Source: a virus
Virus record (IMG/VR): IMGVR_UViG_3300042197_004553
Coordinates: 15,094 to 79,093 of that record
Length of the DNA stretch: 64,000 bases
Direction: 5' to 3' (one strand)
The translations under genes were made by a program, and so were the position numbers. Below, one piece after another: positions 1 through 64,000 of the stretch. The notes below the pieces were generated by a model that saw only the letters and a list, made by a program, of their open reading frames with translations, ran no database searches and was not told the origin of the DNA. The first letter of the stretch is position 1; each line of letters begins with the position of its first letter.

Positions 1-1206
1 CGTCGGCGCCGCCCGCGCGAGTTTTATTGACGTCAAAACCCGCTCCCGGAACTCTTGCGAAAACTGGTCCGGGTATTTGTTGAAGAACGTGTGCAGTTTG
101 TCGTGCGGCACGGTCAGCCGCTTGGCGAAATTTTCTGCGGCTATTTCGGGGGCGCCGACGAGCGCCGGCGCCAGCGCATCCTGCCATGTTTTGGCACCAG
201 CCCGAATGGCGGCGATGTCGACCATAGGCGGCTTGTGGCGAATAGCCGCGGTGGACACATAGCCTTTTGCCCGGCAGGCTCGGCTGATGAGTTCTGGCGA
301 CAGGGCCACACTGTGGAACACGCGGGTGGCCGGCGGCATGCCGCCCAGCACAGCCCCAAAACTTTCGGCTTCGGGGCCGCTGTAACTGGCCATGACAGGC
401 AGCGGCGTCGAGTGTTTAAGCAGGTGCTGGCACTGCGTCTTCAGCGCCCAGAGCGGACTGTCTGAGATAATTTGCGTGGTTTTCAGCACTGGATGCTCGG
501 GAGCCAGCGCGGTATTGAGTAAAAAATACCCGGCTTCGGGCAGCCGGTTTCGCGCGTTTGTCAGCGGAATGAACGATTGCCGCGCAGTATTAAACTCGCC
601 GTACTGGCGGACAAGGAAACCCGAGAGTCGGCCGGGAAGGTCGTAAAACGGAAAAACAATACTGGGTTCGCCGTCTGCGATGCGACGCGGTTTTTGCCGT
701 CCGGCGGCTTCGTACATTTTGTTAATTTGGTCTTGGTGCGCCACGCCGACCAGCCCGTAGTGCTCGCGGACTTCGTGCCGCAGGCCCAGTTCGCGCAGGC
801 AGCAGGCGACGACGTCGCTGTTGTGGTTCCAAATTTGCGCCCGGGCGTCTGCCCAGAACGCGTCAGCGGCGTCGTGGCAGCGGATACGGCGTTCGTAATC
901 GCCCAGTACGCGGTTGGCGTCGTTTTCGTTAAGCAACCCCCGATCGGCGAATTTCGTAAAAGCTTCCAGCAGGCTTATATTCCAGAAATAGGCCGCAAAC
1001 GTTATGATATCTCCATGGACGGAACAGGCATCGCATGACAGCCACGGGCCGTCGGTCAGGACATCGTCAAATATCCGCAACGCTTTTTGCTGGCATTTCG
1101 GACAAACCACTGTGGCGGGAAAATCGTGAGTTTCCGGGGCGACACCCACTGCCGACAGGGCCGCTAGAATATTGTGTCGGCGCACTAAACAGACAGGGAA
1201 TCCCAT
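1..1206 (-). CDS. DnaG-like primase-fold protein with N-terminal zinc ribbon (3' end outside window)
   Basis: Manually translated frame open from ATG 1206 to the window edge (absent from the ORF track because it has no stop): MGFPVCLV...CPKCQQ...WLSCDACSVHGDIITFAAYFWNISLLEAF (primase Zn-binding domain) and IVFPFYDLPGRLSGF (like DnaG RxxFPIxDxxGxxxGF). Confidence 0.6.
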   Translation of the reverse strand, partial: MGFPVCLVRRHNILAALSAVGVAPETHDFPATVVCPKCQQKALRIFDDVLTDGPWLSCDACSVHGDIITFAAYFWNISLLEAFTKFADRGLLNENDANRVLGDYERRIRCHDAADAFWADARAQIWNHNSDVVACCLRELGLRHEVREHYGLVGVAHQDQINKMYEAAGRQKPRRIADGEPSIVFPFYDLPGRLSGFLVRQYGEFNTARQSFIPLTNARNRLPEAGYFLLNTALAPEHPVLKTTQIISDSPLWALKTQCQHLLKHSTPLPVMASYSGPEAESFGAVLGGMPPATRVFHSVALSPELISRACRAKGYVSTAAIRHKPPMVDIAAIRAGAKTWQDALAPALVGAPEIAAENFAKRLTVPHDKLHTFFNKYPDQFSQEFRERVLTSIKLARAAPT

Positions 1207-2374
1207 GACAACACCGTTTGATCACACGCAGGACGTCAGTGGCCGTGAAACCCACCGTTTAATCACGTTGTTTTCTGCGCCCGATTTTGTAAAAGCTGCC
1301 TCGCACGAGCGCACGCACGGTGACGGAACCCTGCCGCGGCACATGTACGCCGATATGTACCATAAACTGTATCCATGTCATTCGGCGCCTGCAACATGGC
1401 TATCGGCGCTCTTCTTTGCCGACAAGCGGGCGGAGTTTGACGCCAAACGGGCTGCCGAAATTCAAGAACGTCTTCACGCCTCGGCCCGCTTTTTCGGTAT
1501 TTTAGGGGCCGTGCAGGAGATGGAAGAAAAAACGGCTCAGGCCAGCGCTGCCGATGTAAACAATTTGGCGGACGCCGATTTTGCCATTGTGTGGGAAAGC
1601 GCAGCCGGAAAAGAACGGCACTGGCCACTGCGGAACGCGGTGGAAGTAAAATTTGCAGCCGCCGGATTTGCCCAGTGGCGCGACGAGTTTGTCTTCAGTG
1701 ACCGGCAGAAGATTGCCGAGCGCATTCTGGAAAAGGCCGCCCATTACGGCGCCGACATTGGCGAGCAGGAGCATATGCTGGCTCTGACAGCCGGCCAAGG
1801 CGTCTGCGCGGCGAAGGTGGCCGGCGAGATGCTCCGTGCCCGCGCGACGCTGGTGGCCCGAACCAACGAGCCGGCCGCGGTGGAGATGCGCAAGTTAGCC
1901 GCGATTGTGGAGAGCAACCCAGAACAGGCCCGGACGCAAGACGTCCGGATTAAGATTGCGGCCGCCGTAGACGAGTTTGACCGGGCAAATCATCTCAACC
2001 GGTTGTACGACGCGGGCGGGCTGGAGCGCCCCGAAGAAGTGCTTTTTGCCGTCACGGAAAAGGCTGCCCGCGATTTCATGAGCCAGAACGTGGAAACAAC
2101 CACAGGAAATGTGTACGCCTTGGAAGACCTTGAGAAACTGGCCGTCGATGACGTGCGCAGTTGGCTCGGTGACGATTTTGCGGATGCGGTCACGGCGGGC
2201 GGCGTGTACCTCGATCGGGACAAGTTAGCGGCGATTGTGCCGACATTGGATCGCGGAATGGCGGCGGCCCTCGATCGGCTGATGCAGGAGAGCAAGATGG
2301 CGGCCGTCGTGCAGACGAAAGCGGCCGAGTCGCTGCTGCCGTTAGAAAAACTTTTCGCTCTTGCGGCTGAATAG
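1205..2374 (+). CDS. hypothetical protein, K-x-A rich (possible virion head protein)
   Basis: Long ORF followed by a terminator; many KxA motifs (VKAA, EKTA, EKAA, EKLA, SKMA) as in the head-module proteins; start placed at ATG 1205. Confidence 0.7.
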   Translation: MTTPFDHTQDVSGRETHRLITLFSAPDFVKAASHERTHGDGTLPRHMYADMYHKLYPCHSAPATWLSALFFADKRAEFDAKRAAEIQERLHASARFFGILGAVQEMEEKTAQASAADVNNLADADFAIVWESAAGKERHWPLRNAVEVKFAAAGFAQWRDEFVFSDRQKIAERILEKAAHYGADIGEQEHMLALTAGQGVCAAKVAGEMLRARATLVARTNEPAAVEMRKLAAIVESNPEQARTQDVRIKIAAAVDEFDRANHLNRLYDAGGLERPEEVLFAVTEKAARDFMSQNVETTTGNVYALEDLEKLAVDDVRSWLGDDFADAVTAGGVYLDRDKLAAIVPTLDRGMAAALDRLMQESKMAAVVQTKAAESLLPLEKLFALAAE

Positions 2375-2434
2375 TTGATTCGGTATAGTCCGCGGCTCAA
2401 GGATGATTTACGGCGAACCAAGGAGCGGCTCGCA

Positions 2435-2465
2435 GCACCCGGCAGGAGGCCGGGTGTTTTTTTTT
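2435..2465 (+). terminator. intrinsic terminator
   Basis: CACCCGGC-aggag-GCCGGGTG hairpin followed by a T run, just after the 1205-2374 gene. Confidence 0.8.
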
Positions 2466-2497
2466 CTTTCCGGTCGCTTTTTTGCGGACGATTTTTG

Positions 2498-2767
2498 TCA
2501 AAAAGGTGACTGAATTTCGTCACGCTTGTTGATCGGTTTTTGCGGCTCGGCGCCAAAGACGCGGGCCAATACGCGCCGCATAAAATTGGGTCCGGGCGTC
2601 GAAGGGATTGCGGCTGGGTCGATATTTTGCGAGGAGAGGCCGCCAGCGGGGTTTTCCGGGCTTTTTTGGCTCTCCAGGTATTCCATCCAGGCTTCGTATT
2701 CCTGCCGCTCGTAATACGATTCTGTGGGGATATAGGGGTCTTCAGGTAGCCGGTCGTTCCAGCCCAT
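2498..2767 (-). CDS. hypothetical protein
   Basis: 89-aa ORF overlapping the end of the csrA-like gene on the same strand. Confidence 0.5.
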   Translation of the reverse strand: MGWNDRLPEDPYIPTESYYERQEYEAWMEYLESQKSPENPAGGLSSQNIDPAAIPSTPGPNFMRRVLARVFGAEPQKPINKRDEIQSPF

Positions 2768-2945
2768 GGGGTTTTTTCTCTGGTTGTGTTAACAGTTCGC
2801 GGCGCATGACCGACACGTCTGGGGCTGCAGTGACTCCCAGCCTGACTTTGTCGCCCACGATGTCCACGACTTTAATCGTGATTACGCGGCCGTCAGGAAT
2901 TGTGATGACAATATCTTCGTTTTTCTTTCTCGACAGGACTAACAC
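2742..2945 (-). CDS. csrA: carbon storage regulator CsrA/RsmA family RNA-binding protein
   Basis: From GTG 2945: (M)LVLSRKKNEDIVI...ITIKVVDIVGDKVRLGVTAAPDVSVMRREL, matching the CsrA consensus MLxLxRxxxExxxI...VRxGxxAPxxVxxxRxE. Confidence 0.85.
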   Translation of the reverse strand: MLVLSRKKNEDIVITIPDGRVITIKVVDIVGDKVRLGVTAAPDVSVMRRELLTQPEKKPHGLERPAT

Positions 2946-2955
2946 AGGTGGCCTT

Positions 2956-3624
2956 TCAGCCGGCAGCGGTGTCGAGCATTTTTGCGATTTGTTCCGCAGA
3001 GCCGTTTTTGAGGTTGAGCGCCCGTAATTGGGCCGCCAGTAGTTTGGTTTGGAGCCGGATAGATGTTTCGATGTCCTGCCGTTTGCCCTCTTCCAGATCA
3101 TAGACAGCATTGAACATCTCGGGATCATCGGAAAAGTCTTGGATGGACGGGGAGACCCGGGCTTGCCGCAGGGCGATCCGCAGGATATCGGGCGGATTCA
3201 CTAGGCCCTCAGAATCCAATACGGCGCCGATATAGGCCCGTATTTCATCGCTGAAGGGCTCTGGATCGTCGTCCTCGGGCGGATAGATCAAAAGGGCCTC
3301 TGTGATACCCCAAGCCACCTCTTCGGCGTCAGCGGGGTCCCACATGTCCGGACGGTAGGTATCGCCGGACAGGATATTGCACAGGTTCACGAAATCCGGC
3401 AGGCTCCTGTAGAACCGGTCGGTCGTGAGTATCTGAATCGCCGCCATGAGTTTGTCGAGGGACAGTTGGGGCAATTCGACGTCGAACTCCTCTTCAATTT
3501 CCAGCGCGATCGTGGTCGGGTCCCATGTCAGGGCTTCCGTCCCAAACCGGTCCAGAAACATGGTCAGGAGAACCGACCCGAACGTTTCCCGGCTCTTCCA
3601 CGCTTCCTGCACGATGTTTGGCAT
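2956..3624 (-). CDS. hypothetical acidic protein
   Basis: 222-aa ORF with protein-like composition, 10 nt upstream of csrA. Confidence 0.7.
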   Translation of the reverse strand: MPNIVQEAWKSRETFGSVLLTMFLDRFGTEALTWDPTTIALEIEEEFDVELPQLSLDKLMAAIQILTTDRFYRSLPDFVNLCNILSGDTYRPDMWDPADAEEVAWGITEALLIYPPEDDDPEPFSDEIRAYIGAVLDSEGLVNPPDILRIALRQARVSPSIQDFSDDPEMFNAVYDLEEGKRQDIETSIRLQTKLLAAQLRALNLKNGSAEQIAKMLDTAAG

Positions 3625-4099
3625 GTAATCCGCTCCGTTTCTCGATATGCCGTCTGCCCCGTCGGTATAACTCGTTTAAATTGTACCCGATTGTCTCCAT
3701 GGCCGGATGGGGGAGTTCGGTGACCCATTCGCCCTGCTGGAGGTCGAGAAAGCCGGTCATACGGGTCCACGTGCAGAACTGGCTGTCGACGAAAACGAAC
3801 TGATTAAGTTGACTAAACAGTTGGGGGCCGGCGGATTCCAGCGTCGGCCAGAATTCCGCCAATAAGACGTTCCGCTGTTCGGGCTTTAAAAACGGCAGGC
3901 GCTCAACAAGGTCCGCGGTGAGCAGAAATAGGACCGCGGCGTCGGACAGCAGGATGGTTTCATCAGGGACCGGCTGGCGCAGAATACCTGAGAAAAGCGC
4001 GCGGATTTGCAACTTGCTCAACCGTATAAGCCCTGTTACCATGCCCAGAGTCAGGTGTGGTACGGCTTTTTCTTTAGCGGAGGATTCAATGGTTTCCAT
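3494..4099 (-). CDS. hypothetical protein
   Basis: Protein-like core of the 262-aa ORF; start uncertain (4099 or 4042). Confidence 0.55.
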   Translation of the reverse strand: METIESSAKEKAVPHLTLGMVTGLIRLSKLQIRALFSGILRQPVPDETILLSDAAVLFLLTADLVERLPFLKPEQRNVLLAEFWPTLESAGPQLFSQLNQFVFVDSQFCTWTRMTGFLDLQQGEWVTELPHPAMETIGYNLNELYRRGRRHIEKRSGLHAKHRAGSVEEPGNVRVGSPDHVSGPVWDGSPDMGPDHDRAGN

Positions 4100-4364
4100 T
4101 CTCGATGACCTTTCCAAGGTGACGACCGGCCGGGCTGAGTTCGTGGTGGCGTCTGAGAGTATCGAAGATTTGCTGGCGGCGTCTACGGCGAGTCTCGTGT
4201 TGCAGAAGGCCGCCGAACTGGGCTTTAATCGTCCGGGCGTCTCAACGTCGGGTGGGCCGTATCCGGTCGACGCTGACGGCAAGACCGACGATGAACTGCT
4301 CTTGGGCCGTCGTGGGCCGGTGACGGGCTACCGGCGCGACTTCATCGTGCTGGCGTCGATATAG
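4089..4364 (+). CDS. hypothetical protein
   Basis: GGAGG Shine-Dalgarno just before ATG 4089; 91 aa MVSILDDLSK... Confidence 0.6.
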   Translation: MVSILDDLSKVTTGRAEFVVASESIEDLLAASTASLVLQKAAELGFNRPGVSTSGGPYPVDADGKTDDELLLGRRGPVTGYRRDFIVLASI

Positions 4365-4834
4365 CCCTCGTCCGGGCCGAATGTTTCAAGGTGAGCCAAG
4401 CGCGCGGCATAAAACTCCGCCACGTGCTTGGCCACTTTTTTGAACCGGGCAAGCATCTGCGGCACGACCTGCTCGTTGAAGGCTTTTACGATCACTTTGC
4501 GCAGGTCGGCAATGGCGTCGGGGGTATATTTCGCCGCGGCACACTTTTCAGCCGCGGCCCGAACAGCCGGGTCTTGGTCCAGCACGACTTGGACGAATTT
4601 GGCGTTCACGAAATTGATGTCAAAACCGTACTGGTCGCGCAGGGCGTTCTCTTCTTCTATCTGGAAGATCGACGCGCCGGGCCAAACGTCGGTTTTGGTA
4701 GACGTTTCTGCCGGATAGCGCAATTTGTCGAGCGACCAGCCAAAGGCCGCGGCGTCGTCGTTGGGCTCCGGCATGACATACGGCGGTTTCTTGCCCTCGG
4801 GCTTCTTGTCGAGTGTTCGTTTGAGTTTGGCCAT
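4328..4834 (-). CDS. hypothetical protein
   Basis: Start moved to MAKLKRTLDKK (4834), downstream of the long hairpin. Confidence 0.65.
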   Translation of the reverse strand: MAKLKRTLDKKPEGKKPPYVMPEPNDDAAAFGWSLDKLRYPAETSTKTDVWPGASIFQIEEENALRDQYGFDINFVNAKFVQVVLDQDPAVRAAAEKCAAAKYTPDAIADLRKVIVKAFNEQVVPQMLARFKKVAKHVAEFYAARLAHLETFGPDEGYIDASTMKSRR

Positions 4835-4877
4835 AAATGCTTGATATCTAAGGAAAAGGGGAAAGGACAAGGCCACC

Positions 4878-4959
4878 CGTTCACGGCCACCCAGCCGGAA
4901 CGACAGCACAAGCACCGGATAGGTGCAGGTGTGTGTTCCGGCTGAGTAGCCGTTGAACG
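4878..4959 (-). other. long intergenic RNA hairpin
   Basis: On the minus strand CGGCUACUCAGCCGGAAC pairs with GUUCCGGCUGGGUGGCCG (18 bp including 2 G-U), with outer CGUUCA/UGAACG and inner GCACC/GGUGC stems. Confidence 0.6.
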
Positions 4960-4966
4960 TTTTATG

Positions 4967-5341
4967 TTACGCCAGACTCGCGCTGGTCGCGAGGTGGGCG
5001 TCCCGCAGGGCGATTTGCTCCGCGAAGGGGTTGCTGGGGCGCAGCGCCGAGAGGAGAGACTCGGTGGTCTCCTCGTCGCCCCGCTCCAGCGCCGCCATGT
5101 ACTCGTGGAACTGTATCGCCACGAGCCCCCGCCAATTGTCGGCGACTCTGGAGAGAATCTCTTTCTTCCAGTAGTTCACCCGGGCCCACTTGTCCTTGGG
5201 GTGCGCGGCCATCGCGTCTGCTTCTACTTCGCTGATCACGTAGTCGAAAAACTTGATGGCGTGCTCGGCCACGGGGACCGACACGGTGTCACGGTGAATC
5301 CGGCCAACAATCGCGGACTTGGTGTTCTCGACAGTCGACAT
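4967..5341 (-). CDS. hypothetical protein, first gene after the class A promoter motif
   Basis: 124-aa ORF with GAGG Shine-Dalgarno. Confidence 0.7.
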   Translation of the reverse strand: MSTVENTKSAIVGRIHRDTVSVPVAEHAIKFFDYVISEVEADAMAAHPKDKWARVNYWKKEILSRVADNWRGLVAIQFHEYMAALERGDEETTESLLSALRPSNPFAEQIALRDAHLATSASLA

Positions 5342-5398
5342 GGCAAACCTCGTAGGGTTAAAGGACGCACCGCCAACACCATGTTGGGGTACACCTTA

Positions 5399-5425
5399 TA
5401 TGCCGCGTTTTTGTCGAGAATTTAG
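5399..5425 (-). promoter_or_regulatory. putative phage promoter CTAAAT-N15-GGCATA (class A)
   Basis: Same hexamers and 15-nt spacer recur at 45323-45349; both copies are intergenic and upstream of accessory genes. Confidence 0.6.
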
Positions 5426-5429
5426 GCGG

Positions 5430-5729
5430 CTAAAAAGTCGCCGAGAGTGTCTGCCCGCTGCTGTTGGTGTAGACGATCTTGATCTGCTGCGTATTGAGCA
5501 GTTGCTTAATTTCTGTCTGCTTTTCACCGCTGAGTGCGACAAGGCAGGCTTTGATCTTGGCCAACTCTTCGCGCTGTTTGGCGACGCGCTTGCGCGCGCA
5601 AGACCCGCAGCCTCCCGCGCCGCCGGCGAAGAGATTCTTTTTGTTGGCAAAACAGGGGATCGCCTGCGCGTCGGGATTACCGAGCAATGACAGAATCGTA
5701 CTGTCTTCCAAAACTACTTGCTGCAGCAT
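5430..5729 (-). CDS. small hypothetical protein with CxxC
   Basis: GGAGG Shine-Dalgarno; GCGSC motif. Confidence 0.65.
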   Translation of the reverse strand: MLQQVVLEDSTILSLLGNPDAQAIPCFANKKNLFAGGAGGCGSCARKRVAKQREELAKIKACLVALSGEKQTEIKQLLNTQQIKIVYTNSSGQTLSATF

Positions 5730-5749
5730 TTGTGCCTCCGTGCTGTTAA

Positions 5750-6574
5750 TTATGCGGGGCCTGTCGGGCCTGTTGGGCCGGTGGGACCTGTCGGTCCGGT
5801 GGGGCCTGTCGGGCCTGTCGGGGGCGTACCGATCCAGACATCGCCACCAGGGAGCAACTCTGCCGTGATGTCCAGCGTGTTCTTCAGAATCTGTACGTCT
5901 TCCAGCACGCTGTTAATAAATTCCCGCGTCTCCTCGCGTGAGCGCAGTAAAACGTCAACGTAGTTCATCCGGAACCACGCCGGCCGGGAGTTTTCGATTG
6001 GCGCGTCTTCGGGATACTCTTCCAGGTCTACCGACGAGCACACGTGATCAAACGCCGCGACTTGCTCCATGCTGCCCGGTTTTAACGGCAGCATCTGGTA
6101 GGCAAAAACTTTAGTCGGCATCTGGTTTGCCGCGGTCGCCTCAATTCTGACGCGAATACCGTCGATGTCGTTGTAGTACTGCCGGCTGACGGCCCACTCG
6201 ATATGAATGTTTCTTGGTGTGGCCTGTAATTTTGGCGCCACAATGATGTCGCGGGAGAAAAAGGTGATCGACAGCGGCTCGGCAAACCACTCTGCGCCTG
6301 CGGGGTAAAGCAGCCGGGCGCGCACGAGCAATGACCCCGGCGCGGTAGCTTTTAAATATCCGATAGCGGCGCCTGTTGCATCCGTGAGGTCAGGCTGCGC
6401 GAGAATTACGTCGGGCCGGTCATCGACGACAAATTCAACACGCCGGCCGGTGAGCGGGGCGTTGGTCGTGTCCCGCAAACGTACTTTGATGGCGGCGGTG
6501 TCTTTTCCGTTCGCGACGACAAACGGACGGTTGCCGTGCAGCAGCCGAGAATGGGTGGGGCTAAAGTCAGCCAT
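5750..6574 (-). CDS. virion protein with Ig-like (Big-1-like) domain and C-terminal collagen-like (GPT)n tail
   Basis: ANGKDTAAIKVRLRDTTNAPLTGRRVEF...TDATGAA resembles invasin Big-1; ends in about 7 GPT triplets. Confidence 0.6.
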   Translation of the reverse strand: MADFSPTHSRLLHGNRPFVVANGKDTAAIKVRLRDTTNAPLTGRRVEFVVDDRPDVILAQPDLTDATGAAIGYLKATAPGSLLVRARLLYPAGAEWFAEPLSITFFSRDIIVAPKLQATPRNIHIEWAVSRQYYNDIDGIRVRIEATAANQMPTKVFAYQMLPLKPGSMEQVAAFDHVCSSVDLEEYPEDAPIENSRPAWFRMNYVDVLLRSREETREFINSVLEDVQILKNTLDITAELLPGGDVWIGTPPTGPTGPTGPTGPTGPTGPTGPA

Positions 6575-6578
6575 GGAA

Positions 6579-6971
6579 TTAACCTGTTTCGTTCAAGGTA
6601 GTATCGACAAAAATATCGTACGGCTGATTATAGACGATTGTTACCGCCAGATGGTCGACGGCCTCATCCGCACCTTTTTTGGCGACCGCGCGAATAAATT
6701 TGCGAATCAGCGTGTGGTCGGTTCGCGTTGCGCCGGCGAGCATGTCGAGCAATTTCGTGATACAGGGTCGCATCCATTCTGAAGAAACTCGGCATGAACA
6801 ACCTTTTTTTTTAGTTTCTGTTTTATAGTGTTCGCGGCAATGTTCGAAATCAGTTTGGAGCCCAACCAGTTCTGGTACGTGCGTAAAAAAGTCCGGGGCG
6901 AAGACATGTCGGGCCAGCGTGTCGGCGCCCATGGAAAACCGCCCGGTAATTGATCTAGGCTGTCGCCGCAT
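6579..6971 (-). CDS. hypothetical Cys-containing protein
   Basis: 130-aa ORF tightly packed in the operon; GCSC motif. Confidence 0.6.
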   Translation of the reverse strand: MRRQPRSITGRFSMGADTLARHVFAPDFFTHVPELVGLQTDFEHCREHYKTETKKKGCSCRVSSEWMRPCITKLLDMLAGATRTDHTLIRKFIRAVAKKGADEAVDHLAVTIVYNQPYDIFVDTTLNETG

Positions 6972-6984
6972 ACATCATCCCGAA

Positions 6985-10407
<3,423 letters not shown>

Positions 10408-11376
10408 CTACCCGCAATTGCCGGCAATGGCGTTTGTGGCTAGTTCCACGATGACGCTGTGCGTGAGTGGGTCGGTAGTGATATTTACACCCGTGCCGCC
10501 GACAAAAATCACGTTCGGGCCGCTCACGCCGTTGATGGTGGCGACAAGTTCGTCACACGCCGGTCCGCCGCTAAAGAATTTGCTGCGCACTTCCGGCGTG
10601 GTTTCCGTCGCGCCGAACAATACGGGTTTCGGCTCGTCGGGATAGAGCGGAACCTCGCTGCCATTAGCGCACAGGGCCGCGTCAGCTTGCTCGCCGCTAT
10701 TCCGGCCTGCCGTAAAACTGAGTTCGTTGGCAGCCGGGCGCTGGCGAATGATGGCGTTGTAGCCCTCTTTGAACCGGATGTCGCCGCTGAGGCAACGCTT
10801 ATTGACGATGACGCGCCGCGGAGGGTCGGCGTCCGGTGTGCAACTGGAACGGCTTTCCGCCCGGGAAAGGTTGCCGACTGTGATCGCCCGAAGATAGCCG
10901 CGGGTCAAACTTTGCACGCGCGCCGGTTCGAGCACGAAGACCGTCGCCGAACACGCGAGTGTGCCGACGCCGGGCAGGGCGGCGCGGAGGTCATCCATCG
11001 GCCCGGTTACTACAAACCCGCTCCACGCCGGTTCTGTCGCGCAACTGTTGCCGTCTTTGACATACGGCGGGGCTTCAACGTGTTCGACGAGCCACTCGTC
11101 TGCGCCAACCGGGCGACGAAACACAAGCGGCGCGGAGGCGCCGGGCGCGTCGGTCCGCAATTCAAATTCAAAGGCGTCGCCGGTCGTGCCGGAGACACGG
11201 CGGACGGCGTGCAACCACACAGTATGCGTTTTGGCGTCAAATTCGCTGTCGAGGCCCATGATGACGCCCGCGTCTACGATCGCCGAGTACGGCACGGCGC
11301 TGGTGGCCTGGGCCGGCGTAAACACGAATGGGTACGCGCGGTACTCGTTGTCGTTGTAAAATCCGGGGCGCGGCAT
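10408..11376 (-). CDS. baseplate/fibre-associated protein (YPF-TING paralog 5)
   Basis: NDNEYRAYPF N-terminus, VATINGVS C-terminus; position after the baseplate genes. Confidence 0.55.
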   Translation of the reverse strand: MPRPGFYNDNEYRAYPFVFTPAQATSAVPYSAIVDAGVIMGLDSEFDAKTHTVWLHAVRRVSGTTGDAFEFELRTDAPGASAPLVFRRPVGADEWLVEHVEAPPYVKDGNSCATEPAWSGFVVTGPMDDLRAALPGVGTLACSATVFVLEPARVQSLTRGYLRAITVGNLSRAESRSSCTPDADPPRRVIVNKRCLSGDIRFKEGYNAIIRQRPAANELSFTAGRNSGEQADAALCANGSEVPLYPDEPKPVLFGATETTPEVRSKFFSGGPACDELVATINGVSGPNVIFVGGTGVNITTDPLTHSVIVELATNAIAGNCG

Positions 11377-11378
11377 AG

Positions 11379-12164
11379 TTACACTACTTTTCTTCCAACA
11401 GCGTCAAAAAAGATTATGCCGTCACGCTGAGTGATCCGCAAAACAGTGTCATCGACCTCGTGCCCGGTTGCCGTGATTGTAAAATTGCCGTACGCATCAG
11501 GTGGGCAGCCGTTGATCGTGCGCACGAAGTTTTTGGGTTGAAAACGGTCGAACGGAGTGCAAACAAATCGCTGGAACAGGGGCACGCCGACCACGTCAAC
11601 GCGAATGACGTTCGCGCCCTGGACCACACCTTCGTGCCGCAAGACCACGCCGCCATCGCCGATGAGCCACACGTCGTCTGTGATTAACTGCCCGTCAAAC
11701 TGCAACGCCCGCACGCCCGGTTCGTTGGCGGGAATAATCGCGGTCGCTACAAACGTCGTAGCGGCGGGCGGAAACGCGTAGGTTCCGACAGACCACCCGG
11801 CAAACGTGGTGAGCCGATCAGCCGTGCTGACAAGGACGCCGGCTGGCCGCCCCAACATGTCTTGCACGTCCAGTGCGCCCGTCTGCGGGGCCTGCACCGG
11901 ATTCGGAACAAACGACGTGGTCGCGACGACCGTGCCGGTTTCATCACTGAAATTCAGGGTCACCAACCGCGTCGCCACCGTCACCGACGAAATGTAAATT
12001 TGCGCCCCGCCATTGATAACAAAAAACGAGGCGTCGATAAACGTGTCACGCAGGATGCGCGTGACGCCGTCGGTCGCCACGAGCGTTGCGGTGTCGACGA
12101 ACGGATAGCGCGAGTCGCCCTGCTCGTCGCGAAAGTCAGGAAAGAGAATACGGGTGCCGCTCAT
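11379..12164 (-). CDS. baseplate/fibre-associated protein (YPF-TING paralog 4)
   Basis: DEQGDSRYPF; VRTINGCPPDAYGN. Confidence 0.55.
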   Translation of the reverse strand: MSGTRILFPDFRDEQGDSRYPFVDTATLVATDGVTRILRDTFIDASFFVINGGAQIYISSVTVATRLVTLNFSDETGTVVATTSFVPNPVQAPQTGALDVQDMLGRPAGVLVSTADRLTTFAGWSVGTYAFPPAATTFVATAIIPANEPGVRALQFDGQLITDDVWLIGDGGVVLRHEGVVQGANVIRVDVVGVPLFQRFVCTPFDRFQPKNFVRTINGCPPDAYGNFTITATGHEVDDTVLRITQRDGIIFFDAVGRKVV

Positions 12165-13711
12165 TGGATTGTAAACTCGATAAAGTTGGTCGGCGACGCG
12201 TTGGTGGCGATTCCGGCACGGCCGTCAGCGAGATCAAATACGCTGATGGCAGTTTGGACGCACACCACGGCCGTGTCCGTGTCGCCGGCGTAGAGCGTAG
12301 CAACAAGTGTCGTCGTGCCGTCGGTGTTCGGCTCCGCGCGGGCGGTGAGGCGGTGGTAGCGGGCTGCGGGCGCCGCGACGGCAATCTGGTTTTCTTTGAC
12401 GAGCAGGTCGCCTGTGTGGCGGTAGACCATCACCGCGGCGGCGTCGGCGTCGTAGAGCACCAGCACGTATTTCGTTTTTTGTTTTCCGTCTTCGCGCGCG
12501 GTGACGTGATTTAATACGATGCCAGCGTTTTGGCGGAAACCGCCCGCTTCAAAACCAAACGCGGCGCCCACCGTATGCCCGATCGTCCAATCGCTCGGGC
12601 AGGGCTCGAACAGCGCAAGATTCATTCCTGTCCGGCTTTGCGCGCAATACGCTGGCTGGTCCGCATACTGGCCGGCGCTGAAGACGCCGGACCGTATTTC
12701 AAACCGGCGCGACGCATCAGGCGGGAACGTGACGCGGACAGGCAGTGTCGGATATGCCCGCATCGGTTGTGGCGCCGGAGTCGGCGGCGTTATCGGCCAG
12801 CAGAATTCGCTTTCGCCGTCAGTGTTTGGGCAGCAGATGTCCTGCCGTCGCTTTTCTCCGGGAGGCGTCTGGGCGCAGGCGTCCGCGAGTCCGCGGGGCG
12901 TTGTAATGTCCACGCCGCCGCAGTCGACAAATGGTCGGACCGTCAGGCCGCCCGGAACGACGATGTTGATGTTGCCCGTCAAACAGTCGGGGGCGACGCC
13001 GTTAATCGTCTCGATCGGTGTCTTATTGCAGGTGCCGCTTTCCGGGCGCTGGCCGCACGGCCCGAGAAAATACGAATAGGCATTAAAATCGGCCGTCGGC
13101 GCCGCGCAGGCCAGCACGATGGCTTTCACTGGCGCGGTGTTTGTCGTGTCGGTTTCTGGATCGTATTTGGGCAACGCATAACTTTCATAATACGTCGCGG
13201 TCAACGGCGTATCGGCGACGATGTTGATAACGCCGGTCAGCGCGTCGGCGAGTCCCAGTTTGCCGATTGTTGGAATCGGCAGCGGGTCGTACGCGCGGGC
13301 ATTTCGCTGTCCGATAAATGATTGCCGCGGTGTGCTGTATTTGCCGGAAAAGGTGGTATCAACGCCCGGGCCGAAAACCACCCACCCACTGACACCCGGC
13401 TGCAAGGCGCGGACAGCGTAGTTTACACCTGGATCAACGGGCTTAAGCAGTGTCACGGCGGCAATGGTCGTCGGACCTGTCGCGTCTAGTGTGCTTGCAA
13501 CGCCGAACACCAGCGTAACCAGCGTCTCGGAGACCGTGACGCCTTGCACGTAGGCATAGACGCCCAGCGTTTGCGGAAAACGCAGATGGCAGTCGACAAG
13601 AATGTCGTCGCGGAGCGTGCTGCCGGTATTGTCTTCACCGGTTGCACGTTCGTCGATTGGGTAGCGCCGCGTGGCCTGCAGATTGTACCAATTTTGATTA
13701 CGAACAGGCAT
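12161..13711 (-). CDS. baseplate/fibre-associated protein (YPF-TING paralog 3) with extra C-terminal beta-rich domain
   Basis: Start at MPVRNQNWYNLQATRRYPI; IETINGVAPDCLTGN. Confidence 0.55.
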   Translation of the reverse strand: MPVRNQNWYNLQATRRYPIDERATGEDNTGSTLRDDILVDCHLRFPQTLGVYAYVQGVTVSETLVTLVFGVASTLDATGPTTIAAVTLLKPVDPGVNYAVRALQPGVSGWVVFGPGVDTTFSGKYSTPRQSFIGQRNARAYDPLPIPTIGKLGLADALTGVINIVADTPLTATYYESYALPKYDPETDTTNTAPVKAIVLACAAPTADFNAYSYFLGPCGQRPESGTCNKTPIETINGVAPDCLTGNINIVVPGGLTVRPFVDCGGVDITTPRGLADACAQTPPGEKRRQDICCPNTDGESEFCWPITPPTPAPQPMRAYPTLPVRVTFPPDASRRFEIRSGVFSAGQYADQPAYCAQSRTGMNLALFEPCPSDWTIGHTVGAAFGFEAGGFRQNAGIVLNHVTAREDGKQKTKYVLVLYDADAAAVMVYRHTGDLLVKENQIAVAAPAARYHRLTARAEPNTDGTTTLVATLYAGDTDTAVVCVQTAISVFDLADGRAGIATNASPTNFIEFTIQ

Positions 13712-13718
13712 GCGGCAC

Positions 13719-15338
13719 TCAGCAGTCGAGGATTTGGGTGGCGCTGGCGGAGGCGGGGGCGGCGGTGGCGTCACAGCCGGCTAAAATCGGTCCGCCTGTT
13801 TTTGTGCCGCGCAGTGTTCCTGTGATTGTAAAAGGTTGCTGCGGGCAAAAACACAGGCGAATGCGGGCATATGCCGACTGACCAGCCTGTACACGCCCGA
13901 GCGCGACCGAAAAAATCGGCCAGCCCCCGGTAATATTTAATTCTTCGCTCTGGTTGTCGCTGACGATCTGAGAATAATCCAAAAACACGCGACCGCTGCC
14001 GCCGCTGGGTGTGGTGGTAAATTCTGTCGTCAAAATGACGTTTTCAGCGCAGGTTTCGCAGTGATTGCAGTACATGAGCACAACGTCGACGCAGGGGCAT
14101 GGCTGCTGTGCGATAAACAGCCGCAATGGGCGCTGGTACCGACATTCCCGTTGAGCGTTCCAGCGCGCGATATTCTGCTCGTGCACGGCTTTGACAGCGG
14201 CAACCCGGTCGCCGATCGCGCGATACCGCTCTGCGACGACGTTTAGATATTTCGCTATGTCGACATAATCAACGCAGGCGCAGCACGGGCCGCAATCAGC
14301 GCCGAAAGCGATTTGATTGGCGGTCTGCGTCGGTTGTCCGTTGACATACAGCGCCGGCCGGCGGGTATACAGGCAGCCGTCGGCGTTCATAAAAATATTG
14401 CCGTTTTTGTCCGGACGTACGCCGTTGATGCTTTTAATCTCTTCGCCCGCTGCGTCGTCACAGATCGCGACTAGAATGTCGTCTCCGGGCGGGCAGACAT
14501 TGGTTGGACGATTCTCGGCGCAGTCTGGCGTGGGCGCCGCACATAGACCGAACTGCCCGCGACCGGAACCGGCGGCGGCTGACAACGCAATTTCGGTAAC
14601 GCGGCGACCGGCTTCCGCCGGCGTCAGCCCGAATCCGGGATTGATATCAAACCGGGTGGCGAGGTCGTTGACCGCGCCGATTTGCAGTTCGGTGTTAAAG
14701 CCGTTGACAAATGTAACTTTATTTTGAAACCACGGTGTCACACAGTTGCCGTTTTGAACGCGCATCGCCAGCACGCGCTTTGGAATTTTTTCAATCGCGC
14801 GCTCGTCGAGGATGGCGGCGCGCGGACAAAACGAGACCGGCCGCATCGGAACAGGATCGTTGTTGGTGTGCACGTCTTTGTATGTCACCGCGCGACACAC
14901 CGCCGCATTGGGTTTGGTCGTTTTCGCCCATTCGTACACGGTGTAATGCTCGCCCCACTCTGTAGCGACAAAGTCGTCTGCAGCCGTGCTGTCAAAAACA
15001 ACCCGATTGGCGGCGTCAATGACAACTAAATCGGCCGCATGGGTGGGCGCCGGAATGGCGACACCGGGCAGCGGCGCGGCGCCGTACGCAAACGCCGGTC
15101 CGGTCCCGAAACCATACAGCCAATACACGCGCAACGGATGCGCGACCCGCGGCACGTTTTGGTAATAACCCGGATCGTCATACGACAAGTAAAAATCAGC
15201 AAAGAGGTTTTCAACGTCGCCGACTGCTTCGGTAGGGGCGCTCCCGCCCGGGGCTACAAACGGATAATCCAGACCGCTCTGCGGCTGCACGACGCCGATT
15301 CCGCGCCCGGCGTGTGGGTCTGTGGATTGCCCCGGCAT
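13719..15338 (-). CDS. Cys-rich baseplate/fibre-associated protein (YPF-TING paralog 2)
   Basis: QSGLDYPF; IKSINGVRPDKNGN; CGPCCAC followed by a predicted coiled coil. Confidence 0.55.
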   Translation of the reverse strand: MPGQSTDPHAGRGIGVVQPQSGLDYPFVAPGGSAPTEAVGDVENLFADFYLSYDDPGYYQNVPRVAHPLRVYWLYGFGTGPAFAYGAAPLPGVAIPAPTHAADLVVIDAANRVVFDSTAADDFVATEWGEHYTVYEWAKTTKPNAAVCRAVTYKDVHTNNDPVPMRPVSFCPRAAILDERAIEKIPKRVLAMRVQNGNCVTPWFQNKVTFVNGFNTELQIGAVNDLATRFDINPGFGLTPAEAGRRVTEIALSAAAGSGRGQFGLCAAPTPDCAENRPTNVCPPGDDILVAICDDAAGEEIKSINGVRPDKNGNIFMNADGCLYTRRPALYVNGQPTQTANQIAFGADCGPCCACVDYVDIAKYLNVVAERYRAIGDRVAAVKAVHEQNIARWNAQRECRYQRPLRLFIAQQPCPCVDVVLMYCNHCETCAENVILTTEFTTTPSGGSGRVFLDYSQIVSDNQSEELNITGGWPIFSVALGRVQAGQSAYARIRLCFCPQQPFTITGTLRGTKTGGPILAGCDATAAPASASATQILDC

Positions 15339-15346
15339 GGCGCACC

Positions 15347-16288
15347 TCAACTCTCGCAGCCAAGGTCGTTCAGTCGGCTGCCCAACACCACCAGGGACAT
15401 TTGCGTGACTTCAGCGTTCAGGCGGCTGACAAAATTTTGCAACGTGGTCACGCCGTCACCGAAACGGTCGATTTGCGTGGCGAGTTCGTCGAGTTCGGCG
15501 CAGCCGCAGCAGGGCTGTGCGCAGGTATCGCTAAACGACAGGCTATTTACGCCGGGCGTTACTTCGAGGCACTCGTTGGCCACGAGCGTAAACGTGCCGT
15601 TGTCGCTGCACACGCCGTTGATGCACCGGATACACTCGCCGTCCGCCGGCGTCGGGCACACGCAGTCCGCGTTCAGATTTGCGCCAGAAATGGCGTCAAA
15701 AATAATTTTGGTGTCGTCCGCCGTATACGCTACGCTCAGCCGCACATTCGTGCCGGCGACGAGTGTGACGTCGCCATAGATGTATGGGCTCGATTGCAGG
15801 TTGTTGGTTACACGCAAGCGCGAGACGCCACGAATTGCCGGCCGAATAACGTCGGGCTCCAGCGCCGTTGCCGCGTACTCAAACGTGTAAAACCCGGGCG
15901 CCACCGCGTCGATTTCGGCCAAACTGCCGAGCACAAGATGGCCGATAGTGTCGTCATAGTCGCCGATGCCGCCCAAGGCGTAAGACTGATTGGCGGTAAA
16001 AGCCGCCCGAGCGATATTTGCGCCGGCTACGTCGGTTACACTGTCGTCGCTGTTGAGATACCCGACGACCACGCTAAAACCGGTCGGGCTAATCAGGATA
16101 TTTCGGATGAAAAACCGGTCTGCCGTCACGTTGGCGGCGGCACTGATTGGCAGATACATCGAAACAATAAAACTGTCGGGCAGCCTGCAGGTGCCGCTTT
16201 CGTCAAGTTTTGTGGCCCAGTTCGTCAGCGGGTACGAACGCTGGGAGTTGTGGTTGAGCCACTGCAGGTTCCAGTGTCCGATTGGCAT
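15347..16288 (-). CDS. Cys-rich baseplate/fibre-associated protein (YPF-TING paralog 1)
   Basis: NHNSQRSYPL; IRCINGVCSDNG; CAQPCCGC followed by a predicted coiled coil. Confidence 0.55.
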   Translation of the reverse strand: MPIGHWNLQWLNHNSQRSYPLTNWATKLDESGTCRLPDSFIVSMYLPISAAANVTADRFFIRNILISPTGFSVVVGYLNSDDSVTDVAGANIARAAFTANQSYALGGIGDYDDTIGHLVLGSLAEIDAVAPGFYTFEYAATALEPDVIRPAIRGVSRLRVTNNLQSSPYIYGDVTLVAGTNVRLSVAYTADDTKIIFDAISGANLNADCVCPTPADGECIRCINGVCSDNGTFTLVANECLEVTPGVNSLSFSDTCAQPCCGCAELDELATQIDRFGDGVTTLQNFVSRLNAEVTQMSLVVLGSRLNDLGCES

Positions 16289-16302
16289 GGCGGCTCACCT
16301 GT

Positions 16303-18459
16303 TTATTCCGTAGCGCTTTGTACGATACCCGCAATCCGCAACACACCCACGTCGTTATCGTATGCGTCGCCCGGCGTGAGTTGCCGCTCGATGGTGACAA
16401 GCACTGTATCGCCGGCTTGTACGGCAAACTCTGCGCTGTCACACTCGGCAACCGTGTCGATTGGCAACTGTTTGGCGGATGACGAAAAATCTAAACTGGT
16501 ATCAACGGTCGGGAGTTGCAGGGCTCCCGAGAAAGGCCGCGGCAGGCGGCGATACGACATGTACAACTCGGGCAGTTGCGAGTTGGTCAGTGGCGTACCG
16601 AAGCGACCGAACAAACGCACGCGGATTTTCATTTTGAGATTCTGATCGACGTTGGCCTCCGGCACGTTTAGCCGGACGCGCAACAACGAATTCTGCCCGG
16701 CCGGAAATCCCAGGTACGGGATGTCCATATACAGCCGTTCGACCGTGTCGCTCAGCCGGATGATTTGCGGCGCGAGTTCCCGCTCCACCAGATCGTCGGT
16801 GTAGTCCACCCGGAGTAACCCCTGATGAATGGGCACGGGGTTTTCTGTGGTGATGCCGAGGGCGGTTTTTTCGGCCGACGTCAGCAGCCGACCGGACACC
16901 AGTTTGTAGGTGCCCGTGCCTGCGGCTGTCGTCGCGACTGGCGTCCCCGCCAGTGTTGTGGCGATTTTAAACGTATTCGCCGTCAGGTCTTTGGCGGCGA
17001 TAAAATACTCCGCATTGGCTGTGAGCCCGGCGGGGAGAACGCTCGCGGCGTCCGGGACGAGGCGGACCTTGGCACCTGGGCCGAACCCGTGCCCTGTGGC
17101 GGTAAACACAGTTTCTACGCCGTGGGCGATTGTGACTGCTCGCGGCGTGTTTCGACTGCCGCGGATGGCTAGATACGTCGGCGTCGTGGTGACCACTCCT
17201 TCGGCCGCCCAACCGACGACCAATTGGTGGCGATTGGCGACGCTTTTCACCACCTGCCCGCCAATGCCTTCTTGTTTTGCTGTCTGTAAATCGAGATTAA
17301 GTTTCAAATCGCCGGTGGTCGCCGGCAAATCGTCGCAGTTTGTGACGGCAACGGGAGCCGTGATTGTTTCGCCATTGACGATGTCTTCGTCCGGCGCCAG
17401 ACTCGTTACGACACTGCGGTTGTTTCCCAACAGCATCCGCAGGAACACGACAGACAGCCGCATGGCTTCTCCGCGCGGGCACTCCGATCCGGGACTAGTC
17501 GGGTCGACCCACGTTGGCGAGTAAGTCGCCGGCCACGGGACGTCGTTGGCGCAGTCGCTCATCCACCAAATGCCGTTGACGTCGCAGACCACCAATCCCG
17601 AGCGCCCGAGTGGCACCTCTGTGGCGCCGAGGAGGTTTGCGCCTTTGTCCCACAGCACGGATACGGACTGAATCGGGATCGGCGGCCAGACATTGGCCAG
17701 TGCCGCGTGTTTTTGAATGTTGTATCCGAACACCGCGCCAGCCGGTGCTTTCCCGTTAAACACGGCGTGGCTGGCCGGCAGCCAACCCTGCAGTTCCGCG
17801 TTGGGATTGGTGACGATGCGGCGCGGTTGCGGGTCGGTGGTGAGCGTGTTCGTGCCGGCGGGCTGCGCGACGAGGTCGAAACGATAATGTGTGTGCTCTT
17901 CGACATAGTCGCGGGCTTGCGGCATGACGAGGACGCGCAACTGGTCAGAACAGTTGTCGCGAGAGCCCTGCACGTGACAGACCACGACGGTAACCGGTGG
18001 CTTTTGCTTGGAGAGTTTTCCAGGCTCCACGGCTGACAAGTAATATTTACCCGGCGTCACCGTTTCCCCGATTGATTGTGTTAACTCCGGAAAAGTGACC
18101 AGACCCCGCAGCACAATGTCGGCACGGTCGGCGGCCTTTTTCTTGTAGCACATGCCGACGCAGTCCGAGGACGGCTGGACGCTAAAAATCTGCGTGGTGT
18201 CGTCTAGCGTGACGGCGACCATCGCTGGTTCGTAGCGGCTGGCGGCCCAGTTCCAGTACACCGGCTGCCCCGGTTGCACGTCCGGAGACACGGTGGCGTC
18301 AACTTCGAAAAGCGCGCGGCCCAGTTCGGCCGCGTCCAGCCGATCTTTTAAGTACTCGGTACGCTCTTCAAGCGTGCGGTCGGGGCGGCCGACGACGCCA
18401 GCCTGCACAGGTTCGCCTGTGGCGACGTGTTTGATGTTGTACGGCCAGTTTCCGGACAT
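16303..18459 (-). CDS. tail fibre/baseplate structural protein
   Basis: 718 aa; N-terminal GEPVxAGVVGRPxxxLxERTxYLK resembles tail-fibre attachment segments; synteny after the wedge genes. Confidence 0.55.
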   Translation of the reverse strand: MSGNWPYNIKHVATGEPVQAGVVGRPDRTLEERTEYLKDRLDAAELGRALFEVDATVSPDVQPGQPVYWNWAASRYEPAMVAVTLDDTTQIFSVQPSSDCVGMCYKKKAADRADIVLRGLVTFPELTQSIGETVTPGKYYLSAVEPGKLSKQKPPVTVVVCHVQGSRDNCSDQLRVLVMPQARDYVEEHTHYRFDLVAQPAGTNTLTTDPQPRRIVTNPNAELQGWLPASHAVFNGKAPAGAVFGYNIQKHAALANVWPPIPIQSVSVLWDKGANLLGATEVPLGRSGLVVCDVNGIWWMSDCANDVPWPATYSPTWVDPTSPGSECPRGEAMRLSVVFLRMLLGNNRSVVTSLAPDEDIVNGETITAPVAVTNCDDLPATTGDLKLNLDLQTAKQEGIGGQVVKSVANRHQLVVGWAAEGVVTTTPTYLAIRGSRNTPRAVTIAHGVETVFTATGHGFGPGAKVRLVPDAASVLPAGLTANAEYFIAAKDLTANTFKIATTLAGTPVATTAAGTGTYKLVSGRLLTSAEKTALGITTENPVPIHQGLLRVDYTDDLVERELAPQIIRLSDTVERLYMDIPYLGFPAGQNSLLRVRLNVPEANVDQNLKMKIRVRLFGRFGTPLTNSQLPELYMSYRRLPRPFSGALQLPTVDTSLDFSSSAKQLPIDTVAECDSAEFAVQAGDTVLVTIERQLTPGDAYDNDVGVLRIAGIVQSATE

Positions 18460-18481
18460 CCTTGTCCTCCGGCGTTAATGA

Positions 18482-19117
18482 CTACTCGAACGCAATCGAC
18501 CACGTCAGCCCAATTTGCGATGACGCTTCTTTAGTAACCTGATTCGCGGGCTGAAACATCGTCCGCGCAAAAATGACGTCTTTTGTGCGGTCGCTAAAAG
18601 TTGGAGCAGCAACGAGCGCGGCGGCAAACACCTTGCTTGACCCGCCGGCGCCATTGTGGCTGAACGGCTTGCCGTGAACTCCTGTCGTGCCCGCTGTTTG
18701 TGCGAAAAACGTCAGTTTGTTGAGTTGCTGCTCCGTGGGCAAATTGGCTTCGAATCCGGTCGATACGCCGCCGGTCGGTTCCAGAATCAACGGAATGCGT
18801 AAAAAGTCGCGGGCGCCGGATGTGGCTAAATTGTTGTAATAACTGATTCCAATATCGCGCCCAAACGACCCGACCGCGATCGGCACTTCTGGGTCGGTCT
18901 GATTTTCAAACTCGATGTACAACGCGGAAATGGCGTAATTCGGCCGGTCAGGACTGGGGCGGTAGCCGATCTGGCGGGCGGCGATATATCCCCATGAATA
19001 CTGAATCTGATTGGGCTGAGACCCAAGCAGCGTCTGGGCGCCGGACAGTCCGTCAATTCGCCATAGCGTGATCTGGCCGTGGACGCCGCTGCTGCCGTAA
19101 ACATTGTCGTTTGTCAT
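18482..19117 (-). CDS. tail-collar/fibre-base-like protein
   Basis: C-terminal IFARTMF...VTK...IGLTWSIAF resembles phage tail-collar fibre domains. Confidence 0.45.
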   Translation of the reverse strand: MTNDNVYGSSGVHGQITLWRIDGLSGAQTLLGSQPNQIQYSWGYIAARQIGYRPSPDRPNYAISALYIEFENQTDPEVPIAVGSFGRDIGISYYNNLATSGARDFLRIPLILEPTGGVSTGFEANLPTEQQLNKLTFFAQTAGTTGVHGKPFSHNGAGGSSKVFAAALVAAPTFSDRTKDVIFARTMFQPANQVTKEASSQIGLTWSIAFE

Positions 19118-19124
19118 GGGTTCC

Positions 19125-20981
19125 TCATTGACACGTGCCGGACAATTTTGTCAGGACGGCGCCCTCATCGGTGACATAGGCCGGGGTAACAGTATCGCTC
19201 TGCGGCTCTAACCCCGTAAATTGCTGGAATGTTTCGGTAATGACTTGTGCAGACTTTATTTTGTCGTCGGCAAGGTGGAGTTCGAACACCACAATCATGG
19301 CCGTTTGTGGCGGCAAAATCTGGCGCAAGTGCCGTATATTGTACAATCCCAACCGATTTTGTCCCAGCGCGGCCGCGTCTATTTTGACAACAAAAACATT
19401 GTTGCGCAGCACGTTTTCAATCAAAAACCGCATGGGATTAATTGTGGCGGGCAGGTGGTGTGCTGTTGGCTCGCCGCTCGGGTTTTGTCGTCGGTCAAGG
19501 AGATGCGCCAGCGTGCCCAGTTTTTTTACAACAGGCAACCGTGTAATCTCTGTATACGCCCCGCTGCCGTCCGGCCGTACAAGCCATTCGTAATATTTTT
19601 GATCATCCACAGTCACGTACACGCGACCCGCCAATCCCGGAGTTGGCAGGGCGGCAAGCGTTGGATAGGCCAGGGGATCAGCAAAACACGGGACGGCTGC
19701 CACGCTCGCGGCGGCTACGCCCCGATTGTGAAGTTCGTCAAAAAACCGCGCCGCGTCGTTTGGAAATCCGCCAAGAGGAAAACTGACAAACGTATATCCA
19801 GAGCCGTGCGCCGTATCGACGTGGAGCGGTAGTTCTCGGTTTTCAAAAACCAGATCGCCGTAAAAACAAGTGGCAAGAAATCCGGCGTCGAGCGCCAATG
19901 CCGCAAGTGGTTGCGGCGGTGGCGGGCAGCGCTGGGTGTCGTCCAGCACGATGTCGTCTTGATTTTCTGCCGCCACCGTATCGTACGTGTTGGTCACCAA
20001 AAATCTGGTGATGTCGGGGCGGACCACGGCGGCGTCGGCGGCGTATGTGTTGCCGACAAAAAATTCATTGATCTCAAACCCGCGCACTAGTTGCGCCCCG
20101 CCGCCGACCGTGTCGCCAACCCGTACGGCGGGCGTCGCCGTGTCGGCGAACTTGTACACGTTTTTGTCGGTCGCGATTAGGAGGCCGTCATTCCCATATT
20201 CGACGACTTCGACTGTTTCTTGCGGCTCAATGACGAGCGGAATTCCGCAGATTGCAGAAAAGGCAATGTCTAAGTTTTGGGCGGACATACCGCCGTCAAG
20301 GAGACCGCTAAAAATGGTATTGACGAGTGTCTTGTAGTTTTCGCTTGTCCGCAACCGGAGCCCGACCGCATACGCGAATTGGTCAAAAACATATTCGTAG
20401 TCAAATTCTCCGTAAAACCCCCACAGCAAAAGTTCTTCGTCCGCCGCGCTGGCCGTTCCGCCCGCCCGCTTCAAAAAGCCAGGATTGTCGAACGGGTTTT
20501 GTGTAAACACCAGGGCGTTGCGCCGGACGTCGATCAAGAAATCAACCGCGCCCGCGAGCGCGACCGTGGGAAATGTGATTTTGTTAAAAATATGACTGAG
20601 TCCGCGTAATTTTGCCGGCAATGGAAATGAATACAGTTGCGACTGCGCTACGCCGTCAAAAACCAGTTGCCCATCAAACTGCCCGGTGTTTTCATTAAAC
20701 AGCACCACGTTCGTGAGCGCCGTGTTTAATTCGCTGCGCCGCAATACAATCGGCACCAGGAGTTCTTTGTGGAACAGCGGTACGTCGTAGCGACTTAGCG
20801 CCGCCACTGTCTCCAGCAACGTGCGGTGCGTTTGGGCTAACGTGTAGGCCGTCGCGCCGGCATACGACGTCAGTTGGTCAGCCGCGGTGTACGTGCGCGA
20901 CCAGAACGTGCCCAGCAACGACAGCAAAATCCTGCTGCGGTCAAGGTCTGATCCGGGATAGACGTATTCAGTTTTTGCCAT
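19125..20981 (-). CDS. putative baseplate wedge protein
   Basis: 618 aa directly after the baseplate J-like gene. Confidence 0.5.
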   Translation of the reverse strand: MAKTEYVYPGSDLDRSRILLSLLGTFWSRTYTAADQLTSYAGATAYTLAQTHRTLLETVAALSRYDVPLFHKELLVPIVLRRSELNTALTNVVLFNENTGQFDGQLVFDGVAQSQLYSFPLPAKLRGLSHIFNKITFPTVALAGAVDFLIDVRRNALVFTQNPFDNPGFLKRAGGTASAADEELLLWGFYGEFDYEYVFDQFAYAVGLRLRTSENYKTLVNTIFSGLLDGGMSAQNLDIAFSAICGIPLVIEPQETVEVVEYGNDGLLIATDKNVYKFADTATPAVRVGDTVGGGAQLVRGFEINEFFVGNTYAADAAVVRPDITRFLVTNTYDTVAAENQDDIVLDDTQRCPPPPQPLAALALDAGFLATCFYGDLVFENRELPLHVDTAHGSGYTFVSFPLGGFPNDAARFFDELHNRGVAAASVAAVPCFADPLAYPTLAALPTPGLAGRVYVTVDDQKYYEWLVRPDGSGAYTEITRLPVVKKLGTLAHLLDRRQNPSGEPTAHHLPATINPMRFLIENVLRNNVFVVKIDAAALGQNRLGLYNIRHLRQILPPQTAMIVVFELHLADDKIKSAQVITETFQQFTGLEPQSDTVTPAYVTDEGAVLTKLSGTCQ

Positions 20982-20983
20982 AA

Positions 20984-22642
20984 TCAGCCGGTGAAACCTG
21001 CGGAGGTGTATGAAACCGAAACGTCGTCAGGGCTCACAATAAAGACCGTGGTGCGGCCGGTTGTCAGCCGGCTCGGGTCGTCAGGAATGGTGAGCGTCGT
21101 GGCGTCGCGGAGATAGTGCACCGTGCCGTCAGGCCGGCGAATTCTGCCGAACATGTCAATCTGGCCAAGCGCCTGCCGTCCCGTTAAAAATTTGTGTGCG
21201 GCACTGGCAATGACTGATGCATGCAATTGCCCAGAGAACCCGATTGCGCTCACGGCGTTCGCTACTGCTTTTTGAATAGCGGCAATTGTTTCGGCGGTCA
21301 GGGTCTCGTTGTTCTCGGTCCGCACCTCCAATGAAACTTTTGTAAAACACGGCACGGCCGCTTTAACGAGAAGGTCTGTTGCGCGGGGTCGATTGTTGCG
21401 CGACGTCAGCGTGTCGTGAATGTCGGCGATCAATGGCATCCCCCGTGTTGTGACGGTGTACCTCGCCTTGCTCTGTTGCGGCACCAAATTCGTCGACAAC
21501 TTGTCACTGTCTTCAAACCGCACCACCGCGGTTTGGTAGCGCGTGTATGCGCCCTCGATCGTGTAAAGAATGTCTGGTACGTACGAAATCTGTGACAGAT
21601 CGACGCCGCGCTCATCGCTGAGCACGGCATACCCGTTCGTTGTCCGATCTGCTGGGCCGGCAATCCGTGTGATGTCATAGAAACCCGGCGCAACGTCGCG
21701 GTCCAGTACGACCTGCCAGATGGTTCCGCCGGTGCCGACGCCGATGTAGGTCGCCTCTAACGTGTGATCCAGTTCCTGCGCGGCGGCGGTCGTTTGCAGG
21801 TACAAATCGACTTTCCCGCCCCCTGAAACCGGAAAGAGGCTGTGTTGGTCGCGCTGTTGTTCTGCGTCGCCGCAACCCAGCACAGAACAGTGCAGCACGT
21901 TGACGAATGCGGGTTGATTACGGATAAAGGCTTCATAACTTTTGCGGCCGCCGATCGTCTTCGCCGCCAGCCCGGTTGCCAGTGTTTGGAGGTACTCCTC
22001 GTTGGTACGCGGGTTCCGGCCGCCCGTAAAGTCTCCTGTGGCAAAAATATCGGACACGTTGCTGGGCACGATGTTGGCGCGCAATTTTGTGCCCCGGCGG
22101 ATATTGCCAACAATACCGGCCGTTGTCGCCACGAATGGCACACTGACTGTGTACGTCCCGTCGCCGACCGGAATCATGACTTTTTCGCTTGTCGCGTCTT
22201 GTACTTTGGCTTCCTGCCCTGGCGGAAACACGGTAAACGTCTGAGCCGGACGAAATTCCGCGTCACCGGCCGAATAAACATGTGCCGACGAAATTGTGGT
22301 GACGACGTCCAGCAGAAACACAAACGTGACCGAACCGGTAGCCGGCGTGCCAGCCCCGCGGCTGATATTGAAATTGGACAGAACCTGATCGACTAACTCG
22401 GATTCGGCTAGCGCCGGGTTTTGCGTGATCTTCAGCAGACTGTTGCTCTGCCGCACCCGCTCGATGTTTTCTCGGACCGCCGTATTTAAAACGCTGTTAA
22501 AATACAGCACCAGATCGTGAAACACGCCGCGGGTGAGTTCTACGTCCGGATGCGCTTCTTGCATCAGTTGCGCCATAGTCGTCAGCGTCGTGGCGATGCT
22601 TTCCGGGTCTAACTCGCGCAAATTGTCGATTTCAAGCGGCAT
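20984..22642 (-). CDS. baseplate J / gp6-like wedge protein
   Basis: LSNFNISRGAGTPATGSVTF, ATTAGIVGNI, FTGGRNPRTNEEY and GGKVDLY are typical baseplate-J segments. Confidence 0.75.
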   Translation of the reverse strand: MPLEIDNLRELDPESIATTLTTMAQLMQEAHPDVELTRGVFHDLVLYFNSVLNTAVRENIERVRQSNSLLKITQNPALAESELVDQVLSNFNISRGAGTPATGSVTFVFLLDVVTTISSAHVYSAGDAEFRPAQTFTVFPPGQEAKVQDATSEKVMIPVGDGTYTVSVPFVATTAGIVGNIRRGTKLRANIVPSNVSDIFATGDFTGGRNPRTNEEYLQTLATGLAAKTIGGRKSYEAFIRNQPAFVNVLHCSVLGCGDAEQQRDQHSLFPVSGGGKVDLYLQTTAAAQELDHTLEATYIGVGTGGTIWQVVLDRDVAPGFYDITRIAGPADRTTNGYAVLSDERGVDLSQISYVPDILYTIEGAYTRYQTAVVRFEDSDKLSTNLVPQQSKARYTVTTRGMPLIADIHDTLTSRNNRPRATDLLVKAAVPCFTKVSLEVRTENNETLTAETIAAIQKAVANAVSAIGFSGQLHASVIASAAHKFLTGRQALGQIDMFGRIRRPDGTVHYLRDATTLTIPDDPSRLTTGRTTVFIVSPDDVSVSYTSAGFTG

Positions 22643-22644
22643 GG

Positions 22645-23154
22645 CTAGTCTCGCGGCAAAATTTCGATCGGAACAACGACGTTACGGGTGTCGCCAGCTA
22701 AACTGACAATTCTAACACCCAGCGTTAAAAAGACGGCACTCGTTCCGGACTGTTGGGTGACCGCACTGCTTGGCAAGAGGCCGACGTTCAACAACTCTGC
22801 TGACGCGAACCGCTCGTCGTTGGGCGTCGCGTCTGTCTCTTCTAGCGCTAGATTAACCCGGATCACTGCGTCGGCTGCGGAGAACGCGGCGCGCACGTCA
22901 ATGGGCAAGCGAAATCGCCCCTGCCGCGCCAGCCGCATAAACTCGCAACCGCGATCAGGGCGGCCAATCATGGTGCCGCGTTCTGTTAAAAACTCCAGCA
23001 GCCACCGTTGGGCGAGTTTTTGGATTCCGGTGGTGATCTGTCCGGATGTAGTCGCGTCAAATAATTCCAATGCGATTTTACGCTCACCCGTCGCCGCGGT
23101 GTTTCGCAGCGCAAGATAGTCGTATGTTCTGCCAACATAATCTGCCAATGCCAT
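22645..23154 (-). CDS. gp25/GpW-like baseplate (sheath initiator) protein
   Basis: TGIQKLAQRWLLEFLTERGT...PDRGCEF; immediately upstream of baseplate J. Confidence 0.6.
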   Translation of the reverse strand: MALADYVGRTYDYLALRNTAATGERKIALELFDATTSGQITTGIQKLAQRWLLEFLTERGTMIGRPDRGCEFMRLARQGRFRLPIDVRAAFSAADAVIRVNLALEETDATPNDERFASAELLNVGLLPSSAVTQQSGTSAVFLTLGVRIVSLAGDTRNVVVPIEILPRD

Positions 23155-23157
23155 ATG

Positions 23158-23607
23158 TCACCCGCCGTTGTCGATAGCGCTCTGTACGCCGTCTTTCAAA
23201 AAACTGAAGATGCTCCGGCCAAGTTGTCCGTGCCCATCCAGCCGGCCGTGGGCTAGGGCGGCACAGCGGGCAAAACTGGCGTGCCGCGTCCGAAACGCGC
23301 GCTCTTCCACGGCCATAAAATCCGCTTGCCATTTCATTGCCAGTAAGTCGCCGCACGTCCCGCCGAGATTGCCGGGACCCTTGAGCACTTCGTCGGAGTA
23401 CACGCGATTAATTTCGTTGCGGTCCCACGCGTCATTGTGCAACGAGGGGACATCCAGCGGGTCCTGCAGCGTGTCTGGCACGTTCCACGTTCGATACGCC
23501 GTGTAGGTGCGAAAATGATCCGCCGCTTCGCGGGCGTGCTGCTCCAACGACGTAATCCGCGACGAGAACTTTTCATCAATCACGCCAGTGCGTGTGCCGT
23601 GCGCCAT
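23158..23607 (-). CDS. hypothetical protein
   Basis: 149-aa ORF tightly packed in the operon. Confidence 0.65.
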   Translation of the reverse strand: MAHGTRTGVIDEKFSSRITSLEQHAREAADHFRTYTAYRTWNVPDTLQDPLDVPSLHNDAWDRNEINRVYSDEVLKGPGNLGGTCGDLLAMKWQADFMAVEERAFRTRHASFARCAALAHGRLDGHGQLGRSIFSFLKDGVQSAIDNGG

Positions 23608-23615
23608 GAATCACC

Positions 23616-24407
23616 TCAAAAGTTATGCGTGTATCGCCGGTCGATCATGTTTTGAATTTTGGCGGCGCGCTGACTGACGGCTCCGGGTGAAATGTTGAGC
23701 CGCCGGGCAATGTCCTGTGTCGTCGTCTGCCGGCGGCCATTTCGGCCCAAGGTTAAATCCATGATGAGTTTGTCGGTTGGCGTCAGATCGCCGTACACGA
23801 AATCCAGCCACGCGTCTGTGCTTTTGGTGTAATTTGGCAGAGTACTGGCGACATCGGTATTAGCTGCCATGCCCGCGGCGACAGGCTGGTGGAACGATCG
23901 AATTTTTTTAATGCGCCGCGTGGACAAGCCGGAGGCGTCGGCGATTTCGTCGTCCGTCGGATCGCGGCTTAGGTCATCTCGCAACTCGTTCTCAATCTGG
24001 GCCAGTCGTTGAAAATCTAACCCAACCTGCTCCGGTAATGAAATGATGTTTTGCTCTTTGGCGGCCAGTCGCCGCAGCCGGTGCATTTGCGACAACAGGT
24101 GTGTTTTTACATTTCCTTTTTGTGGGTCATACGACTGCAGCGCACTTAAAGCCATTAACTTGGCGCGCGTTTTAATGACAGGGCTCGCGTTGGCGCCGAC
24201 ATAACTGTTCAATGCCGTGTCGATAATCGGCTGCACGGTGCCGAGTATTTTTGTGTTCATCTCCGGCGTGGCGGTTTGTTGCCACTGCGGGTACACCGTG
24301 TCGAAGTCGGCTGAGGCGCCGTGCGTCGTCTGCCCGGAGAACGGTGCCGGCACATCGCCCAGGATCGAGGGCATACCGCGCGGAGCAGAAAATTGAGTTT
24401 TTGGCAT
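23616..24407 (-). CDS. sigma-70 family (group 3-like) RNA polymerase sigma factor
   Basis: Region 2 ALQSYDPQKG, region 3 LSRDPTDDEIADASGLS, region 4 HTH TTQDIARRLNISPGAVSQ. Confidence 0.8.
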   Translation of the reverse strand: MPKTQFSAPRGMPSILGDVPAPFSGQTTHGASADFDTVYPQWQQTATPEMNTKILGTVQPIIDTALNSYVGANASPVIKTRAKLMALSALQSYDPQKGNVKTHLLSQMHRLRRLAAKEQNIISLPEQVGLDFQRLAQIENELRDDLSRDPTDDEIADASGLSTRRIKKIRSFHQPVAAGMAANTDVASTLPNYTKSTDAWLDFVYGDLTPTDKLIMDLTLGRNGRRQTTTQDIARRLNISPGAVSQRAAKIQNMIDRRYTHNF

Positions 24408-24417
24408 AAAACACGCG

Positions 24418-26190
24418 TTATATCATGAATGTTTCGGGGGCTAAAAATTCTGGCTCGTTGGGCGTCGGAGCGGCCGGCGGTGTGGGTACGCCGGGCGCCG
24501 TTTGCCCAACAACCAACGGACCGCCGTACCACGCGACAGACGGCTTATACAGCGGCGGGTGTGTTTTCGTGAATTCGTCGGTGTTTTGATTCTCCGTCTG
24601 GCTGCGGATGTTTGCGAGCGTGAACGACGTGCCGGCGACATGTTGCTCACTGTTTATAATGTACGATACCTGCGTGACCGACGCGTACATGGTCATTTTT
24701 TCTTGCTCAATAGCACTGTCTGGCGGCACAATTTTTACAACGCTTCCCGGAGCGATATCGAGCCGGAACTTGCCCGACAGTTCGCCGTACCGTTGGCCCA
24801 AAATAGCCGATTTGTACCAGTGCTCGGCAAAACGGTTGAGCACGTTGCTGCCTTTGATATTTTGTTCTGTGTCGGGCGCACGCAACGGGCCTTCTTGACT
24901 GGCGGAGTCACCTGCCTGCGGCGCTGCGGTCGAGCCGGCGGGCGGCGCAAGCGTTGTGCCCTTTACCCAGAGCGACGCGTACGCCGAATTTGCCAGCCAG
25001 ATCGGCGGTTCGCGCACAAGGATGTTGCCGCGAAAGTTTGTGTTTTTTTCTGGGTATTTTCCCCACGGATCACAGTAGTTGATCGCCGACGGCGTGGAAC
25101 CGCCCATGTACAGCCCCGAACTCGACGGCGGCGAATAAAAGATGTTTACCGATTCCAGCAAATGCGCGACGTTTGAGTTAAAATTTGCGTAGTTGTATTC
25201 TTCGCCGTGGATTGTGGTGTAGGGCGTCTGCAACCCAGGAAAAAACGGCACGACGTTGGCAAACTCCACGCCCGGCGATATGGCGAAAAGAAACGACGGG
25301 CCGATTTCGCCGACCAGTTTGCCCCAAAACGTATTGTACCCCATGCCTTCAGTGATCAGACGCGTGAGCCCGTCGTGCGCGGACACCGTGGCGAGCACTT
25401 CGTCGACGCCTTCCAGATCGAGGCCGAGTGTGCCGGGAATAGGTGCGACGCCCGGCATGCGTTCAAACGCTTTAAGCGCCGCACCGTTGTTTCCGTTTTC
25501 GTCTTTGGCTTTTTCTTCTTCTAAAATTTGATCGTCGTCGCATTGCGTGTTGGGATGTTGAAACCGGGCCACGCGCGTGAAGATTTCTTTAATGACTTTG
25601 CCCCACAAGTCGTCTTCCATGTTTTCTTTAGAAACAATGGGATTTTTTTCTGCCGTGTCGTCGATCATGGGCGCCACGGCGGTGTAGACCCCGCTGCCGC
25701 CGGTCATCTGGTTCAACGCGTGCCACGAAGCGCACTGCGCCAAATCATGCGGGGCGCCGGGCGCCCAATTGCCGTTGAGCATAGACGAGCAGTTCAGGTC
25801 GTCTAGCCAATGAATCAGGTGAATGGTGTAGGCCGCGTTGTTGTGCGCGCGCTGGTAACCGACGCCAGCATAGTAACCGCGGAAAATAACGTAGGTGCCG
25901 TCGCGCATGCCGTTGATGATCGGCGCGTCTCGGTGGCCTTGCGTTGATTTAATAGTCAGCGTCACCTCCGCTTCTGCCCGCGGCGTTAACTTGTCCATGT
26001 ATTTGTGAATCGTGGCCGGTTCGCCGGTTCGCACCTCCCGCCCCGCCGCCAACGTGAGCGTCGCTGTCGGGATCATGTTCATGCCAAATGTCGCCGAAAT
26101 CGCCACGACGTCGTCGAATACGACACCGTTGATCGTGGCGCGCAGCGTAAACTCAGTACGCACAAACGGTTCTGTCAGGCTGTTTGCCAT
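24418..26190 (-). CDS. putative baseplate hub protein (gp27/GpD-like)
   Basis: 590 aa; ELSGKFRLDIAPGSVVKI...VTQVSYII C-terminal pattern; synteny. Confidence 0.5.
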   Translation of the reverse strand: MANSLTEPFVRTEFTLRATINGVVFDDVVAISATFGMNMIPTATLTLAAGREVRTGEPATIHKYMDKLTPRAEAEVTLTIKSTQGHRDAPIINGMRDGTYVIFRGYYAGVGYQRAHNNAAYTIHLIHWLDDLNCSSMLNGNWAPGAPHDLAQCASWHALNQMTGGSGVYTAVAPMIDDTAEKNPIVSKENMEDDLWGKVIKEIFTRVARFQHPNTQCDDDQILEEEKAKDENGNNGAALKAFERMPGVAPIPGTLGLDLEGVDEVLATVSAHDGLTRLITEGMGYNTFWGKLVGEIGPSFLFAISPGVEFANVVPFFPGLQTPYTTIHGEEYNYANFNSNVAHLLESVNIFYSPPSSSGLYMGGSTPSAINYCDPWGKYPEKNTNFRGNILVREPPIWLANSAYASLWVKGTTLAPPAGSTAAPQAGDSASQEGPLRAPDTEQNIKGSNVLNRFAEHWYKSAILGQRYGELSGKFRLDIAPGSVVKIVPPDSAIEQEKMTMYASVTQVSYIINSEQHVAGTSFTLANIRSQTENQNTDEFTKTHPPLYKPSVAWYGGPLVVGQTAPGVPTPPAAPTPNEPEFLAPETFMI

Positions 26191-26192
26191 GG

Positions 26193-27158
26193 TTACTTTC
26201 GCAGTTCTTCTGTGCGGTAAATCAGGGCCAGCACCAAACCAGACAAACGATACGCCGGCAGGGGATGATCGAACCAGAGATTTTTAAACGTGCTGTACGG
26301 CTCGGCCGGGGCCGAACCAAAGAGTTCGAGAAAAATCGGCTCACCCAGCATCTCTAGCGACGGAAACGCTGTGGTGATAATCGGCGCCGGGTTGGCTTTT
26401 GTTTCGACCAGCCACTGCGCTTGGAGTTCTTGGCCTTCCGTGCTGGGCATCCGCATCCCCATGGCCGACGAAAAAAATGAGACGCCAGCGGGCTCCAACA
26501 GCAACTGGCCGCCTGTTTCCGGCGCATAGGACTCGACCACTAAAATACCGTTTTCTTCTGTCAAAATCCGGCTGTAGACCGCCTGTGCTCCGGCGACGTT
26601 GACTCGCAGATTTAACCCGGTTTGCGCCAACGAAAGAACCGGCGGCGCGGCGGCGTCCGTAATTTGGGCGGTTTGAAATCCGGCGCCGCTGCGTTGCCCC
26701 AAATGCTGGACGTCGATGTGCAGCGCGTCTTCCGCCGTGTCAAGCCGTAAGCGGGCAAGATAGGTGTGGGTTGCCCGCCCGATCTCCGGCTGGGCAAACA
26801 GGTCTCCGGCAATCGTGAGTCGTTTGGGTGCGCCGTACGTCTGCGTGATTGAAACGCGCTTGCCGGACGATTCAAAAAATGGTGTCGATGTTTCCGGCCA
26901 ATAGGTGACCCGCGAGTCAAATCGGTAGGCAAACTCGGCCAACTCCGTTTGATGGATATACGCGAGCAGTTCGCGCGCGCGATAGTTTAAAAAGTAATTG
27001 TCGGGCGCCGCACCAAACAGGATGTTGCGCACCGTGAGCAACGCGGGCGGTAGTTTAACCGGATGAAATGCGGCAGGAATGTGTGCGTAACCCGTGTCCG
27101 TCGGGTGCATCCGGCTCCGCGGGTGATTGAGCAGAAGTGTGCGCGCGTGATTAATCAT
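26193..27158 (-). CDS. hypothetical tail/baseplate protein
   Basis: Start moved to MINHARTLLLN. Confidence 0.55.
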   Translation of the reverse strand: MINHARTLLLNHPRSRMHPTDTGYAHIPAAFHPVKLPPALLTVRNILFGAAPDNYFLNYRARELLAYIHQTELAEFAYRFDSRVTYWPETSTPFFESSGKRVSITQTYGAPKRLTIAGDLFAQPEIGRATHTYLARLRLDTAEDALHIDVQHLGQRSGAGFQTAQITDAAAPPVLSLAQTGLNLRVNVAGAQAVYSRILTEENGILVVESYAPETGGQLLLEPAGVSFFSSAMGMRMPSTEGQELQAQWLVETKANPAPIITTAFPSLEMLGEPIFLELFGSAPAEPYSTFKNLWFDHPLPAYRLSGLVLALIYRTEELRK

Positions 27159-27180
27159 GTCGGCGACCCATGCGAAGTTA

Positions 27181-27744
27181 TCATGCGGTGGTGGTTGGGT
27201 TGTAATTCGGTATGACACCGCCCGTGGACCTAAATTCGGGTGCGCCAAAGTCTACTGGCGGTTTTTGTTTTTGGGGCAGCACGTCAAAACGCATGGTCCA
27301 GTGCCCAATCGGGCCCATTTGATTGTCTGCCGCTTCCATACGAATCCCGACTAAAAACCCATAGAACGTAATTTCTTTGTCCGGTGTGGCCAGCGTAATG
27401 GTCACGGCGCGTCCGCCGCGCTGGGCGGCGCGGTTCGCCATGTAATAGTTGTATGGCTCGATAAACCGGGCGCCACGCTTCTCAACCTCAAGGCAGTTTT
27501 TAATAAAACTAACACCACTGACGCGCAGCGTGCCGACGCGGTCGCCGAATGCGTAAAAATACACAAAATCGTTCACGGTGTGCAGGAATTGATAATTACC
27601 GACCATCTCCAGCGCGACGCCCGTTACGATAAACGACTGCGTGAGCGTCTCCGTGTCGATTGTAATCGTCAAGAAATCGCCCTCGGAACAGCCGGGACGT
27701 GTTACCTGTACCGCACCTGTGCATGGCGTAAAGACTTGTTTCAT
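27181..27744 (-). CDS. putative tube initiator / tube-like baseplate protein
   Basis: Directly after the tape measure; YFYAFGDRVGTLRVSG resembles YYVGDRRQGTAQFS of the tube gene. Confidence 0.5.
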   Translation of the reverse strand: MKQVFTPCTGAVQVTRPGCSEGDFLTITIDTETLTQSFIVTGVALEMVGNYQFLHTVNDFVYFYAFGDRVGTLRVSGVSFIKNCLEVEKRGARFIEPYNYYMANRAAQRGGRAVTITLATPDKEITFYGFLVGIRMEAADNQMGPIGHWTMRFDVLPQKQKPPVDFGAPEFRSTGGVIPNYNPTTTA

Positions 27745-27756
27745 AGTGTGTCCTTC

Positions 27757-30700
27757 TTATACTCGCACGCCGGGGCGTAGTGGGCGATCTTTGACCACGG
27801 GCGCCCCTCCGGCTTCGGTGGTCAAAGCGCGGTCGCTGGTGGCTTCAAGCATGACGCTCTCCAGGCCGTCCAGCGTCAGTCGGCCGCTGATCTGCAAAGG
27901 TTCATTGCTGCCGCCACCCTTGGCGCCGGTGTCAGCGCCTGCGGTTTGAATTGCGGCGCTGGCGGCCTGGGCCTGCTGCACGCGACCCGCCGTGCCACCA
28001 CCCCACGCTTGCGGGTCGGCGAGTTTACTAAGAAACCCGAGTATTCCGCCAGTTTCTTTCGTATCAGCCGGTGCTGCAGCGGTGTCTGGAGAATTGCCAC
28101 GCACGCTGTTTGGCGCGAGAGAAGGCGCGGCAGCCTGTTGTGCCGCCGCGGCGGACGACGCGCCCCACGTCGGTGCCTGCGCGGCGGCGCCGGGTTGTAA
28201 CTGCGGGTCTAAAAATTGCTCGAACCTGGCTTTGCCCAACTGCGAAGTCTGCGCGTGATGGAGCGCAACCAGCATGTGGGCTTGGAATTGTTTCCGGTAC
28301 TCCGGCGTGCCGCGCGTTAGTTGGCCGCTGGCGAGCGATTTTTCGCCGGCGGTAAACGCCGCCTCGGACATCCCCAATTCTTTGAGCAGGTTTTTGCGCC
28401 CTTCCGGCGAGGCGTCCATGACTGCGGCGGTCAGCGCTTCGGCTTTTTTGCCCTTTACGTCGAAGAGCCGCATGGCTGCAGCGGTGCCGGCACTGACGGC
28501 GCCCTTGTCATCTCCGCGAAAGTAGGCTTTATGTATTTTTCCAAGGTCTTCAAGCGTGCCGGCTTGTCCCTCTTTCGCGGTGCCGACGGCGCCCATCGCG
28601 GCTGCGCGCAACTGATCAAACGACTTTTCTTTTGCTTCTAACAACCCGATGTCGGTCGCATGCTGGTATCCAGCGTGAGCGCCTAATTCGGCGATTTGCT
28701 GTGCGCGGGAAAGGTGGTCACCGCCGCCGATGTGCTGCGCATACGCGGCTTTGATGTCGGCGTCCGACATGCCCTGCAGTTTTTTATTCCGGCGTTTCGC
28801 CATGTCGTCGCGACTGACGATTTTGACGTCTTTATCGAATTTGGCGTATTTGCGCAGGTCGGCTTCGCTGGCTTTGTCGATATCTTCCCGGGTAATCGAG
28901 GCGTCGCGGGTCATCTGCGTCAGGGCGTCAAAACCTCCGCCCATTTCTTTGGCGTACCGCTGAAGCATTTCTTTATCCGAAATGACCGGCGCCATGGCTT
29001 TCAAGAACTCGTTGAAATTAAACTTTTCACCCCTGGTCGCAATGTCCACGAGATAATCCGAGATACGCCCCAGCGGAGTGCCCTCCAAACCGGCACCCGC
29101 CACGCGACGCCGTTCGGCGACCGCGGCCGACCGGGCGGCTTCAGCCGCACCCGCGGCGTCCCGACCTCGACCGTGGCTCTGCGCAAACGTCGACAGCGTC
29201 TCGCCTCCGGTGCGCATGCCGTGCACCGCACCGGCCTGGGCAATCATTTGATTGAACGTGGAGCGGTTGTTCATGGCTTTCGCCGCGGCTTTCGCGTCCG
29301 CCTCGCTTCCCAGACCTTTTTCGGCGTACAACGTAACCATCTCGGCTTCAATTTGTTTCTGCATGTAATCGACTTGGTCGTCTAAATTCATGCCCGCCGA
29401 GTCGAGAATCATTTCTGTGACTCGCTGCCCGACGGCGCGCGACGTCGCGGCTTTGGGCGTCAACCCGGCGCCGCGCAGTGACTTCGCGACAGCGCTACTC
29501 GTGGTCATTGCGTTGATGTCCCGCGCCGCTTCGTACTTTTGCGTCAAAAATCCGAACCCTGCCTGCATTTTTTCTTTCGTACGCGGGTCTAACATCATCG
29601 TGCCCAGTTCGTCAGACCGGCCGCCGGCACTGGCTAAAATCTGTTCTGCCGCGCCCACGCCGCCGGCACCGATCACCTGTCGAATATTGCGCGTGACTTG
29701 TTTCCCGCTAGCGTCGGTAAACGTGTACGTGCCGTCGCCAGTCGGGTTTCGATAGGCTTCAACAGCTTTGACAAGTTCGCTGTTTGCGCCAAACCGTTTG
29801 GGATCAGCATCGACGATGCGCGTGAGCGCGGCCATGCTCAGCGCGTTGCGTGATGCGTCACCGCGTTGCATGAGTTCACCGACGCGCTGCATGGCCGCCG
29901 GTTTGTCCAGCGTGCCAAACACGTTTCCAGAGAATGCGCCGGTGTTTTGCATAGTCTGGACCATGGCCAGCGTTCCGGCGACGTTGCTCATCGTGGTTTG
30001 GGGCGACAGGCCGAGTTGCTGGCCGCGTGCGCCCATCGTGGCCGACAGCGTCGCCAGTTGTTCTAAGCCAACGCCGCTTTCTTTCGCTAACGTCTGCATC
30101 TGCCGCAACGTTGTTTCGACGTGTGCCGGTTTCATCGACCCCATAGCGCCCTGTGTCAACTGATCGAGAACAGCGAGTAACGCCGGCATAGGCGCGTTAG
30201 GATTGCCGTTGTCTCCAAAAATCTCGCGAACCGCAGCCACGGCTCCGGTGTATTGTTTAATTGCCGACGCGCTGCGTTTGGCGTCGACGTTTGTGGCCAG
30301 CAGGTCAAAGCCGCCGAGTTGCTCTAACTCACTTGCAGCCTTGGCCCCTGTCGCGCCGGTCGCCGTCTTGTCAATTTCTTTGAACGTGTCTTCCAACGTG
30401 GTTCGCGCATCGCCCCGTCGTGCACGCAAGAACTCGGTTCGCTGTTCGTCTGTGGTAAGTGCTTTATAGTCTGCCGCTTCCTTGTCGCTCCGTTTGGCGA
30501 AATCGGCTTTTAGATACTCATCCGCCAGCCGATTCATCGTCTCGTCGTCACGGGTCGCCGCAGACATCGCCTTGACGCGCTCTGCCGGAGACATAGCCCC
30601 AAGGCTTTGTGGGAGCAGCCCACGCTGAAACATGGTTTCGCCCAGTTGGCCGACTTGGCTGGCCATCAGCCCGTGCATCTCGTGCACCGGGCGCTGTTTA

Positions 30701-31554
30701 GCCCGCGTCTCCAGTTGGCCAATGGTGGCTTCGTGGTCTTTCAACACGCCCGATGCGGCGACGGCTCGATCAAACTTGGTCAGTTCCTGCGCCTGGGCGG
30801 CGGCGGTGGTGGCGGTACCTCCCTGCACATACTTGTTATAAAGGTCGCCCAGTTTTTCCGTATCCATGCCGCGCAATCGGGCGGCCACGTCGGCGTCGGT
30901 CACCATATGTTTGTTTTGCATGCCGGCTGCGGCCAGCAGGCGGTCACCGCCGCCGGGAGCGCCGCTGCGCGCGCCCACCACCATGTCGGCGACATTGCCG
31001 TGCGGTGCGTACAGTTCTGAAAACATCGCCGCAGAAAAGCCCGACAGCGCGGCGGCGTCCATCCGACCACCGCCAGTCGGATTCGGGCGATAGTAGCCGA
31101 CTCTATTGACGACATTACCCAGCGCCGTAGCGTCCCCGCGTGAGCCGTACAGCATGGCTTCCAGATTTTCCGGACCCACAGCCGAGCCCAGCGCGGCTTT
31201 CATAAAAGGATTGTTAATAATGCCGGCCATGTTGGCCGCCTGCTCTCGGTTGAGCGCGCTCGGTGCAGTCGGCGTGATCGCGCTGCGCAAGCCCAGCAGG
31301 AGGTTGGTCACGTCCGGCTGCTGAATACTTGACAGGTTCCGCGTGGCTTGCAGGGTTTGATTCTGATACGCCCGCAGCGCAAACTGGTCCATCGCGTTCT
31401 GGGTGGGCATCATGTGGGGCATAAAATTGCCCGGCCCGGCGAACGCCCCCAGCAACGGCCCGGCGGCCATGGTGATTAAATGCGACAGTTCGGCGTTATT
31501 GTTGAACGCCATTTGGCCCGGCGAGTAAAAACCGGGATACATCCATTGCGACAT
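27757..31554 (-). CDS. tape measure protein
   Basis: 1265 aa, Ala/Gly/Met-rich and helical; follows the chaperone pair and precedes the baseplate genes. Confidence 0.7.
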   Translation of the reverse strand: MSQWMYPGFYSPGQMAFNNNAELSHLITMAAGPLLGAFAGPGNFMPHMMPTQNAMDQFALRAYQNQTLQATRNLSSIQQPDVTNLLLGLRSAITPTAPSALNREQAANMAGIINNPFMKAALGSAVGPENLEAMLYGSRGDATALGNVVNRVGYYRPNPTGGGRMDAAALSGFSAAMFSELYAPHGNVADMVVGARSGAPGGGDRLLAAAGMQNKHMVTDADVAARLRGMDTEKLGDLYNKYVQGGTATTAAAQAQELTKFDRAVAASGVLKDHEATIGQLETRAKQRPVHEMHGLMASQVGQLGETMFQRGLLPQSLGAMSPAERVKAMSAATRDDETMNRLADEYLKADFAKRSDKEAADYKALTTDEQRTEFLRARRGDARTTLEDTFKEIDKTATGATGAKAASELEQLGGFDLLATNVDAKRSASAIKQYTGAVAAVREIFGDNGNPNAPMPALLAVLDQLTQGAMGSMKPAHVETTLRQMQTLAKESGVGLEQLATLSATMGARGQQLGLSPQTTMSNVAGTLAMVQTMQNTGAFSGNVFGTLDKPAAMQRVGELMQRGDASRNALSMAALTRIVDADPKRFGANSELVKAVEAYRNPTGDGTYTFTDASGKQVTRNIRQVIGAGGVGAAEQILASAGGRSDELGTMMLDPRTKEKMQAGFGFLTQKYEAARDINAMTTSSAVAKSLRGAGLTPKAATSRAVGQRVTEMILDSAGMNLDDQVDYMQKQIEAEMVTLYAEKGLGSEADAKAAAKAMNNRSTFNQMIAQAGAVHGMRTGGETLSTFAQSHGRGRDAAGAAEAARSAAVAERRRVAGAGLEGTPLGRISDYLVDIATRGEKFNFNEFLKAMAPVISDKEMLQRYAKEMGGGFDALTQMTRDASITREDIDKASEADLRKYAKFDKDVKIVSRDDMAKRRNKKLQGMSDADIKAAYAQHIGGGDHLSRAQQIAELGAHAGYQHATDIGLLEAKEKSFDQLRAAAMGAVGTAKEGQAGTLEDLGKIHKAYFRGDDKGAVSAGTAAAMRLFDVKGKKAEALTAAVMDASPEGRKNLLKELGMSEAAFTAGEKSLASGQLTRGTPEYRKQFQAHMLVALHHAQTSQLGKARFEQFLDPQLQPGAAAQAPTWGASSAAAAQQAAAPSLAPNSVRGNSPDTAAAPADTKETGGILGFLSKLADPQAWGGGTAGRVQQAQAASAAIQTAGADTGAKGGGSNEPLQISGRLTLDGLESVMLEATSDRALTTEAGGAPVVKDRPLRPGVRV

Positions 31555-31555
31555 G

Positions 31556-31963
31556 TTATTCCCCGGCGTTTCGACCCCCGCGCCATACCTTAAATCTTTC
31601 GATCAGGTTTTGTGTTTCTGCGTCTATTTTACTGTTTTCAACTCCTGATGCCTGCTTTTCTGTTTCCGCGGGCTGTGCTTCAAGCCACGGAAACAATTCT
31701 GTTTGCAGGGCCGTAAGCGTCTCTCCCGCTGTTTTCTTGACTCCGGCAAAACTTTCTTCCGTTAAACCGCCGTGGGATAAATACGCGCACCAGTGGCGAT
31801 GCACGCTTTCCAGCATTTTTTGGTCTTCTTGCCGTCGTACTTCGTCCAATAACAAGCGGTGTTTAATTCGCCATTTTACGTCCGTGGGATCGGCTCGGGA
31901 GTAATCGATCGCTCCCGAGACAGCAGCCCGCACCATGTAGGCCGCTACGCGATCCCGTTCCAA
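31556..31963 (-). CDS. tail assembly chaperone, downstream (-1 frame) part
   Basis: Overlaps the preceding ORF in the -1 frame; weak TTG start; ends just before the tape measure ATG. Confidence 0.55.
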   Translation of the reverse strand: MERDRVAAYMVRAAVSGAIDYSRADPTDVKWRIKHRLLLDEVRRQEDQKMLESVHRHWCAYLSHGGLTEESFAGVKKTAGETLTALQTELFPWLEAQPAETEKQASGVENSKIDAETQNLIERFKVWRGGRNAGE

Positions 31964-32934
31964 AAACTTGGTTCAAGCGCCATGGCTTCAAGGGCTTCCA
32001 CAAGGCGCTGAAATTGTCGGAGGTGCGTTCCGACCAGCCGCCGTGTGACCTCTTGTGCCACTGTTTTGTTCAACAGGTCTAATTGCTTGGGCAGCGCCGT
32101 CGCGAGCGGCTGGTCTGGGTCGTTAACGAACTGCAGCGAATCCAGCGGCGGAATAACGGCCACAATTTTACCGTCCGCTTGCGCAATCGACTCTAGCGAG
32201 CACGCAAGCCGATAATCCATCATCTGCACAAACCATTCGGCTTCGGTCGCCACGCGCTTCTCTTCTTGGTCCAGCACGAGTTGTCGATAAATCAGTTTGC
32301 TCTCCTCGGCCAAAAGGCTGCGGAAAGTCACACTGATTTTGCCGCCAAAAATTTCGTACTTTTTTGAAAACCGTTGGCCGCCCAGTAATGTTGCCAAAAA
32401 GTCTTCTTTATCCTTGTCCGTCGGAACGATTTCAAACTGCTGCCGCATGTCCCAGCCGCAGCGCGGGCAAAATGGCAGCACCCCTGGCGCCGCGGATTCG
32501 GCTGGCGTGGTTGTGGTGTCCGCGACGGGCTCAGGCTCGGGCTTGGCGGCAGGCGTTTCTTCCGCGGGCGCAGCCGGTTCGGCACGGTCGTCGATGATCT
32601 CCGGCTCGGACGCCTGCGCCGTCAACTGGCGATACAGCGCCGCCACGCTGGGGTCCATGTTTTGCGTTTGCGCGTTCATGTCGTCAGCGGCTTTTTTCTT
32701 CTTGCCAAACGCCACCGCCGCTCGCAGGTGCTCGACGATCTGCTCGGCCTGTTCCGGCGCCATCACGTCTCGGTCAATCAAGACATCCGTACGCTTCGAC
32801 GCGGGCAACGTCTCTTTCATTTGCAGCATCATCTGTCCGAGATCGGCCGGAATAGGCTCGCCGGGTTGCCAGCCGAATTGCTCCAACGTTTTCTTGGTGA
32901 AGTCTGACAGGTGGACATTTTCGACCAATTCCAT
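31945..32934 (-). CDS. tail assembly chaperone
   Basis: 329 aa with CPRC; position upstream of the tape measure. Confidence 0.55.
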   Translation of the reverse strand: MELVENVHLSDFTKKTLEQFGWQPGEPIPADLGQMMLQMKETLPASKRTDVLIDRDVMAPEQAEQIVEHLRAAVAFGKKKKAADDMNAQTQNMDPSVAALYRQLTAQASEPEIIDDRAEPAAPAEETPAAKPEPEPVADTTTTPAESAAPGVLPFCPRCGWDMRQQFEIVPTDKDKEDFLATLLGGQRFSKKYEIFGGKISVTFRSLLAEESKLIYRQLVLDQEEKRVATEAEWFVQMMDYRLACSLESIAQADGKIVAVIPPLDSLQFVNDPDQPLATALPKQLDLLNKTVAQEVTRRLVGTHLRQFQRLVEALEAMALEPSFWNGIA

Positions 32935-32945
32935 TCGGTCACCTC

Positions 32946-35840
32946 TTAATTCATTCTCGGGACAATTGGATAGTTTCCATTAATCGGCTTTTCGTCAGGC
33001 TGTTTGTATTGGGGGCTGCGGTATTCGGCTGCGAGCGAACCCGGCGTTCCGCGCGCTTTGTCGATCAGGCCGCCATCTTGGTACTGCGCAATTCGCGGGT
33101 CTTGCTCTTTGTACGCGGGCTCGTCTTCCAGCCACTTCTTGCCAGGAAACGGATAGGTTTTGTCGCAGATTTTGTTCCGCACAGGACGCTCGGTCCAGCG
33201 GTCAGGGATATCGCCGCTGAGCCGGGCCATCTGCTGCCACCGGTCTTCGAACAGCAGGAAGTCGGGAATCATGTAGTCCTCGTCCTTGCGGAATGAGAAC
33301 TCCATAATCGTCATTACGCGCTCGTTTCCCGCGCGTTTGGCCGTATACCAGAATTCTTTGAACAACGCCTGATGCGTCTGGTCGGCAATCTGGGGGATGG
33401 TCTCGGTGACGAGGTCTTCGATCAGGTCCATCACCGGGTTGATTTCGCCTTGGCACTTTTCGTCGCACGGCGCTACGAAAATAAACCCTCGATTGGCGAT
33501 CTCTGTAAAGATGTGCCCCTTGGTCAGCAAACAACTGCCGCGTGCCAAAATATTTCCGTCTAACAAAATGTCACGGTCGGTGCCGATCGGGCCGCACAAC
33601 AGCGTAAATTTTTCGGAAAACATGTTGGATTTGCGCGTCGTCCAATCCTCGTCACCATCCCGGCTGCCGAAGAAGTGAAACTCGGCGCCCGTCATAAAGT
33701 TGTAAATAGCCCGTGATTTGGTGAGGATGTCGTTCCGGGCCTGCGCGGCGTCGATGGTGATATTTCCGTCTTCGATCTCGCCGCCACCGGTACGCAAGTA
33801 AATGTTTTTGGCGAGGCCGACGACGTTCGAGAAAGGTGCCCGGGCGACAACTCCGGCAAACTTGACGTCGTCGCCGCACTGTTCGAAATCATATTCGATC
33901 GATTTGGCGCGGCTTTCCAGCAAGATGCCGCCTTCGCGGTCAGACGTCTCGTTGCCCGCGAACACCAGTACGTTGCGCTCGGCTTTGATCCGGACGTTCT
34001 TTTCATTGGACGAGATATCGACGCTTTTGTTGGCTTTGGTAATGACGTCATTACCCGCCCACGCCTGCACATCTCGGCCGCCTTTCAGCCACACGTCGCC
34101 TGGGGCTGTGATGAACACGCAGCCGCCAGTCATTCGAATTTCCCCGCCGTAGCCGTCGCCGATGACCACGCCGCCGTCTTCTAGCAGCGAAATGTACGAC
34201 TCGGTTTCGTAATAGTTCTGCGTGCCGTACCGGTGGTCGATATAGAACTGTTTGGGCTGCTCTTCTTTTAAATACATCTGCGAGCCGGCCAGCATGCCAA
34301 ACGGCGGCACTTTCTGGTTGGCCTCGGCGTACGAAAGGTCTTGCTGTTCCCACGTCCGGTAATCGTTCTCGTGCCAGAAAAACGCATGCAGCCCTGAGTA
34401 GTTGTAAAGATATCCGTGCAGATCGAGTACGGCGGCAGCCCGTTGCAGGTTGGGGTAAGCGCTTTCGGTCGTGGCGATATCGCCCGTAATAGCGTGATCA
34501 GGTCCGGCGCCGTACTTTCCCGCGGCCTTGTAATTCGTGGTGGCGTCATCGCCGTTATTGATGTCTTCGGGACGTTTGAGGCGTTGCGGCATCGGCAGCA
34601 GCAGTCGCTTGGCGATGTGTACGCCCTTGGCCGACGCCATAAAAATACGGCCGTCCAGCGACTTATTCTCTTCGCTGAGGCCGAAGGCTGGTTCGGCTTC
34701 GTGCGCAGTGTCTTTCTCGCGCCCGCTTTTGCAGTTGTAGGTAAATCCACCGGCGGTCCCGACATCCGAGTCAAACGGCGTCGGGCCCTTGTCGCTCACA
34801 ATGCCGTCATACGTCCACTCGGCTTTACCCTGTGGTGGTGCGTGTACAACCTGCCGCATGCCCTGGCCGAGATATCCAAAGAACACCTGCGACCGATGAT
34901 ACGGCTGCGCGAACTCATGTTTATTTTCCCAGCGCGAATAGTACGGTTTCTCACGAAAGCACTGGTAGCAGGCCGGGTCGTATTCTTCGACAACAGGTTG
35001 CCCGGGAATGAGCACGCCGACGGCTTCCCACGGATAAGGCGCGTAGCCGGTGGCATCGTTGCACTCCGCCTGATCCATGTACGACTCGCGCTCGCTGCCG
35101 GCGGTCCACATCTGCAGGTTGTACCCAGCAACGCGGAGTAGCGAATCATGGTAAAAACCGTACACGCCGCAAAACTCGTTGACGGCAGTTTTAAACATGA
35201 AATCGTCGACCGTGACGCCAATTCCTGTGGTTGAAATAGCGCCCCATTCGCCGGCCAACGTCGCGTCATACGGGCGCCACGCGCTGTAGTCGGCCACCGC
35301 GCTGCTCTTGTCCTGCTTGATGTACTTTTTATGGGCGTCGTCAACGCGGTTGCGCGAGCATTGCGAGATGTAATCGTGAAACGCCCGCTGGCCAATATCC
35401 AGCGGGTCGGGCAGCACACCCAGAATGACGGCTTTGTTGTCTTTATCCGGTACCATGACGACCACCCGCGCGCCGGGTTGTATCGTCGTAATTTCTGTCG
35501 CCCCCAGGCATCCTTGGCCGGTTTTACTCAGCGCGGTTGCCAGCATGGGGCAGTGACCGTGATCCAGATGCACGCGGTAGCAATTCGCGATTGCCGTGCC
35601 GTCCATGACGACGCCGGTCAGCAATCGCCCGGTGTCTTGAAACCCGGTTTTGTAGCCCACTAACGCCTGATTCGGGTCGGCTACGGCTGCGGTGTGCGCA
35701 CCCCACGCGGTCGTGGTCGTTCGGCCCGCATACTGCGTCTGGCCCTGCAGCCGCCGGGTGGCGTAACTGGGGTCGTTATAGTACTGCGGTGACGTGGCAG
35801 GCGAGGCCTGCACGGGCCGATTCCCGCCGGGCAAAGACAT
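32946..35840 (-). CDS. VgrG/gp5-like baseplate hub-spike protein
   Basis: OB-fold-like PGARVVVM...AVILG and beta-helix-like repeats (ISLLEDGGVVIGDGYGGEIRMTGG...ITAPGDVWLKGGRDV). Confidence 0.55.
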   Translation of the reverse strand: MSLPGGNRPVQASPATSPQYYNDPSYATRRLQGQTQYAGRTTTTAWGAHTAAVADPNQALVGYKTGFQDTGRLLTGVVMDGTAIANCYRVHLDHGHCPMLATALSKTGQGCLGATEITTIQPGARVVVMVPDKDNKAVILGVLPDPLDIGQRAFHDYISQCSRNRVDDAHKKYIKQDKSSAVADYSAWRPYDATLAGEWGAISTTGIGVTVDDFMFKTAVNEFCGVYGFYHDSLLRVAGYNLQMWTAGSERESYMDQAECNDATGYAPYPWEAVGVLIPGQPVVEEYDPACYQCFREKPYYSRWENKHEFAQPYHRSQVFFGYLGQGMRQVVHAPPQGKAEWTYDGIVSDKGPTPFDSDVGTAGGFTYNCKSGREKDTAHEAEPAFGLSEENKSLDGRIFMASAKGVHIAKRLLLPMPQRLKRPEDINNGDDATTNYKAAGKYGAGPDHAITGDIATTESAYPNLQRAAAVLDLHGYLYNYSGLHAFFWHENDYRTWEQQDLSYAEANQKVPPFGMLAGSQMYLKEEQPKQFYIDHRYGTQNYYETESYISLLEDGGVVIGDGYGGEIRMTGGCVFITAPGDVWLKGGRDVQAWAGNDVITKANKSVDISSNEKNVRIKAERNVLVFAGNETSDREGGILLESRAKSIEYDFEQCGDDVKFAGVVARAPFSNVVGLAKNIYLRTGGGEIEDGNITIDAAQARNDILTKSRAIYNFMTGAEFHFFGSRDGDEDWTTRKSNMFSEKFTLLCGPIGTDRDILLDGNILARGSCLLTKGHIFTEIANRGFIFVAPCDEKCQGEINPVMDLIEDLVTETIPQIADQTHQALFKEFWYTAKRAGNERVMTIMEFSFRKDEDYMIPDFLLFEDRWQQMARLSGDIPDRWTERPVRNKICDKTYPFPGKKWLEDEPAYKEQDPRIAQYQDGGLIDKARGTPGSLAAEYRSPQYKQPDEKPINGNYPIVPRMN

Positions 35841-35898
35841 AAATATACCGGTTATAGGTTACGGGCATATTGCCCCGGGTGTTGCCACCCAATACCTT

Positions 35899-35931
35899 AA
35901 ACGGCGGCTGCGGGTTACGCAACCGCCGTTT
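35899..35931 (-). terminator. hairpin, probable terminator after the tail tube gene
   Basis: Minus strand AAACGGCGGUUGCG-uaacc-CGCAGCCGCCGUUU (14 bp with one G-U). Confidence 0.6.
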
Positions 35932-35958
35932 TGGTGTTTAAATCGACGGCGTGTCGAA

Positions 35959-36429
35959 TCAGTTGTATTCGAGGTCGACGAACATGAAGCCCATGTTTTC
36001 GGTTACCACGATGTCTTGGGCTGTGACCGACGCGCCAATCGTATTCAGCGTCGCCGAGATCATCTTGTACTTCACGCCCTGACCTGTTGCCGCGCACTGC
36101 GCTCCGCCAACTTCTAACTCAAGGTGGTTTTCCTTGGCTTTGCAGATGTCGCCGAACTGGGTGATCATCGACGTAAAATTCTTCGATCCGCCCACCACGC
36201 GGCTGAACTGCGCCGTCCCCTGTCGCCGGTCGCCGACGTAATACACGGCCGGTGAGCCGATCTCGTACAACATGTTGAGCGACCGCTGGCAGGTGATCTG
36301 CGCCTGTTGCACCAGCGCCCCCACGTCGCCCTTCGCGAGCCCGGGGAAGGTCAGGTACACGTCTTCAGCGCGGATTACGCCCTGCAGCGATTGCGACTTG
36401 CCACTATAAATAGACTGTCCAGCGGGCAT
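35959..36429 (-). CDS. tail tube protein
   Basis: 156 aa right after the sheath; LYEIGS motif; AAGGAG Shine-Dalgarno. Confidence 0.7.
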   Translation of the reverse strand: MPAGQSIYSGKSQSLQGVIRAEDVYLTFPGLAKGDVGALVQQAQITCQRSLNMLYEIGSPAVYYVGDRRQGTAQFSRVVGGSKNFTSMITQFGDICKAKENHLELEVGGAQCAATGQGVKYKMISATLNTIGASVTAQDIVVTENMGFMFVDLEYN

Positions 36430-36453
36430 AGTGTTAACTCCTTAAGTTTTCTG

Positions 36454-39400
36454 TCAGACCACTAAGTGCAGTTCGATGTTGTTCAGCGGCGCCGGAACAA
36501 CAAGGTCCAACACGATTTCGACTCGGTCACGGAGAAGCGGATGCACGTTCAGTTTCCGGATTTCTCCCGAGATCAGTTGCGAGCCCAATTCCAGCGTGTT
36601 GCCGTTGTTGATCAAGAAGTAGATGATCGACTCAATCTCGAACCGCAGGCGACGGATCATGCCAGCTTGCACGTTGGTCCGGCCGATGTACGGCTTCAGC
36701 CGCCGCAGGAACAAGTACGACATGCTGTCCACGTTCCGGCGGATCATCTCTTCCCGACGATTCAGGTCGAGGTTGTCCGTCGTGAGCGCGTGCCGCGTGT
36801 GCGGGGTGCCGTCGCGGTCTTCCGTGACGATCCACACGCCGGCTTCCGCCATACGATTTAACTGCGTTTCGTTGAAGTACTTGTACGACCGACTGTAGTC
36901 GTCGAAACCGGCAACTTCAACATTTGTCAGCGGCTGGTGCGGCACCACGCCCGACACAAGCCCGGCAAGCGCCGCCGCCAGATAGTAGCCCGGCTGCAGT
37001 GTGCCAGCCTCGCCCACCTGATCGGGCCACACGCCCACCACGCGCCGATTCGACAGCGAACCGGCCTGCTGCGCAATGTCCTCGGCAACTTCGTTGCGAT
37101 TCCGGTTGTGCCAGATTTCAAACCGCTGCGCCTGCGTCACGGCCGCGTCGGCGCCCGTGTACAGAAGCAGCGAATTCTCCGACAGCACCTGATCCACAAC
37201 GTATTCGTCGTACTGCTCCTCGCCGAGCGAGTCGACGACGAAGTTGTACCGGACGATATCGCCGGGTTGCACGTTATTGGCAATAAAGTACCCGCTCGAA
37301 CCCGTCGGGACCTGCAACCGGGTGTACTGGTTGCCCGTCGCGTTCGGGTCGTCGCCGAGCGTCGCCAGCGTGTCATTTTCAATGACATTGCCGGACACGC
37401 CAGCAATCGGCGCGCCCTGGCCAACCACCAGTTGCTTGGGCTCTGCCTTGAGGGCGAAGAACCCGGCCTTCCAGTTGTTGGCGATCTCGTTCGATTCGCC
37501 GGTGATGTGCGCAGCCCAGAGATTCTGAACCGAGCGATCAAACGTCAACGGAACGAGGTTATACAGATCGTCGCGACCCTTGAGGCGCTCCAGCACCTCG
37601 CCCCAACTGTCGAGATCAGGGCCGGTTTCGCGATAATTCTCGGCATGGTATTCAACCGGATGCGCCACGGCGGTGTACTTCACCACGGTGCCGTTGCTGT
37701 TAGAGAGCGCCTTGTACACGCCCCACTTCAGCGGATTATCCGGATGCAACTGGCCCGCAATGTCGTCCAGATCGGCCACCGTGCTAATCGAATTGACCTC
37801 ATCGGCCAAATCGGCCAGAAATTCACGATACTCGACGTAGAGGGCGCCAGCGGTGACCGGCAGCGGTTGTTCTACGCCGTCCTCGGTCCACTCGGGGTGG
37901 TACGCCGTGATGCCTTCCTGCACGCAGATTTGCGTGTCCTCGAACCAGTAGTTCGTCAGGTTCGGGGCTTCGGGCCGCGTGCGCGACACCTGAATATCGT
38001 CCTTGATGAACAACTGCAGGTCTAACGACGTAGCTGCCGCCAGTTCCGACGACAGGTCATCGCGCAGGATTAACTTGCGCACCGGGCCGGCCACACTGGA
38101 CACCACCGCGACGTAGAACTTGTCGCCCTTGCGCAGGCCGACGTTTCCAATAGATGCCGTCGCCGTTGCCCCCGTGCCGCCACCGCCCGAAAACGACACC
38201 GTCGGAGCCGACAGGTAGCCGCTGCCCGGGTTAGTGAGCGTGATCGCCGTAACCGCGCCAGAGGCGACCGTGGCCGTCGCCGTCGCCTGGGTGCCGCCAG
38301 CCGGCGGCGCCGACAAGGTTACTGTCGGAGGCGTCGTGTACCCCGTACCGCCGGCGTCCACGGCGACCGACGCCACGGGCGAAACAACCGACAGTTTAAC
38401 TTTGACACCGTTCGTGCCGATTCCGATCGACCCGCCGTTTTGCGTCACTTCCGTCGGGCCAGAGAAATCAAGGCCCTTCACCGTCCGCACGGTGACCTCG
38501 GGATAGCCGTTCGCCGCGGCCGAAATCGCGTCAAACCGGCCACCCTTAGTGACCTCGACAATGTACACGTCATTTTTGCTGCCGGCATACCGGGCAAGAA
38601 TGTCGCCGGCGGAGTTGGTGGAGTACGGCGTTGCCGCATCGGAAGCGGCGGTCGCAACGCGAAACGCCTGCCGAACCGACACCACCCACTTCTGCCCGGT
38701 CACAAACACGTCCGCCGCCACGCCGTTGTCGTCCGCAGCGTCTTCGCACGCGGTGGTAGACAAAACGTTAAATTTGACGCGCAGCCCGCGTGTGCCAATA
38801 TTTGTAAACTCGTCCATATCCGACGGCACAACGTCATCGACGTCGTCCCGGCCACTCGCGCTCCGGACGCGCAGCCGCGCGGCGGCGCACCCCGATACGC
38901 TGCTCTTCACGACCTGAATCGTGTACTCTTCAGCGACATCGCCGCTGGCCAGCCCGTTGTACAACGAACCGTCCACCGTGGTGAGTTTGACGCAGTTTTC
39001 CTTGCCGGCCACCTGCAGGTAATTGTTGTCGCTGCTCGGGCTGCTGGCGGAGGCGGTGACGGTCGACTGGTTGTTGGCGTCGGCCGAGGCCGGCTTGATC
39101 AGCGAGTTGACGGCATCGCTGGCGAACCCAGTGACTTCCGTCCACAGCGTCTTCTCGTCGCAGGTGTCATTCGTGTTCACGACTGTTCGAACGTAGACCA
39201 CGTCGCCCACCTTCACGTCGCGGTCGTTGAACGCGCTGCTCCGAGGATACGCCGACGTGTTGGATTTGAACGAGAGGTTATTCGACTGAATCCAGTTCGA
39301 CTTGCCGCTGACGGCGGTGATTGTCGTGGCGGTGTCTTGCAGGTCGTGGTCAAAGTACTTGAGGAGCGCGTTGTCCACGTACAGCTTGCCGTACGACAGG

Positions 39401-39621
39401 TCAACCACGGACCCGGCCTTCCGGCCCGGCCACGGGTAGCACACGTCGGTCAGCGGATCGTACGCGCCAAGCCCGCTGGCCTGTTTTTCGTCGCGGTCGC
39501 TGTAGCGGTGGAGCACAGCATGCGGACCAGCAACGTGCGCGCGGAGCGGTTCAGTAATCTCCGTCGGGACGATGCTGAACTCTTGGAATACCAGAACCTG
39601 TGGCTTAATGTAACTCGACAT
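36454..39621 (-). CDS. contractile tail sheath protein
   Basis: N-terminal YIKPQVLVFQEF; C-terminal AAALAGL...PLTN...QLNRMAEAGV...RHALTT...VPAPLNNIELHL typical of sheath proteins. Confidence 0.85.
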   Translation of the reverse strand: MSSYIKPQVLVFQEFSIVPTEITEPLRAHVAGPHAVLHRYSDRDEKQASGLGAYDPLTDVCYPWPGRKAGSVVDLSYGKLYVDNALLKYFDHDLQDTATTITAVSGKSNWIQSNNLSFKSNTSAYPRSSAFNDRDVKVGDVVYVRTVVNTNDTCDEKTLWTEVTGFASDAVNSLIKPASADANNQSTVTASASSPSSDNNYLQVAGKENCVKLTTVDGSLYNGLASGDVAEEYTIQVVKSSVSGCAAARLRVRSASGRDDVDDVVPSDMDEFTNIGTRGLRVKFNVLSTTACEDAADDNGVAADVFVTGQKWVVSVRQAFRVATAASDAATPYSTNSAGDILARYAGSKNDVYIVEVTKGGRFDAISAAANGYPEVTVRTVKGLDFSGPTEVTQNGGSIGIGTNGVKVKLSVVSPVASVAVDAGGTGYTTPPTVTLSAPPAGGTQATATATVASGAVTAITLTNPGSGYLSAPTVSFSGGGGTGATATASIGNVGLRKGDKFYVAVVSSVAGPVRKLILRDDLSSELAAATSLDLQLFIKDDIQVSRTRPEAPNLTNYWFEDTQICVQEGITAYHPEWTEDGVEQPLPVTAGALYVEYREFLADLADEVNSISTVADLDDIAGQLHPDNPLKWGVYKALSNSNGTVVKYTAVAHPVEYHAENYRETGPDLDSWGEVLERLKGRDDLYNLVPLTFDRSVQNLWAAHITGESNEIANNWKAGFFALKAEPKQLVVGQGAPIAGVSGNVIENDTLATLGDDPNATGNQYTRLQVPTGSSGYFIANNVQPGDIVRYNFVVDSLGEEQYDEYVVDQVLSENSLLLYTGADAAVTQAQRFEIWHNRNRNEVAEDIAQQAGSLSNRRVVGVWPDQVGEAGTLQPGYYLAAALAGLVSGVVPHQPLTNVEVAGFDDYSRSYKYFNETQLNRMAEAGVWIVTEDRDGTPHTRHALTTDNLDLNRREEMIRRNVDSMSYLFLRRLKPYIGRTNVQAGMIRRLRFEIESIIYFLINNGNTLELGSQLISGEIRKLNVHPLLRDRVEIVLDLVVPAPLNNIELHLVV

Positions 39622-39673
39622 GCGAAGGCCTCCGTGCCCCAGTTATTTGTGTGCGGTCAAGTGCTTAGCGAGT

Positions 39674-39680
39674 AGTATAC
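39674..39680 (-). promoter_or_regulatory. putative -10 element GTATACT (class B)
   Basis: Intergenic, upstream of the sheath gene; recurs at 41789 and 46494. Confidence 0.45.
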
Positions 39681-39722
39681 ACAACCACTTCAGCAAGAAA
39701 AAAACACTTGTAAAAGCAAAAT

Positions 39723-40433
39723 TTACCCTGACAACAAATCTGACGCCTTGAAGACAATCCGCTTAAGTCGCGGAACGAGCGGCTGTGTGGCCCATGTTTC
39801 TTGCGCCACATACGCTACCGTGACCGGGACGGCATAGCCCTGAGTCACCTCTTGGACTTCTCCAACACCACCCACCTGCGCGACATAGAACTTAAAAAAG
39901 TCCATTTGTTGCCGGATGAGCGGCGAGAAAAGGATTAGAAATTTAACGACCTCCGTAGACAAAAATTCGGCCTCGGCGCCTGCTTGGGACAGGCAAAACA
40001 ACGTGTGGCTCCCCTCCCAAAACCCCGAATACGACGTTTCTCCAGTATAAACATTCTCCACGGATTTGTCACCAATAACGCGGCTCGACCATTGCCACTG
40101 ATTACGTTTAATAAGCACGGCGGGGCGCTTGTCCGCGGTATTTGGCGCCCAGCGGGTGATGCTCTCCACTAAGATGCCGTCTGGACTGGCGCCGTTGTTT
40201 TCTGGCTGCCAGCCGCCGACTGCAGTAATGTGCCGGCGCACTCGCGGGTCTTCGATATTCTGTGGGTCCGTGAAATGGCCGATCAGTAATTGCCGTAAAA
40301 AGCCCGTCATGACGTGGGGCCGCATGCCGTAGGAACACAGCGCACTGACTTTGGGGACACGGTTCTCCGGTAAAGAATCTTCCGGAAAATCGGGGCCGCC
40401 GACGATGTCGTCTGGATTGGGGCAGTCGGTCAT
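39723..40433 (-). CDS. putative tail terminator/neck protein
   Basis: 236 aa immediately upstream of the sheath; KRPAVLIKR. Confidence 0.5.
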   Translation of the reverse strand: MTDCPNPDDIVGGPDFPEDSLPENRVPKVSALCSYGMRPHVMTGFLRQLLIGHFTDPQNIEDPRVRRHITAVGGWQPENNGASPDGILVESITRWAPNTADKRPAVLIKRNQWQWSSRVIGDKSVENVYTGETSYSGFWEGSHTLFCLSQAGAEAEFLSTEVVKFLILFSPLIRQQMDFFKFYVAQVGGVGEVQEVTQGYAVPVTVAYVAQETWATQPLVPRLKRIVFKASDLLSG

Positions 40434-40540
40434 GGCGTCCCCTGCGGTTTTTTATAGAGGCTGATGGTAGGAATCAGTTTAATTTTGTCGAGACGCAGTG
40501 TTACAGGCGGTGGCGCGGCGGGCGTGACTTTTTGGCTCAT
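40430..40540 (-). CDS. 36-aa microprotein MSQKVTPAAPPPVTLRLDKIKLIPTISLYKKPQGTP
   Basis: Fills the gap exactly, with ATGA start/stop overlaps at both ends. Confidence 0.55.
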   Translation of the reverse strand: MSQKVTPAAPPPVTLRLDKIKLIPTISLYKKPQGTP

Positions 40541-41781
40541 ATATCCCAAAATCCGTTGTCGTTAGCGGGTTTCACAATGCGCCCAGGCGGTTTGGCCGGC
40601 GGCCGAGCCGGTCCCCCCGCAAACACGACCGGCAGCGGCGCTTCGGGGGCGGTGACTGTCAACGCCCGAATATCTGGCCCAAACTCGCCCGGCTTTTCGT
40701 ACAGAATAACGTACTGCCCAGCATCCAGGCGAACAGATTGCGTCCATCGACCATTGACCCGAGTCGTCGTCTTCCCGACAGCCAAGTTGCGGTTGATCGG
40801 TAGGCCGTGTGCATCAAAATGCGCTTTGGTAAAGATGTAAATATCGGCGCCGGTGATCGGACAGCCGTCGGCCTGCGTATAAATAAGGTTGTCGGCGCCG
40901 CCATAATCCTGATCGACCACGACGGCCCCGCACCCGACGATTGGCAGTGTCGGGCCTTGTCGCGCCGGGGGTTCACCGCCGATTTCTAGCGCGTAGATCG
41001 GATTACTGAACGGCAACAAGCCCATTTTGACTTGGTAAACCACCGGGACGTTGCGGACTGCGGCCAGCACCTGAATGGTTTCGACCAGCCAGCGCTCGTC
41101 CGAGGCGCCGTTAATCCAAACGTCGCCTTTGTTCAACGCCGGAAACCCGATAACGCGCGCATTCACGTAGGCGTTTTCCCGGGTGGCGCCTTTTACATTG
41201 TTGTCAATATCTTCTTGAATCAATTGCGGCGACAGGTCCCAACACTGCATGGGCAGGGTCGGGTGGAAGCCGATTTCAAAACCGGTACCGCTGCACACCG
41301 GGCAATACGAGTCGGTCACCTCTTGGGTGAGCCCGTCGCGGCAGCGTTTGCAGGGTACGCCGTAGCGGAGCGGCTTGGCCAGATACCCGGGCGCCGAAAC
41401 CAGCCGGTGCCTCAACTTTTCTTTGCGGATGATCTCGCGCACCAGCAGCCAGTCTCGCTCCGGAAGTTCACCGAAACAGTTGGCGGCCTGCGAAACATAG
41501 GTGCCGACCGGCGTGGTGAGTTTCACGCGGTAGTGCGTCAGAATATCGTACCCGCCTTCGCGCCACGCGGGGTCGGCGGCAAAGTACGTGTTGGTGACCG
41601 GCGACCCGACGTTTTCCCAGTCAAACGAGTCGCGGACGCCAGAGCGCCCGAACTGCAGTTGAAAGGTGTAGGGCCCGGGGTCGTTAAATAGCCGCTCTAA
41701 CTGCCACCACACGCGGGTTACGCCGCGTACCATGTGGTCAACAGATACCCGGCGGAACGGGAAAATGCGAGATTGGCTCAT
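40537..41781 (-). CDS. putative neck/head-closure protein with zinc finger
   Basis: CKRC...CPVCSGTG; ALNKGDVWI...RWLVETI head-closure-like segment; synteny. Confidence 0.5.
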   Translation of the reverse strand: MSQSRIFPFRRVSVDHMVRGVTRVWWQLERLFNDPGPYTFQLQFGRSGVRDSFDWENVGSPVTNTYFAADPAWREGGYDILTHYRVKLTTPVGTYVSQAANCFGELPERDWLLVREIIRKEKLRHRLVSAPGYLAKPLRYGVPCKRCRDGLTQEVTDSYCPVCSGTGFEIGFHPTLPMQCWDLSPQLIQEDIDNNVKGATRENAYVNARVIGFPALNKGDVWINGASDERWLVETIQVLAAVRNVPVVYQVKMGLLPFSNPIYALEIGGEPPARQGPTLPIVGCGAVVVDQDYGGADNLIYTQADGCPITGADIYIFTKAHFDAHGLPINRNLAVGKTTTRVNGRWTQSVRLDAGQYVILYEKPGEFGPDIRALTVTAPEAPLPVVFAGGPARPPAKPPGRIVKPANDNGFWDI

Positions 41782-41788
41782 AAACCAA

Positions 41789-41795
41789 AGTATAC
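41789..41795 (-). promoter_or_regulatory. putative -10 element GTATACT (class B)
   Basis: Between the terminator and ATG 41781, 7 nt from the start codon, which suggests a leaderless transcript. Confidence 0.45.
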
Positions 41796-41811
41796 CTGAC
41801 CGCTGATAGCT

Positions 41812-41855
41812 AAAAAAAAGGCCGGGGAGAGTTCATGACTCTCTCCCCGGCCTTT
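41812..41855 (-). terminator. intrinsic terminator closing the AAA-VWA-RNA unit
   Basis: Minus strand AAAGGCCGGGGAGAG...CTCTCCCCGGCCTTT, 15-bp stem running into a T8 tract. Confidence 0.85.
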
Positions 41856-42465
41856 CCCCCAATCACCACCTTGCGGTGGGCACACTGATTCAGGGCTCGT
41901 TGTTCTCCGGTCGAGGCGGCTACACCCACGCCAACAAACGCGATGTTTGGCGGCTGCTTTTGGCAGGAATGGGGCACAACGAGAAAGCGTACCTGTGTGG
42001 GGTATGAAACTCCCGCGTTTTGCGACCAGCGCTTAACGCAAAAGTCACACAGGCGTGACAGTAGTTTTAATGGCGCCAAAGTTTACGACGGACAGGGCCC
42101 CACACCCGACTTGGCTGTCCTTCTACAACTCTGGTCTCACACTGCAAGATAACTACCTGAACCGGCGTTTCACTGGCTGGCGCATATAGGGCCAACCGGA
42201 CGTCCCAGAAAGTAGTCAGAGCCCACTAACGGTGGTGTTACCAAATCACCGCGAGGCTGGCGTAACTGACAAAGTCACACCTTTGTGTCCAAGGGCTCTT
42301 CCTCGAAAGCCTTGATTCTGTTCGAACTGCCGCGCCTTTGCGACAATTCGCCGGGAATGCTGACAGAACCGACAGCGTTCCCGGCGTGGCTCCTTCGAGA
42401 ACCACTCGTATAAATTAAACCTAGTTAGGGAAACGGCATACGTAGCCTCCTTTCTGGCGCCATTA
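41856..42465 (-). ncRNA. candidate large structured non-coding RNA (~600-650 nt), family unassigned
   Basis: No credible ORF in an otherwise gene-dense genome; more than 10 stems, several with G-U pairs on the minus strand; a GCAA tetraloop; an 11-bp long-range inverted repeat. Confidence 0.65.
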
Positions 42466-43890
42466 CGTAGCGAGGGCGATCTTGAAACCTTTCAGCATGG
42501 TCGGCAGATTGGTACATCCTTGGACCATGCTGAGTTTTGACAACAATTCCGGGTTCCAATCCGGAATCATGCCCGATTCGACCGTCTCTGGCACCGCGTA
42601 CTTTCCCGAAAAGTAGTTGTGCAGCCAGATCGCGCGGGTCACGCTTTTCAGTCCAATCACCTTGCGGTATTGCTCCGTGGCGTCGTGGTCGCCGATGAAG
42701 ACGACAACACGAACCCTATAACAACTCTGTCCGCCACAGACCTGATCGAACAGGCGTTCCACCTGTCCGGGGTCTGTGGCCACTGGCTTTCCGTTAAACC
42801 ACGGGATGTAGTTCTCCGTCGAGTCCACCTCGCCGTTGCTGTGGGGAAACACCAGCACGTCGGAGCCAGAAACTCCGGCGTAGCCCGCCGCGTTAGCAAG
42901 ATCGCAGGCTATCTGGGCCTGCGCCTCGCAACTCGGCGATACGTCGGGAAGAAACAGCACGCACGGGCGGCCCGTCATACTGTCTTCCTTGAGAGCGTTG
43001 GGCAGCGGCCGGCGGACAACCATTCGCTGCACCAACTTTCGGGCGCTCAACACGGGGATTGGCGCAAAGTTTTCACCCGCGCTGCCTCCCCGGTCGACGA
43101 GCCGATTAATCAGGTCGGCCACCTGTTGTCGCAGTTTTGGCGGAACCCGTTGCAGCCGCCCATGGGCTCCTGCAATCGTTTTCCGCGCCACAAGAGACGG
43201 CGCCGACGCCTGCGCCACGCGGTTGTGCGACGCTTTCCGCCGGGCCATCTGGAGATTCCGTTTTGCCGCACTAACCGAAGCACTGCCGGAGGACTGAGGG
43301 GCTTGTTTGGCGCGGGCAAGGGCGTCGCGATACGCCTGTTGCGCGGCCTTAAGCGCCTGCTGCTCGGGACTTGGCTGTGGTTTAGGGGGAACGGGTTGTG
43401 GCTGGTTCGTCTCCTGCCCAGACGCAGGACCGGTCGTCTGCGTTTGGGTCGGCTGCGCGTCGTCCGGCGACTGGGGCTGCGACCCCTGTTGCTGGCCGGC
43501 GGGCTGTGACGAATTGTTACTACTGCCGCCCGGCTGCTGTTGCTGCTGGGACTGGCCCTGACCGCTCCCGCCGCCACCGGAATTCGGCTGTTGCCGTTGC
43601 CGATTTTGTCGTTCGCGGTCCCAATTGATCGCCGACGTGACGGGCACATCAGGCCCGTACCGTCGCGCCCACGTGTCGACTCTGGACTGCACGTCGACGA
43701 CGCGGCCGGTGGTAGCCTCGATGTTACCGCGTTTCACCGCGGCCCGCTCGATCGCGTATTCCGGCTCGTTCGCGACATGGCAGGCGACTTTGCTTAGCGT
43801 CTTAGGATACGCGGAGCCGCCGAAACTCTCGCCGCAATTGCGGCGCGAGACGCTAAGCATTTTCTGCAGTTCTCGCACCGTAAGGGCCAC
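42463..43890 (-). CDS. VWA (MIDAS)-domain protein with Gln/Pro-rich linker
   Basis: VLFLPDVSPSC (DxSxS) and VVVFIGDHD; AAAGGAG Shine-Dalgarno; follows the AAA+ gene. Confidence 0.7.
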   Translation of the reverse strand: MALTVRELQKMLSVSRRNCGESFGGSAYPKTLSKVACHVANEPEYAIERAAVKRGNIEATTGRVVDVQSRVDTWARRYGPDVPVTSAINWDRERQNRQRQQPNSGGGGSGQGQSQQQQQPGGSSNNSSQPAGQQQGSQPQSPDDAQPTQTQTTGPASGQETNQPQPVPPKPQPSPEQQALKAAQQAYRDALARAKQAPQSSGSASVSAAKRNLQMARRKASHNRVAQASAPSLVARKTIAGAHGRLQRVPPKLRQQVADLINRLVDRGGSAGENFAPIPVLSARKLVQRMVVRRPLPNALKEDSMTGRPCVLFLPDVSPSCEAQAQIACDLANAAGYAGVSGSDVLVFPHSNGEVDSTENYIPWFNGKPVATDPGQVERLFDQVCGGQSCYRVRVVVFIGDHDATEQYRKVIGLKSVTRAIWLHNYFSGKYAVPETVESGMIPDWNPELLSKLSMVQGCTNLPTMLKGFKIALAT

Positions 43891-43906
43891 GAGTTTCTCC
43901 TTTCTT

Positions 43907-44734
43907 CTAGTGTTTCCGCTTAAACTCGCCGTACAGCACGGCGCCGGGAGAAGAAATCTCCCGCTCGATCGCTCGGCGGTCCTTCTCGTCCTTGACGAGG
44001 AAGGCGTCGATCAGCGACTCAGTGTCCTCGACTGAGGTCACCAAATCGCGCGCATGCAGGAGTTCGCGCAACTCCTGCAGGCTGGGCTTGCTTTCGCCCT
44101 TGGTGCGGACGGCGTTGGCCATCTTCACCGCGAGCCGGCACGCGCCGCCGGGCGCGCCCGTGTTCTTGCGGAGCACGTCCACCTCGACGTTCTCCGGCAA
44201 GAACTCCATCGTCACACGAAAGCAGCGGCGCTTTACTGCCTCCGGGATGTCGCCCTCCTCGTTTGCCGTGAGGACAACAAACATCCGCTTGAGGTCCGCT
44301 TGATGCATGTGGTGCCGCGCATCAGGCACCCGGCCATGCTGGAGAAAGTCCAGAATGAGCGGGTAGAACCGGCTGCCGGCCTTTTCCACCTCGTCCAGCG
44401 TCACGACGACGTCGTGGTGCTTTGTAGCTTTGACAGCCCGAAGCAACTGTCCGTCCATGTACGCCTCGTCGGCGTGAGTAACGCCGACCGCGACCTTGCC
44501 GATGTCCACACCCTGATTGACCTCCTCATTGGTCAACCACGGGTGGCAGGGGATGAAGAACTGCTTTGCACCCCTGCCGCGGGCGAAACAGTCGGCAAAG
44601 AATGTCTTGCCCGTGCCGGGCGAGCCGACCAGCAAAACCGCCCGCATCGTCGCCGTGATCAGCGACAGCCAGCGGGCCGCCAGCGACTCACCGCGGCGAG
44701 CGTAGTAATCGGGCAGCAATGTGTTCGTCGACAT
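43907..44734 (-). CDS. MoxR-like AAA+ ATPase
   Basis: Walker A GSPGTGKT, Walker B VTLDEVEK, sensor VVLTANE, EAVKRRC. Confidence 0.85.
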   Translation of the reverse strand: MSTNTLLPDYYARRGESLAARWLSLITATMRAVLLVGSPGTGKTFFADCFARGRGAKQFFIPCHPWLTNEEVNQGVDIGKVAVGVTHADEAYMDGQLLRAVKATKHHDVVVTLDEVEKAGSRFYPLILDFLQHGRVPDARHHMHQADLKRMFVVLTANEEGDIPEAVKRRCFRVTMEFLPENVEVDVLRKNTGAPGGACRLAVKMANAVRTKGESKPSLQELRELLHARDLVTSVEDTESLIDAFLVKDEKDRRAIEREISSPGAVLYGEFKRKH

Positions 44735-44757
44735 GAAACCTCCGCAGGTGTTAATGT

Positions 44758-45245
44758 TTAATTCTCGCTCGGCACCGCGCGGTGCAGAGTGCCGGCTTTC
44801 TGGGCCGCGTACGCCTTGACCTTGGCCTTAGCCGCCTCGGCCGCCGCCTCCTCCTCTCGACGCTCGCGCTCGATGCGCTCGCCATCTTCAAACAAGGCGG
44901 TGGCGACCGCCTTGAAGTCGATCTCGTCCATGAAGAGTCGGCAGATGTTCTCCACAAACGTCATGCTTGTCATCATGTTGTGGACGGCTTCTTCTTCGCC
45001 GTGCTCGTCCGCAATCTTGACCAGCGCCATGATTTCGTTAAGCACCGTCGCGATAGAAGTGCCGATAATGCCGATCGCCCAGAATGTCATGCCACCGATT
45101 GCAGCAGTCCTGTGCTCTTCGTCCCACTCGGTCTTGCCGAGCGCGACTAATTTCTCTTTGGACATCAGTACGGGTGCGAAGACCACCCCAGTTCTTCCGC
45201 TTTTTTGCGGAAGTTCTCCAGCGTCTGCTGTGTCGCGTCGTTCAC
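44758..45245 (-). CDS. hypothetical protein, apparently split by a one-base frameshift near 45186-45189
   Basis: AAAGGAGG plus GTG 45245 opens a 26-codon ORF ending in a TGATG overlap with the ORF from 45165; one extra G would fuse them. Confidence 0.55.
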
Positions 45246-45322
45246 AAAAACCTCCTTTGCATAAAAGAGCCGGGGCGAAACGCCGCGCCGGCGGGGCCGC
45301 ACAGATAAACGGCACCAATGAA

Positions 45323-45349
45323 TATGCCCGTGTTTGCGGCAAAATTTAG
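45323..45349 (-). promoter_or_regulatory. putative phage promoter CTAAAT-N15-GGCATA (class A)
   Basis: Same hexamers and spacing as 5399-5425. Confidence 0.6.
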
Positions 45350-45473
45350 ACGACAAAACCTTTGCCCAAAAAGTTTTGAGCAGCGGTTTCGTAACACGTG
45401 TTCGCGAATCGCGAAACGCGAAAGTGTTTGTCGCGTAAAGAGTTACGACGACTGTTCCACGTTCCAGAACGCG

Positions 45474-46472
45474 CTAGTAGCGAATGCGGATGGCGTCGGT
45501 GTAGGCGCTGTACTTGTAATTCGAACTCACCTCGCCGTAGCAACTTTCGAGGTTAATGCTGGCTTTCGTGGCGCGCACCCACTCCCGATACGCCTGCCAC
45601 CGCGCCTGCCCTGCCCGCTCGTAACTGGCTTCTTTGTTCTGGTCGTTGACCGCGACACCGCCAGCCGAATACTCCAATTGGTTGCGGCGAAATTGCTCGG
45701 CAACCATCATAAATAAATTGGCACAAACGCCTTCAAGCCAGTGATATCGGAACGGAAAATTTTGTGTAGTGTAGGTCGGGCTCAGCGGCGGCGGAATTTC
45801 GTTCCAATACTGCACCGGTCGGGCGATCGCTAGCGCGATCTCAGCGTCGTCAAACATCAAGTTTTCCAGCAGATAACTCTCCCCCGGCGCCGAATCGCGC
45901 AGGTGCAGTCGGACTTCCGCGATGCTGGGCGGTCCGCCGGGTCCGTTATTGCTCCCGGTATCGAATGTGCTCCGGTTGATGATCAAATAAAACGTGTTAG
46001 AAAATATCACACAAGGCTGTGCGGCCGCCTCCGCCGGGATATTGACCAGCGCCATTTCCGCGTAGTAAACGCCCGGGACGCCGACCATGGCCTGCGTGAG
46101 CGCGGCTTCTACGGTGCCGTCGGCGGCGGTGACAACCGCTGCGTTGACCTGCGTGACCGGATTCTGGTTCCCCAGCGCAATCTGCTCTTTGAGCCGCAGC
46201 ACGACTTTAAACAGTGCGGCGTTATTGCAGCCGGTCAGGCTCACCGGGACGCCGTCCTTGTCGTGCATCTGCCAGCGGATCGTGGCGCACTGGCCCTGCG
46301 TAATCGAGATTGCTCGCATCCGGGACAGGAGCGGCTGCCCGTTCTGCGCCGAAACGGGCGCGCTCAGCACGTTCTGACCCGCGCAGGGGACCGGGTTCAG
46401 GACTTGCGGCGTATTGCTGTTGTCGCAACAGGAGACCAGCGGGTGAGACGTTGGCGTGGCGATGACGGCCAT
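45474..46472 (-). CDS. putative head-tail adaptor (neck) with N-terminal BppU-like domain
   Basis: ITQGQCATIRWQMHDKDGVPVSLTG (BppU-like); EVRLHLRD...FDDAEIALAI and YSAGGVAVND (adaptor-like). Confidence 0.55.
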   Translation of the reverse strand: MAVIATPTSHPLVSCCDNSNTPQVLNPVPCAGQNVLSAPVSAQNGQPLLSRMRAISITQGQCATIRWQMHDKDGVPVSLTGCNNAALFKVVLRLKEQIALGNQNPVTQVNAAVVTAADGTVEAALTQAMVGVPGVYYAEMALVNIPAEAAAQPCVIFSNTFYLIINRSTFDTGSNNGPGGPPSIAEVRLHLRDSAPGESYLLENLMFDDAEIALAIARPVQYWNEIPPPLSPTYTTQNFPFRYHWLEGVCANLFMMVAEQFRRNQLEYSAGGVAVNDQNKEASYERAGQARWQAYREWVRATKASINLESCYGEVSSNYKYSAYTDAIRIRY

Positions 46473-46493
46473 AAGCGCGGCTCCTTTTTAACC

Positions 46494-46500
46494 AGTATAC
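46494..46500 (-). promoter_or_regulatory. putative -10 element GTATACT (class B)
   Basis: Directly after the terminator and before the AAGGAG Shine-Dalgarno of the 46472 gene. Confidence 0.45.
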
Positions 46501-46505
46501 AAACA

Positions 46506-46538
46506 GAAAGGGCTGACCGTTAAACGGCCAGCCCTTTC
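46506..46538 (-). terminator. intrinsic terminator after the capsid gene cluster
   Basis: Minus strand GAAAGGGCUGGCCGU-uua-ACGGUCAGCCCUUUC followed by UGUUU. Confidence 0.7.
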
Positions 46539-46562
46539 GCGTTTCAGCACGTCACAGTTGCG

Positions 46563-46985
46563 TCAGGTACCGGCAGGGCCAGTGGCCCCGGTGGCACCCG
46601 TGGCGCCCGTGGCGCCCGTGACACCCGTGGCGCCAGCGCTGACGGCAAAGCCGCCACCGCCCGCACCCTGCCACGACGGATTCGACGTGCCGACTTGGCT
46701 CGACGAATTCATCGCCAGTTCCTTGGTCACGCTGCCCGTTTCGCTGAGCAGATAGACCGAAGGCGAACGAACAATATCCAACAGATTGTCCGTCAGCGCG
46801 CGTTCCAGCGCCTTGAACTTCCGCTGGCTGCGTTGCGCACCCAGTTTGGTCACAAGGTCGCCCGGAACGGTGTACGTGGCGTTGTCCGCCAGCGTTTTAC
46901 CGTGCGCGCCCAGAAATCCAAACGTCATGGTTTTACCCGAGACGTTTTTTACAACAGTGTAAAGATCATCAGAAGTCGTGGGCAT
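46563..46985 (-). CDS. small virion protein with collagen-like (GAT)n tail
   Basis: 140 aa ending GATGVTGATGATGATGATGPAGT. Confidence 0.6.
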   Translation of the reverse strand: MPTTSDDLYTVVKNVSGKTMTFGFLGAHGKTLADNATYTVPGDLVTKLGAQRSQRKFKALERALTDNLLDIVRSPSVYLLSETGSVTKELAMNSSSQVGTSNPSWQGAGGGGFAVSAGATGVTGATGATGATGATGPAGT

Positions 46986-46996
46986 ATTTTACTCCG

Positions 46997-47386
46997 TTAC
47001 TCTGCGGGTTGCATGGCCGCAGCAGCCGCGGCTTGCAGGGTCAGTACAGCATTCGCAATTTCGGGTTGGTCGGCGGCGAGAGCAGCCACGTGGTTAAACG
47101 TGGCCTGCTTCTCGTTTCCGCCGCCAATCCCTGCAGCCGCGAGCGCCGCATCCAGTTGCTGGTTCACAGCAGCCAGACCCGTATGGCGCGCCGCGGCGGT
47201 CTTTTCCTGTTCCGCCGTATAGAGCACGTGCAACTTCTGCGCAGCAGCCCACATTTCCGCGGCTTCACCTTCGGAACCGGGGACAACCCCCGCTCCAGCC
47301 AGTTTTTCGAAGAAATAGGGGGCGGCCAGTTGCGACACAACGGTGGCGTAAGCCTGTTCTGCCGCTTCTTTAACGGTATCAGCCAT
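46997..47386 (-). CDS. K-x-A-rich head-associated protein
   Basis: VKEA, EKLA, EKTA, EKQA; AAGGAG Shine-Dalgarno. Confidence 0.65.
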   Translation of the reverse strand: MADTVKEAAEQAYATVVSQLAAPYFFEKLAGAGVVPGSEGEAAEMWAAAQKLHVLYTAEQEKTAAARHTGLAAVNQQLDAALAAAGIGGGNEKQATFNHVAALAADQPEIANAVLTLQAAAAAAMQPAE

Positions 47387-47411
47387 TGGTAGTGCTCCTT
47401 GTTATTACGGC

Positions 47412-48338
47412 TCAGACAAACGTGACCTTGGCGAGACCGTTCGTGTGACCGAACGAGCCGCCTTGCGTGTTGTAGGCAAAGTACTCAAGCATGTAAGCCT
47501 CACGACGGATGTACATCGTGGTGGGCTCCAACTCGTAGTTCTTGCCGATGAACTTCGGCGAGGCGAACATGTACAACACATCGTTCGGCACGAGGTTCCG
47601 CTTGATCGTGACGATCCAGCGGCAGTTGAGGAAGTTGGTCTCCGCCCAACCGTTCTTGATGATCTCCTGCGAGAAGTCACCACCCATCTCGTCGCGACCA
47701 AACTTGAGGAGTTCCTTGATCGTGATGTTATTCACGAGGCAGGTCTCCACTTCGAAGTGGCTCGGAGTCGAGGGCATAACCTTCAGGGCGTCAACAATCG
47801 TCTCGCGCGTGATGCCGCCGCTGATCGTCACGTTCTGGGGCACGCCCGAAAGAACGTTGTTCGTATCAACAGTGCCCACCGCCGCGTCGAGCGCGTTGAT
47901 GAACTTGGAGTCTTCCTCGGCCAGCATGTCCTTGATCATGTTGTCCGAAAGCACCTGACGGATGTCGATGACATACGTCCGGAGTTCGTCAACGTCCTTC
48001 ACAGCGCGGGGCGACACGATCCGGTCAAACATGACGCGGTAGCGCGGGCCACGGATGTAGAAGTTGATCGGAAGTGTCGCAAACGGGAGCGACACAGCCG
48101 CCGGAGAATCGGGCTCCTTGTCCACCACCTTGACCGGCTTGTCAGTGTCGACCTGACGATCCAGTTCATCGTTGGTGATGGTCAGCGGCGGCATAATCCG
48201 CCGGTAGAACCCGTCTTCACGCATCTTGGTGCGCGTGAAGTCGTTAACCGCATCGATGGCCTGCTTCTGCATGCCGGGGGTGTCGAGTTGCTCGAAGAGC
48301 GTTTCGTTGAGCAATTGGATTTCTTGCGGAGTGGGCAT
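47412..48338 (-). CDS. major capsid protein (HK97/encapsulin-like fold)
   Basis: 308 aa after GGAGG; IRQVLSDNMIKDMLAEEDSKFINAL spine-helix-like segment; codon usage looks strongly biased; follows protease, scaffold and decoration genes. Confidence 0.7.
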   Translation of the reverse strand: MPTPQEIQLLNETLFEQLDTPGMQKQAIDAVNDFTRTKMREDGFYRRIMPPLTITNDELDRQVDTDKPVKVVDKEPDSPAAVSLPFATLPINFYIRGPRYRVMFDRIVSPRAVKDVDELRTYVIDIRQVLSDNMIKDMLAEEDSKFINALDAAVGTVDTNNVLSGVPQNVTISGGITRETIVDALKVMPSTPSHFEVETCLVNNITIKELLKFGRDEMGGDFSQEIIKNGWAETNFLNCRWIVTIKRNLVPNDVLYMFASPKFIGKNYELEPTTMYIRREAYMLEYFAYNTQGGSFGHTNGLAKVTFV

Positions 48339-48368
48339 TGTAAGAACCTCCATGTTCTATGTAGTGAG

Positions 48369-48950
48369 TTAGGCGGACGCCGCTTGTACGCCATTCCAGT
48401 TGGACGCGCCCGGGAGATAAACGCTCCAGAACGACAGGGCTTGAATCCCGTTGTGATTCGAAACGGCCCCGCTAGACACAACACCGACCACTGGCGTGGT
48501 GAACTGAGTGACGCTGTAGTTCGTCAGACGGCCGTCCGTGCTGGCCGGCGTGCTGGCATCCGCCCGCGTGGCCGACAGCAGGTCGCCCGGCTGATAGGTA
48601 TTCCCGGTGACGAATTCCGTCGTCGAAATTTCGTAACCGCCGGTCGCCACCAGCCCGGACATCTTGCCGGTCGGCGCAATCGCCCGGTGCATGAACTTAC
48701 CGCCGGCGGTCGTGCCGGGGTTGCTCACGTCAGCGTCGGCGCTGCCGTTGAGCAAAAAGATCGCGGGGCACGTTTTGTGCGCGCCGGGAACGAACTCGCC
48801 ACTTGTGTTCAAGTGGACCACTCGGCCCGCCACCACGTCAAAAGAGATGCTGCTCGCCAACTTGGCGCTGTAGTCGAGCGAAGCCATGTCGAACCAGCCC
48901 TTTTTAACATCAAGGCCGTGTTCGAACATCAGATCAGGAGCGTTAGCCAT
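48369..48950 (-). CDS. putative capsid decoration/cement protein
   Basis: 193 aa directly before the capsid gene; YEISTTEF...YQPGDLL...GRL...VVGVV pattern. Confidence 0.55.
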   Translation of the reverse strand: MANAPDLMFEHGLDVKKGWFDMASLDYSAKLASSISFDVVAGRVVHLNTSGEFVPGAHKTCPAIFLLNGSADADVSNPGTTAGGKFMHRAIAPTGKMSGLVATGGYEISTTEFVTGNTYQPGDLLSATRADASTPASTDGRLTNYSVTQFTTPVVGVVSSGAVSNHNGIQALSFWSVYLPGASNWNGVQAASA

Positions 48951-48990
48951 TTTTAGACCTCCGTGTCTATGAGAAAGTTGCGTGTGTCAA

Positions 48991-49422
48991 TCAGGTAGTG
49001 GGCGGATTCAGACCAAGGCCCGTGAACAACTTCACGTCGGAAGCCTTGAGGCGACCATCGCGGGCACCCACATACCCGCTCGTCAAACTGGTGGCAGGGT
49101 CGTGGCTTGCGGCCTTTTCCTGACCCACAGGTGTACCAAGTCGGGCCATCTCGGCGGCGTTTTTGTGGCCGGCGAGTTTGACCACGAGTTCCATCGTGCG
49201 CACCGGATCGTGAAGCGCCTTTTCCAGCGCTTCCTTCTGGTGCGACTCGATGCGCTCATGCTCGACGCAGGCCTTCACGGCGGCCGGAATCAGCGCGGCC
49301 AATTTCTCGGCCTGCTCTTCTTGCGTCTTAATTACAGCGGCAGCCTTGGTCAGCGCCGCATCGGAAAACCCGATGTAATCGACGACCTTCTGCACGAGGG
49401 TGTTCGTTTCAGTTGCGGACAT
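48991..49422 (-). CDS. K-x-A-rich scaffold-like protein
   Basis: Helical; TKAA, EKLA, VKLA, EKAA. Confidence 0.6.
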   Translation of the reverse strand: MSATETNTLVQKVVDYIGFSDAALTKAAAVIKTQEEQAEKLAALIPAAVKACVEHERIESHQKEALEKALHDPVRTMELVVKLAGHKNAAEMARLGTPVGQEKAASHDPATSLTSGYVGARDGRLKASDVKLFTGLGLNPPTT

Positions 49423-49437
49423 TAAAACCTCCAGAAA

Positions 49438-50826
49438 TTAGCGGTTTACCAGTTCGAGCACGTGCTGCTTCATCATGTCCCGCAGTTCGCGCGAACGCTT
49501 GGTGCGGGCCTCTTTGATCTGAAACTTTCCAGCACGCTTAAAGTTAATCACAGCGCGGCCGATGGTTTCGAGGTCCTTGGCGGCGGCCATCTTCGGCTCA
49601 GCCATGGGCGCAGCGGCGGCAGCGGGGTCAACCCCGGCACCGGCGCCACCACCAGCCAGCGCCTCAAGCAGCGCTTCCGGCGGAATACCCAGTTCTTGCA
49701 GCGCCATCGCCAGTTCTTGCACCGCCTCGTCCTCGCTGGGCGCAGCACCGGCGGCGTCCGCCGGCATGTCGCCTTCACCACCCATCATGGCCGCCAGACC
49801 AGCCGGAGCAGGCGGGGCGTCGCTGGCGCCCGACTCGGCGTCGCCCGGAGCGCTGTGGTCCTCGCCGGCGGCGGCGTCGTCTTGCACGTCGGCGCCAGCC
49901 TGTTTTGACGACAAAAACCCGATGAGCAAGTCAGCCATCTCGTCCGCTTCGCGCAGCGTGTTGGCGCACACGTCGCGGACGGCGGCTTCCGCCGCGGCCT
50001 TTTCCAGACCCATCGCCTTGGCCAGTTCGTATCCGGCCTTGAACGCTGCAGCCTTCTCTTCGGACTTTTCGGTCTTTTTCTTGCCTTTCCCGGCGCGAAG
50101 CGCGGCGAGGTCCGAGCCTTCGATCTTGCCGTCCTTGTCGACGTCGAGTTTATGTTGGTTGCCCTTCAGTTCGGCTTCCTTCTTCTCGTCGTCGGCGTCG
50201 TCATCGTCGTCGGCGTCATCGGAGTCGCTCTCGTGCTCAGCCTTCTCTTCGGCCGGTGTTTCTTTTTTTGCGTCGATCTTCTCCTGAATAAAAGCGGGCA
50301 TCTCGGCTTCCTTCTTCAGGTTCGCCGTGCCGAAGTTAATCAGGTTGGCCAGAATGTCGTTGCCAAGGTTGCTGCACTGTTCGCGGGCTTCCTTGAATGA
50401 CACGCTGCTGTACTTCTCGCCGTCATTAGTCTTGGCGGGATGCGAGGTGCCGGGGTCATCCTTCGTGCCCTTGTAATCCTTCTCGGCGGCGGGGTCTTCA
50501 CCGGTCGCCTTGGCGTTGGTGTTAATGTTGAGTTGCACGTCGTCCTGCCGACCCTCTTGCGACATCTCTGGCGCATTGTCGACGGCGAGCGCACCTTGCT
50601 GCTTCTTGATGTCGGCTTCGTACTCAGACGCGCGGGCGCCTTCGCTGGCGTCTTGCACATCGTTGCCGACGCTGACGGACGGATGCGACGAAGCACCTTG
50701 ATATCCACCCGGGTCAGAAGGAACCGGGCCGGCCTTCTTCTCCGCGGCGGCCTTCACCGAACTCTGCGAAATTTCTTCCGCCAGAGCGTTGAGTTGAGCG
50801 AAAAGGGAACGTTGCATCCGTGCCAT
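49438..50826 (-). CDS. acidic scaffold/prohead core-like protein with an EF-hand-like loop
   Basis: Low complexity, many KxA motifs; QHKLDVDKDGKIEGSDLAALR. Confidence 0.6.
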   Translation of the reverse strand: MARMQRSLFAQLNALAEEISQSSVKAAAEKKAGPVPSDPGGYQGASSHPSVSVGNDVQDASEGARASEYEADIKKQQGALAVDNAPEMSQEGRQDDVQLNINTNAKATGEDPAAEKDYKGTKDDPGTSHPAKTNDGEKYSSVSFKEAREQCSNLGNDILANLINFGTANLKKEAEMPAFIQEKIDAKKETPAEEKAEHESDSDDADDDDDADDEKKEAELKGNQHKLDVDKDGKIEGSDLAALRAGKGKKKTEKSEEKAAAFKAGYELAKAMGLEKAAAEAAVRDVCANTLREADEMADLLIGFLSSKQAGADVQDDAAAGEDHSAPGDAESGASDAPPAPAGLAAMMGGEGDMPADAAGAAPSEDEAVQELAMALQELGIPPEALLEALAGGGAGAGVDPAAAAAPMAEPKMAAAKDLETIGRAVINFKRAGKFQIKEARTKRSRELRDMMKQHVLELVNR

Positions 50827-50872
50827 GTTTATCTCCTTTGAGGCCTAATCGTTTTAAGCGATTAGCGTCGTT

Positions 50873-52327
50873 TCATGTGACATAATTTTGCAGTACACAG
50901 TGGTTTGCTGTCAACAAGTTATTTCGGTATTTTTCACAAGCGGTCGCGAAGGCTGCGATCTTATACAAAGCGTAGTGTTTAGCAAGAGCCGTTTCCGCCA
51001 CGCCGCTCGCCCGTTTTTCTGTTGAAAGAATCGAAGGTTGTACGTTACGAAGAGCAGCTAAGTAGGCGCGCTTCTCGATGTGCGGAACCAGCAAGCCGTG
51101 CGAGTGCGCCAATTTTTCAGCCCACAGGCGCGCGGCAGGTGATGCACTTTCGGCTGGGAAAAACCTGTTGTTTTCCAGCGTAGAAACGATGTCGTCCTCG
51201 GCGGCCAGTTTCGTAAAAATGTTGGGAAGCGCGTTCGTGACGGCGCTGACCAGTTCTGTATTAGCAGACTTAACCGTTAATGACAAGAAGTCTTTGACCG
51301 ACAGGATGATACCGGTATCGGCTAAACCTCTCAACACCTCGGCCATTTTAGCAAACGGGCAGTCATTTACATCAATATCCGGTTGCACAGTCGGATGGCT
51401 CGCCAACGCCATCTGCGCCCACCCGGCTTCAGCGCTGGTGTCCTGTTCGGCCTGGGCCAGTTGCTGCAGCGCATGAAACTGCTGGGCAGCCCGCTTGGTC
51501 GCCATAGCGGAATCGAGCCCGTGCGGCATGGTGACGCCCAGGTGCTCGGCCAGTTCAGCGCCAGAAATGACAGCATTACTCGCGGCTTTTTCCAGTTTGC
51601 CGGAGACGTAGGCAATTCGGTCAGCCGGGCGAAAGACGTGGGAAATATCGAAAAACGACGGGTTGGGGTTGTCGGCGTGGAGGACATGGCCGTCTTCCAT
51701 AACCCGGCCGATATTGTGCTTTAATCCGCCAGCCTTGCAGTGTCCCCCGTTTTCAATCGAGTCACAGTACTCGGCGCGCGTCCGGGCCGAGTTGCCGCAG
51801 GCCGAACACTTGTCGAACGGAATTTTACAAGCCATCGAAACCGGGATGTCGCCGCCGCTGGCTAGTTTGTCCATTTCCTTGTCGGCGATCAGGCCCCCGT
51901 TGCGCTCGGCGGCGTCGTGGCTGCCGTTTAACGCGCAGATCAGTTCAATCCGACGCATAGCCTCGTTGTAATGCGACGCCTTGACCAGCCCGAAACTCTT
52001 GGCCGGGTTCTTGTTGGCGTGGTCCCGATAAAACCGGGCAAACTTCTCAAACGTCGGGTGGTACTTGCGGCAGCATTCCCGGGTAAATCCGTCGCCATTG
52101 CGGTTGGGGCCGTAATCTTCTGTGGCCCCGATCGCGATCAGATGCACCGGAATCTCGTCGGCCGCGAACTTGATCGTCGAGACCTTGTCGGCAAACTCGG
52201 CTCCGGCGCGCTTCACGAGGTCCTGTTTATCCGCGCCGATGATGCCGCGGCTGGAAACCTTGATCAGCGACGCCACCGGTTCGCTAAAGTCCTGCGAATG
52301 CGGCTGGATAACTTTGATCATGCTCAT
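50873..52327 (-). CDS. prohead (capsid maturation) serine protease
   Basis: GPNRNGDGF, YRDH, VSMAC followed by CSACGN...C; upstream of scaffold and capsid genes. Confidence 0.65.
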   Translation of the reverse strand: MSMIKVIQPHSQDFSEPVASLIKVSSRGIIGADKQDLVKRAGAEFADKVSTIKFAADEIPVHLIAIGATEDYGPNRNGDGFTRECCRKYHPTFEKFARFYRDHANKNPAKSFGLVKASHYNEAMRRIELICALNGSHDAAERNGGLIADKEMDKLASGGDIPVSMACKIPFDKCSACGNSARTRAEYCDSIENGGHCKAGGLKHNIGRVMEDGHVLHADNPNPSFFDISHVFRPADRIAYVSGKLEKAASNAVISGAELAEHLGVTMPHGLDSAMATKRAAQQFHALQQLAQAEQDTSAEAGWAQMALASHPTVQPDIDVNDCPFAKMAEVLRGLADTGIILSVKDFLSLTVKSANTELVSAVTNALPNIFTKLAAEDDIVSTLENNRFFPAESASPAARLWAEKLAHSHGLLVPHIEKRAYLAALRNVQPSILSTEKRASGVAETALAKHYALYKIAAFATACEKYRNNLLTANHCVLQNYVT

Positions 52328-52334
52328 AAAGTGC

Positions 52335-53783
52335 CTACAGCGTTTCGAGGTTGGTGCGGCGGGTATCGGCGATCGCCTTGTCCCGGTCCGCGCGAATCTT
52401 TTCCATTTCGAGCAGTTGTTTGACATCAAAATCAGCCAACTGCCCCGCTTCGAGCCGCTTGCGCAAAACGGACCGGAGCATGCCCGGGGCGTCGATCAGC
52501 GTGGGCGACAGTTCGGCCACGTCGTTAAACGCCATGGCGACGTCCTGCGGGTCATACCCGGAAATCACCGGGTCGTTCAGAATCAGGTCGTGCAGTACGC
52601 CCTTGGAACGGATGCTTTTGATCGTGGACTCGTGCTCGGGGTCGTACACGCTGTCGAGTTGTTTCTTCACCTCTTTCTGCGAATCCACAGCGCCAAGCCC
52701 CGTCATGTCGCTCGGCTTTTCGGCGCCCATGGCCTGCCCGACGGCCTGCACCGGAGAGGTGAGCAGTTTAAAATTAATGTCGGCGGGTTTGCCGCCGCTG
52801 CTACCGCGTACAGGCTGTGTTGGCGCGCCAGTCGCCGGCCTCCGGCTGGTGGGTTCCGAGTCCGCCGGCGGCACAAACGGCACACCCTCAGCCCGCTTCA
52901 GTTGCAGCGGCTCTTCGGCAGGAACGTGGAGGATCGATCCAGTAAGAAATTCTGGGGCTTCTTTCTTACCGAATGCCGCGGCTTTTTTTTCAGGAACGCG
53001 CTGTTGCGCCGCCGTAAACGCCGTTACAGACGCCAAAACGTTTTCCACAAGCGTGTACACCGGATCGGCCCCGAAATGATTCTGACCGCTGTCCGCCTGC
53101 TTGGTGAAGTGCGGAAACACAGCGGCTACTTTGTGCAGCACGGACACGCCCTGCTCGCCTAATCGCAGGCCCACTTCGCGCACCGCGTCTTGGAACGACA
53201 TGTTGCCGGGAGTCCGGAAATACACGCTTAAATCATCCATGGCGGCGGCGGCTTTGCTGTACGCCGCCGTCGCCGTGCGCCGCAGTTCGTCGGCGTCTCG
53301 CTGCGCGGCCACTTTCTGGCTGTACGCGCGCATCGCCTCGGCATGCTCGTCGCGCGGCGGCCGGACATACGTCTTTTCGGGCAACGCGACGGCTGCAGCG
53401 GCGGCTTTGCGCATCTCGCTTGCCCGGCGCGTGAGCATCCCAGCCGGCGACAGCCCGTATTCAGCCGACACGACGTCTTGCCGCTTGAGTTCGGCGGAGG
53501 TTTTTACGGTTGCGGGATACAGTGTTTGTAACACGGTGTCGGCGTCGGCCAGCGCAAAATCGGCGGCCTTCTCCAACACGTTCTCGCCCGTCTCCCGCTG
53601 CTTGGTCGTGCGGCCGGTGTTGTACGCGTGCACCATGAGATTGATATGACCGGCGGGAACATTGGCGTCCGACGCGCTTTTAATAATCGCGTCGTTCGGG
53701 GTCATGCCGGTGTTCACCAAAGCCGCGGCATTCTCAATGGCTTTGATTAACTTTTGCTCGGCTGCTTTCGTCAGTGCGCCCAT
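52335..53783 (-). CDS. K-x-A-rich putative internal head protein
   Basis: Start MGALTKAAEQ; more than 10 KxA motifs. Confidence 0.65.
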   Translation of the reverse strand: MGALTKAAEQKLIKAIENAAALVNTGMTPNDAIIKSASDANVPAGHINLMVHAYNTGRTTKQRETGENVLEKAADFALADADTVLQTLYPATVKTSAELKRQDVVSAEYGLSPAGMLTRRASEMRKAAAAAVALPEKTYVRPPRDEHAEAMRAYSQKVAAQRDADELRRTATAAYSKAAAAMDDLSVYFRTPGNMSFQDAVREVGLRLGEQGVSVLHKVAAVFPHFTKQADSGQNHFGADPVYTLVENVLASVTAFTAAQQRVPEKKAAAFGKKEAPEFLTGSILHVPAEEPLQLKRAEGVPFVPPADSEPTSRRPATGAPTQPVRGSSGGKPADINFKLLTSPVQAVGQAMGAEKPSDMTGLGAVDSQKEVKKQLDSVYDPEHESTIKSIRSKGVLHDLILNDPVISGYDPQDVAMAFNDVAELSPTLIDAPGMLRSVLRKRLEAGQLADFDVKQLLEMEKIRADRDKAIADTRRTNLETL

Positions 53784-53784
53784 G

Positions 53785-54729
53785 TTATTCTCCCGGAAAG
53801 TGCATGTTTTGAATGTCGGCCGCGTTGGCGATCTTCCCGCCGCTCGCAAGAATCATCATTTCGTCGCCGCGCAATTCCGCCGAGCCTTCGTCAAAGGGTA
53901 ACATTTTTGCCGGGGCGGAATCCAGTTTTGTCCCTATTTTAAACGGAAGGGACGTCAACATCACACCAATATTATCCACGATGGACGTTTGAGCCTTCGC
54001 GGCATTATCCATGTTTCGTTCGATTTCCACGCATTTCACATAGGCGTCGATCAGCGGCAATTGGGTGTGGGTGTTGACCGGCACCGTTAATGCCGCCAGT
54101 GCGGCCTTGTATTTCAGTGAATTGACGGCAAAATCTTGGAAAAACACGCCGACGTCGTCCGCCGACGTGGGTTTGTGCAAGGACGGACTGCGGTTTAACA
54201 CGGCGTCCAGCACATGGGGGCCGCCGCGGTACCCGATGAGTTTCCAGAGCAGGTCGTAATGCCGCTCCTGTAGTCCGCGCGTCACGGCGTCGCCCATGAC
54301 CACCTGCGTCACGTAGTCCGTGTGGTCGAGTTTGGCGCGCACGTCGAAAAAGACGTTGATGTAGGTGGTAATGACGTCAATATCGGTGCCCACCTTGTCG
54401 GCGATCTGCTGGTCCGTCTCGCCCGCCAGCACCCGCGCCTCGACGGCCCAGCGCGTGGGGTTCTTTTCCTCGGCCCACAACGAGTGCGCCCAAAACAACT
54501 GGGTATCCCGCAGCATCAGCGCGTACAGCCCCGTCGACGAGCCGCTGGCCGGTCCGTAGCGGCGTTTGAACCGCAGCGCGCGGCGTATCCACAAAAAGCC
54601 GTCGCCGCCGTCGAGCCGTTTGGTGGCTTTATGGCCACCGGCGTCGATCTCGGTCGCACGCAACCACCGCCAATGCGGTGCTCGGCGAAGGCTGTCTTTA
54701 AACGAGGCTGTGTGGTCGATGGCTGGCAT
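53785..54729 (-). CDS. hypothetical protein
   Basis: Start MPAIDHTASF; protein-like composition. Confidence 0.65.
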   Translation of the reverse strand: MPAIDHTASFKDSLRRAPHWRWLRATEIDAGGHKATKRLDGGDGFLWIRRALRFKRRYGPASGSSTGLYALMLRDTQLFWAHSLWAEEKNPTRWAVEARVLAGETDQQIADKVGTDIDVITTYINVFFDVRAKLDHTDYVTQVVMGDAVTRGLQERHYDLLWKLIGYRGGPHVLDAVLNRSPSLHKPTSADDVGVFFQDFAVNSLKYKAALAALTVPVNTHTQLPLIDAYVKCVEIERNMDNAAKAQTSIVDNIGVMLTSLPFKIGTKLDSAPAKMLPFDEGSAELRGDEMMILASGGKIANAADIQNMHFPGE

Positions 54730-54761
54730 CCGCCACTTCTCAAGATTTGTCGTATAGCGCA

Positions 54762-55544
54762 CTAGGCGTCAGGGAACGCCGCCGTGGGTGGCGGGAAGTT
54801 CTCGGTGTAGCGGGCGGCCCGAGTGATCCTTAATTCGTCCAGCCACAGGGGGCTTGCGTTGTTGTCTAGGGTTTGTGAGTTGTTGTTTATGGCGAAAACT
54901 GAGTTGCCGCTCAAATTCTCGGAAAACTGCCTTGTTGGACCAACCTGCACTCCGTCCACAAACGCTCTCAGGTTGCTGCCGCTGCGGCACAGCGCGTAGT
55001 GATGCCATTGATTGGCAATAGTGCTGAGCACCCCTGATGGAATTATAAACGATTGCTGGTTAGAAGCCGGCCCTTGAATAAGAATGGTTGCATACTCAAA
55101 AAATAAACCAAAATACCACGCTGGGCTGGGGTTGTTCCACTTTGTGAAAGCGTGATTGGTGGTTAGCGATTCAGGTCTCGCCCACATTTCAATAGTAAAA
55201 TCACCAGGCAGATCAAGTTTGCTTGCATTGCTCGCATACAGGTAGCCATTGCCGGCATCAAATCGCAAAGATGCGTTGCCAAACTTGCTTTGACTGGTCG
55301 AAGCAGACGCCCCGCCAGCATTTGTAAATGCGATAGGAAACGCAGACGAATCGGATAGCCCTGTGGCGGTATCGCCGTGCATCAACAACACCACGTCGGT
55401 CCTCATAGGATCGCCTTGCCCAGGCCACGCTGCCGCCCGTTTCTGCCGCTCGGCCGTCCGCAAGTCCCAGATGCCGCTGGCGACACTCGTCGTCGGCCCA
55501 TCCGGTCGCGGCCCGATGTACGAACCGTTTGCTCGCAGACTCAT
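54762..55544 (-). CDS. LamG/ConA-like domain virion protein
   Basis: GDFTIEMW, WHHYALCRSGSNLRAFVDG, LDELRITRAARYTENF; N-terminal SGIWDL...WP module. Confidence 0.8.
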   Translation of the reverse strand: MSLRANGSYIGPRPDGPTTSVASGIWDLRTAERQKRAAAWPGQGDPMRTDVVLLMHGDTATGLSDSSAFPIAFTNAGGASASTSQSKFGNASLRFDAGNGYLYASNASKLDLPGDFTIEMWARPESLTTNHAFTKWNNPSPAWYFGLFFEYATILIQGPASNQQSFIIPSGVLSTIANQWHHYALCRSGSNLRAFVDGVQVGPTRQFSENLSGNSVFAINNNSQTLDNNASPLWLDELRITRAARYTENFPPPTAAFPDA

Positions 55545-56002
55545 TCCGCACCTCCCGCGCTCAACGCCGCCCGAGCCGCACCATACGCGAGCATCAGCGG
55601 CTCAAACTCCGCGAACGTCATCGTGTGCCGCTCGCCCGCCATGTCGGTGACAACGACCGGCTGCTCCACGCCCAACTCCGCAGCCCGCCTGGCAAGAACA
55701 TAGAGCCCGGTGAGCAGAGCCACATCATCCGGCTGCCACGCGAGTCGCCAGCCGGCAGGCGTCTCCCAGCCCAGTTCAAACGGCGACGGCTCCGGCGGGG
55801 GAGGCGGCGGCGGAAAGAGGGCGTCTAGGTCGTCCTGCGTCAGCGTGGACGCAGACCAGCCAGTAGCCTCCAAGACGGCGGCATCCAGCGACCACTGCGC
55901 CGGGTCGGTGCGGGTGCTGCCATCTGGCAGCCGCACCCGGAACGGGAGGGCCAGGGCGGCTACGCCGTTACGTCGCCAGCAGGGATCGCCGAGAGCAGGC
56001 AT
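55541..56002 (-). CDS. putative tail fibre assembly-like protein
   Basis: LPFRVRLPDGSTRTDP; ATGA overlap with the LamG gene. Confidence 0.45.
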   Translation of the reverse strand: MPALGDPCWRRNGVAALALPFRVRLPDGSTRTDPAQWSLDAAVLEATGWSASTLTQDDLDALFPPPPPPPEPSPFELGWETPAGWRLAWQPDDVALLTGLYVLARRAAELGVEQPVVVTDMAGERHTMTFAEFEPLMLAYGAARAALSAGGAE

Positions 56003-56034
56003 GGAAGTTCTCTATTGTTGTGAAAGGGTGTCGT

Positions 56035-56391
56035 TCAGGAGATTTCTTCGTACGAGCAAACGGCTTCAAGGTCGTCGGCCGACGACGCGCTCAAGCGCAA
56101 AGACTGCCCCTCCATGATGTACAGCGGCCGCGTGTCAATGATGCCCAGTGTGGCGTCCGGCGGCACGCTCACAGTCGAGACAAGTTTTCGCCCTGTTGTT
56201 CCGTCGAATAAGTCAATCGTCACATCGGCGGCGCTGCTGCCGTCGACGTTGGCGATAAACAGCAAACTAACGCGAAGCGTCTTGTTGCTTCCAGTGACGT
56301 TGGAAACGATCGCCGTCGGCGTCGTCGTGAGAGCCTGCACGGCGCTCTTGCCTTCCACTTTGGTCGGTGCGTTTAAATTTGGTAGCGGCAT
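56035..56391 (-). CDS. small beta-sandwich virion structural protein
   Basis: IANVDGSSAADVTI...VSVPPDATL...VCSYEEIS resembles a small structural family of aquatic phages. Confidence 0.55.
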   Translation of the reverse strand: MPLPNLNAPTKVEGKSAVQALTTTPTAIVSNVTGSNKTLRVSLLFIANVDGSSAADVTIDLFDGTTGRKLVSTVSVPPDATLGIIDTRPLYIMEGQSLRLSASSADDLEAVCSYEEIS

Positions 56392-56407
56392 TTTTCGTTC
56401 CTAGGGT

Positions 56408-56617
56408 TTAATTGTTCCACGAGTATATGAAATTACCCGCGTCCTGCGCCCACCACGAGAGGTTAGAGACCGGCGGGTCTGTCGCATTCGTCGGCGTCAC
56501 CGCCGTCGTTCCGGAAAACGGCCCGGTGCCTGCCGAGTTTACAGCGGCGACACGGAACAAGTACTCTTGCCCGTTTACAAGTCCCGCGACTGTACGATTG
56601 GTAGCGTTAGAGGGCAT
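56408..56617 (-). CDS. partial fibronectin type III domain protein (possible remnant)
   Basis: TVAGLVNGQEYLFRVAAVNSAGTGPFS is only the C-terminal half of an FN3 domain. Confidence 0.55.
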   Translation of the reverse strand: MPSNATNRTVAGLVNGQEYLFRVAAVNSAGTGPFSGTTAVTPTNATDPPVSNLSWWAQDAGNFIYSWNN

Positions 56618-56658
56618 AGTTTAATCTTTGGCGCACATTTAATATACAGTTGTCAAAC

Positions 56659-57033
56659 CTACAGCAGCGGCGTCGCTACCGTAACCGACATCGTAAACGT
56701 TTTATCGCCGGTACCGGCTGGCGTAATTTTTAAATACAACAGTCGCTCGTGCAGCGACGGCGTCCCGTTGCGATTTTGATACGCAATATCCAGCGCGGTA
56801 TTCTCTGCCACCGTGGCACTCGCTGCGGCCGTCGCGGTCAGCAGGTGATACACGTCGTCCGGCACTTTGTCGCTGGTGTACAGCGCGGCGGTAAATCCGG
56901 CCGCTGTACCCGCCGACTGCACGAGCGTGTACCCGCGCAGCGTGCCGCGAGCAGGCGCGGAAATAGCGACCACTGTTTCCGTCGCGCTGGGGACTGTAAA
57001 CGTTTTGCTTCCCGACCAGATCGTACTCGGCAT
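56659..57033 (-). CDS. small hypothetical beta-rich protein
   Basis: 124 aa; AAAGGTG Shine-Dalgarno. Confidence 0.6.
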   Translation of the reverse strand: MPSTIWSGSKTFTVPSATETVVAISAPARGTLRGYTLVQSAGTAAGFTAALYTSDKVPDDVYHLLTATAAASATVAENTALDIAYQNRNGTPSLHERLLYLKITPAGTGDKTFTMSVTVATPLL

Positions 57034-57043
57034 GGTTCACCTT

Positions 57044-59452
57044 TTATGTATTCGCCACAGGGCCAAGATCGACGTCCGCGCCGGCTTCTTCCGGATACGG
57101 TTCGATGGTTTTCTGCTTGAGGAAGAGGATGACGTCGCCCAGCATTTCAAACGCGTTGCGCAGCGAGTCTTCCAATTCCGGCATGTCCGCCTTGCCATAG
57201 CGATCCGCAAACCGATCGCCGTGCCAGTAGAACATGAAGAGAATGCGACCGAGTTTGTCGAGCCCCTTGGTGAGTTCGCCCATGTACCGGTCGACCAGCC
57301 CGTCATCGCGGACGGCCCGGAGCATCGTGCCGATCATCGCGGTATCGAACACTTCGCGTTGTCCGGTTTGTGCCGCATCGAGTACCCGCCCAATTGCTTT
57401 TTGATCCAATTGGGTATTTGGGTTATACACACTGCGGTCTGTCTGACTGGCCGACATGCCCGCCACCGGAACGCCGACGTCAATACCGAGTTGCGTCGGG
57501 ATGCTTGTGCCCATAATCGTTTCGCCGCCCATCACCGGGCCGGGATCGGCGGGCGCCGTCGGGGCATTGTTGATCATCATCGGACCGCCGTACGGATCGG
57601 CGTACTTCACGTGAAATGCAAACTTGCGGCGCACCTTGGCGCGACCGAGCACGTCCCGGGCGGCTTCTTCGCGCAGACCGTGCCGCTGCACCAGTGACAC
57701 GAGCGCCTGCTTCTCCGACAGTTCCTTTTCAATCGACCGCCGCTTGGGGCTATGAATCTCGACTGCCGTACCGGTGTGATACAGCGTCACGCTGGCCAGT
57801 TTCTGCATAAGCGCGAGTTGCGCGTCTGCCAGATTACCCGGCATAAGCGGCGGGTTCTTACTCTCGCCACAGCCGCAGGCGTCCTGTCCGGCGTCTTCCC
57901 CGTCCGATGCGTCGTCTTCACCCGGGGCGCACTTGAGCAGTTTGTAGCCCTCGGGTACGAAGATGTCGCCCATGCTGGCGCGCAGGCTGCGACCACCTTT
58001 TCCGTTTACATGAATCCGCACGCCGTCGCGGTACTTGTCGTAATTCAGCGGGTCGGTGTAGCAGCAGGCGCCGATACTGCCCTTCGGCGGAAACTTGGAG
58101 TGATCCTCCATGTGCACTTCGTAGGCTGTGCTGCCAAACTCGGTTTCGCCGTACTCGCGGAGCACGCGGAACGGCACGGTCGCGTCGCCGCGCTTGCTGA
58201 TCGCCATGTAGCGACCACTGCGCCCGACGCTGCTGGCCTCGGGGAGGTTGTCAAACCACGTATCGAACTCGTCGCCCTCGACGCGCGCCAGACAGAACAC
58301 GTGGTCGGCCCGTGTGTTAATCCATTCCGGCGTGCCGTCGATGCGCACCACGGTGACAAAGTCAGCGCGTTTGACCGGCCCCTGCGGATGGACAGCAATA
58401 TAGCATTTTTCCATATCGCCCGGCTTGACGAGCACATGGTACAAGCCGCTTTCAGTCGGGTTAAACAGTTTCTTTTCGACCTGAATTTGATACGGCACCG
58501 ACACGTTGTCTCGGTCGCGCTGGTCAAGGATGAGCACGCCATCGCGAAGCAGCTTTTCCTGATCGTCTTCGGTGTGGCCCGGCGGCAGGGCTTGCTGGAC
58601 GGTCGCGTCGTAAGTGACGACTTTGAGCGACGACTCAGCCTTGGGCGTTTCTGGCGCATCAGACAAGACGCTGGCTTGCTTTTGGCTTTCCTCGGCGGCC
58701 GAACGGGCGGCTGCGGCGCCGATGGCGTCTTTAATGATGTCTAAACCGTGGAACGCGTCGATGGCTTGCGCGATCTGCGGCGCGTGCTGGCAGGTTTTCA
58801 CGAGCGCCGCAATAGTCTGCATGCCCGCCTGCTTGAGAAATGCGGCCAGATTTAACTTGTGGCCCAGTTCCTCGAAGGCCGCCGCTGTATTCATCGTGGC
58901 GGTCTTGGCCAGCGTCGGCATCACCGCCGTCATCATTTCTTTCAGCGTGGGCTGCGCCGAACCGAACTTGGCCGGCGAGCGCGACAACTGGGTGAAATCG
59001 GGCTGGCGCTGCCCAAACTGCGTCAGATTCTTGTCGATTCCGCTGCCCAAAATGCTCGGCTTGCGGTTGACCAGATAATTGACCCAGTTTTCCTTGAGCG
59101 GCACGAACATATCCTGATTCTTGATGTACAGGAGTTCGTGGCCCTTCAGGTCGCCGTTCAGGAAAAACACAGGGGCGTACAGCCACAGCGAGCCGAGTTT
59201 AAACGCAAAAACACCGATGGCCTTGGTGTTTTCTCGGTTCCGGTCAAGGAGTTGGAACCCGATCTCGTGGTCCAGCAGCTTGGGGGCCGAATCGCGGAGG
59301 TAGGCGTGGGCCAGATTGGAAAACGCCTGTTCAAAGGCCACGTCGTCACCGCGGCCGCCGATTTCGGCAACCTTGGTGTTGGTGCGGTCCATCGCGCGGA
59401 CGACGTGCAACCAGTGCTTCCACGAGGCCTGCTTGGACTTTTTGTTATACAC
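57044..59452 (-). CDS. large K-x-A-containing putative virion protein
   Basis: 802 aa; GGAGG Shine-Dalgarno; SKQA, TKVA, LKQA, QKQA, QKLA, VKYA. Confidence 0.7.
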   Translation of the reverse strand: MYNKKSKQASWKHWLHVVRAMDRTNTKVAEIGGRGDDVAFEQAFSNLAHAYLRDSAPKLLDHEIGFQLLDRNRENTKAIGVFAFKLGSLWLYAPVFFLNGDLKGHELLYIKNQDMFVPLKENWVNYLVNRKPSILGSGIDKNLTQFGQRQPDFTQLSRSPAKFGSAQPTLKEMMTAVMPTLAKTATMNTAAAFEELGHKLNLAAFLKQAGMQTIAALVKTCQHAPQIAQAIDAFHGLDIIKDAIGAAAARSAAEESQKQASVLSDAPETPKAESSLKVVTYDATVQQALPPGHTEDDQEKLLRDGVLILDQRDRDNVSVPYQIQVEKKLFNPTESGLYHVLVKPGDMEKCYIAVHPQGPVKRADFVTVVRIDGTPEWINTRADHVFCLARVEGDEFDTWFDNLPEASSVGRSGRYMAISKRGDATVPFRVLREYGETEFGSTAYEVHMEDHSKFPPKGSIGACCYTDPLNYDKYRDGVRIHVNGKGGRSLRASMGDIFVPEGYKLLKCAPGEDDASDGEDAGQDACGCGESKNPPLMPGNLADAQLALMQKLASVTLYHTGTAVEIHSPKRRSIEKELSEKQALVSLVQRHGLREEAARDVLGRAKVRRKFAFHVKYADPYGGPMMINNAPTAPADPGPVMGGETIMGTSIPTQLGIDVGVPVAGMSASQTDRSVYNPNTQLDQKAIGRVLDAAQTGQREVFDTAMIGTMLRAVRDDGLVDRYMGELTKGLDKLGRILFMFYWHGDRFADRYGKADMPELEDSLRNAFEMLGDVILFLKQKTIEPYPEEAGADVDLGPVANT

Positions 59453-59498
59453 AGCGCCACCTCCCTGCGGCAGATATTAAACCGACAACCCTACTAAT

Positions 59499-62400
59499 TT
59501 ACAGTGTTTTTGGCAAGGAGCCTAGTGAGACTTGCGGGGTCACTTGCGGGGCACTTGCGGGGTACGTGGGGGGTACTTGGGGGGTCGGCTCTGGTTTCCA
59601 CCCGCTCGTCGCGCCTGAAAGTCCGAATTGTTCGCCACGCGCGAGCGCCGGCACGTAACTGCTGCCGGCCGTGTCGCTGGTCAGGCCCCGGTGCACACTG
59701 TTTAAAAATCCTCGCTCTTGATACGACCCCAGCATGCGGGTCATCCAGTCGGGGTCGTTGGCGATGTTGGCCATGCCGCGCACCATCTCCGGCTCAAACG
59801 GCGGCGGTTCTTTATGGGCCTGCACGTTGGTGATGCCGTACTTCTGCAGGTTGTCGGCCACACTTTTCGTGATCTTGGTGCCGACCGAGTAGTGCAAGAC
59901 CGGTGTTTCGAGGTAGTGATTTGTTAATGTCTTGGGTGCGCCCGTCACGCCGCCTGTCCGGGGCTGCCAGTTCCGCTCCAGCATGGAATAGGGCACGACG
60001 TCATTCGGCGCATAGTCGCCGTATTCGTCCGTCAGCCGAACATGGTTAATTAATCCGCGGGCTACCAGTTCAATGTTCCGGCGGTGGGCGGTGATGCCGC
60101 TGTTACCCAGCACCTGCCGCATGGCCTGCGTGAAGTACCGCCGGCCTTCGCCCACGCCCTTGTGCTTTACGATCTCGGCCGGATTGGGCATGCCGTCGGA
60201 CAGCACGTCACCGGCTTCCAGCGTGTCCCCTTTTTTCACGACGACATCGCGGTCGGCGGGCACGTAGTGATCTTCGCCGTCGACCTGCACATAAAACCCG
60301 CCTTGGGCCGCCGGGCGAATCTCCTGCACCCGGCCGTCGCGCTGCGCATGGGTCGCGCCGTCGGGATATTTTTTCGGTACCTGCACCAGCGCGTTGATGG
60401 CTTTAAACCCGGAGATCGATTTCGCCCCGCCCACACCGCCGGAATTGCTTACGATGAGTCCGTTTGCCAATACAAACAAATGATCATCGTTATCTACTTC
60501 AATGTCATACGTCGGTAATTGACCAATTAATTCGGGTTTTTGCCGAGGATAACGCGTAAACGGCCGAGGGGACTCAACGCGCCAATTTCGTAATAATTCG
60601 TCGAATGTGCGGCGTTTCACGCCATACAACGGAATTAGCGCATAAAACCGCCGAACGCTTTCTTCAGAACTGATGTTGATGCTATACAGTGTGCGCTTAC
60701 GCGACGAATTATTGGCGTAAGGTCCGGTCGAATAAATACCGAAACGTTGCGATAACAATTGTTGCATCTGCGCAATCAATTCTCGCGACGTGGAACCGAA
60801 GTTCAGATGTGGTCTGGATATGTGCGCGTTGATGCCCGGAAGAAATACGCTGCCATCGGCGACAAAATATCCGCCAATAAGTTGCGCCACAGAAGCGTTG
60901 TCCCAATTCCAAACTTCTTCGGGCAAAATTTTTTCGTGAGCGTATTTACCGTACATGCCGCGAGTTTCTAGCCACAAACGCACCGGATTTCGCGTGCCGG
61001 CCGTCATTTGCCCGGTTTTACTGTCGCGTCGCGTGTAGTAATCGTCGGCGCGCATGGCGACTTTGTAATAACCGGGGTGCCCCTTTAATTTTGTCAGTTT
61101 AAGGTTCAACGGCGCAATTAACGGTTGAATTTCTTCAACCAGTGACTGGTCAAAACAACTGAAATTAACGGATTGAACGGCGTGCGTATAGCAACCGTCA
61201 CCCAACAATAAACCGATCAACAACGCAAAAGGTTCGTGAATTAAATCAGCGGAAGAATCGTCAAATCCTCGCGGCATAGTGGCCGACAATTTACCGGCTG
61301 AGGTGCCAACCGGCAACACTTGCGGCGTCCAATTGTAAATCTCAGCGGATGAATTGTTGACGCGGCGAAACATCAAAACTTTGTGGTCTAACGTGCTAAT
61401 TAATTCAACATTTTCGCTCGCGCGCCTGTACGGAATACGAAACACAGTTCGCGCACATTCTCGCAACCCGTTGTCATACGTGCGCACAACGCGAGACGGA
61501 AATGTACGCGCGTTTTTATCGGCACCCAGAACTACATCCCCGGCACGAATGTCTTCGATACGTTTTACAGACCAATCAGCCATTCGCACCAATGTTCCGA
61601 CGGCTAAACAGTGCTTGGACGACAACTGCGACTGGGAGACTGGCTCGGACAGCGCCTGCGCGGCGGCAATGCCCACATAATCTCCTACAGGCGGCAGCCG
61701 GCCCTTTTCGCGATACCCGACGTCCTTGGCGTACACACCGCCGTCGTCCGGACCGCCCACGAGCGGACTGCGCACGACGAGGTCCTGCACGCCCATCTGC
61801 TTTAAGTCGCGCAGAATCTTCGGCGTGAGCACGGTGTTGCGCTTGTACGGGCCGACGGGACGGGCCAAGAGCGCACCCTCGTTGTCAGGATCGTCGACAT
61901 CGGTCGGCAGGCCGCGGTTGGCCGCATCGGCTTGGCGCTCGTCGTCATCGTCGTCGTCGGCGGTGACGAGCAGCCGGTGCGCCATCTGCGTCAACTGCTT
62001 GCCGTAAAACCCGGCGTCCGCCGTGGCGGTTTTGACGTCAATAACGCCCTTGCGGGTGCCGAACGACGCCGCGAAGTACTCAGCCGGCGTCAAGCCGCGG
62101 CCGTAGGACCGCACCACCGGGAGCGGAATGGGCTGGTCCCGATGGTCGACGTACTGCAGGTCGGCTCCGATGAGCGAGTTCAGCGAAAACTTGTTGCCGC
62201 CCGCGCCGGAGATCACCTGATGCACCAGCGGATTGTTGGCCGTGCGCGCTTCGTTGTACACATCCTCGACCAATTGCTGCTGGGTCTCAGCGGCCAACTT
62301 TAAAATTCGCAGGTTCCGTTCTTTGTCGGAGAGACTTTGGTCGGCCAGAATCTGCCGCAACTGTTTGCGAACCTTGACCTCCGCGTGCCGGCTGGCCGTT

Positions 62401-62630
62401 GTCGGCTGGATGTCGCGCAGGCCCATCGACATGCCGCCCGTGGTATACGCCACGTCGCGGGAGATGTCGTGAATCTTTTTCATGACCTCGCGATACCGAT
62501 CGGGGTATTTCTTGGCCAGTTCCGTTGACAGCGCGCCCATATTCTTCTTGTCGAGCACGCGGTCGTAGTTCCGCATGTCGTCAGGCAGGGCTTCGTTGAT
62601 GAGCAGTTGGCCAAGCGTTGTTTTTAACAC
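59499..62630 (-). CDS. RNA polymerase beta' C-terminal fragment (bridge helix, trigger loop), intein-containing
   Basis: GLTPAEYFAASFGTRKGVIDVKTATADAGFYGKQL (bridge helix), YVGIAAAQALSEPVSQSQLSSKH/SGG (trigger loop), HRRNIELVARGL. Confidence 0.9.
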   Translation of the reverse strand: MLKTTLGQLLINEALPDDMRNYDRVLDKKNMGALSTELAKKYPDRYREVMKKIHDISRDVAYTTGGMSMGLRDIQPTTASRHAEVKVRKQLRQILADQSLSDKERNLRILKLAAETQQQLVEDVYNEARTANNPLVHQVISGAGGNKFSLNSLIGADLQYVDHRDQPIPLPVVRSYGRGLTPAEYFAASFGTRKGVIDVKTATADAGFYGKQLTQMAHRLLVTADDDDDDERQADAANRGLPTDVDDPDNEGALLARPVGPYKRNTVLTPKILRDLKQMGVQDLVVRSPLVGGPDDGGVYAKDVGYREKGRLPPVGDYVGIAAAQALSEPVSQSQLSSKHCLAVGTLVRMADWSVKRIEDIRAGDVVLGADKNARTFPSRVVRTYDNGLRECARTVFRIPYRRASENVELISTLDHKVLMFRRVNNSSAEIYNWTPQVLPVGTSAGKLSATMPRGFDDSSADLIHEPFALLIGLLLGDGCYTHAVQSVNFSCFDQSLVEEIQPLIAPLNLKLTKLKGHPGYYKVAMRADDYYTRRDSKTGQMTAGTRNPVRLWLETRGMYGKYAHEKILPEEVWNWDNASVAQLIGGYFVADGSVFLPGINAHISRPHLNFGSTSRELIAQMQQLLSQRFGIYSTGPYANNSSRKRTLYSINISSEESVRRFYALIPLYGVKRRTFDELLRNWRVESPRPFTRYPRQKPELIGQLPTYDIEVDNDDHLFVLANGLIVSNSGGVGGAKSISGFKAINALVQVPKKYPDGATHAQRDGRVQEIRPAAQGGFYVQVDGEDHYVPADRDVVVKKGDTLEAGDVLSDGMPNPAEIVKHKGVGEGRRYFTQAMRQVLGNSGITAHRRNIELVARGLINHVRLTDEYGDYAPNDVVPYSMLERNWQPRTGGVTGAPKTLTNHYLETPVLHYSVGTKITKSVADNLQKYGITNVQAHKEPPPFEPEMVRGMANIANDPDWMTRMLGSYQERGFLNSVHRGLTSDTAGSSYVPALARGEQFGLSGATSGWKPEPTPQVPPTYPASAPQVTPQVSLGSLPKTL
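60444..61610 (-). mobile_element. intein with LAGLIDADG homing endonuclease (389 aa)
   Basis: Starts CLAVGTLVRMAD, ends TYDIEV...HLFVLANGLIVSN followed by Ser; LLIGLLLGDG and LIGGYFVADG motifs; visibly more AT-rich than the flanks. Confidence 0.9.
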
Positions 62631-62636
62631 GGCGCG

Positions 62637-62858
62637 TCACATCTTGGGGGCTGGAACTTCTTGCACAATCGGCGGAGGCGTCGTGACCCCGGCAACCTTC
62701 AGCGCTGCGGCAAAATCCGGGTCGCCCACCGCCGAATACATGATGCCGTCGGCCAGATGCGCGGCCACGAAGATCGGATTGTGCAGGTCGTCTTCAATGA
62801 CGACACTGTGCGCCTTGGTTTCGCCCGGCAGTAAATTGTGCAGTGTTTTAACGAGCAT
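62637..62858 (-). CDS. small hypothetical protein
   Basis: MLVKTLHNLLPG... 73 aa between the RNAP fragments. Confidence 0.6.
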   Translation of the reverse strand: MLVKTLHNLLPGETKAHSVVIEDDLHNPIFVAAHLADGIMYSAVGDPDFAAALKVAGVTTPPPIVQEVPAPKM

Positions 62859-63492
62859 CGTTCGCCAAACTCCGGCAGAGGGCCGCGACAGCACTTGCTT
62901 TCGTTTGAAGATCGATGGGCTGCGGTGTGGCTGCGGGTGCCCACCATTCCGCCATTTTGGGTGCTTCTGGCATCGGCGGACCACCCGCAGCCGGCGCGGC
63001 CCCACCGGCGGCCGCGTTCGGATCAACCGGCGGCGGCGCCATCGGCCCGCCGGGCAACGCGGTTTCGGCCGGGGGTGCGCCCGTCGTGCCGGGCGGCAGC
63101 ACCAGCGACTCAGGCGCCACCTGCACGCCCATCGCGTTCATGATCGCCGTGAGTTGCTGCTGCATGTTGTACAGCCGGTAGTCGAGCATCTGCATCATCT
63201 GCTCGGGCTTTAACTTCTGCTGCGCGGGCTGTTGCGCCGGGGCTGGTTGCGCCGGAGGCAGCGCACCCATCATGGCCGGATCGACCATTCCCGGAGGCGC
63301 CGCCGGAGGGGCCGCGCCGGCCGCAGCCGGATCACTCGGCGGTGCCGCACCCGCAACCGCTTGCGCCGGTGTGGCGGGGGCGACCACGCCCATGTCCGCG
63401 GCTGCCGGGCCCTGCGGCGGCACCACAGCCGACTTTTCCAGCAGCGCGCGAGTAGCCAGCGCCAACAATTCGGGGTTGATCGTGTGAGCCAT
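62848..63492 (-). CDS. Pro/Ala-rich protein with K-x-A motifs
   Basis: GGAGG Shine-Dalgarno; MAHTINPELL...LEKSA...PKMA. Confidence 0.65.
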   Translation of the reverse strand: MAHTINPELLALATRALLEKSAVVPPQGPAAADMGVVAPATPAQAVAGAAPPSDPAAAGAAPPAAPPGMVDPAMMGALPPAQPAPAQQPAQQKLKPEQMMQMLDYRLYNMQQQLTAIMNAMGVQVAPESLVLPPGTTGAPPAETALPGGPMAPPPVDPNAAAGGAAPAAGGPPMPEAPKMAEWWAPAATPQPIDLQTKASAVAALCRSLANDAR

Positions 63493-63511
63493 GCGAACCT
63501 CCGTGTAAAAA

Positions 63512-64000
63512 TTAACTCTGGTCTTCGACAATGTGTACGGGCGTGTCCACGTCGATCTCGCCACGCCGGTACGCGGCCAGCGCGTCTTTCTTGGACCGGT
63601 AAACCCGCGGTTTCGATCGAGTGTTCATCTTGCTAGACGCTAAGTATACACCACTCTGATAGTCTTTGTTGGGTACGTAATGGGCTTTAAACCCCGCCGC
63701 CGAGAATAAATTCTTGCTGGGCAGCATTTTTTCCACGGCTTCTTTAGCGGCGGCATCGGTGCTGGGCACGTGATACTGCATGGCGTCCCCGTCAAAATCC
63801 GCGCCGAAGCCCTTGGTGATCACCGGGCTGACTTCCATGACCTTGTTTTTCGTGAGCCGCGGGTAGAACGCCATCACACCGTAGCGGTGCAGCACGGGCG
63901 CCCGATTAATCACAATCGGCCGGGCGTTCATTTGTGTGTTTAATTCGTCGAACGCGGCTTTGTTCCGCTCGTCCACGGCCTGCAGCGCGTTCATCCGCGG
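63512..64000 (-). CDS. RNA polymerase beta' catalytic fragment (5' part outside window)
   Basis: PIVINRAPVLHRYGVMAF...GFGADFDGDAMQYHVP aligns with RpoC PVLLNRAPTLHRLGIQAF...NADFDGDQMAVHVP. Confidence 0.9.
   Translation of the reverse strand, partial: PRMNALQAVDERNKAAFDELNTQMNARPIVINRAPVLHRYGVMAFYPRLTKNKVMEVSPVITKGFGADFDGDAMQYHVPSTDAAAKEAVEKMLPSKNLFSAAGFKAHYVPNKDYQSGVYLASSKMNTRSKPRVYRSKKDALAAYRRGEIDVDTPVHIVEDQS

What the first reader, a model, noticed from the sequence alone, without database searches (positions are those of the whole stretch)
41812..45349. Self-contained unit inside the virion operon: promoter, small gene, MoxR AAA+, VWA protein, large structured RNA, terminator
Seen: a 3.5-kb block separates two neck-type genes. 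It has its own promoter motif at one end and a strong terminator at the other, and the ~650-nt structured region begins on the VWA stop codon. Established: MoxR AAA+ ATPases work with VWA partners as remodelling chaperones and such pairs occur in phages. Inference: co-transcription with a large ornate RNA suggests a three-component AAA-VWA-RNA system, for example an RNP acting on a host complex. I do not recognise this architecture from any described system.
Basis: partly seen in the sequence, partly recalled or inferred. Interest (0 to 1): 0.85.

Follow-up and report, generated by a model that had tools for sequence, protein, structure and literature searches.

The report
New large phage RNA beside MoxR-VWA genes
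A subset of ~200-kb freshwater jumbo phages carries an optional gene cassette (a MoxR-type ATPase, a VWA protein and a ~620-base, intricately folded RNA that matches no known RNA family), and the RNA is found only with these two genes, which suggests but does not prove that the three work together.

Summary
On the minus strand lie a conserved phage promoter motif (45321-45349), a small gene (split in this genome), a NorQ/MoxR-type AAA+ gene (43907-44734), a very divergent VWA/MIDAS gene (42463-43890), about 650 non-coding bases (41812-42462) and a strong terminator.

The non-coding part is a real structured RNA. In five relatives, 60 of 127 predicted pairs show compensatory changes, against 32±3.5 in shuffles and 9-21 in slid controls. 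The core motifs and several helices persist in relatives whose VWA protein is only 36-42% identical. Rfam 15 has no match.

A covarying closing helix starts 1-30 nt after the VWA stop codon. Directly behind it, all nine distinct genomes keep a strong Shine-Dalgarno site and a 3-5 codon mini-ORF.

The cassette is accessory. Of 43 loci from this phage family, 11 carry AAA+VWA+RNA at one junction between two conserved virion-module genes. About 31 do not, and seven near-complete genomes without the cassette have no VWA gene anywhere (RNA also sought in five: none). No RNA was found without the genes and no gene pair without the RNA, but a single ancestral gain is not excluded.

That the three parts form one RNA-protein complex is plausible and untested. 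No RNA-seq data exist. The scan's first-stage readers had already noted this RNA, its closing helix and the mini-ORF on this same DNA.

The parts
45321..45349 (-). Promoter-like motif CTAAAT-N17-CATATT, a promoter type shared across this phage family
   Evidence: Both hexamers and the spacing are exact in 7/7 cassette genomes. The motif also precedes every other insert at this junction and is absent where the flanking genes abut. Promoter function is inferred.
45166..45244 (-). 26-aa ORF with a strong SD; it is the N-terminal piece of the small gene
   Evidence: It aligns with the N-terminus of the single 150-210-aa ORF of relatives. It ends in TGATG, which overlaps the next start codon.
44758..45165 (-). 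135-aa ORF; it is the C-terminal piece of the small gene and has a hydrophobic stretch (by eye)
   Evidence: No Pfam, PHROG or PADLOC family matches. It is weakly similar to small ORFs at the same junction in cassette-less relatives.
43907..44734 (-). MoxR-class (NorQ-like) AAA+ ATPase, 275 aa
   Evidence: Pfam AAA_5 at E 1.6e-13. NorQ chain 9qhd_A aligns over residues 32-259 at E 1e-6. Walker A is GSPGTGKT and Walker B is LDEVEK.
42463..43890 (-). Divergent VWA/MIDAS protein, 475 aa: novel N-domain, Q-rich linker, helical region, C-terminal VWA domain
   Evidence: DVSPS (DxSxS) is invariant in 40 homologues. AlphaFold model. Structural matches: Ro60 VWA domain of Thermus phage phiLo Z 9.2, Rea1 MIDAS Z 7.3, MDN1 MIDAS Foldseek probability 0.96. 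No Pfam hit.
42068..42465 (-). RNA 5' domain (~400 nt), closed by long-range helix P1 (42453-42465 with 42068-42080)
   Evidence: P1 was recovered in eight of nine genomes with different sequences (win GGCGCC, L007 GUACGACGCC, L005 CCGCAG.CGC, L018 CCGGCACGCGG). L022 was not resolved. The internal helices covary (helices 1-12).
42425..42451 (-). Shine-Dalgarno site AGGAGG (42446-42451) and mini-ORF AUG CCG UUU CCC UAA (42425-42439), directly 3' of the P1 5' strand
   Evidence: An SD, a start codon and 3-5 codons (2 in L005) before a stop are kept in 9/9 genomes: MPFP in four, then MNFT, (V)FT, MTWP, MHWPR and MGTQ. SD-to-start spacing is 6 nt in six genomes and 5-7 in eight. The four MPFP genes differ only at synonymous third positions.
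41856..42060 (-). RNA 3' domain: a covarying hairpin, the conserved long-range helix CUCGUUGU/ACAACGAG enclosing the conserved CCGYCAYG..CGG element, and a hairpin capped by a GNRA-type loop
   Evidence: helices 13-19. The long-range helix shows compensatory changes in L015 (CUCGGUGC/GCACUGAG) and L022.
41812..41852 (-). Intrinsic terminator: ~14-bp G+C-rich stem followed by eight U
   Evidence: Sequence. The stem covaries, with 6 of 12 pairs changed on both sides (helix 20). In L005/L007 and in L003/L022 extra bases or a second hairpin lie before the U-run.
41782..41811 (-). Upstream element of the next gene (AGCTATCAG...TATACT). It is not part of the cassette.
   Evidence: nhmmer finds only this ~40-nt piece in cassette-less relatives, directly upstream of the p414 homologue.

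Best explanation
This is an accessory ('moron'-type) transcription unit of a family of ~200-kb tailed jumbo phages. It sits at a variable junction between two conserved virion-module genes.

A family-specific promoter drives a NorQ/MoxR-type AAA+ ATPase and its VWA/MIDAS partner (in this genome, a small upstream gene as well). Transcription then runs without a break into a ~620-nt multi-domain RNA and stops at an intrinsic terminator. The RNA is therefore made as the 3' part of the AAA-VWA transcript.

The RNA is a new class of large structured RNA. A ~400-nt 5' domain is closed by helix P1. A ~200-nt 3' domain is built around a conserved long-range helix.

Directly behind P1 lies a genuine ribosome-loading site, a strong SD followed by a 3-5 codon mini-ORF. 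I infer that this keeps a ribosome on the 5' end of the RNA. There it would protect or anchor the RNA after processing, as SD-type 5' stabilisers do, and may gate P1 folding.

My preferred reading is that the RNA works with the two proteins as the scaffold, cofactor or substrate of a MoxR-VWA remodelling machine.

Shown: the anatomy, RNA conservation with covariation, strict linkage to the genes, and accessory status.
Inferred: co-transcription, ribosome loading, and RNA-protein partnership.
For: RNA reality:
- 127 pairs are 90% paired, and 60 show changes on both sides, against 31.6±3.5 in shuffles (0/500) and 9-21 in slid controls.
- Compensatory pairs are 45% of predicted pairs, against 9-19% in coding controls run through the same pipeline. 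The sense strand folds at -148 and the antisense at -115 kcal/mol.
- The core motifs and several helices persist in genomes whose VWA protein is 36-42% identical.
- No ORF is conserved across the genomes.

Novelty:
- Rfam 15 gives no hit in the window or in eight relatives.

Linkage:
- nhmmer finds the RNA in 11/11 cassette loci and in none of ~31 cassette-less loci.
- Motif scans from both RNA domains hit only cassette contigs.
- Seven cassette-less genomes that are 95-100% complete lack the VWA gene everywhere, with a positive control. Five of them were also searched for the RNA, with no match.

Unit boundaries:
- A second promoter copy lies upstream of the AAA+ gene in 4/7 genomes. No promoter motif lies between the VWA gene and the RNA.
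- The simple scan shows no minus-strand terminator-like site between the AAA+ start and the RNA.

Proteins.

Mini-ORF.

SD-dependent stabilisation, including a phage SP82 example, is established (PMC7509114, citing Hue et al. 1995).
Against: - There is no expression, processing or binding evidence. No RNA run holds this DNA.
- Co-occurrence may reflect one ancestral gain inherited as a block. The p414 tree needs 2 changes, and 1 is not excluded.
- The VWA protein shows no recognisable RNA-binding domain. Its N-domain has no fold match (best Z 3.5) and its linker is Q-rich rather than basic.
- No described MoxR-VWA system uses an RNA.
- Mini-ORF peptides differ between genomes (MPFP, MGTQ and others), so no specific peptide function is supported.
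Confidence: 0.4

Rival explanations
1. The RNA is an autonomous ornate ncRNA in the manner of ROOL or GOLLD. It might form an RNA-only assembly, or act as a decoy or sponge against a host defence or host factor. On this reading it only shares a transcription unit with the MoxR-VWA genes and needs no physical partnership with them.
For: - It resembles phage-borne large RNAs of unknown function in size, multi-domain fold, GNRA-type loops and phage origin (PMC12286853).
- The cassette lies in a moron hot-spot where unrelated accessory genes sit in relatives.
- The VWA protein has no evident RNA-binding domain.
Against: - The RNA was never found apart from AAA/VWA in any collection searched.
- No separate promoter motif precedes it in any of seven genomes.
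- It has been kept next to the VWA stop codon while the VWA protein diverged to 36% identity.
Confidence: 0.3
2. The RNA is a cis-acting 3' UTR. The folded region and its ribosome-loading site stabilise the AAA-VWA mRNA or tune its translation, for example by blocking 3' exonucleases or through feedback binding by the encoded proteins. It would have no function in trans.
For: - It lies directly behind the VWA stop codon. In two genomes P1 includes the stop codon, so terminating ribosomes and P1 would compete.
- It ends in the operon's terminator.
Against: - About 130 conserved pairs, invariant loops and long-range helices over 620 nt are far more than known 3' stabilisers need.
- The distance from the stop codon to P1 varies from 1 to 30 nt, so coupling to termination is not conserved.
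- The mini-ORF is not needed for a 3' protection role.
Confidence: 0.17
3. The cassette is a virion-assembly aid. The MoxR-VWA pair would be a head, neck or tail assembly chaperone, as in Acidianus two-tailed virus. The RNA would be an assembly scaffold or packaging cofactor, like phi29 pRNA.
For: - The cassette lies between the major capsid gene (47412-48353) and the sheath gene (36454-39621).
- MoxR-VWA pairs have been proposed as virion assembly chaperones in jumbo phages and ATV (PMC7824862).
Against: - About three quarters of the related phages have the same flanking structural genes at 51-73% identity and lack the cassette entirely. The cassette is therefore not needed to build this virion.
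- The insertion site is a general moron hot-spot.
Confidence: 0.08
4. It is not a functional RNA. The stretch would be a decaying coding region or a G+C-rich spacer whose apparent structure is chance.
For: G+C-rich DNA folds well by itself. Coding controls also yield 124-194 predicted pairs.
Against: - Covariation is far above the shuffled, slid and coding controls.
- Conserved sequence islands are separated by compensatory helices.
- No frame is conserved.
- The RNA is retained in every cassette.
Confidence: 0.02

Closest known systems
ROOL and GOLLD large ornate RNAs (Rfam families; cryo-EM in PMC12286853)
   Same: Both are 600-800 nt, multi-domain, highly structured RNAs with strong covariation. 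They are often phage- or prophage-borne, and their function is unknown.
   Different: - There is no sequence or structure match (cmscan).
- This RNA is the 3' end of a protein operon and is strictly linked to MoxR/VWA genes.
- It carries an SD and a mini-ORF.
- It comes from G+C-rich freshwater jumbo phages.
Ro60 (Rsr)-Y RNA ribonucleoproteins, including phage-encoded Ro60
   Same: In both, a protein with a VWA/MIDAS domain is encoded next to a structured ncRNA whose 5' and 3' parts pair. The best structural match of the VWA domain here is the Ro60 of Thermus phage phiLo (Z 9.2).
   Different: - There is no TROVE/HEAT ring (no Pfam hit; the helical region is only ~100 aa).
- The RNA is about six times larger than Y RNAs, and no Y RNA model matches.
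- Ro60 systems have no MoxR partner.
- The VWA match covers a generic fold.
MoxR-VWA chaperone pairs (NorQ/NorD, CbbQ/CbbO, CoxD/CoxE, RavA/ViaA; ATV p618/p892; jumbo-phage pairs in PMC7824862)
   Same: An AAA_5-type ATPase gene is followed by a gene for a MIDAS-bearing VWA adaptor. NorQ is the best solved relative of the ATPase. NorD and MIDAS domains are among the fold matches.
   Different: - None of these systems has a dedicated RNA.
- The VWA protein here is too divergent for Pfam, and its N-domain is novel.
- No target enzyme is encoded nearby.
Rea1/Midasin
   Same: It combines a dynein-like AAA_5 ATPase with a MIDAS domain and remodels an RNA-protein particle, the pre-60S ribosome. Its MIDAS domain is a top fold match.
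   Different: - It is a single giant eukaryotic protein.
- It recognises UBL domains of assembly factors, not RNA.
- The resemblance here is by analogy only.
SD-type 5' stabilisers (phage SP82, ermC, ompA) and phage lambda bar minigenes
   Same: Both involve a strong SD, with or without a very short ORF, that loads ribosomes onto an RNA for a purpose other than making a protein (PMC7509114). The lambda bar comparison rests on my own knowledge.
   Different: Here the site is embedded at the 5' edge of a 620-nt folded RNA, directly behind its closing helix. Its effect on stability has not been tested.
phi29 pRNA
   Same: It is a phage-encoded structured RNA in the structural/packaging context that works with an ATPase.
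   Different: - pRNA is 174 nt, is essential, and binds the portal and a packaging ATPase of the FtsK/HerA type.
- The RNA here is optional within its phage family, and its partner would be a MoxR AAA+ ATPase.

Membership tests
MoxR-class AAA+ (Pfam AAA_5; NorQ/CbbQ group) | AAA_5 domain scoring above the curated cutoff | tested here: met
   PF07728 at 51.3 bits against a cutoff of 22, E 1.6e-13, covering the whole profile.
MoxR-class AAA+ (Pfam AAA_5; NorQ/CbbQ group) | Intact Walker A and Walker B motifs, and near-full-length similarity to a solved MoxR-family member | tested here: met
   Walker A is GSPGTGKT and Walker B is LDEVEK. NorQ chain 9qhd_A aligns residues 32-259 with its residues 35-258 at E 1.1e-6.
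MoxR-class AAA+ (Pfam AAA_5; NorQ/CbbQ group) | Adjacent gene for a VWA/MIDAS partner | tested here: met
   The next gene starts 16 nt downstream and carries a DxSxS motif and a VWA-like fold.
VWA / MIDAS domain proteins | Match to a Pfam VWA model | tested here: not met
   No Pfam family matches the protein or any of 40 homologues. One remote relative, P0192, has a sub-threshold VWA_CoxE hit at E 3.7e-4.
VWA / MIDAS domain proteins | MIDAS motif DxSxS | tested here: met
   D316, S318 and S320 (LPDVSPSC) are invariant in 40 sequences.
VWA / MIDAS domain proteins | Alpha/beta VWA fold | tested here: met
   In the model, pLDDT is mostly 80-96 over residues 309-475. Matches: phage Ro60 VWA Z 9.2 (141 residues aligned, rmsd 3.9), Rea1 MIDAS Z 7.3, Rsr Z 7.1, MDN1 MIDAS Foldseek probability 0.96. 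The scores are moderate, and Rossmann-like folds also appear in the list.
Ro60 / TROVE proteins | TROVE (HEAT-repeat ring) module N-terminal to the VWA domain | tested here: not met
   No TROVE Pfam hit. Only ~100 aa of helices precede the VWA domain. The match to Ro60 covers only the VWA part.
Known large RNA families in Rfam 15 (ROOL, GOLLD, OLE, HEARO, raiA, group I/II introns, RNase P, tmRNA, Y RNA) | Covariance-model match at or near the gathering score | tested here: not met
   No match in the window or in eight relatives at gathering thresholds. At E<=10 the only hits are terminator-hairpin look-alikes. ARAGORN finds no tmRNA or tRNA in the window.
Conserved structured ncRNA (general criterion) | Compensatory base changes above controls, and no conserved reading frame | tested here: met
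Intrinsic (Rho-independent) terminator | G+C-rich hairpin directly followed by a U-run | tested here: met
   41812-41852 has a ~14-bp stem and eight U, and the stem covaries. The simple scanner missed it, probably because of its loop limit.
Anti-phage defence systems (PADLOC) | Match of a cassette protein to a defence-system model | tested here: inconclusive
   Only weak generic AAA+ hits (best 4.4e-5, PDC-M37B). Nothing matched the VWA or small protein.

The most novel reading that the evidence does not exclude
The RNA, the MoxR ATPase and the VWA protein form a three-component ribonucleoprotein machine of a kind not described before. The SD and mini-ORF of the RNA would dock it on a host ribosome. 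The AAA+-MIDAS pair would then remodel that ribosome or another RNA-protein complex during infection, as a phage-made functional analogue of Rea1/Midasin.
Probability: 0.12. Interest if true: 0.95.

Novelty: new variant of a known kind. Interest (0 to 1): 0.78.

Why it matters
Large structured RNAs with no known function are rare, and each new class has opened new biology: ROOL and GOLLD, for example, turned out to form RNA-only cages. This candidate stands out for three reasons.

- It comes with two defined protein partners, a MoxR ATPase and a VWA protein, which gives an experimental handle through pull-downs, co-expression and cryo-EM. If the three bind each other, this would be the first MoxR-VWA system known to have an RNA component.
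- It has a built-in ribosome-loading site whose role can be tested directly.
- Natural cassette-plus and cassette-minus relatives exist, which helps in looking for a phenotype.

Tried and rejected
- **Similarity to known phages.** blastn of the block against 50,697 phage records found no match.
- **Rfam.** Nothing at gathering or at E<=10, apart from hairpin look-alikes of the terminator.
- **Fetching contigs of protein homologues.** The contigs of the ~90 VWA homologues, and of the AAA+ sister group at 44-47% identity (P0171-P0177), could not be fetched. Whether more distant AAA/VWA pairs lack the RNA therefore remains untested.
- **Metagenome scan with the VWA profile.** Only two short contigs came back.
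- **Bacterial genome scans.** No VWA or RNA homologue was found, only generic AAA+ hits.
- **IMG/VR scan with the AAA+ sister-group profile.** It returned unrelated AAA+ proteins.
- **RNA-seq.** No RNA holder was listed.
- **N-domain of the VWA protein folded alone.** No fold match, best Z 3.5.
- **ESM Atlas look-ups for the two flanking proteins.** Only unnamed viral clusters, so 'neck' is unconfirmed.
- **Sigma-70 consensus scan.** No promoter found. The conserved motif is of a different type.
- **Helix between the SD and the terminator U-run.** RNAalifold proposed it. I dropped it as probably spurious because it consists of G-U and A-U pairs only.
- **CsrA-sponge idea.** Rejected by eye: GGA loop motifs are not conserved in the alignments.
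- **Hidden protein gene.** Rejected: open stretches differ in frame and position between genomes.
- **Syntax errors.** One call used a non-existent model id. No covariance model was built.


Full report
**Anatomy**

All genes in window 36-49 kb lie on the minus strand. Reading 5' to 3' on that strand:
- an HK97-type major capsid gene, 47412-48353;
- two small genes;
- a 332-aa gene, 'p332', 45474-46472;
- the block under study;
- a 414-aa gene, 'p414', 40537-41781;
- a 236-aa gene;
- a 1055-aa sheath-like gene.

The window is part of a 79-kb IMG/VR virus record estimated to be 39% complete. Relatives are ~200-kb genomes. One 198,312-bp contig has overlapping ends, so it is probably complete.

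**The two proteins**

The 275-aa protein is a MoxR-class AAA+ ATPase.
- Pfam AAA_5 scores 51.3 bits against a cutoff of 22.
- The best solved relative is NorQ of the NorQD complex, aligned over nearly the full length at E 1e-6.
- Walker A and B motifs are intact.

The 475-aa protein hits no Pfam, NCBIfam, PHROG or PADLOC model. Other evidence still points to a VWA domain.
- Forty homologues share an invariant LPDVSPSC, a DxSxS MIDAS motif.
- An AlphaFold model shows four parts: a confident N-domain (residues 1-100), a disordered Q-rich linker, a helical region, and an alpha/beta C-domain (309-475).
- The C-domain matches MIDAS/VWA domains. Foldseek gives MDN1 MIDAS a probability of 0.96. VIA-align gives the Ro60 of Thermus phage phiLo Z 9.2, Rea1 MIDAS Z 7.3 and Deinococcus Rsr Z 7.1. 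NorD also appears in the list.
- A profile search of 1.84 billion representatives found 181 relatives. The remote ones align only to the VWA half, and one has a sub-threshold VWA_CoxE hit.

The 'VWA' call is therefore reasonable, but it rests on motif, fold and gene neighbourhood rather than on a family model. The N-domain folded alone has no fold match, with best Z 3.5.

**The RNA is real**

The 660 nt after the VWA stop codon fold with a z-score of -4.8.

I found syntenic relatives through three routes:
- the AAA+ protein;
- a VWA profile;
- a p414 profile.

Nine distinct genomes carry a homologous non-coding stretch of 580-770 nt. It has islands of near-invariant sequence (GGGACGUC, GAAACGCCGG, UUCUCGUUGU, CCGYCAYG..CGG..AACAACGAGCC) separated by variable helices.

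On the five closest sequences:
- RNAalifold predicts 137 pairs.
- After removing a doubtful SD/U-run helix, 127 pairs are 90.4% paired.
- Sixty pairs show changes on both sides, against 31.6±3.5 in 500 shuffles (0/500) and 9-21 when partners are slid by 1-3 columns.
- The covariation score is 0.53, against 0.06-0.15 for the slid controls.

The same pipeline on neighbouring coding regions gives 9-19% compensatory pairs, against 45% for the RNA. The sense strand folds better than the antisense strand, at -148 against -115 kcal/mol.

Helices also covary in the distant genomes.
- The closing helix P1 was recovered in eight of nine genomes with a different sequence each time. L022 was not resolved.
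- The long-range helix is CUCGUUGU/ACAACGAG in most genomes, CUCGGUGC/GCACUGAG in L015 and CCCGUUGU/ACAACGGG in L022.

No reading frame is conserved. Rfam 15 has no match in the window or in eight relatives. No tRNA or tmRNA lies in the window.

**RNA architecture in window coordinates**

- P1 pairs 42453-42465 with 42068-42080 and closes a ~400-nt domain of about ten helices.
- A ~200-nt 3' domain (41856-42060) follows.
- The terminator lies at 41812-41852.

P1 includes the VWA stop codon in the window and in L004. Elsewhere it begins 1-30 nt after the stop.

**The mini-ORF**

Directly 3' of the P1 5' strand, every genome has GAAAGGAGG or a close variant. A start codon follows at a spacing of 6 nt in six of nine genomes and 5-7 nt in eight. 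A stop codon comes 3-5 codons later (2 in L005).

The peptides are MPFP (four genomes), MNFT, (V)FT, MTWP, MHWPR and MGTQ. The four MPFP genes differ only at synonymous third positions.

This looks like a genuine translation-initiation site kept for loading ribosomes, not for a particular peptide. Strong SD elements that stabilise downstream RNA are well documented, including one in phage SP82 (PMC7509114). I infer a similar protective or anchoring role here. A ribosome at this site could also compete with P1 folding. None of this has been tested.

**The unit is accessory**

The p414 profile found 43 IMG/VR loci from this phage family. tblastn and nhmmer sort them as follows:
- Eleven loci (seven distinct genomes, eight with the window) have small gene-AAA-VWA-RNA between p332 and p414.
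- In about 31 loci the two genes abut (6-65 nt apart), or are separated by unrelated small ORFs.

In cassette-less genomes nhmmer matches only the last ~40 nt (the U-run plus TAGCTATCAG..TATAAT). That piece therefore belongs to p414.

With a positive control, the VWA profile finds one copy in each of three cassette genomes. It finds none anywhere in seven cassette-less genomes that are 95-100% complete. RNA BLAST is also negative in five of them.

Two motif scans of IMG/VR, one from each RNA domain, gave true hits only on cassette contigs. The window's own record has one RNA copy. Bacterial genomes gave nothing.

The linkage is thus perfect in both directions within the data. However, the p414 tree needs only two changes of state and does not exclude a single gain. 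The statistical weight of the co-occurrence is therefore limited. What it does show is that the RNA was retained in every cassette while the VWA protein diverged to 36% identity.

**Promoters and the true boundaries of the unit**

The motif CTAAAT-N17-CATATT at 45321-45349 is exact in all seven cassette genomes. In the form CTAAAW-N15-GGCATATT, it also precedes every other insert at this junction. It is absent where p332 and p414 abut.

In four of seven cassette genomes a second copy lies 70-90 nt upstream of the AAA+ start. No copy lies between the VWA gene and the RNA in any genome.

The core unit is therefore promoter-AAA-VWA-RNA-terminator. The small gene is a separate neighbour.
- It is split into 26-aa and 135-aa pieces in the window but is one ORF elsewhere.
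- It is weakly similar to small ORFs of cassette-less relatives.

In the window only 23 nt separate the small gene from the AAA+ gene. All of it is therefore probably read from the promoter at 45349. This is inference, because no RNA data exist.

**Interpretation**

The RNA is a new class of large structured phage RNA. It is made as the 3' part of an optional MoxR-VWA operon.

- **A role in virion assembly is unlikely.** Most relatives have the same structural genes and lack the cassette.
- **I favour a partnership of the RNA with the MoxR-VWA pair (about 0.4).** The reasons are the strict linkage, the absence of a separate promoter, and the abutting position.
- **Rivals.** An autonomous ornate RNA of the ROOL/GOLLD type is at about 0.3. 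A purely cis-acting 3' UTR is at about 0.17.
- **Most novel admissible reading (about 0.12).** A ribosome-docked ribonucleoprotein remodelling machine.

The top structural match to a phage Ro60 VWA domain is suggestive, because Ro60 binds Y RNA. But the protein lacks the TROVE module, so it is not a Ro60.

The wider set of homologues could not be inspected, and this is the main gap.

Noticed in passing
window 44758-45244 (-): The small gene upstream of the AAA+ gene is split in this genome into a 26-aa ORF and a 135-aa ORF joined by an overlapping TGATG. All six relatives examined have one continuous ORF of 150-210 aa. This could be a real split with translational coupling, a frameshift, or an assembly error.
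   Followed up: partly
window 42259-42281 (P6 hairpin), 42205-42209 and 42161-42165 (P9 strands); same elements in L014, L015: The 3' half of the P6 loop and the 5' strand of helix P9 carry the same four bases in most genomes. Both change together with the strand after GAAACG (L014: UUGG/UUGG/CCAA; L015: GCGG/GCGG/CCGC). This may reflect alternative pairing (a switch) or a pseudoknot. It remains unexplained.
   Followed up: partly
L047-L081, junction between p332 and p414 homologues: This junction is a hot-spot for inserted genes. Relatives hold nothing, one or two small ORFs of 94-190 aa, or the AAA-VWA-RNA cassette. Every insert is preceded by the motif CTAAAW-N15-GGCATATT.
   Followed up: partly
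window 5397-5425 (-): A second near-exact copy of the promoter-like motif lies here (CTAAAT..GGCATATA, one mismatch). This suggests a promoter class used elsewhere in the genome.
   Followed up: no
L003:9011-9568 and L022:~1680-2596: Two relatives carry an extra ORF (129 aa in L003, cut off in L022). In L003 it has its own SD and terminator. It is inserted between the end of the RNA and the p414 gene, which shows that the cassette ends at the terminator.
   Followed up: no
window 40537-41781 (-) and 41782-41811: The 414-aa protein is far better conserved (51-73% identity across the family) than the cassette proteins, and it has two CxxC pairs (a possible zinc ribbon). Its upstream element TAGCTATCAGCG..TATAAT is conserved in the cassette genomes and detectable in several cassette-less relatives, yet occurs only once in the window.
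   Followed up: partly
window 43576-43890 (-), and L011-L018:4001-4315: The N-domain of the VWA protein has a CxCxxC motif in five of the seven relatives aligned. The window's protein (deleted there) and L018 lack it, so any metal site there is dispensable.
   Followed up: no
L006/L007 (IMGVR_UViG_3300032298_001038): The two ends of this 198,312-bp contig overlap by about 120 nt inside the VWA gene. The genome is therefore complete and circularly permuted or terminally redundant, and the gene is cut by the arbitrary contig start.
   Followed up: yes

Follow-up and report, generated by a model that had tools for sequence, protein, structure and literature searches.

A predicted large structured RNA family encoded beside a MoxR–VWA gene pair in uncultured jumbo phages

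Introduction

Large, intricate RNAs of unknown function are rare in bacteria and phages; OLE, GOLLD, ROOL and raiA are examples. OLE works with dedicated proteins encoded alongside it (oapA). Recent cryo-EM work has revealed RNA-only multimers formed by several large ornate RNAs, and GOLLD, ROOL and OLE self-assemble without protein (10.1101/2024.12.08.627333). Covariation from one palindrome to another was argued for GOLLD L21a and OLE L9.3, and the same logic supported intermolecular kissing loops in these two RNAs (Kretsch et al., 10.1101/2024.12.08.627333).

MoxR–VWA chaperone pairs are widespread and poorly understood, and a viral pair with an RNA would bear on the question of their substrates. 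Rea1/midasin, an AAA+–MIDAS protein, remodels pre-ribosomal RNPs. Viral MoxR–VWA pairs have been proposed as virion-assembly chaperones, and our search of the review that covers them found no mention of an associated RNA (PMC7824862). Phage genes for another VWA-domain protein, Ro60, can have adjacent Y-like RNAs with a stem joining the 5' and 3' ends and a CGAA motif (PMC12135203).

Here we describe a predicted RNA of about 650 nt from an uncultured phage, found in a 64,000-nt stretch of DNA that was analysed whole and is referred to below as the window. The RNA resembles GOLLD, ROOL and OLE in size and complexity, and its gene lies directly 3' of a MoxR–VWA pair. We estimate a probability of roughly 55% that it represents a new family of large structured phage RNAs (~560–710 nt) that works with this pair, a function that is untested.

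Results

The window belongs to an IMG/VR contig of 79 kb (estimated 39% complete, G+C ~59%). Nearly all of its genes are minus-strand genes for virion proteins and pieces of RNA polymerase. The window's largest interval without a long open reading frame is 41782–42462 (~680 bases), flanked by a VWA gene and a 414-aa virion-block gene (Table 1); an earlier note on this DNA had also called the gap here, given as 41856–42465, the largest non-coding one. The VWA protein has an invariant DxSxS motif (D316-x-S318-x-S320 in the alignment). The best structural matches of its VWA domain (residues 247–475) were weak and comprised the Rea1 MIDAS domain, NorD and the Ro60 VWA domain; its Atlas neighbours were DUF58, CoxE and VWA. 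The arrangement that marks a MoxR–VWA pair, a MoxR/AAA_5-type AAA+ gene followed by a gene for a VWA-fold protein with a MIDAS (DxSxS) motif, is therefore present. The N-terminal domain of the VWA protein was confidently modelled (pLDDT 89). An RNA-binding fold for this domain was considered and dropped, since its best PDB match reached only Z 3.5 and Foldseek returned none, leaving it without a known fold. No RNA-binding domain was recognised anywhere in the protein. Neither the VWA protein nor the small gene upstream drew an informative result from PADLOC, PHROGs or NCBIfam.

Folding of the minus strand of 41812–42465 gave a minimum free energy (MFE) of −279 kcal/mol, compared with −237 ± 5.7 kcal/mol for dinucleotide-preserving shuffles (z −7.4). 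None of the 20 shuffles folded equally well. The plus strand of the same stretch gave z = −3.25. Consensus helices contained 63 G-U cells versus 16 A-C cells, an excess that indicates the minus strand, as do the U-run and the Shine–Dalgarno (SD) sequence with its mini-ORF described below. In two closely related contigs (X5 and X6) an A-U pair is changed to G-U at 41877. Each of the six frames contains 5–10 stops across the gap. No conserved reading frame was found among the homologues; similarity in translation jumps from one frame or strand to another, the pattern that nucleotide-level conservation combined with indels of lengths not divisible by three would give. We found no public RNA-seq run containing the sequence of this locus.

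Known RNA families were not recovered. Rfam 15 (4227 families) gave no match at the gathering threshold across the 64 kb, and a relaxed search of 41700–42600 matched only the terminator hairpin, to miRNA and sRNA models well below threshold. Seven homologous loci had no Rfam match at E ≤ 0.05, and covariance models for GOLLD, ROOL, OLE and raiA had none in the window. ARAGORN found no tRNA or tmRNA in the window. With this result and no Rfam tmRNA match, tRNA/tmRNA mimicry was rejected. Literature searches returned no description of the RNA.

Homologues of the RNA were identified by nhmmer in eight other distinct phage contigs, giving nine distinct versions (the window, L003, L012, L004, L077, L134, L006, L007 and L010). 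Scans of IMG/VR and JGI metagenomes showed a common gene order of AAA, VWA, a gap of ~560–710 nt, the 414-aa gene and a 236-aa gene. Every RNA copy found is located immediately 3' of a VWA gene on the same strand. The metagenome scan matched only L134 and L135, and further pattern scans of IMG/VR gave chance matches or already known loci only. INPHARED phages contained no DNA or protein match, and GTDB genomes no match. A large protein collection contained 93 relatives of the VWA protein, and the nine-sequence set was assembled without retrieval of their contigs. VWA proteins from the IMG/VR loci among the nine are only 36–48% identical over their full length, and despite this divergence RNA blocks of 10–30 nt are almost invariant.

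Covariation was assessed on a plain MAFFT alignment made from sequence only and not fitted to structure. RNAalifold predicted 80 pairs, 47 with compensatory changes; after removal of one spurious helix, 73 pairs were counted. Compensatory changes thus occur in 47 of the 73, compared with 25.4 for shuffles and 14–21 when partners were slid. Paired cells made up 87.5% (shuffles 72.0%, slid partners 36–48%), and the covariation score was 0.488 (shuffles 0.217, slid partners ≤0.166). None of 500 shuffles matched the observed value on any of these measures. The nine sequences are few and related to each other, so the statistics count kin. Compensatory substitutions and the absence of a conserved open reading frame, the two marks expected of a structured non-coding RNA, are both present. 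They show, at the level of comparative sequence data and without transcript evidence, that the minus-strand element is a conserved, structured, non-coding RNA.

The earlier note had proposed a novel, ornate non-coding RNA of ~600 nt on the minus strand. The proposal has held up in strand as well as in kind: no Rfam family accounts for the window or the seven homologous loci at either threshold, folding is far from that of shuffles, no reading frame is conserved and covariation is strong. All of the helices it listed occur in the minus-strand fold, namely GUGGUUCU/GGAGCCAC, GCCGGGAA.GCUG/CAGC.UUCCCGGC, GAAUUGUCGC/GCGGCAGUUC, GGUUGGC/GCCAGCC, CCAGAGU/ACUUUGG enclosing GGACAG/CUGUCC, GCCUGUGUG/CACACAGGU enclosing the UUUUGCG helix, CUCGUUGU/ACAACGAG and CCACC-GCAA-GGUGG. 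The list was right in what it named; P1 (a long-range helix), the mini-ORF and the pseudoknot were not on it.

Table 1. Predicted features of the RNA and its flanking genes (positions in the window)
Feature	Position	Strand	Remarks
Small gene of cassette	44758–45342	−	Upstream of VWA gene; cassette protein genes together span 42463–45342
MoxR-type AAA+ gene	43907–44734	−	AAA_5 match 1.6e-13; upstream of VWA gene
VWA/MIDAS protein gene	42463–43890	−	475 aa; C-terminal half has VWA/MIDAS fold
Whole structured RNA	41812–42465	−	~654 nt, from VWA stop codon to end of U-run; supported by fold z, homologues and covariation
P1, 5' strand UAAUGGCGCCAGA	42453–42465	−	Opens with the three bases of the VWA stop codon; 13-bp helix in MFE fold
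Extended Shine–Dalgarno GAAAGGAGG	42446–42454	−	Kept in 9/9 sequences, weakened in L134 and L006
Mini-ORF AUG CCG UUU CCC UAA (MPFP)	42425–42439	−	Start, 3–5 codons and stop in 9/9 homologues
Window-specific hairpin GUGGUUCU/GGAGCCAC	42386–42405	−	In MFE fold; missing from most homologues
P2, long hairpin	42350–42385	−	Loop 42363–42370 GGUUCUGU is the 5' strand of PK1
P3 hairpin	42324–42349	−	Segment folds and MFE fold
J3/4 ACAGAAUC	42314–42321	−	3' strand of PK1; complementary to P2 loop
P4 hairpin	42294–42311	−	Helix 1; 3/6 pairs compensatory
Conserved junction GGACACAAAG and 9-bp P5 hairpin	42259–42290	−	Conservation, segment folds, covariation count
P6 hairpin	42230–42251	−	Helix 4 of covariation count
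P7	42162–42208	−	Helices 5 and 6; window-specific extension; internal loop strands GGGACGUC (42199–42206) and GAAACGCC (42164–42171)
P9, internal loop GUAG/GUAAA	42076–42134	−	Helices 7 and 8; 9/11 pairs compensatory
P1, 3' strand UUUGGCGCCAUUA	42068–42080	−	Abuts and overlaps P9; ~390 nt after 5' strand
P10 hairpin	41991–42054	−	Helix 9; 7/8 pairs compensatory; extended in window
Three-way junction: P11 (CUCGUUGU/ACAACGAG), P12 (variable), P13	41896–41983	−	Most conserved block
P14, GNRA tip GCAA	41856–41895	−	Helix 13; heptaloop tip in some homologues
Terminal 15-bp hairpin, 9-nt loop AG-UCAUGA-A	41817–41855	−	Palindrome 41833–41838; U-run 41812–41819
414-aa virion-block gene, highly conserved	40537–41781		Conserved downstream neighbour

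The architecture was derived by folding, in each homologue, the segments between conserved anchors. Divergent members were only partly resolved (L004 and L077 in the P2–P3 region, L007 and L010). In the centre of domain I (~42090–42290) the single-sequence fold of the window deviates from the comparative consensus at P6, P7 and P9. Domain I (~390 nt) is closed by P1 and contains P2–P9 and a pseudoknot, PK1. A cognate P1 is present in most homologues with sequences that differ by lineage, and cognate duplexes average −22.3 kcal/mol versus −17.3 kcal/mol for non-cognate ones. PK1, formed between the P2 loop and J3/4, is supported by complementarity in six sequences in four covarying versions (UUCUGU/ACAGAA, UUCCGU/ACGGAA, GCUUCGU/ACGAAGC and CUCCGA/UCGGAG), with averages of −11.2 kcal/mol for cognate and −7.7 kcal/mol for non-cognate duplexes. 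P7 carries a near-invariant 4×4 internal loop, GACG/AACG, and usually ends in a GNRA tip.

Two further contacts, a loop-loop pairing between P13 and P4 and a pairing of the P5 loop with J4/5, were dropped for lack of consistent support among the homologues. A role as a CsrA sponge was likewise discarded: judged by inspection and not by a formal test, the GGA motifs found in loops lack conservation across the homologues.

Domain II comprises P10, a nearly invariant three-way junction (P11–P13), P14 and the terminal hairpin. A covariance model, R1, matches the three-way junction only in loci that bear the cassette described below. An environmental contig of 4755 bp that is ~88% identical to the window changes the P14 tip from GCAA to GUAA (41873 G>A). 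The sequence features of an intrinsic terminator, a GC-rich 15-bp stem followed by U8, are found at 41812–41855; termination itself is a prediction. In the window and in L003 the terminal hairpin would also act as the terminator, and this second role accounts for part of its conservation.

The head of the RNA carries an extended SD immediately 3' of the 5' strand of P1 in all nine sequences. It is mostly GAAAGGAGG, which matches the usual 3' end of 16S rRNA perfectly over 9 nt. Perfect AAAGGAGG occurs twice in the 64 kb, both times within the cassette. The spacer between SD and mini-ORF start is 6 nt in most of the nine sequences. Four of them encode MPFP with synonymous proline codons (CCG/CCC/CCA and CCC/CCU); the remaining peptides are MNFT, MFT, MGTQ, MHWPR and MTWP. 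From the SD and mini-ORF we infer, on sequence alone, that a ribosome may be loaded at the 5' end of the RNA; such loading might protect the RNA, steer its folding or itself be the function. A separate candidate, TAGCTATCAG as a general phage promoter, was rejected, as it has a single exact copy in the window and is specific to the RNA locus.

The terminal loop of six of the nine sequences consists of 2–3 bases, a 6-nt palindrome and 0–1 base: AG-UCAUGA-A in the window, CA-UCGCGA in L003, AA-GCUAGC in L012, UU-GCUAGC in both L004 and L134, and AUG-GCUAGC in L077. The nine folds contain 62 hairpin loops of at least 6 nt. A 6-nt palindrome is found in eight of these, six of which are the homologous terminal loop, against a background of 1.9% palindromic 6-mers overall. 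In the ~88%-identical environmental contig, UCAUGA becomes UUAUAA through two matched substitutions (41834 C>T and 41837 G>A), and a second pair of changes (41820 G>A and 41852 C>T) replaces a G-C pair of the stem by A-U. Across the variants UCAUGA, UUAUAA, UCGCGA and GCUAGC all three mirror pairs of the hexamer thus covary, including the central adjacent pair, although this is unable to pair inside one loop. The palindrome and the stem do not share a symmetry axis (checked by hand in the window and L004), which indicates that the palindrome is not a continuation of the stem.

The terminal-loop palindrome is absent from L006, L007 and L010. L006 and L010 share a non-palindromic terminal loop, UCAUAGUA. 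L010 has a palindrome, AGUACU, in the loop of an extra P7 hairpin, and this is also complementary to its own terminal loop. L007 shows neither the UCAUAGUA loop nor the palindromic extra loop. What a kissing-loop homodimer would require of the sequence, that variants remain self-complementary, is met except in L006 and L007. We infer, in the absence of physical dimer data, that two copies of the RNA may join through a symmetric kissing loop.

The RNA forms the last part of a 3.5-kb mobile accessory cassette (small gene, MoxR, VWA, RNA) that lies between two conserved virion genes in a clade of uncultured freshwater jumbo phages of ~200 kb. With the 414-aa gene as a probe, 43 IMG/VR loci were retrieved. 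AAA, VWA and RNA occur together in 11, all of them already known contigs, and 30 loci have none of the three. Of the other two contigs, one (L302) breaks off within the VWA gene and has both VWA and RNA, and one (L307) begins at the 414-aa gene and offers no upstream sequence. In the 30 cassette-free loci, what comes next after a 332-aa upstream gene is either the 414-aa gene itself or unrelated small ORFs. Four cassette-free genomes of 97–100% completeness (G001–G004) had no match to R1, and these together with G005 and G009 had none to the VWA profile. A control genome (G006, 100% complete) gave exactly one match to each; VWA is also present in G007 and G008. This joint presence and absence indicates that small gene, MoxR, VWA and RNA are gained or lost as one optional unit, at a site within the virion gene block that is a hot spot for insertions. 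The same comparison shows strict linkage of the predicted RNA to MoxR–VWA in all copies found. Such co-inheritance does not prove physical or functional interaction.

Discussion

The reading we favour, that this is a new RNA family working with the MoxR–VWA pair, would run as follows. The RNA would be read from the cassette-gene strand, at the 3' end of the transcript that carries the cassette genes. It would begin on the VWA stop codon or immediately after it, with the hairpin and U-run marking its end. Kissing-loop dimers, and perhaps larger assemblies, might then form, and the folded RNA might load or hold a ribosome at its 5' end. Towards the MoxR–VWA remodelling pair it would be a client, a scaffold or a stable partner. 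Joint action of the RNA with the two proteins is inferred from their strict co-inheritance. The function supplied by the cassette, in host takeover or virion assembly, would be optional and not essential; the clade can do without the cassette, which makes an accessory role more likely than a core one.

That the RNA acts alone is unlikely in our view, yet deserves serious consideration. It would then be an assembly of the ROOL/GOLLD type (a dimer, or a larger cage or scaffold), with MoxR–VWA as mere cassette neighbours. Such an explanation calls for features that this RNA has: it is phage-borne, large and multi-domain, it contains a pseudoknot and its palindromic loop covaries. GOLLD, ROOL and OLE do self-assemble protein-free (10.1101/2024.12.08.627333). 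Such an assembly leaves unexplained the strict linkage and fixed order with MoxR–VWA in every case, and neither a link to tRNA islands nor similarity to the ROOL, GOLLD or OLE families was found. Position lends some weight to a reading as a cis-acting 3' UTR of the moxR-vwa mRNA that protects it from nucleases or tunes VWA translation or termination, without a role in trans. The RNA begins on the VWA stop codon, P1 contains that codon and the terminator ends the unit. SD-like elements and stalled ribosomes are 5' transcript stabilisers, and an SD-bound ribosome and a 3' hairpin are both classic means of stabilisation. Protection would hardly need an RNA of ~600 nt whose covarying helices number at least 14 and which also has a pseudoknot and internal loops that barely change. 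Several RNA blocks are also better conserved in nucleotides than the adjacent VWA gene is in amino acids, with 30-nt blocks almost invariant beside VWA proteins that are only 36–48% identical; we regard this reading as improbable. A more elaborate version of the favoured reading, in which a self-assembling RNA particle (dimer or cage) would dock host ribosomes through the SD and minigene and be built or remodelled by MoxR–VWA, is a speculation to which we give little credence as it stands.

A Ro60/Y-RNA-like RNP, with the VWA protein binding the RNA and capturing host RNA-decay enzymes or misfolded RNAs, is very improbable. Among PDB structures the VWA domain comes closest to the Ro60 protein from Thermus phage phiLo (Z 8.6, rmsd 3.7, 140 residues). 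This likeness is confined to the VWA fold, and its Z is at the level typical of models without a true match. A TROVE (HEAT-repeat ring) domain, the defining feature of Ro60, is missing: Pfam assigned the VWA protein to no family with E values up to 10 allowed, and searching PDB sequences by profile brought up no Ro60. Y RNAs are also several times smaller than this RNA. The closing stem and the conserved CGAAC junction recall the stem and CGAA motif of phage Y-like RNAs (PMC12135203), but CGAAC is engaged here in PK1. Still less weight attaches to the mini-ORF as the active product, a strongly expressed 3–5-codon ORF behind a perfect SD that ties up ribosomes or peptidyl-tRNAs in the manner of lambda bar, with the structure serving only to stabilise it. 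Minigenes of 3–8 codons are known to sequester tRNA (PMC2490762), and SD, spacer and ORF length are conserved here; 600 nt of conserved structure would be left without explanation, and peptides and codons vary by lineage, which argues against any single targeted tRNA. The absence of any functional RNA, with the gap a decayed gene or a chance GC-rich spacer, can be practically dismissed. A G+C content of ~59% does lift background folding, but z −7.4 was obtained against dinucleotide-preserving shuffles, no frame signal remains and compensatory changes extend across contigs with VWA proteins only 36–48% identical.

If the RNA does work with MoxR–VWA as a family of its own, it would be unusually tractable. 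The MoxR and VWA neighbours suggest a partner, the palindromic loop predicts dimerisation that can be tested with mutants, and the putative ribosome-loading minigene at the 5' end offers a third handle. Some members of one phage clade have the cassette and others lack it, which makes natural isogenic comparisons available. Were the ribosome-docking particle real, it would form with MoxR–VWA a phage counterpart of Rea1/midasin remodelling and the first viral AAA+/VWA system with an RNA client.

The loop layout of the HIV-1 DIS is the basis on which we compare the terminal hairpin with that element. Both have a long stem and a loop of 8–9 nt, built from two flanking bases, a 6-nt self-complementary core and 0–1 base, and in both the loop variants retain self-complementarity. 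The molecule and its biology are unrelated, and the hairpin here also is, or adjoins, a predicted intrinsic terminator. Ro60/Y RNA systems, including phiLo Ro60-Yrl, share a phage VWA-protein gene beside a structured RNA; the present system differs in lacking a TROVE ring, in having an RNA of ~650 nt, several times larger and of other architecture, and in being paired with MoxR. Viral MoxR–VWA pairs, as in jumbo phage group 2.2 and in ATV tail development, have the same order of an AAA+ MoxR followed by a VWA/MIDAS partner, and the AAA_5 match and the likeness to Rea1 MIDAS and NorD fit this group. What sets the present pair apart is the novel N-terminal domain of its VWA protein.

OLE (RF01071) is similar in length (~600 nt) and dimerises through a palindromic loop, a behaviour for which only sequence signs exist here. 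A link between OLE and bS21 emerged from our literature search. OLE differs in that its model does not match and in that it comes from Bacillota, whereas the RNA described here is phage-borne and has MoxR and VWA as its putative partners. GOLLD (RF01998) and ROOL (RF03087) come closest in kind, being phage-encoded, 550–800 nt long, rich in helices and pseudoknots and of unknown function, and the RNA shares with them sequence signs of homo-oligomerisation through symmetric kissing loops. The earlier note's comparison with these RNAs thus stands for kind (phage-borne, large, multi-helix, with signs of self-association) and fails for membership. GOLLD and ROOL frequently neighbour tRNA islands in phages or prophages. 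The present RNA does not lie beside tRNA genes; it is flanked by VWA and a virion gene inside the MoxR–VWA cassette of a virion block, and it begins with an SD and mini-ORF. As far as our sources show, then, the kind is a known one, the large ornate phage RNA of unknown function, while the family, its linkage to MoxR–VWA and its SD/mini-ORF head are new.

Genomic setting of the RNA

The junction between the 332-aa gene, upstream of the cassette, and the 414-aa gene, a conserved virion-block gene 3' of the structured RNA, is an insertion hot spot. The comparison covered window positions 40537-46472 and the related phage loci L309-L343. In related phages of ~200 kb, the two genes are separated by just 5-60 nt or by other cargo. 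Where such cargo is present, as in L319, L321, L334 and L339, it measures 0.6-1.4 kb and contains small ORFs. In two relatives, an additional gene of ~130 aa separates the RNA from the 414-aa gene; this extra gene is flanked on both sides by a T-run/AGCTAT promoter-like motif (two copies).

Coordinates of features at the junction, in the RNA and elsewhere
Feature	Position	Strand	Remark
332-aa gene	45474-46472
414-aa gene	40537-41781
Additional ~130 aa gene	L012:5640-6165; L134:1682-2596
Promoter-like motif	41781-41812	minus	kept in all homologues, 3' of the RNA's U-run
Second perfect AAAGGAGG	45251-45258	minus
VWA protein N-terminal domain	43576-43890		residues 1-105; confident predicted structure
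L010 loop pair sites	L010:5740-5760; L010:6125-6140
1043-aa ORF	59499-62630		distant RNA polymerase beta subunit similarity

The promoter-like motif looks like a promoter for a leaderless or near-leaderless mRNA of the 414-aa gene. Its layout is AGCUAUCAGCGG, a gap of ~6 nt and TATAAT/TATACT, and 7 nt separate its end from the 414-aa gene's ATG; that gene is without a Shine-Dalgarno sequence. Exact TAGCTATCAG occurs as a single copy in the window.

The 414-aa protein shares 60-71% identity with six aligned homologues, and 51-72% over 43 related phage loci. Its invariant Cys pairs (CxxC ... CxxC) suggest, on sequence grounds, a zinc-binding virion protein. Searches of Pfam, PHROG and NCBIfam returned zero matches for it.

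Cassette proteins and an alternative loop contact

For the VWA protein's N-terminal domain, the structure was predicted with high confidence (pLDDT 89), and no fold match was found in the PDB (top Z 3.5). A CxCxxC motif lies in this domain in most VWA homologues and is deleted from the window's protein. The first gene of the cassette probably has its true start near 45243, because the window's second perfect AAAGGAGG sits ~85 nt within the listed 194-aa ORF. The ESM Atlas entry for the first protein is an even shorter form.

L010, the most divergent homologue of the RNA, has an additional hairpin in P7, with the loop GAGUACUA containing the palindrome AGUACU. Between this loop and that of the terminal hairpin (UAGUAC) there are 6 nt of complementarity. 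Judged by complementarity only, the two may form an alternative kissing contact, either intra- or intermolecular.

Nearest cultured relatives

The 1043-aa ORF shows distant similarity, at ~25-28% identity, to the protein annotated as RNA polymerase beta subunit in Salmonella phage Arash, as well as to genes of ~187-kb Vibrio phages. Among the genes tested, these phages were the closest cultured relatives found.
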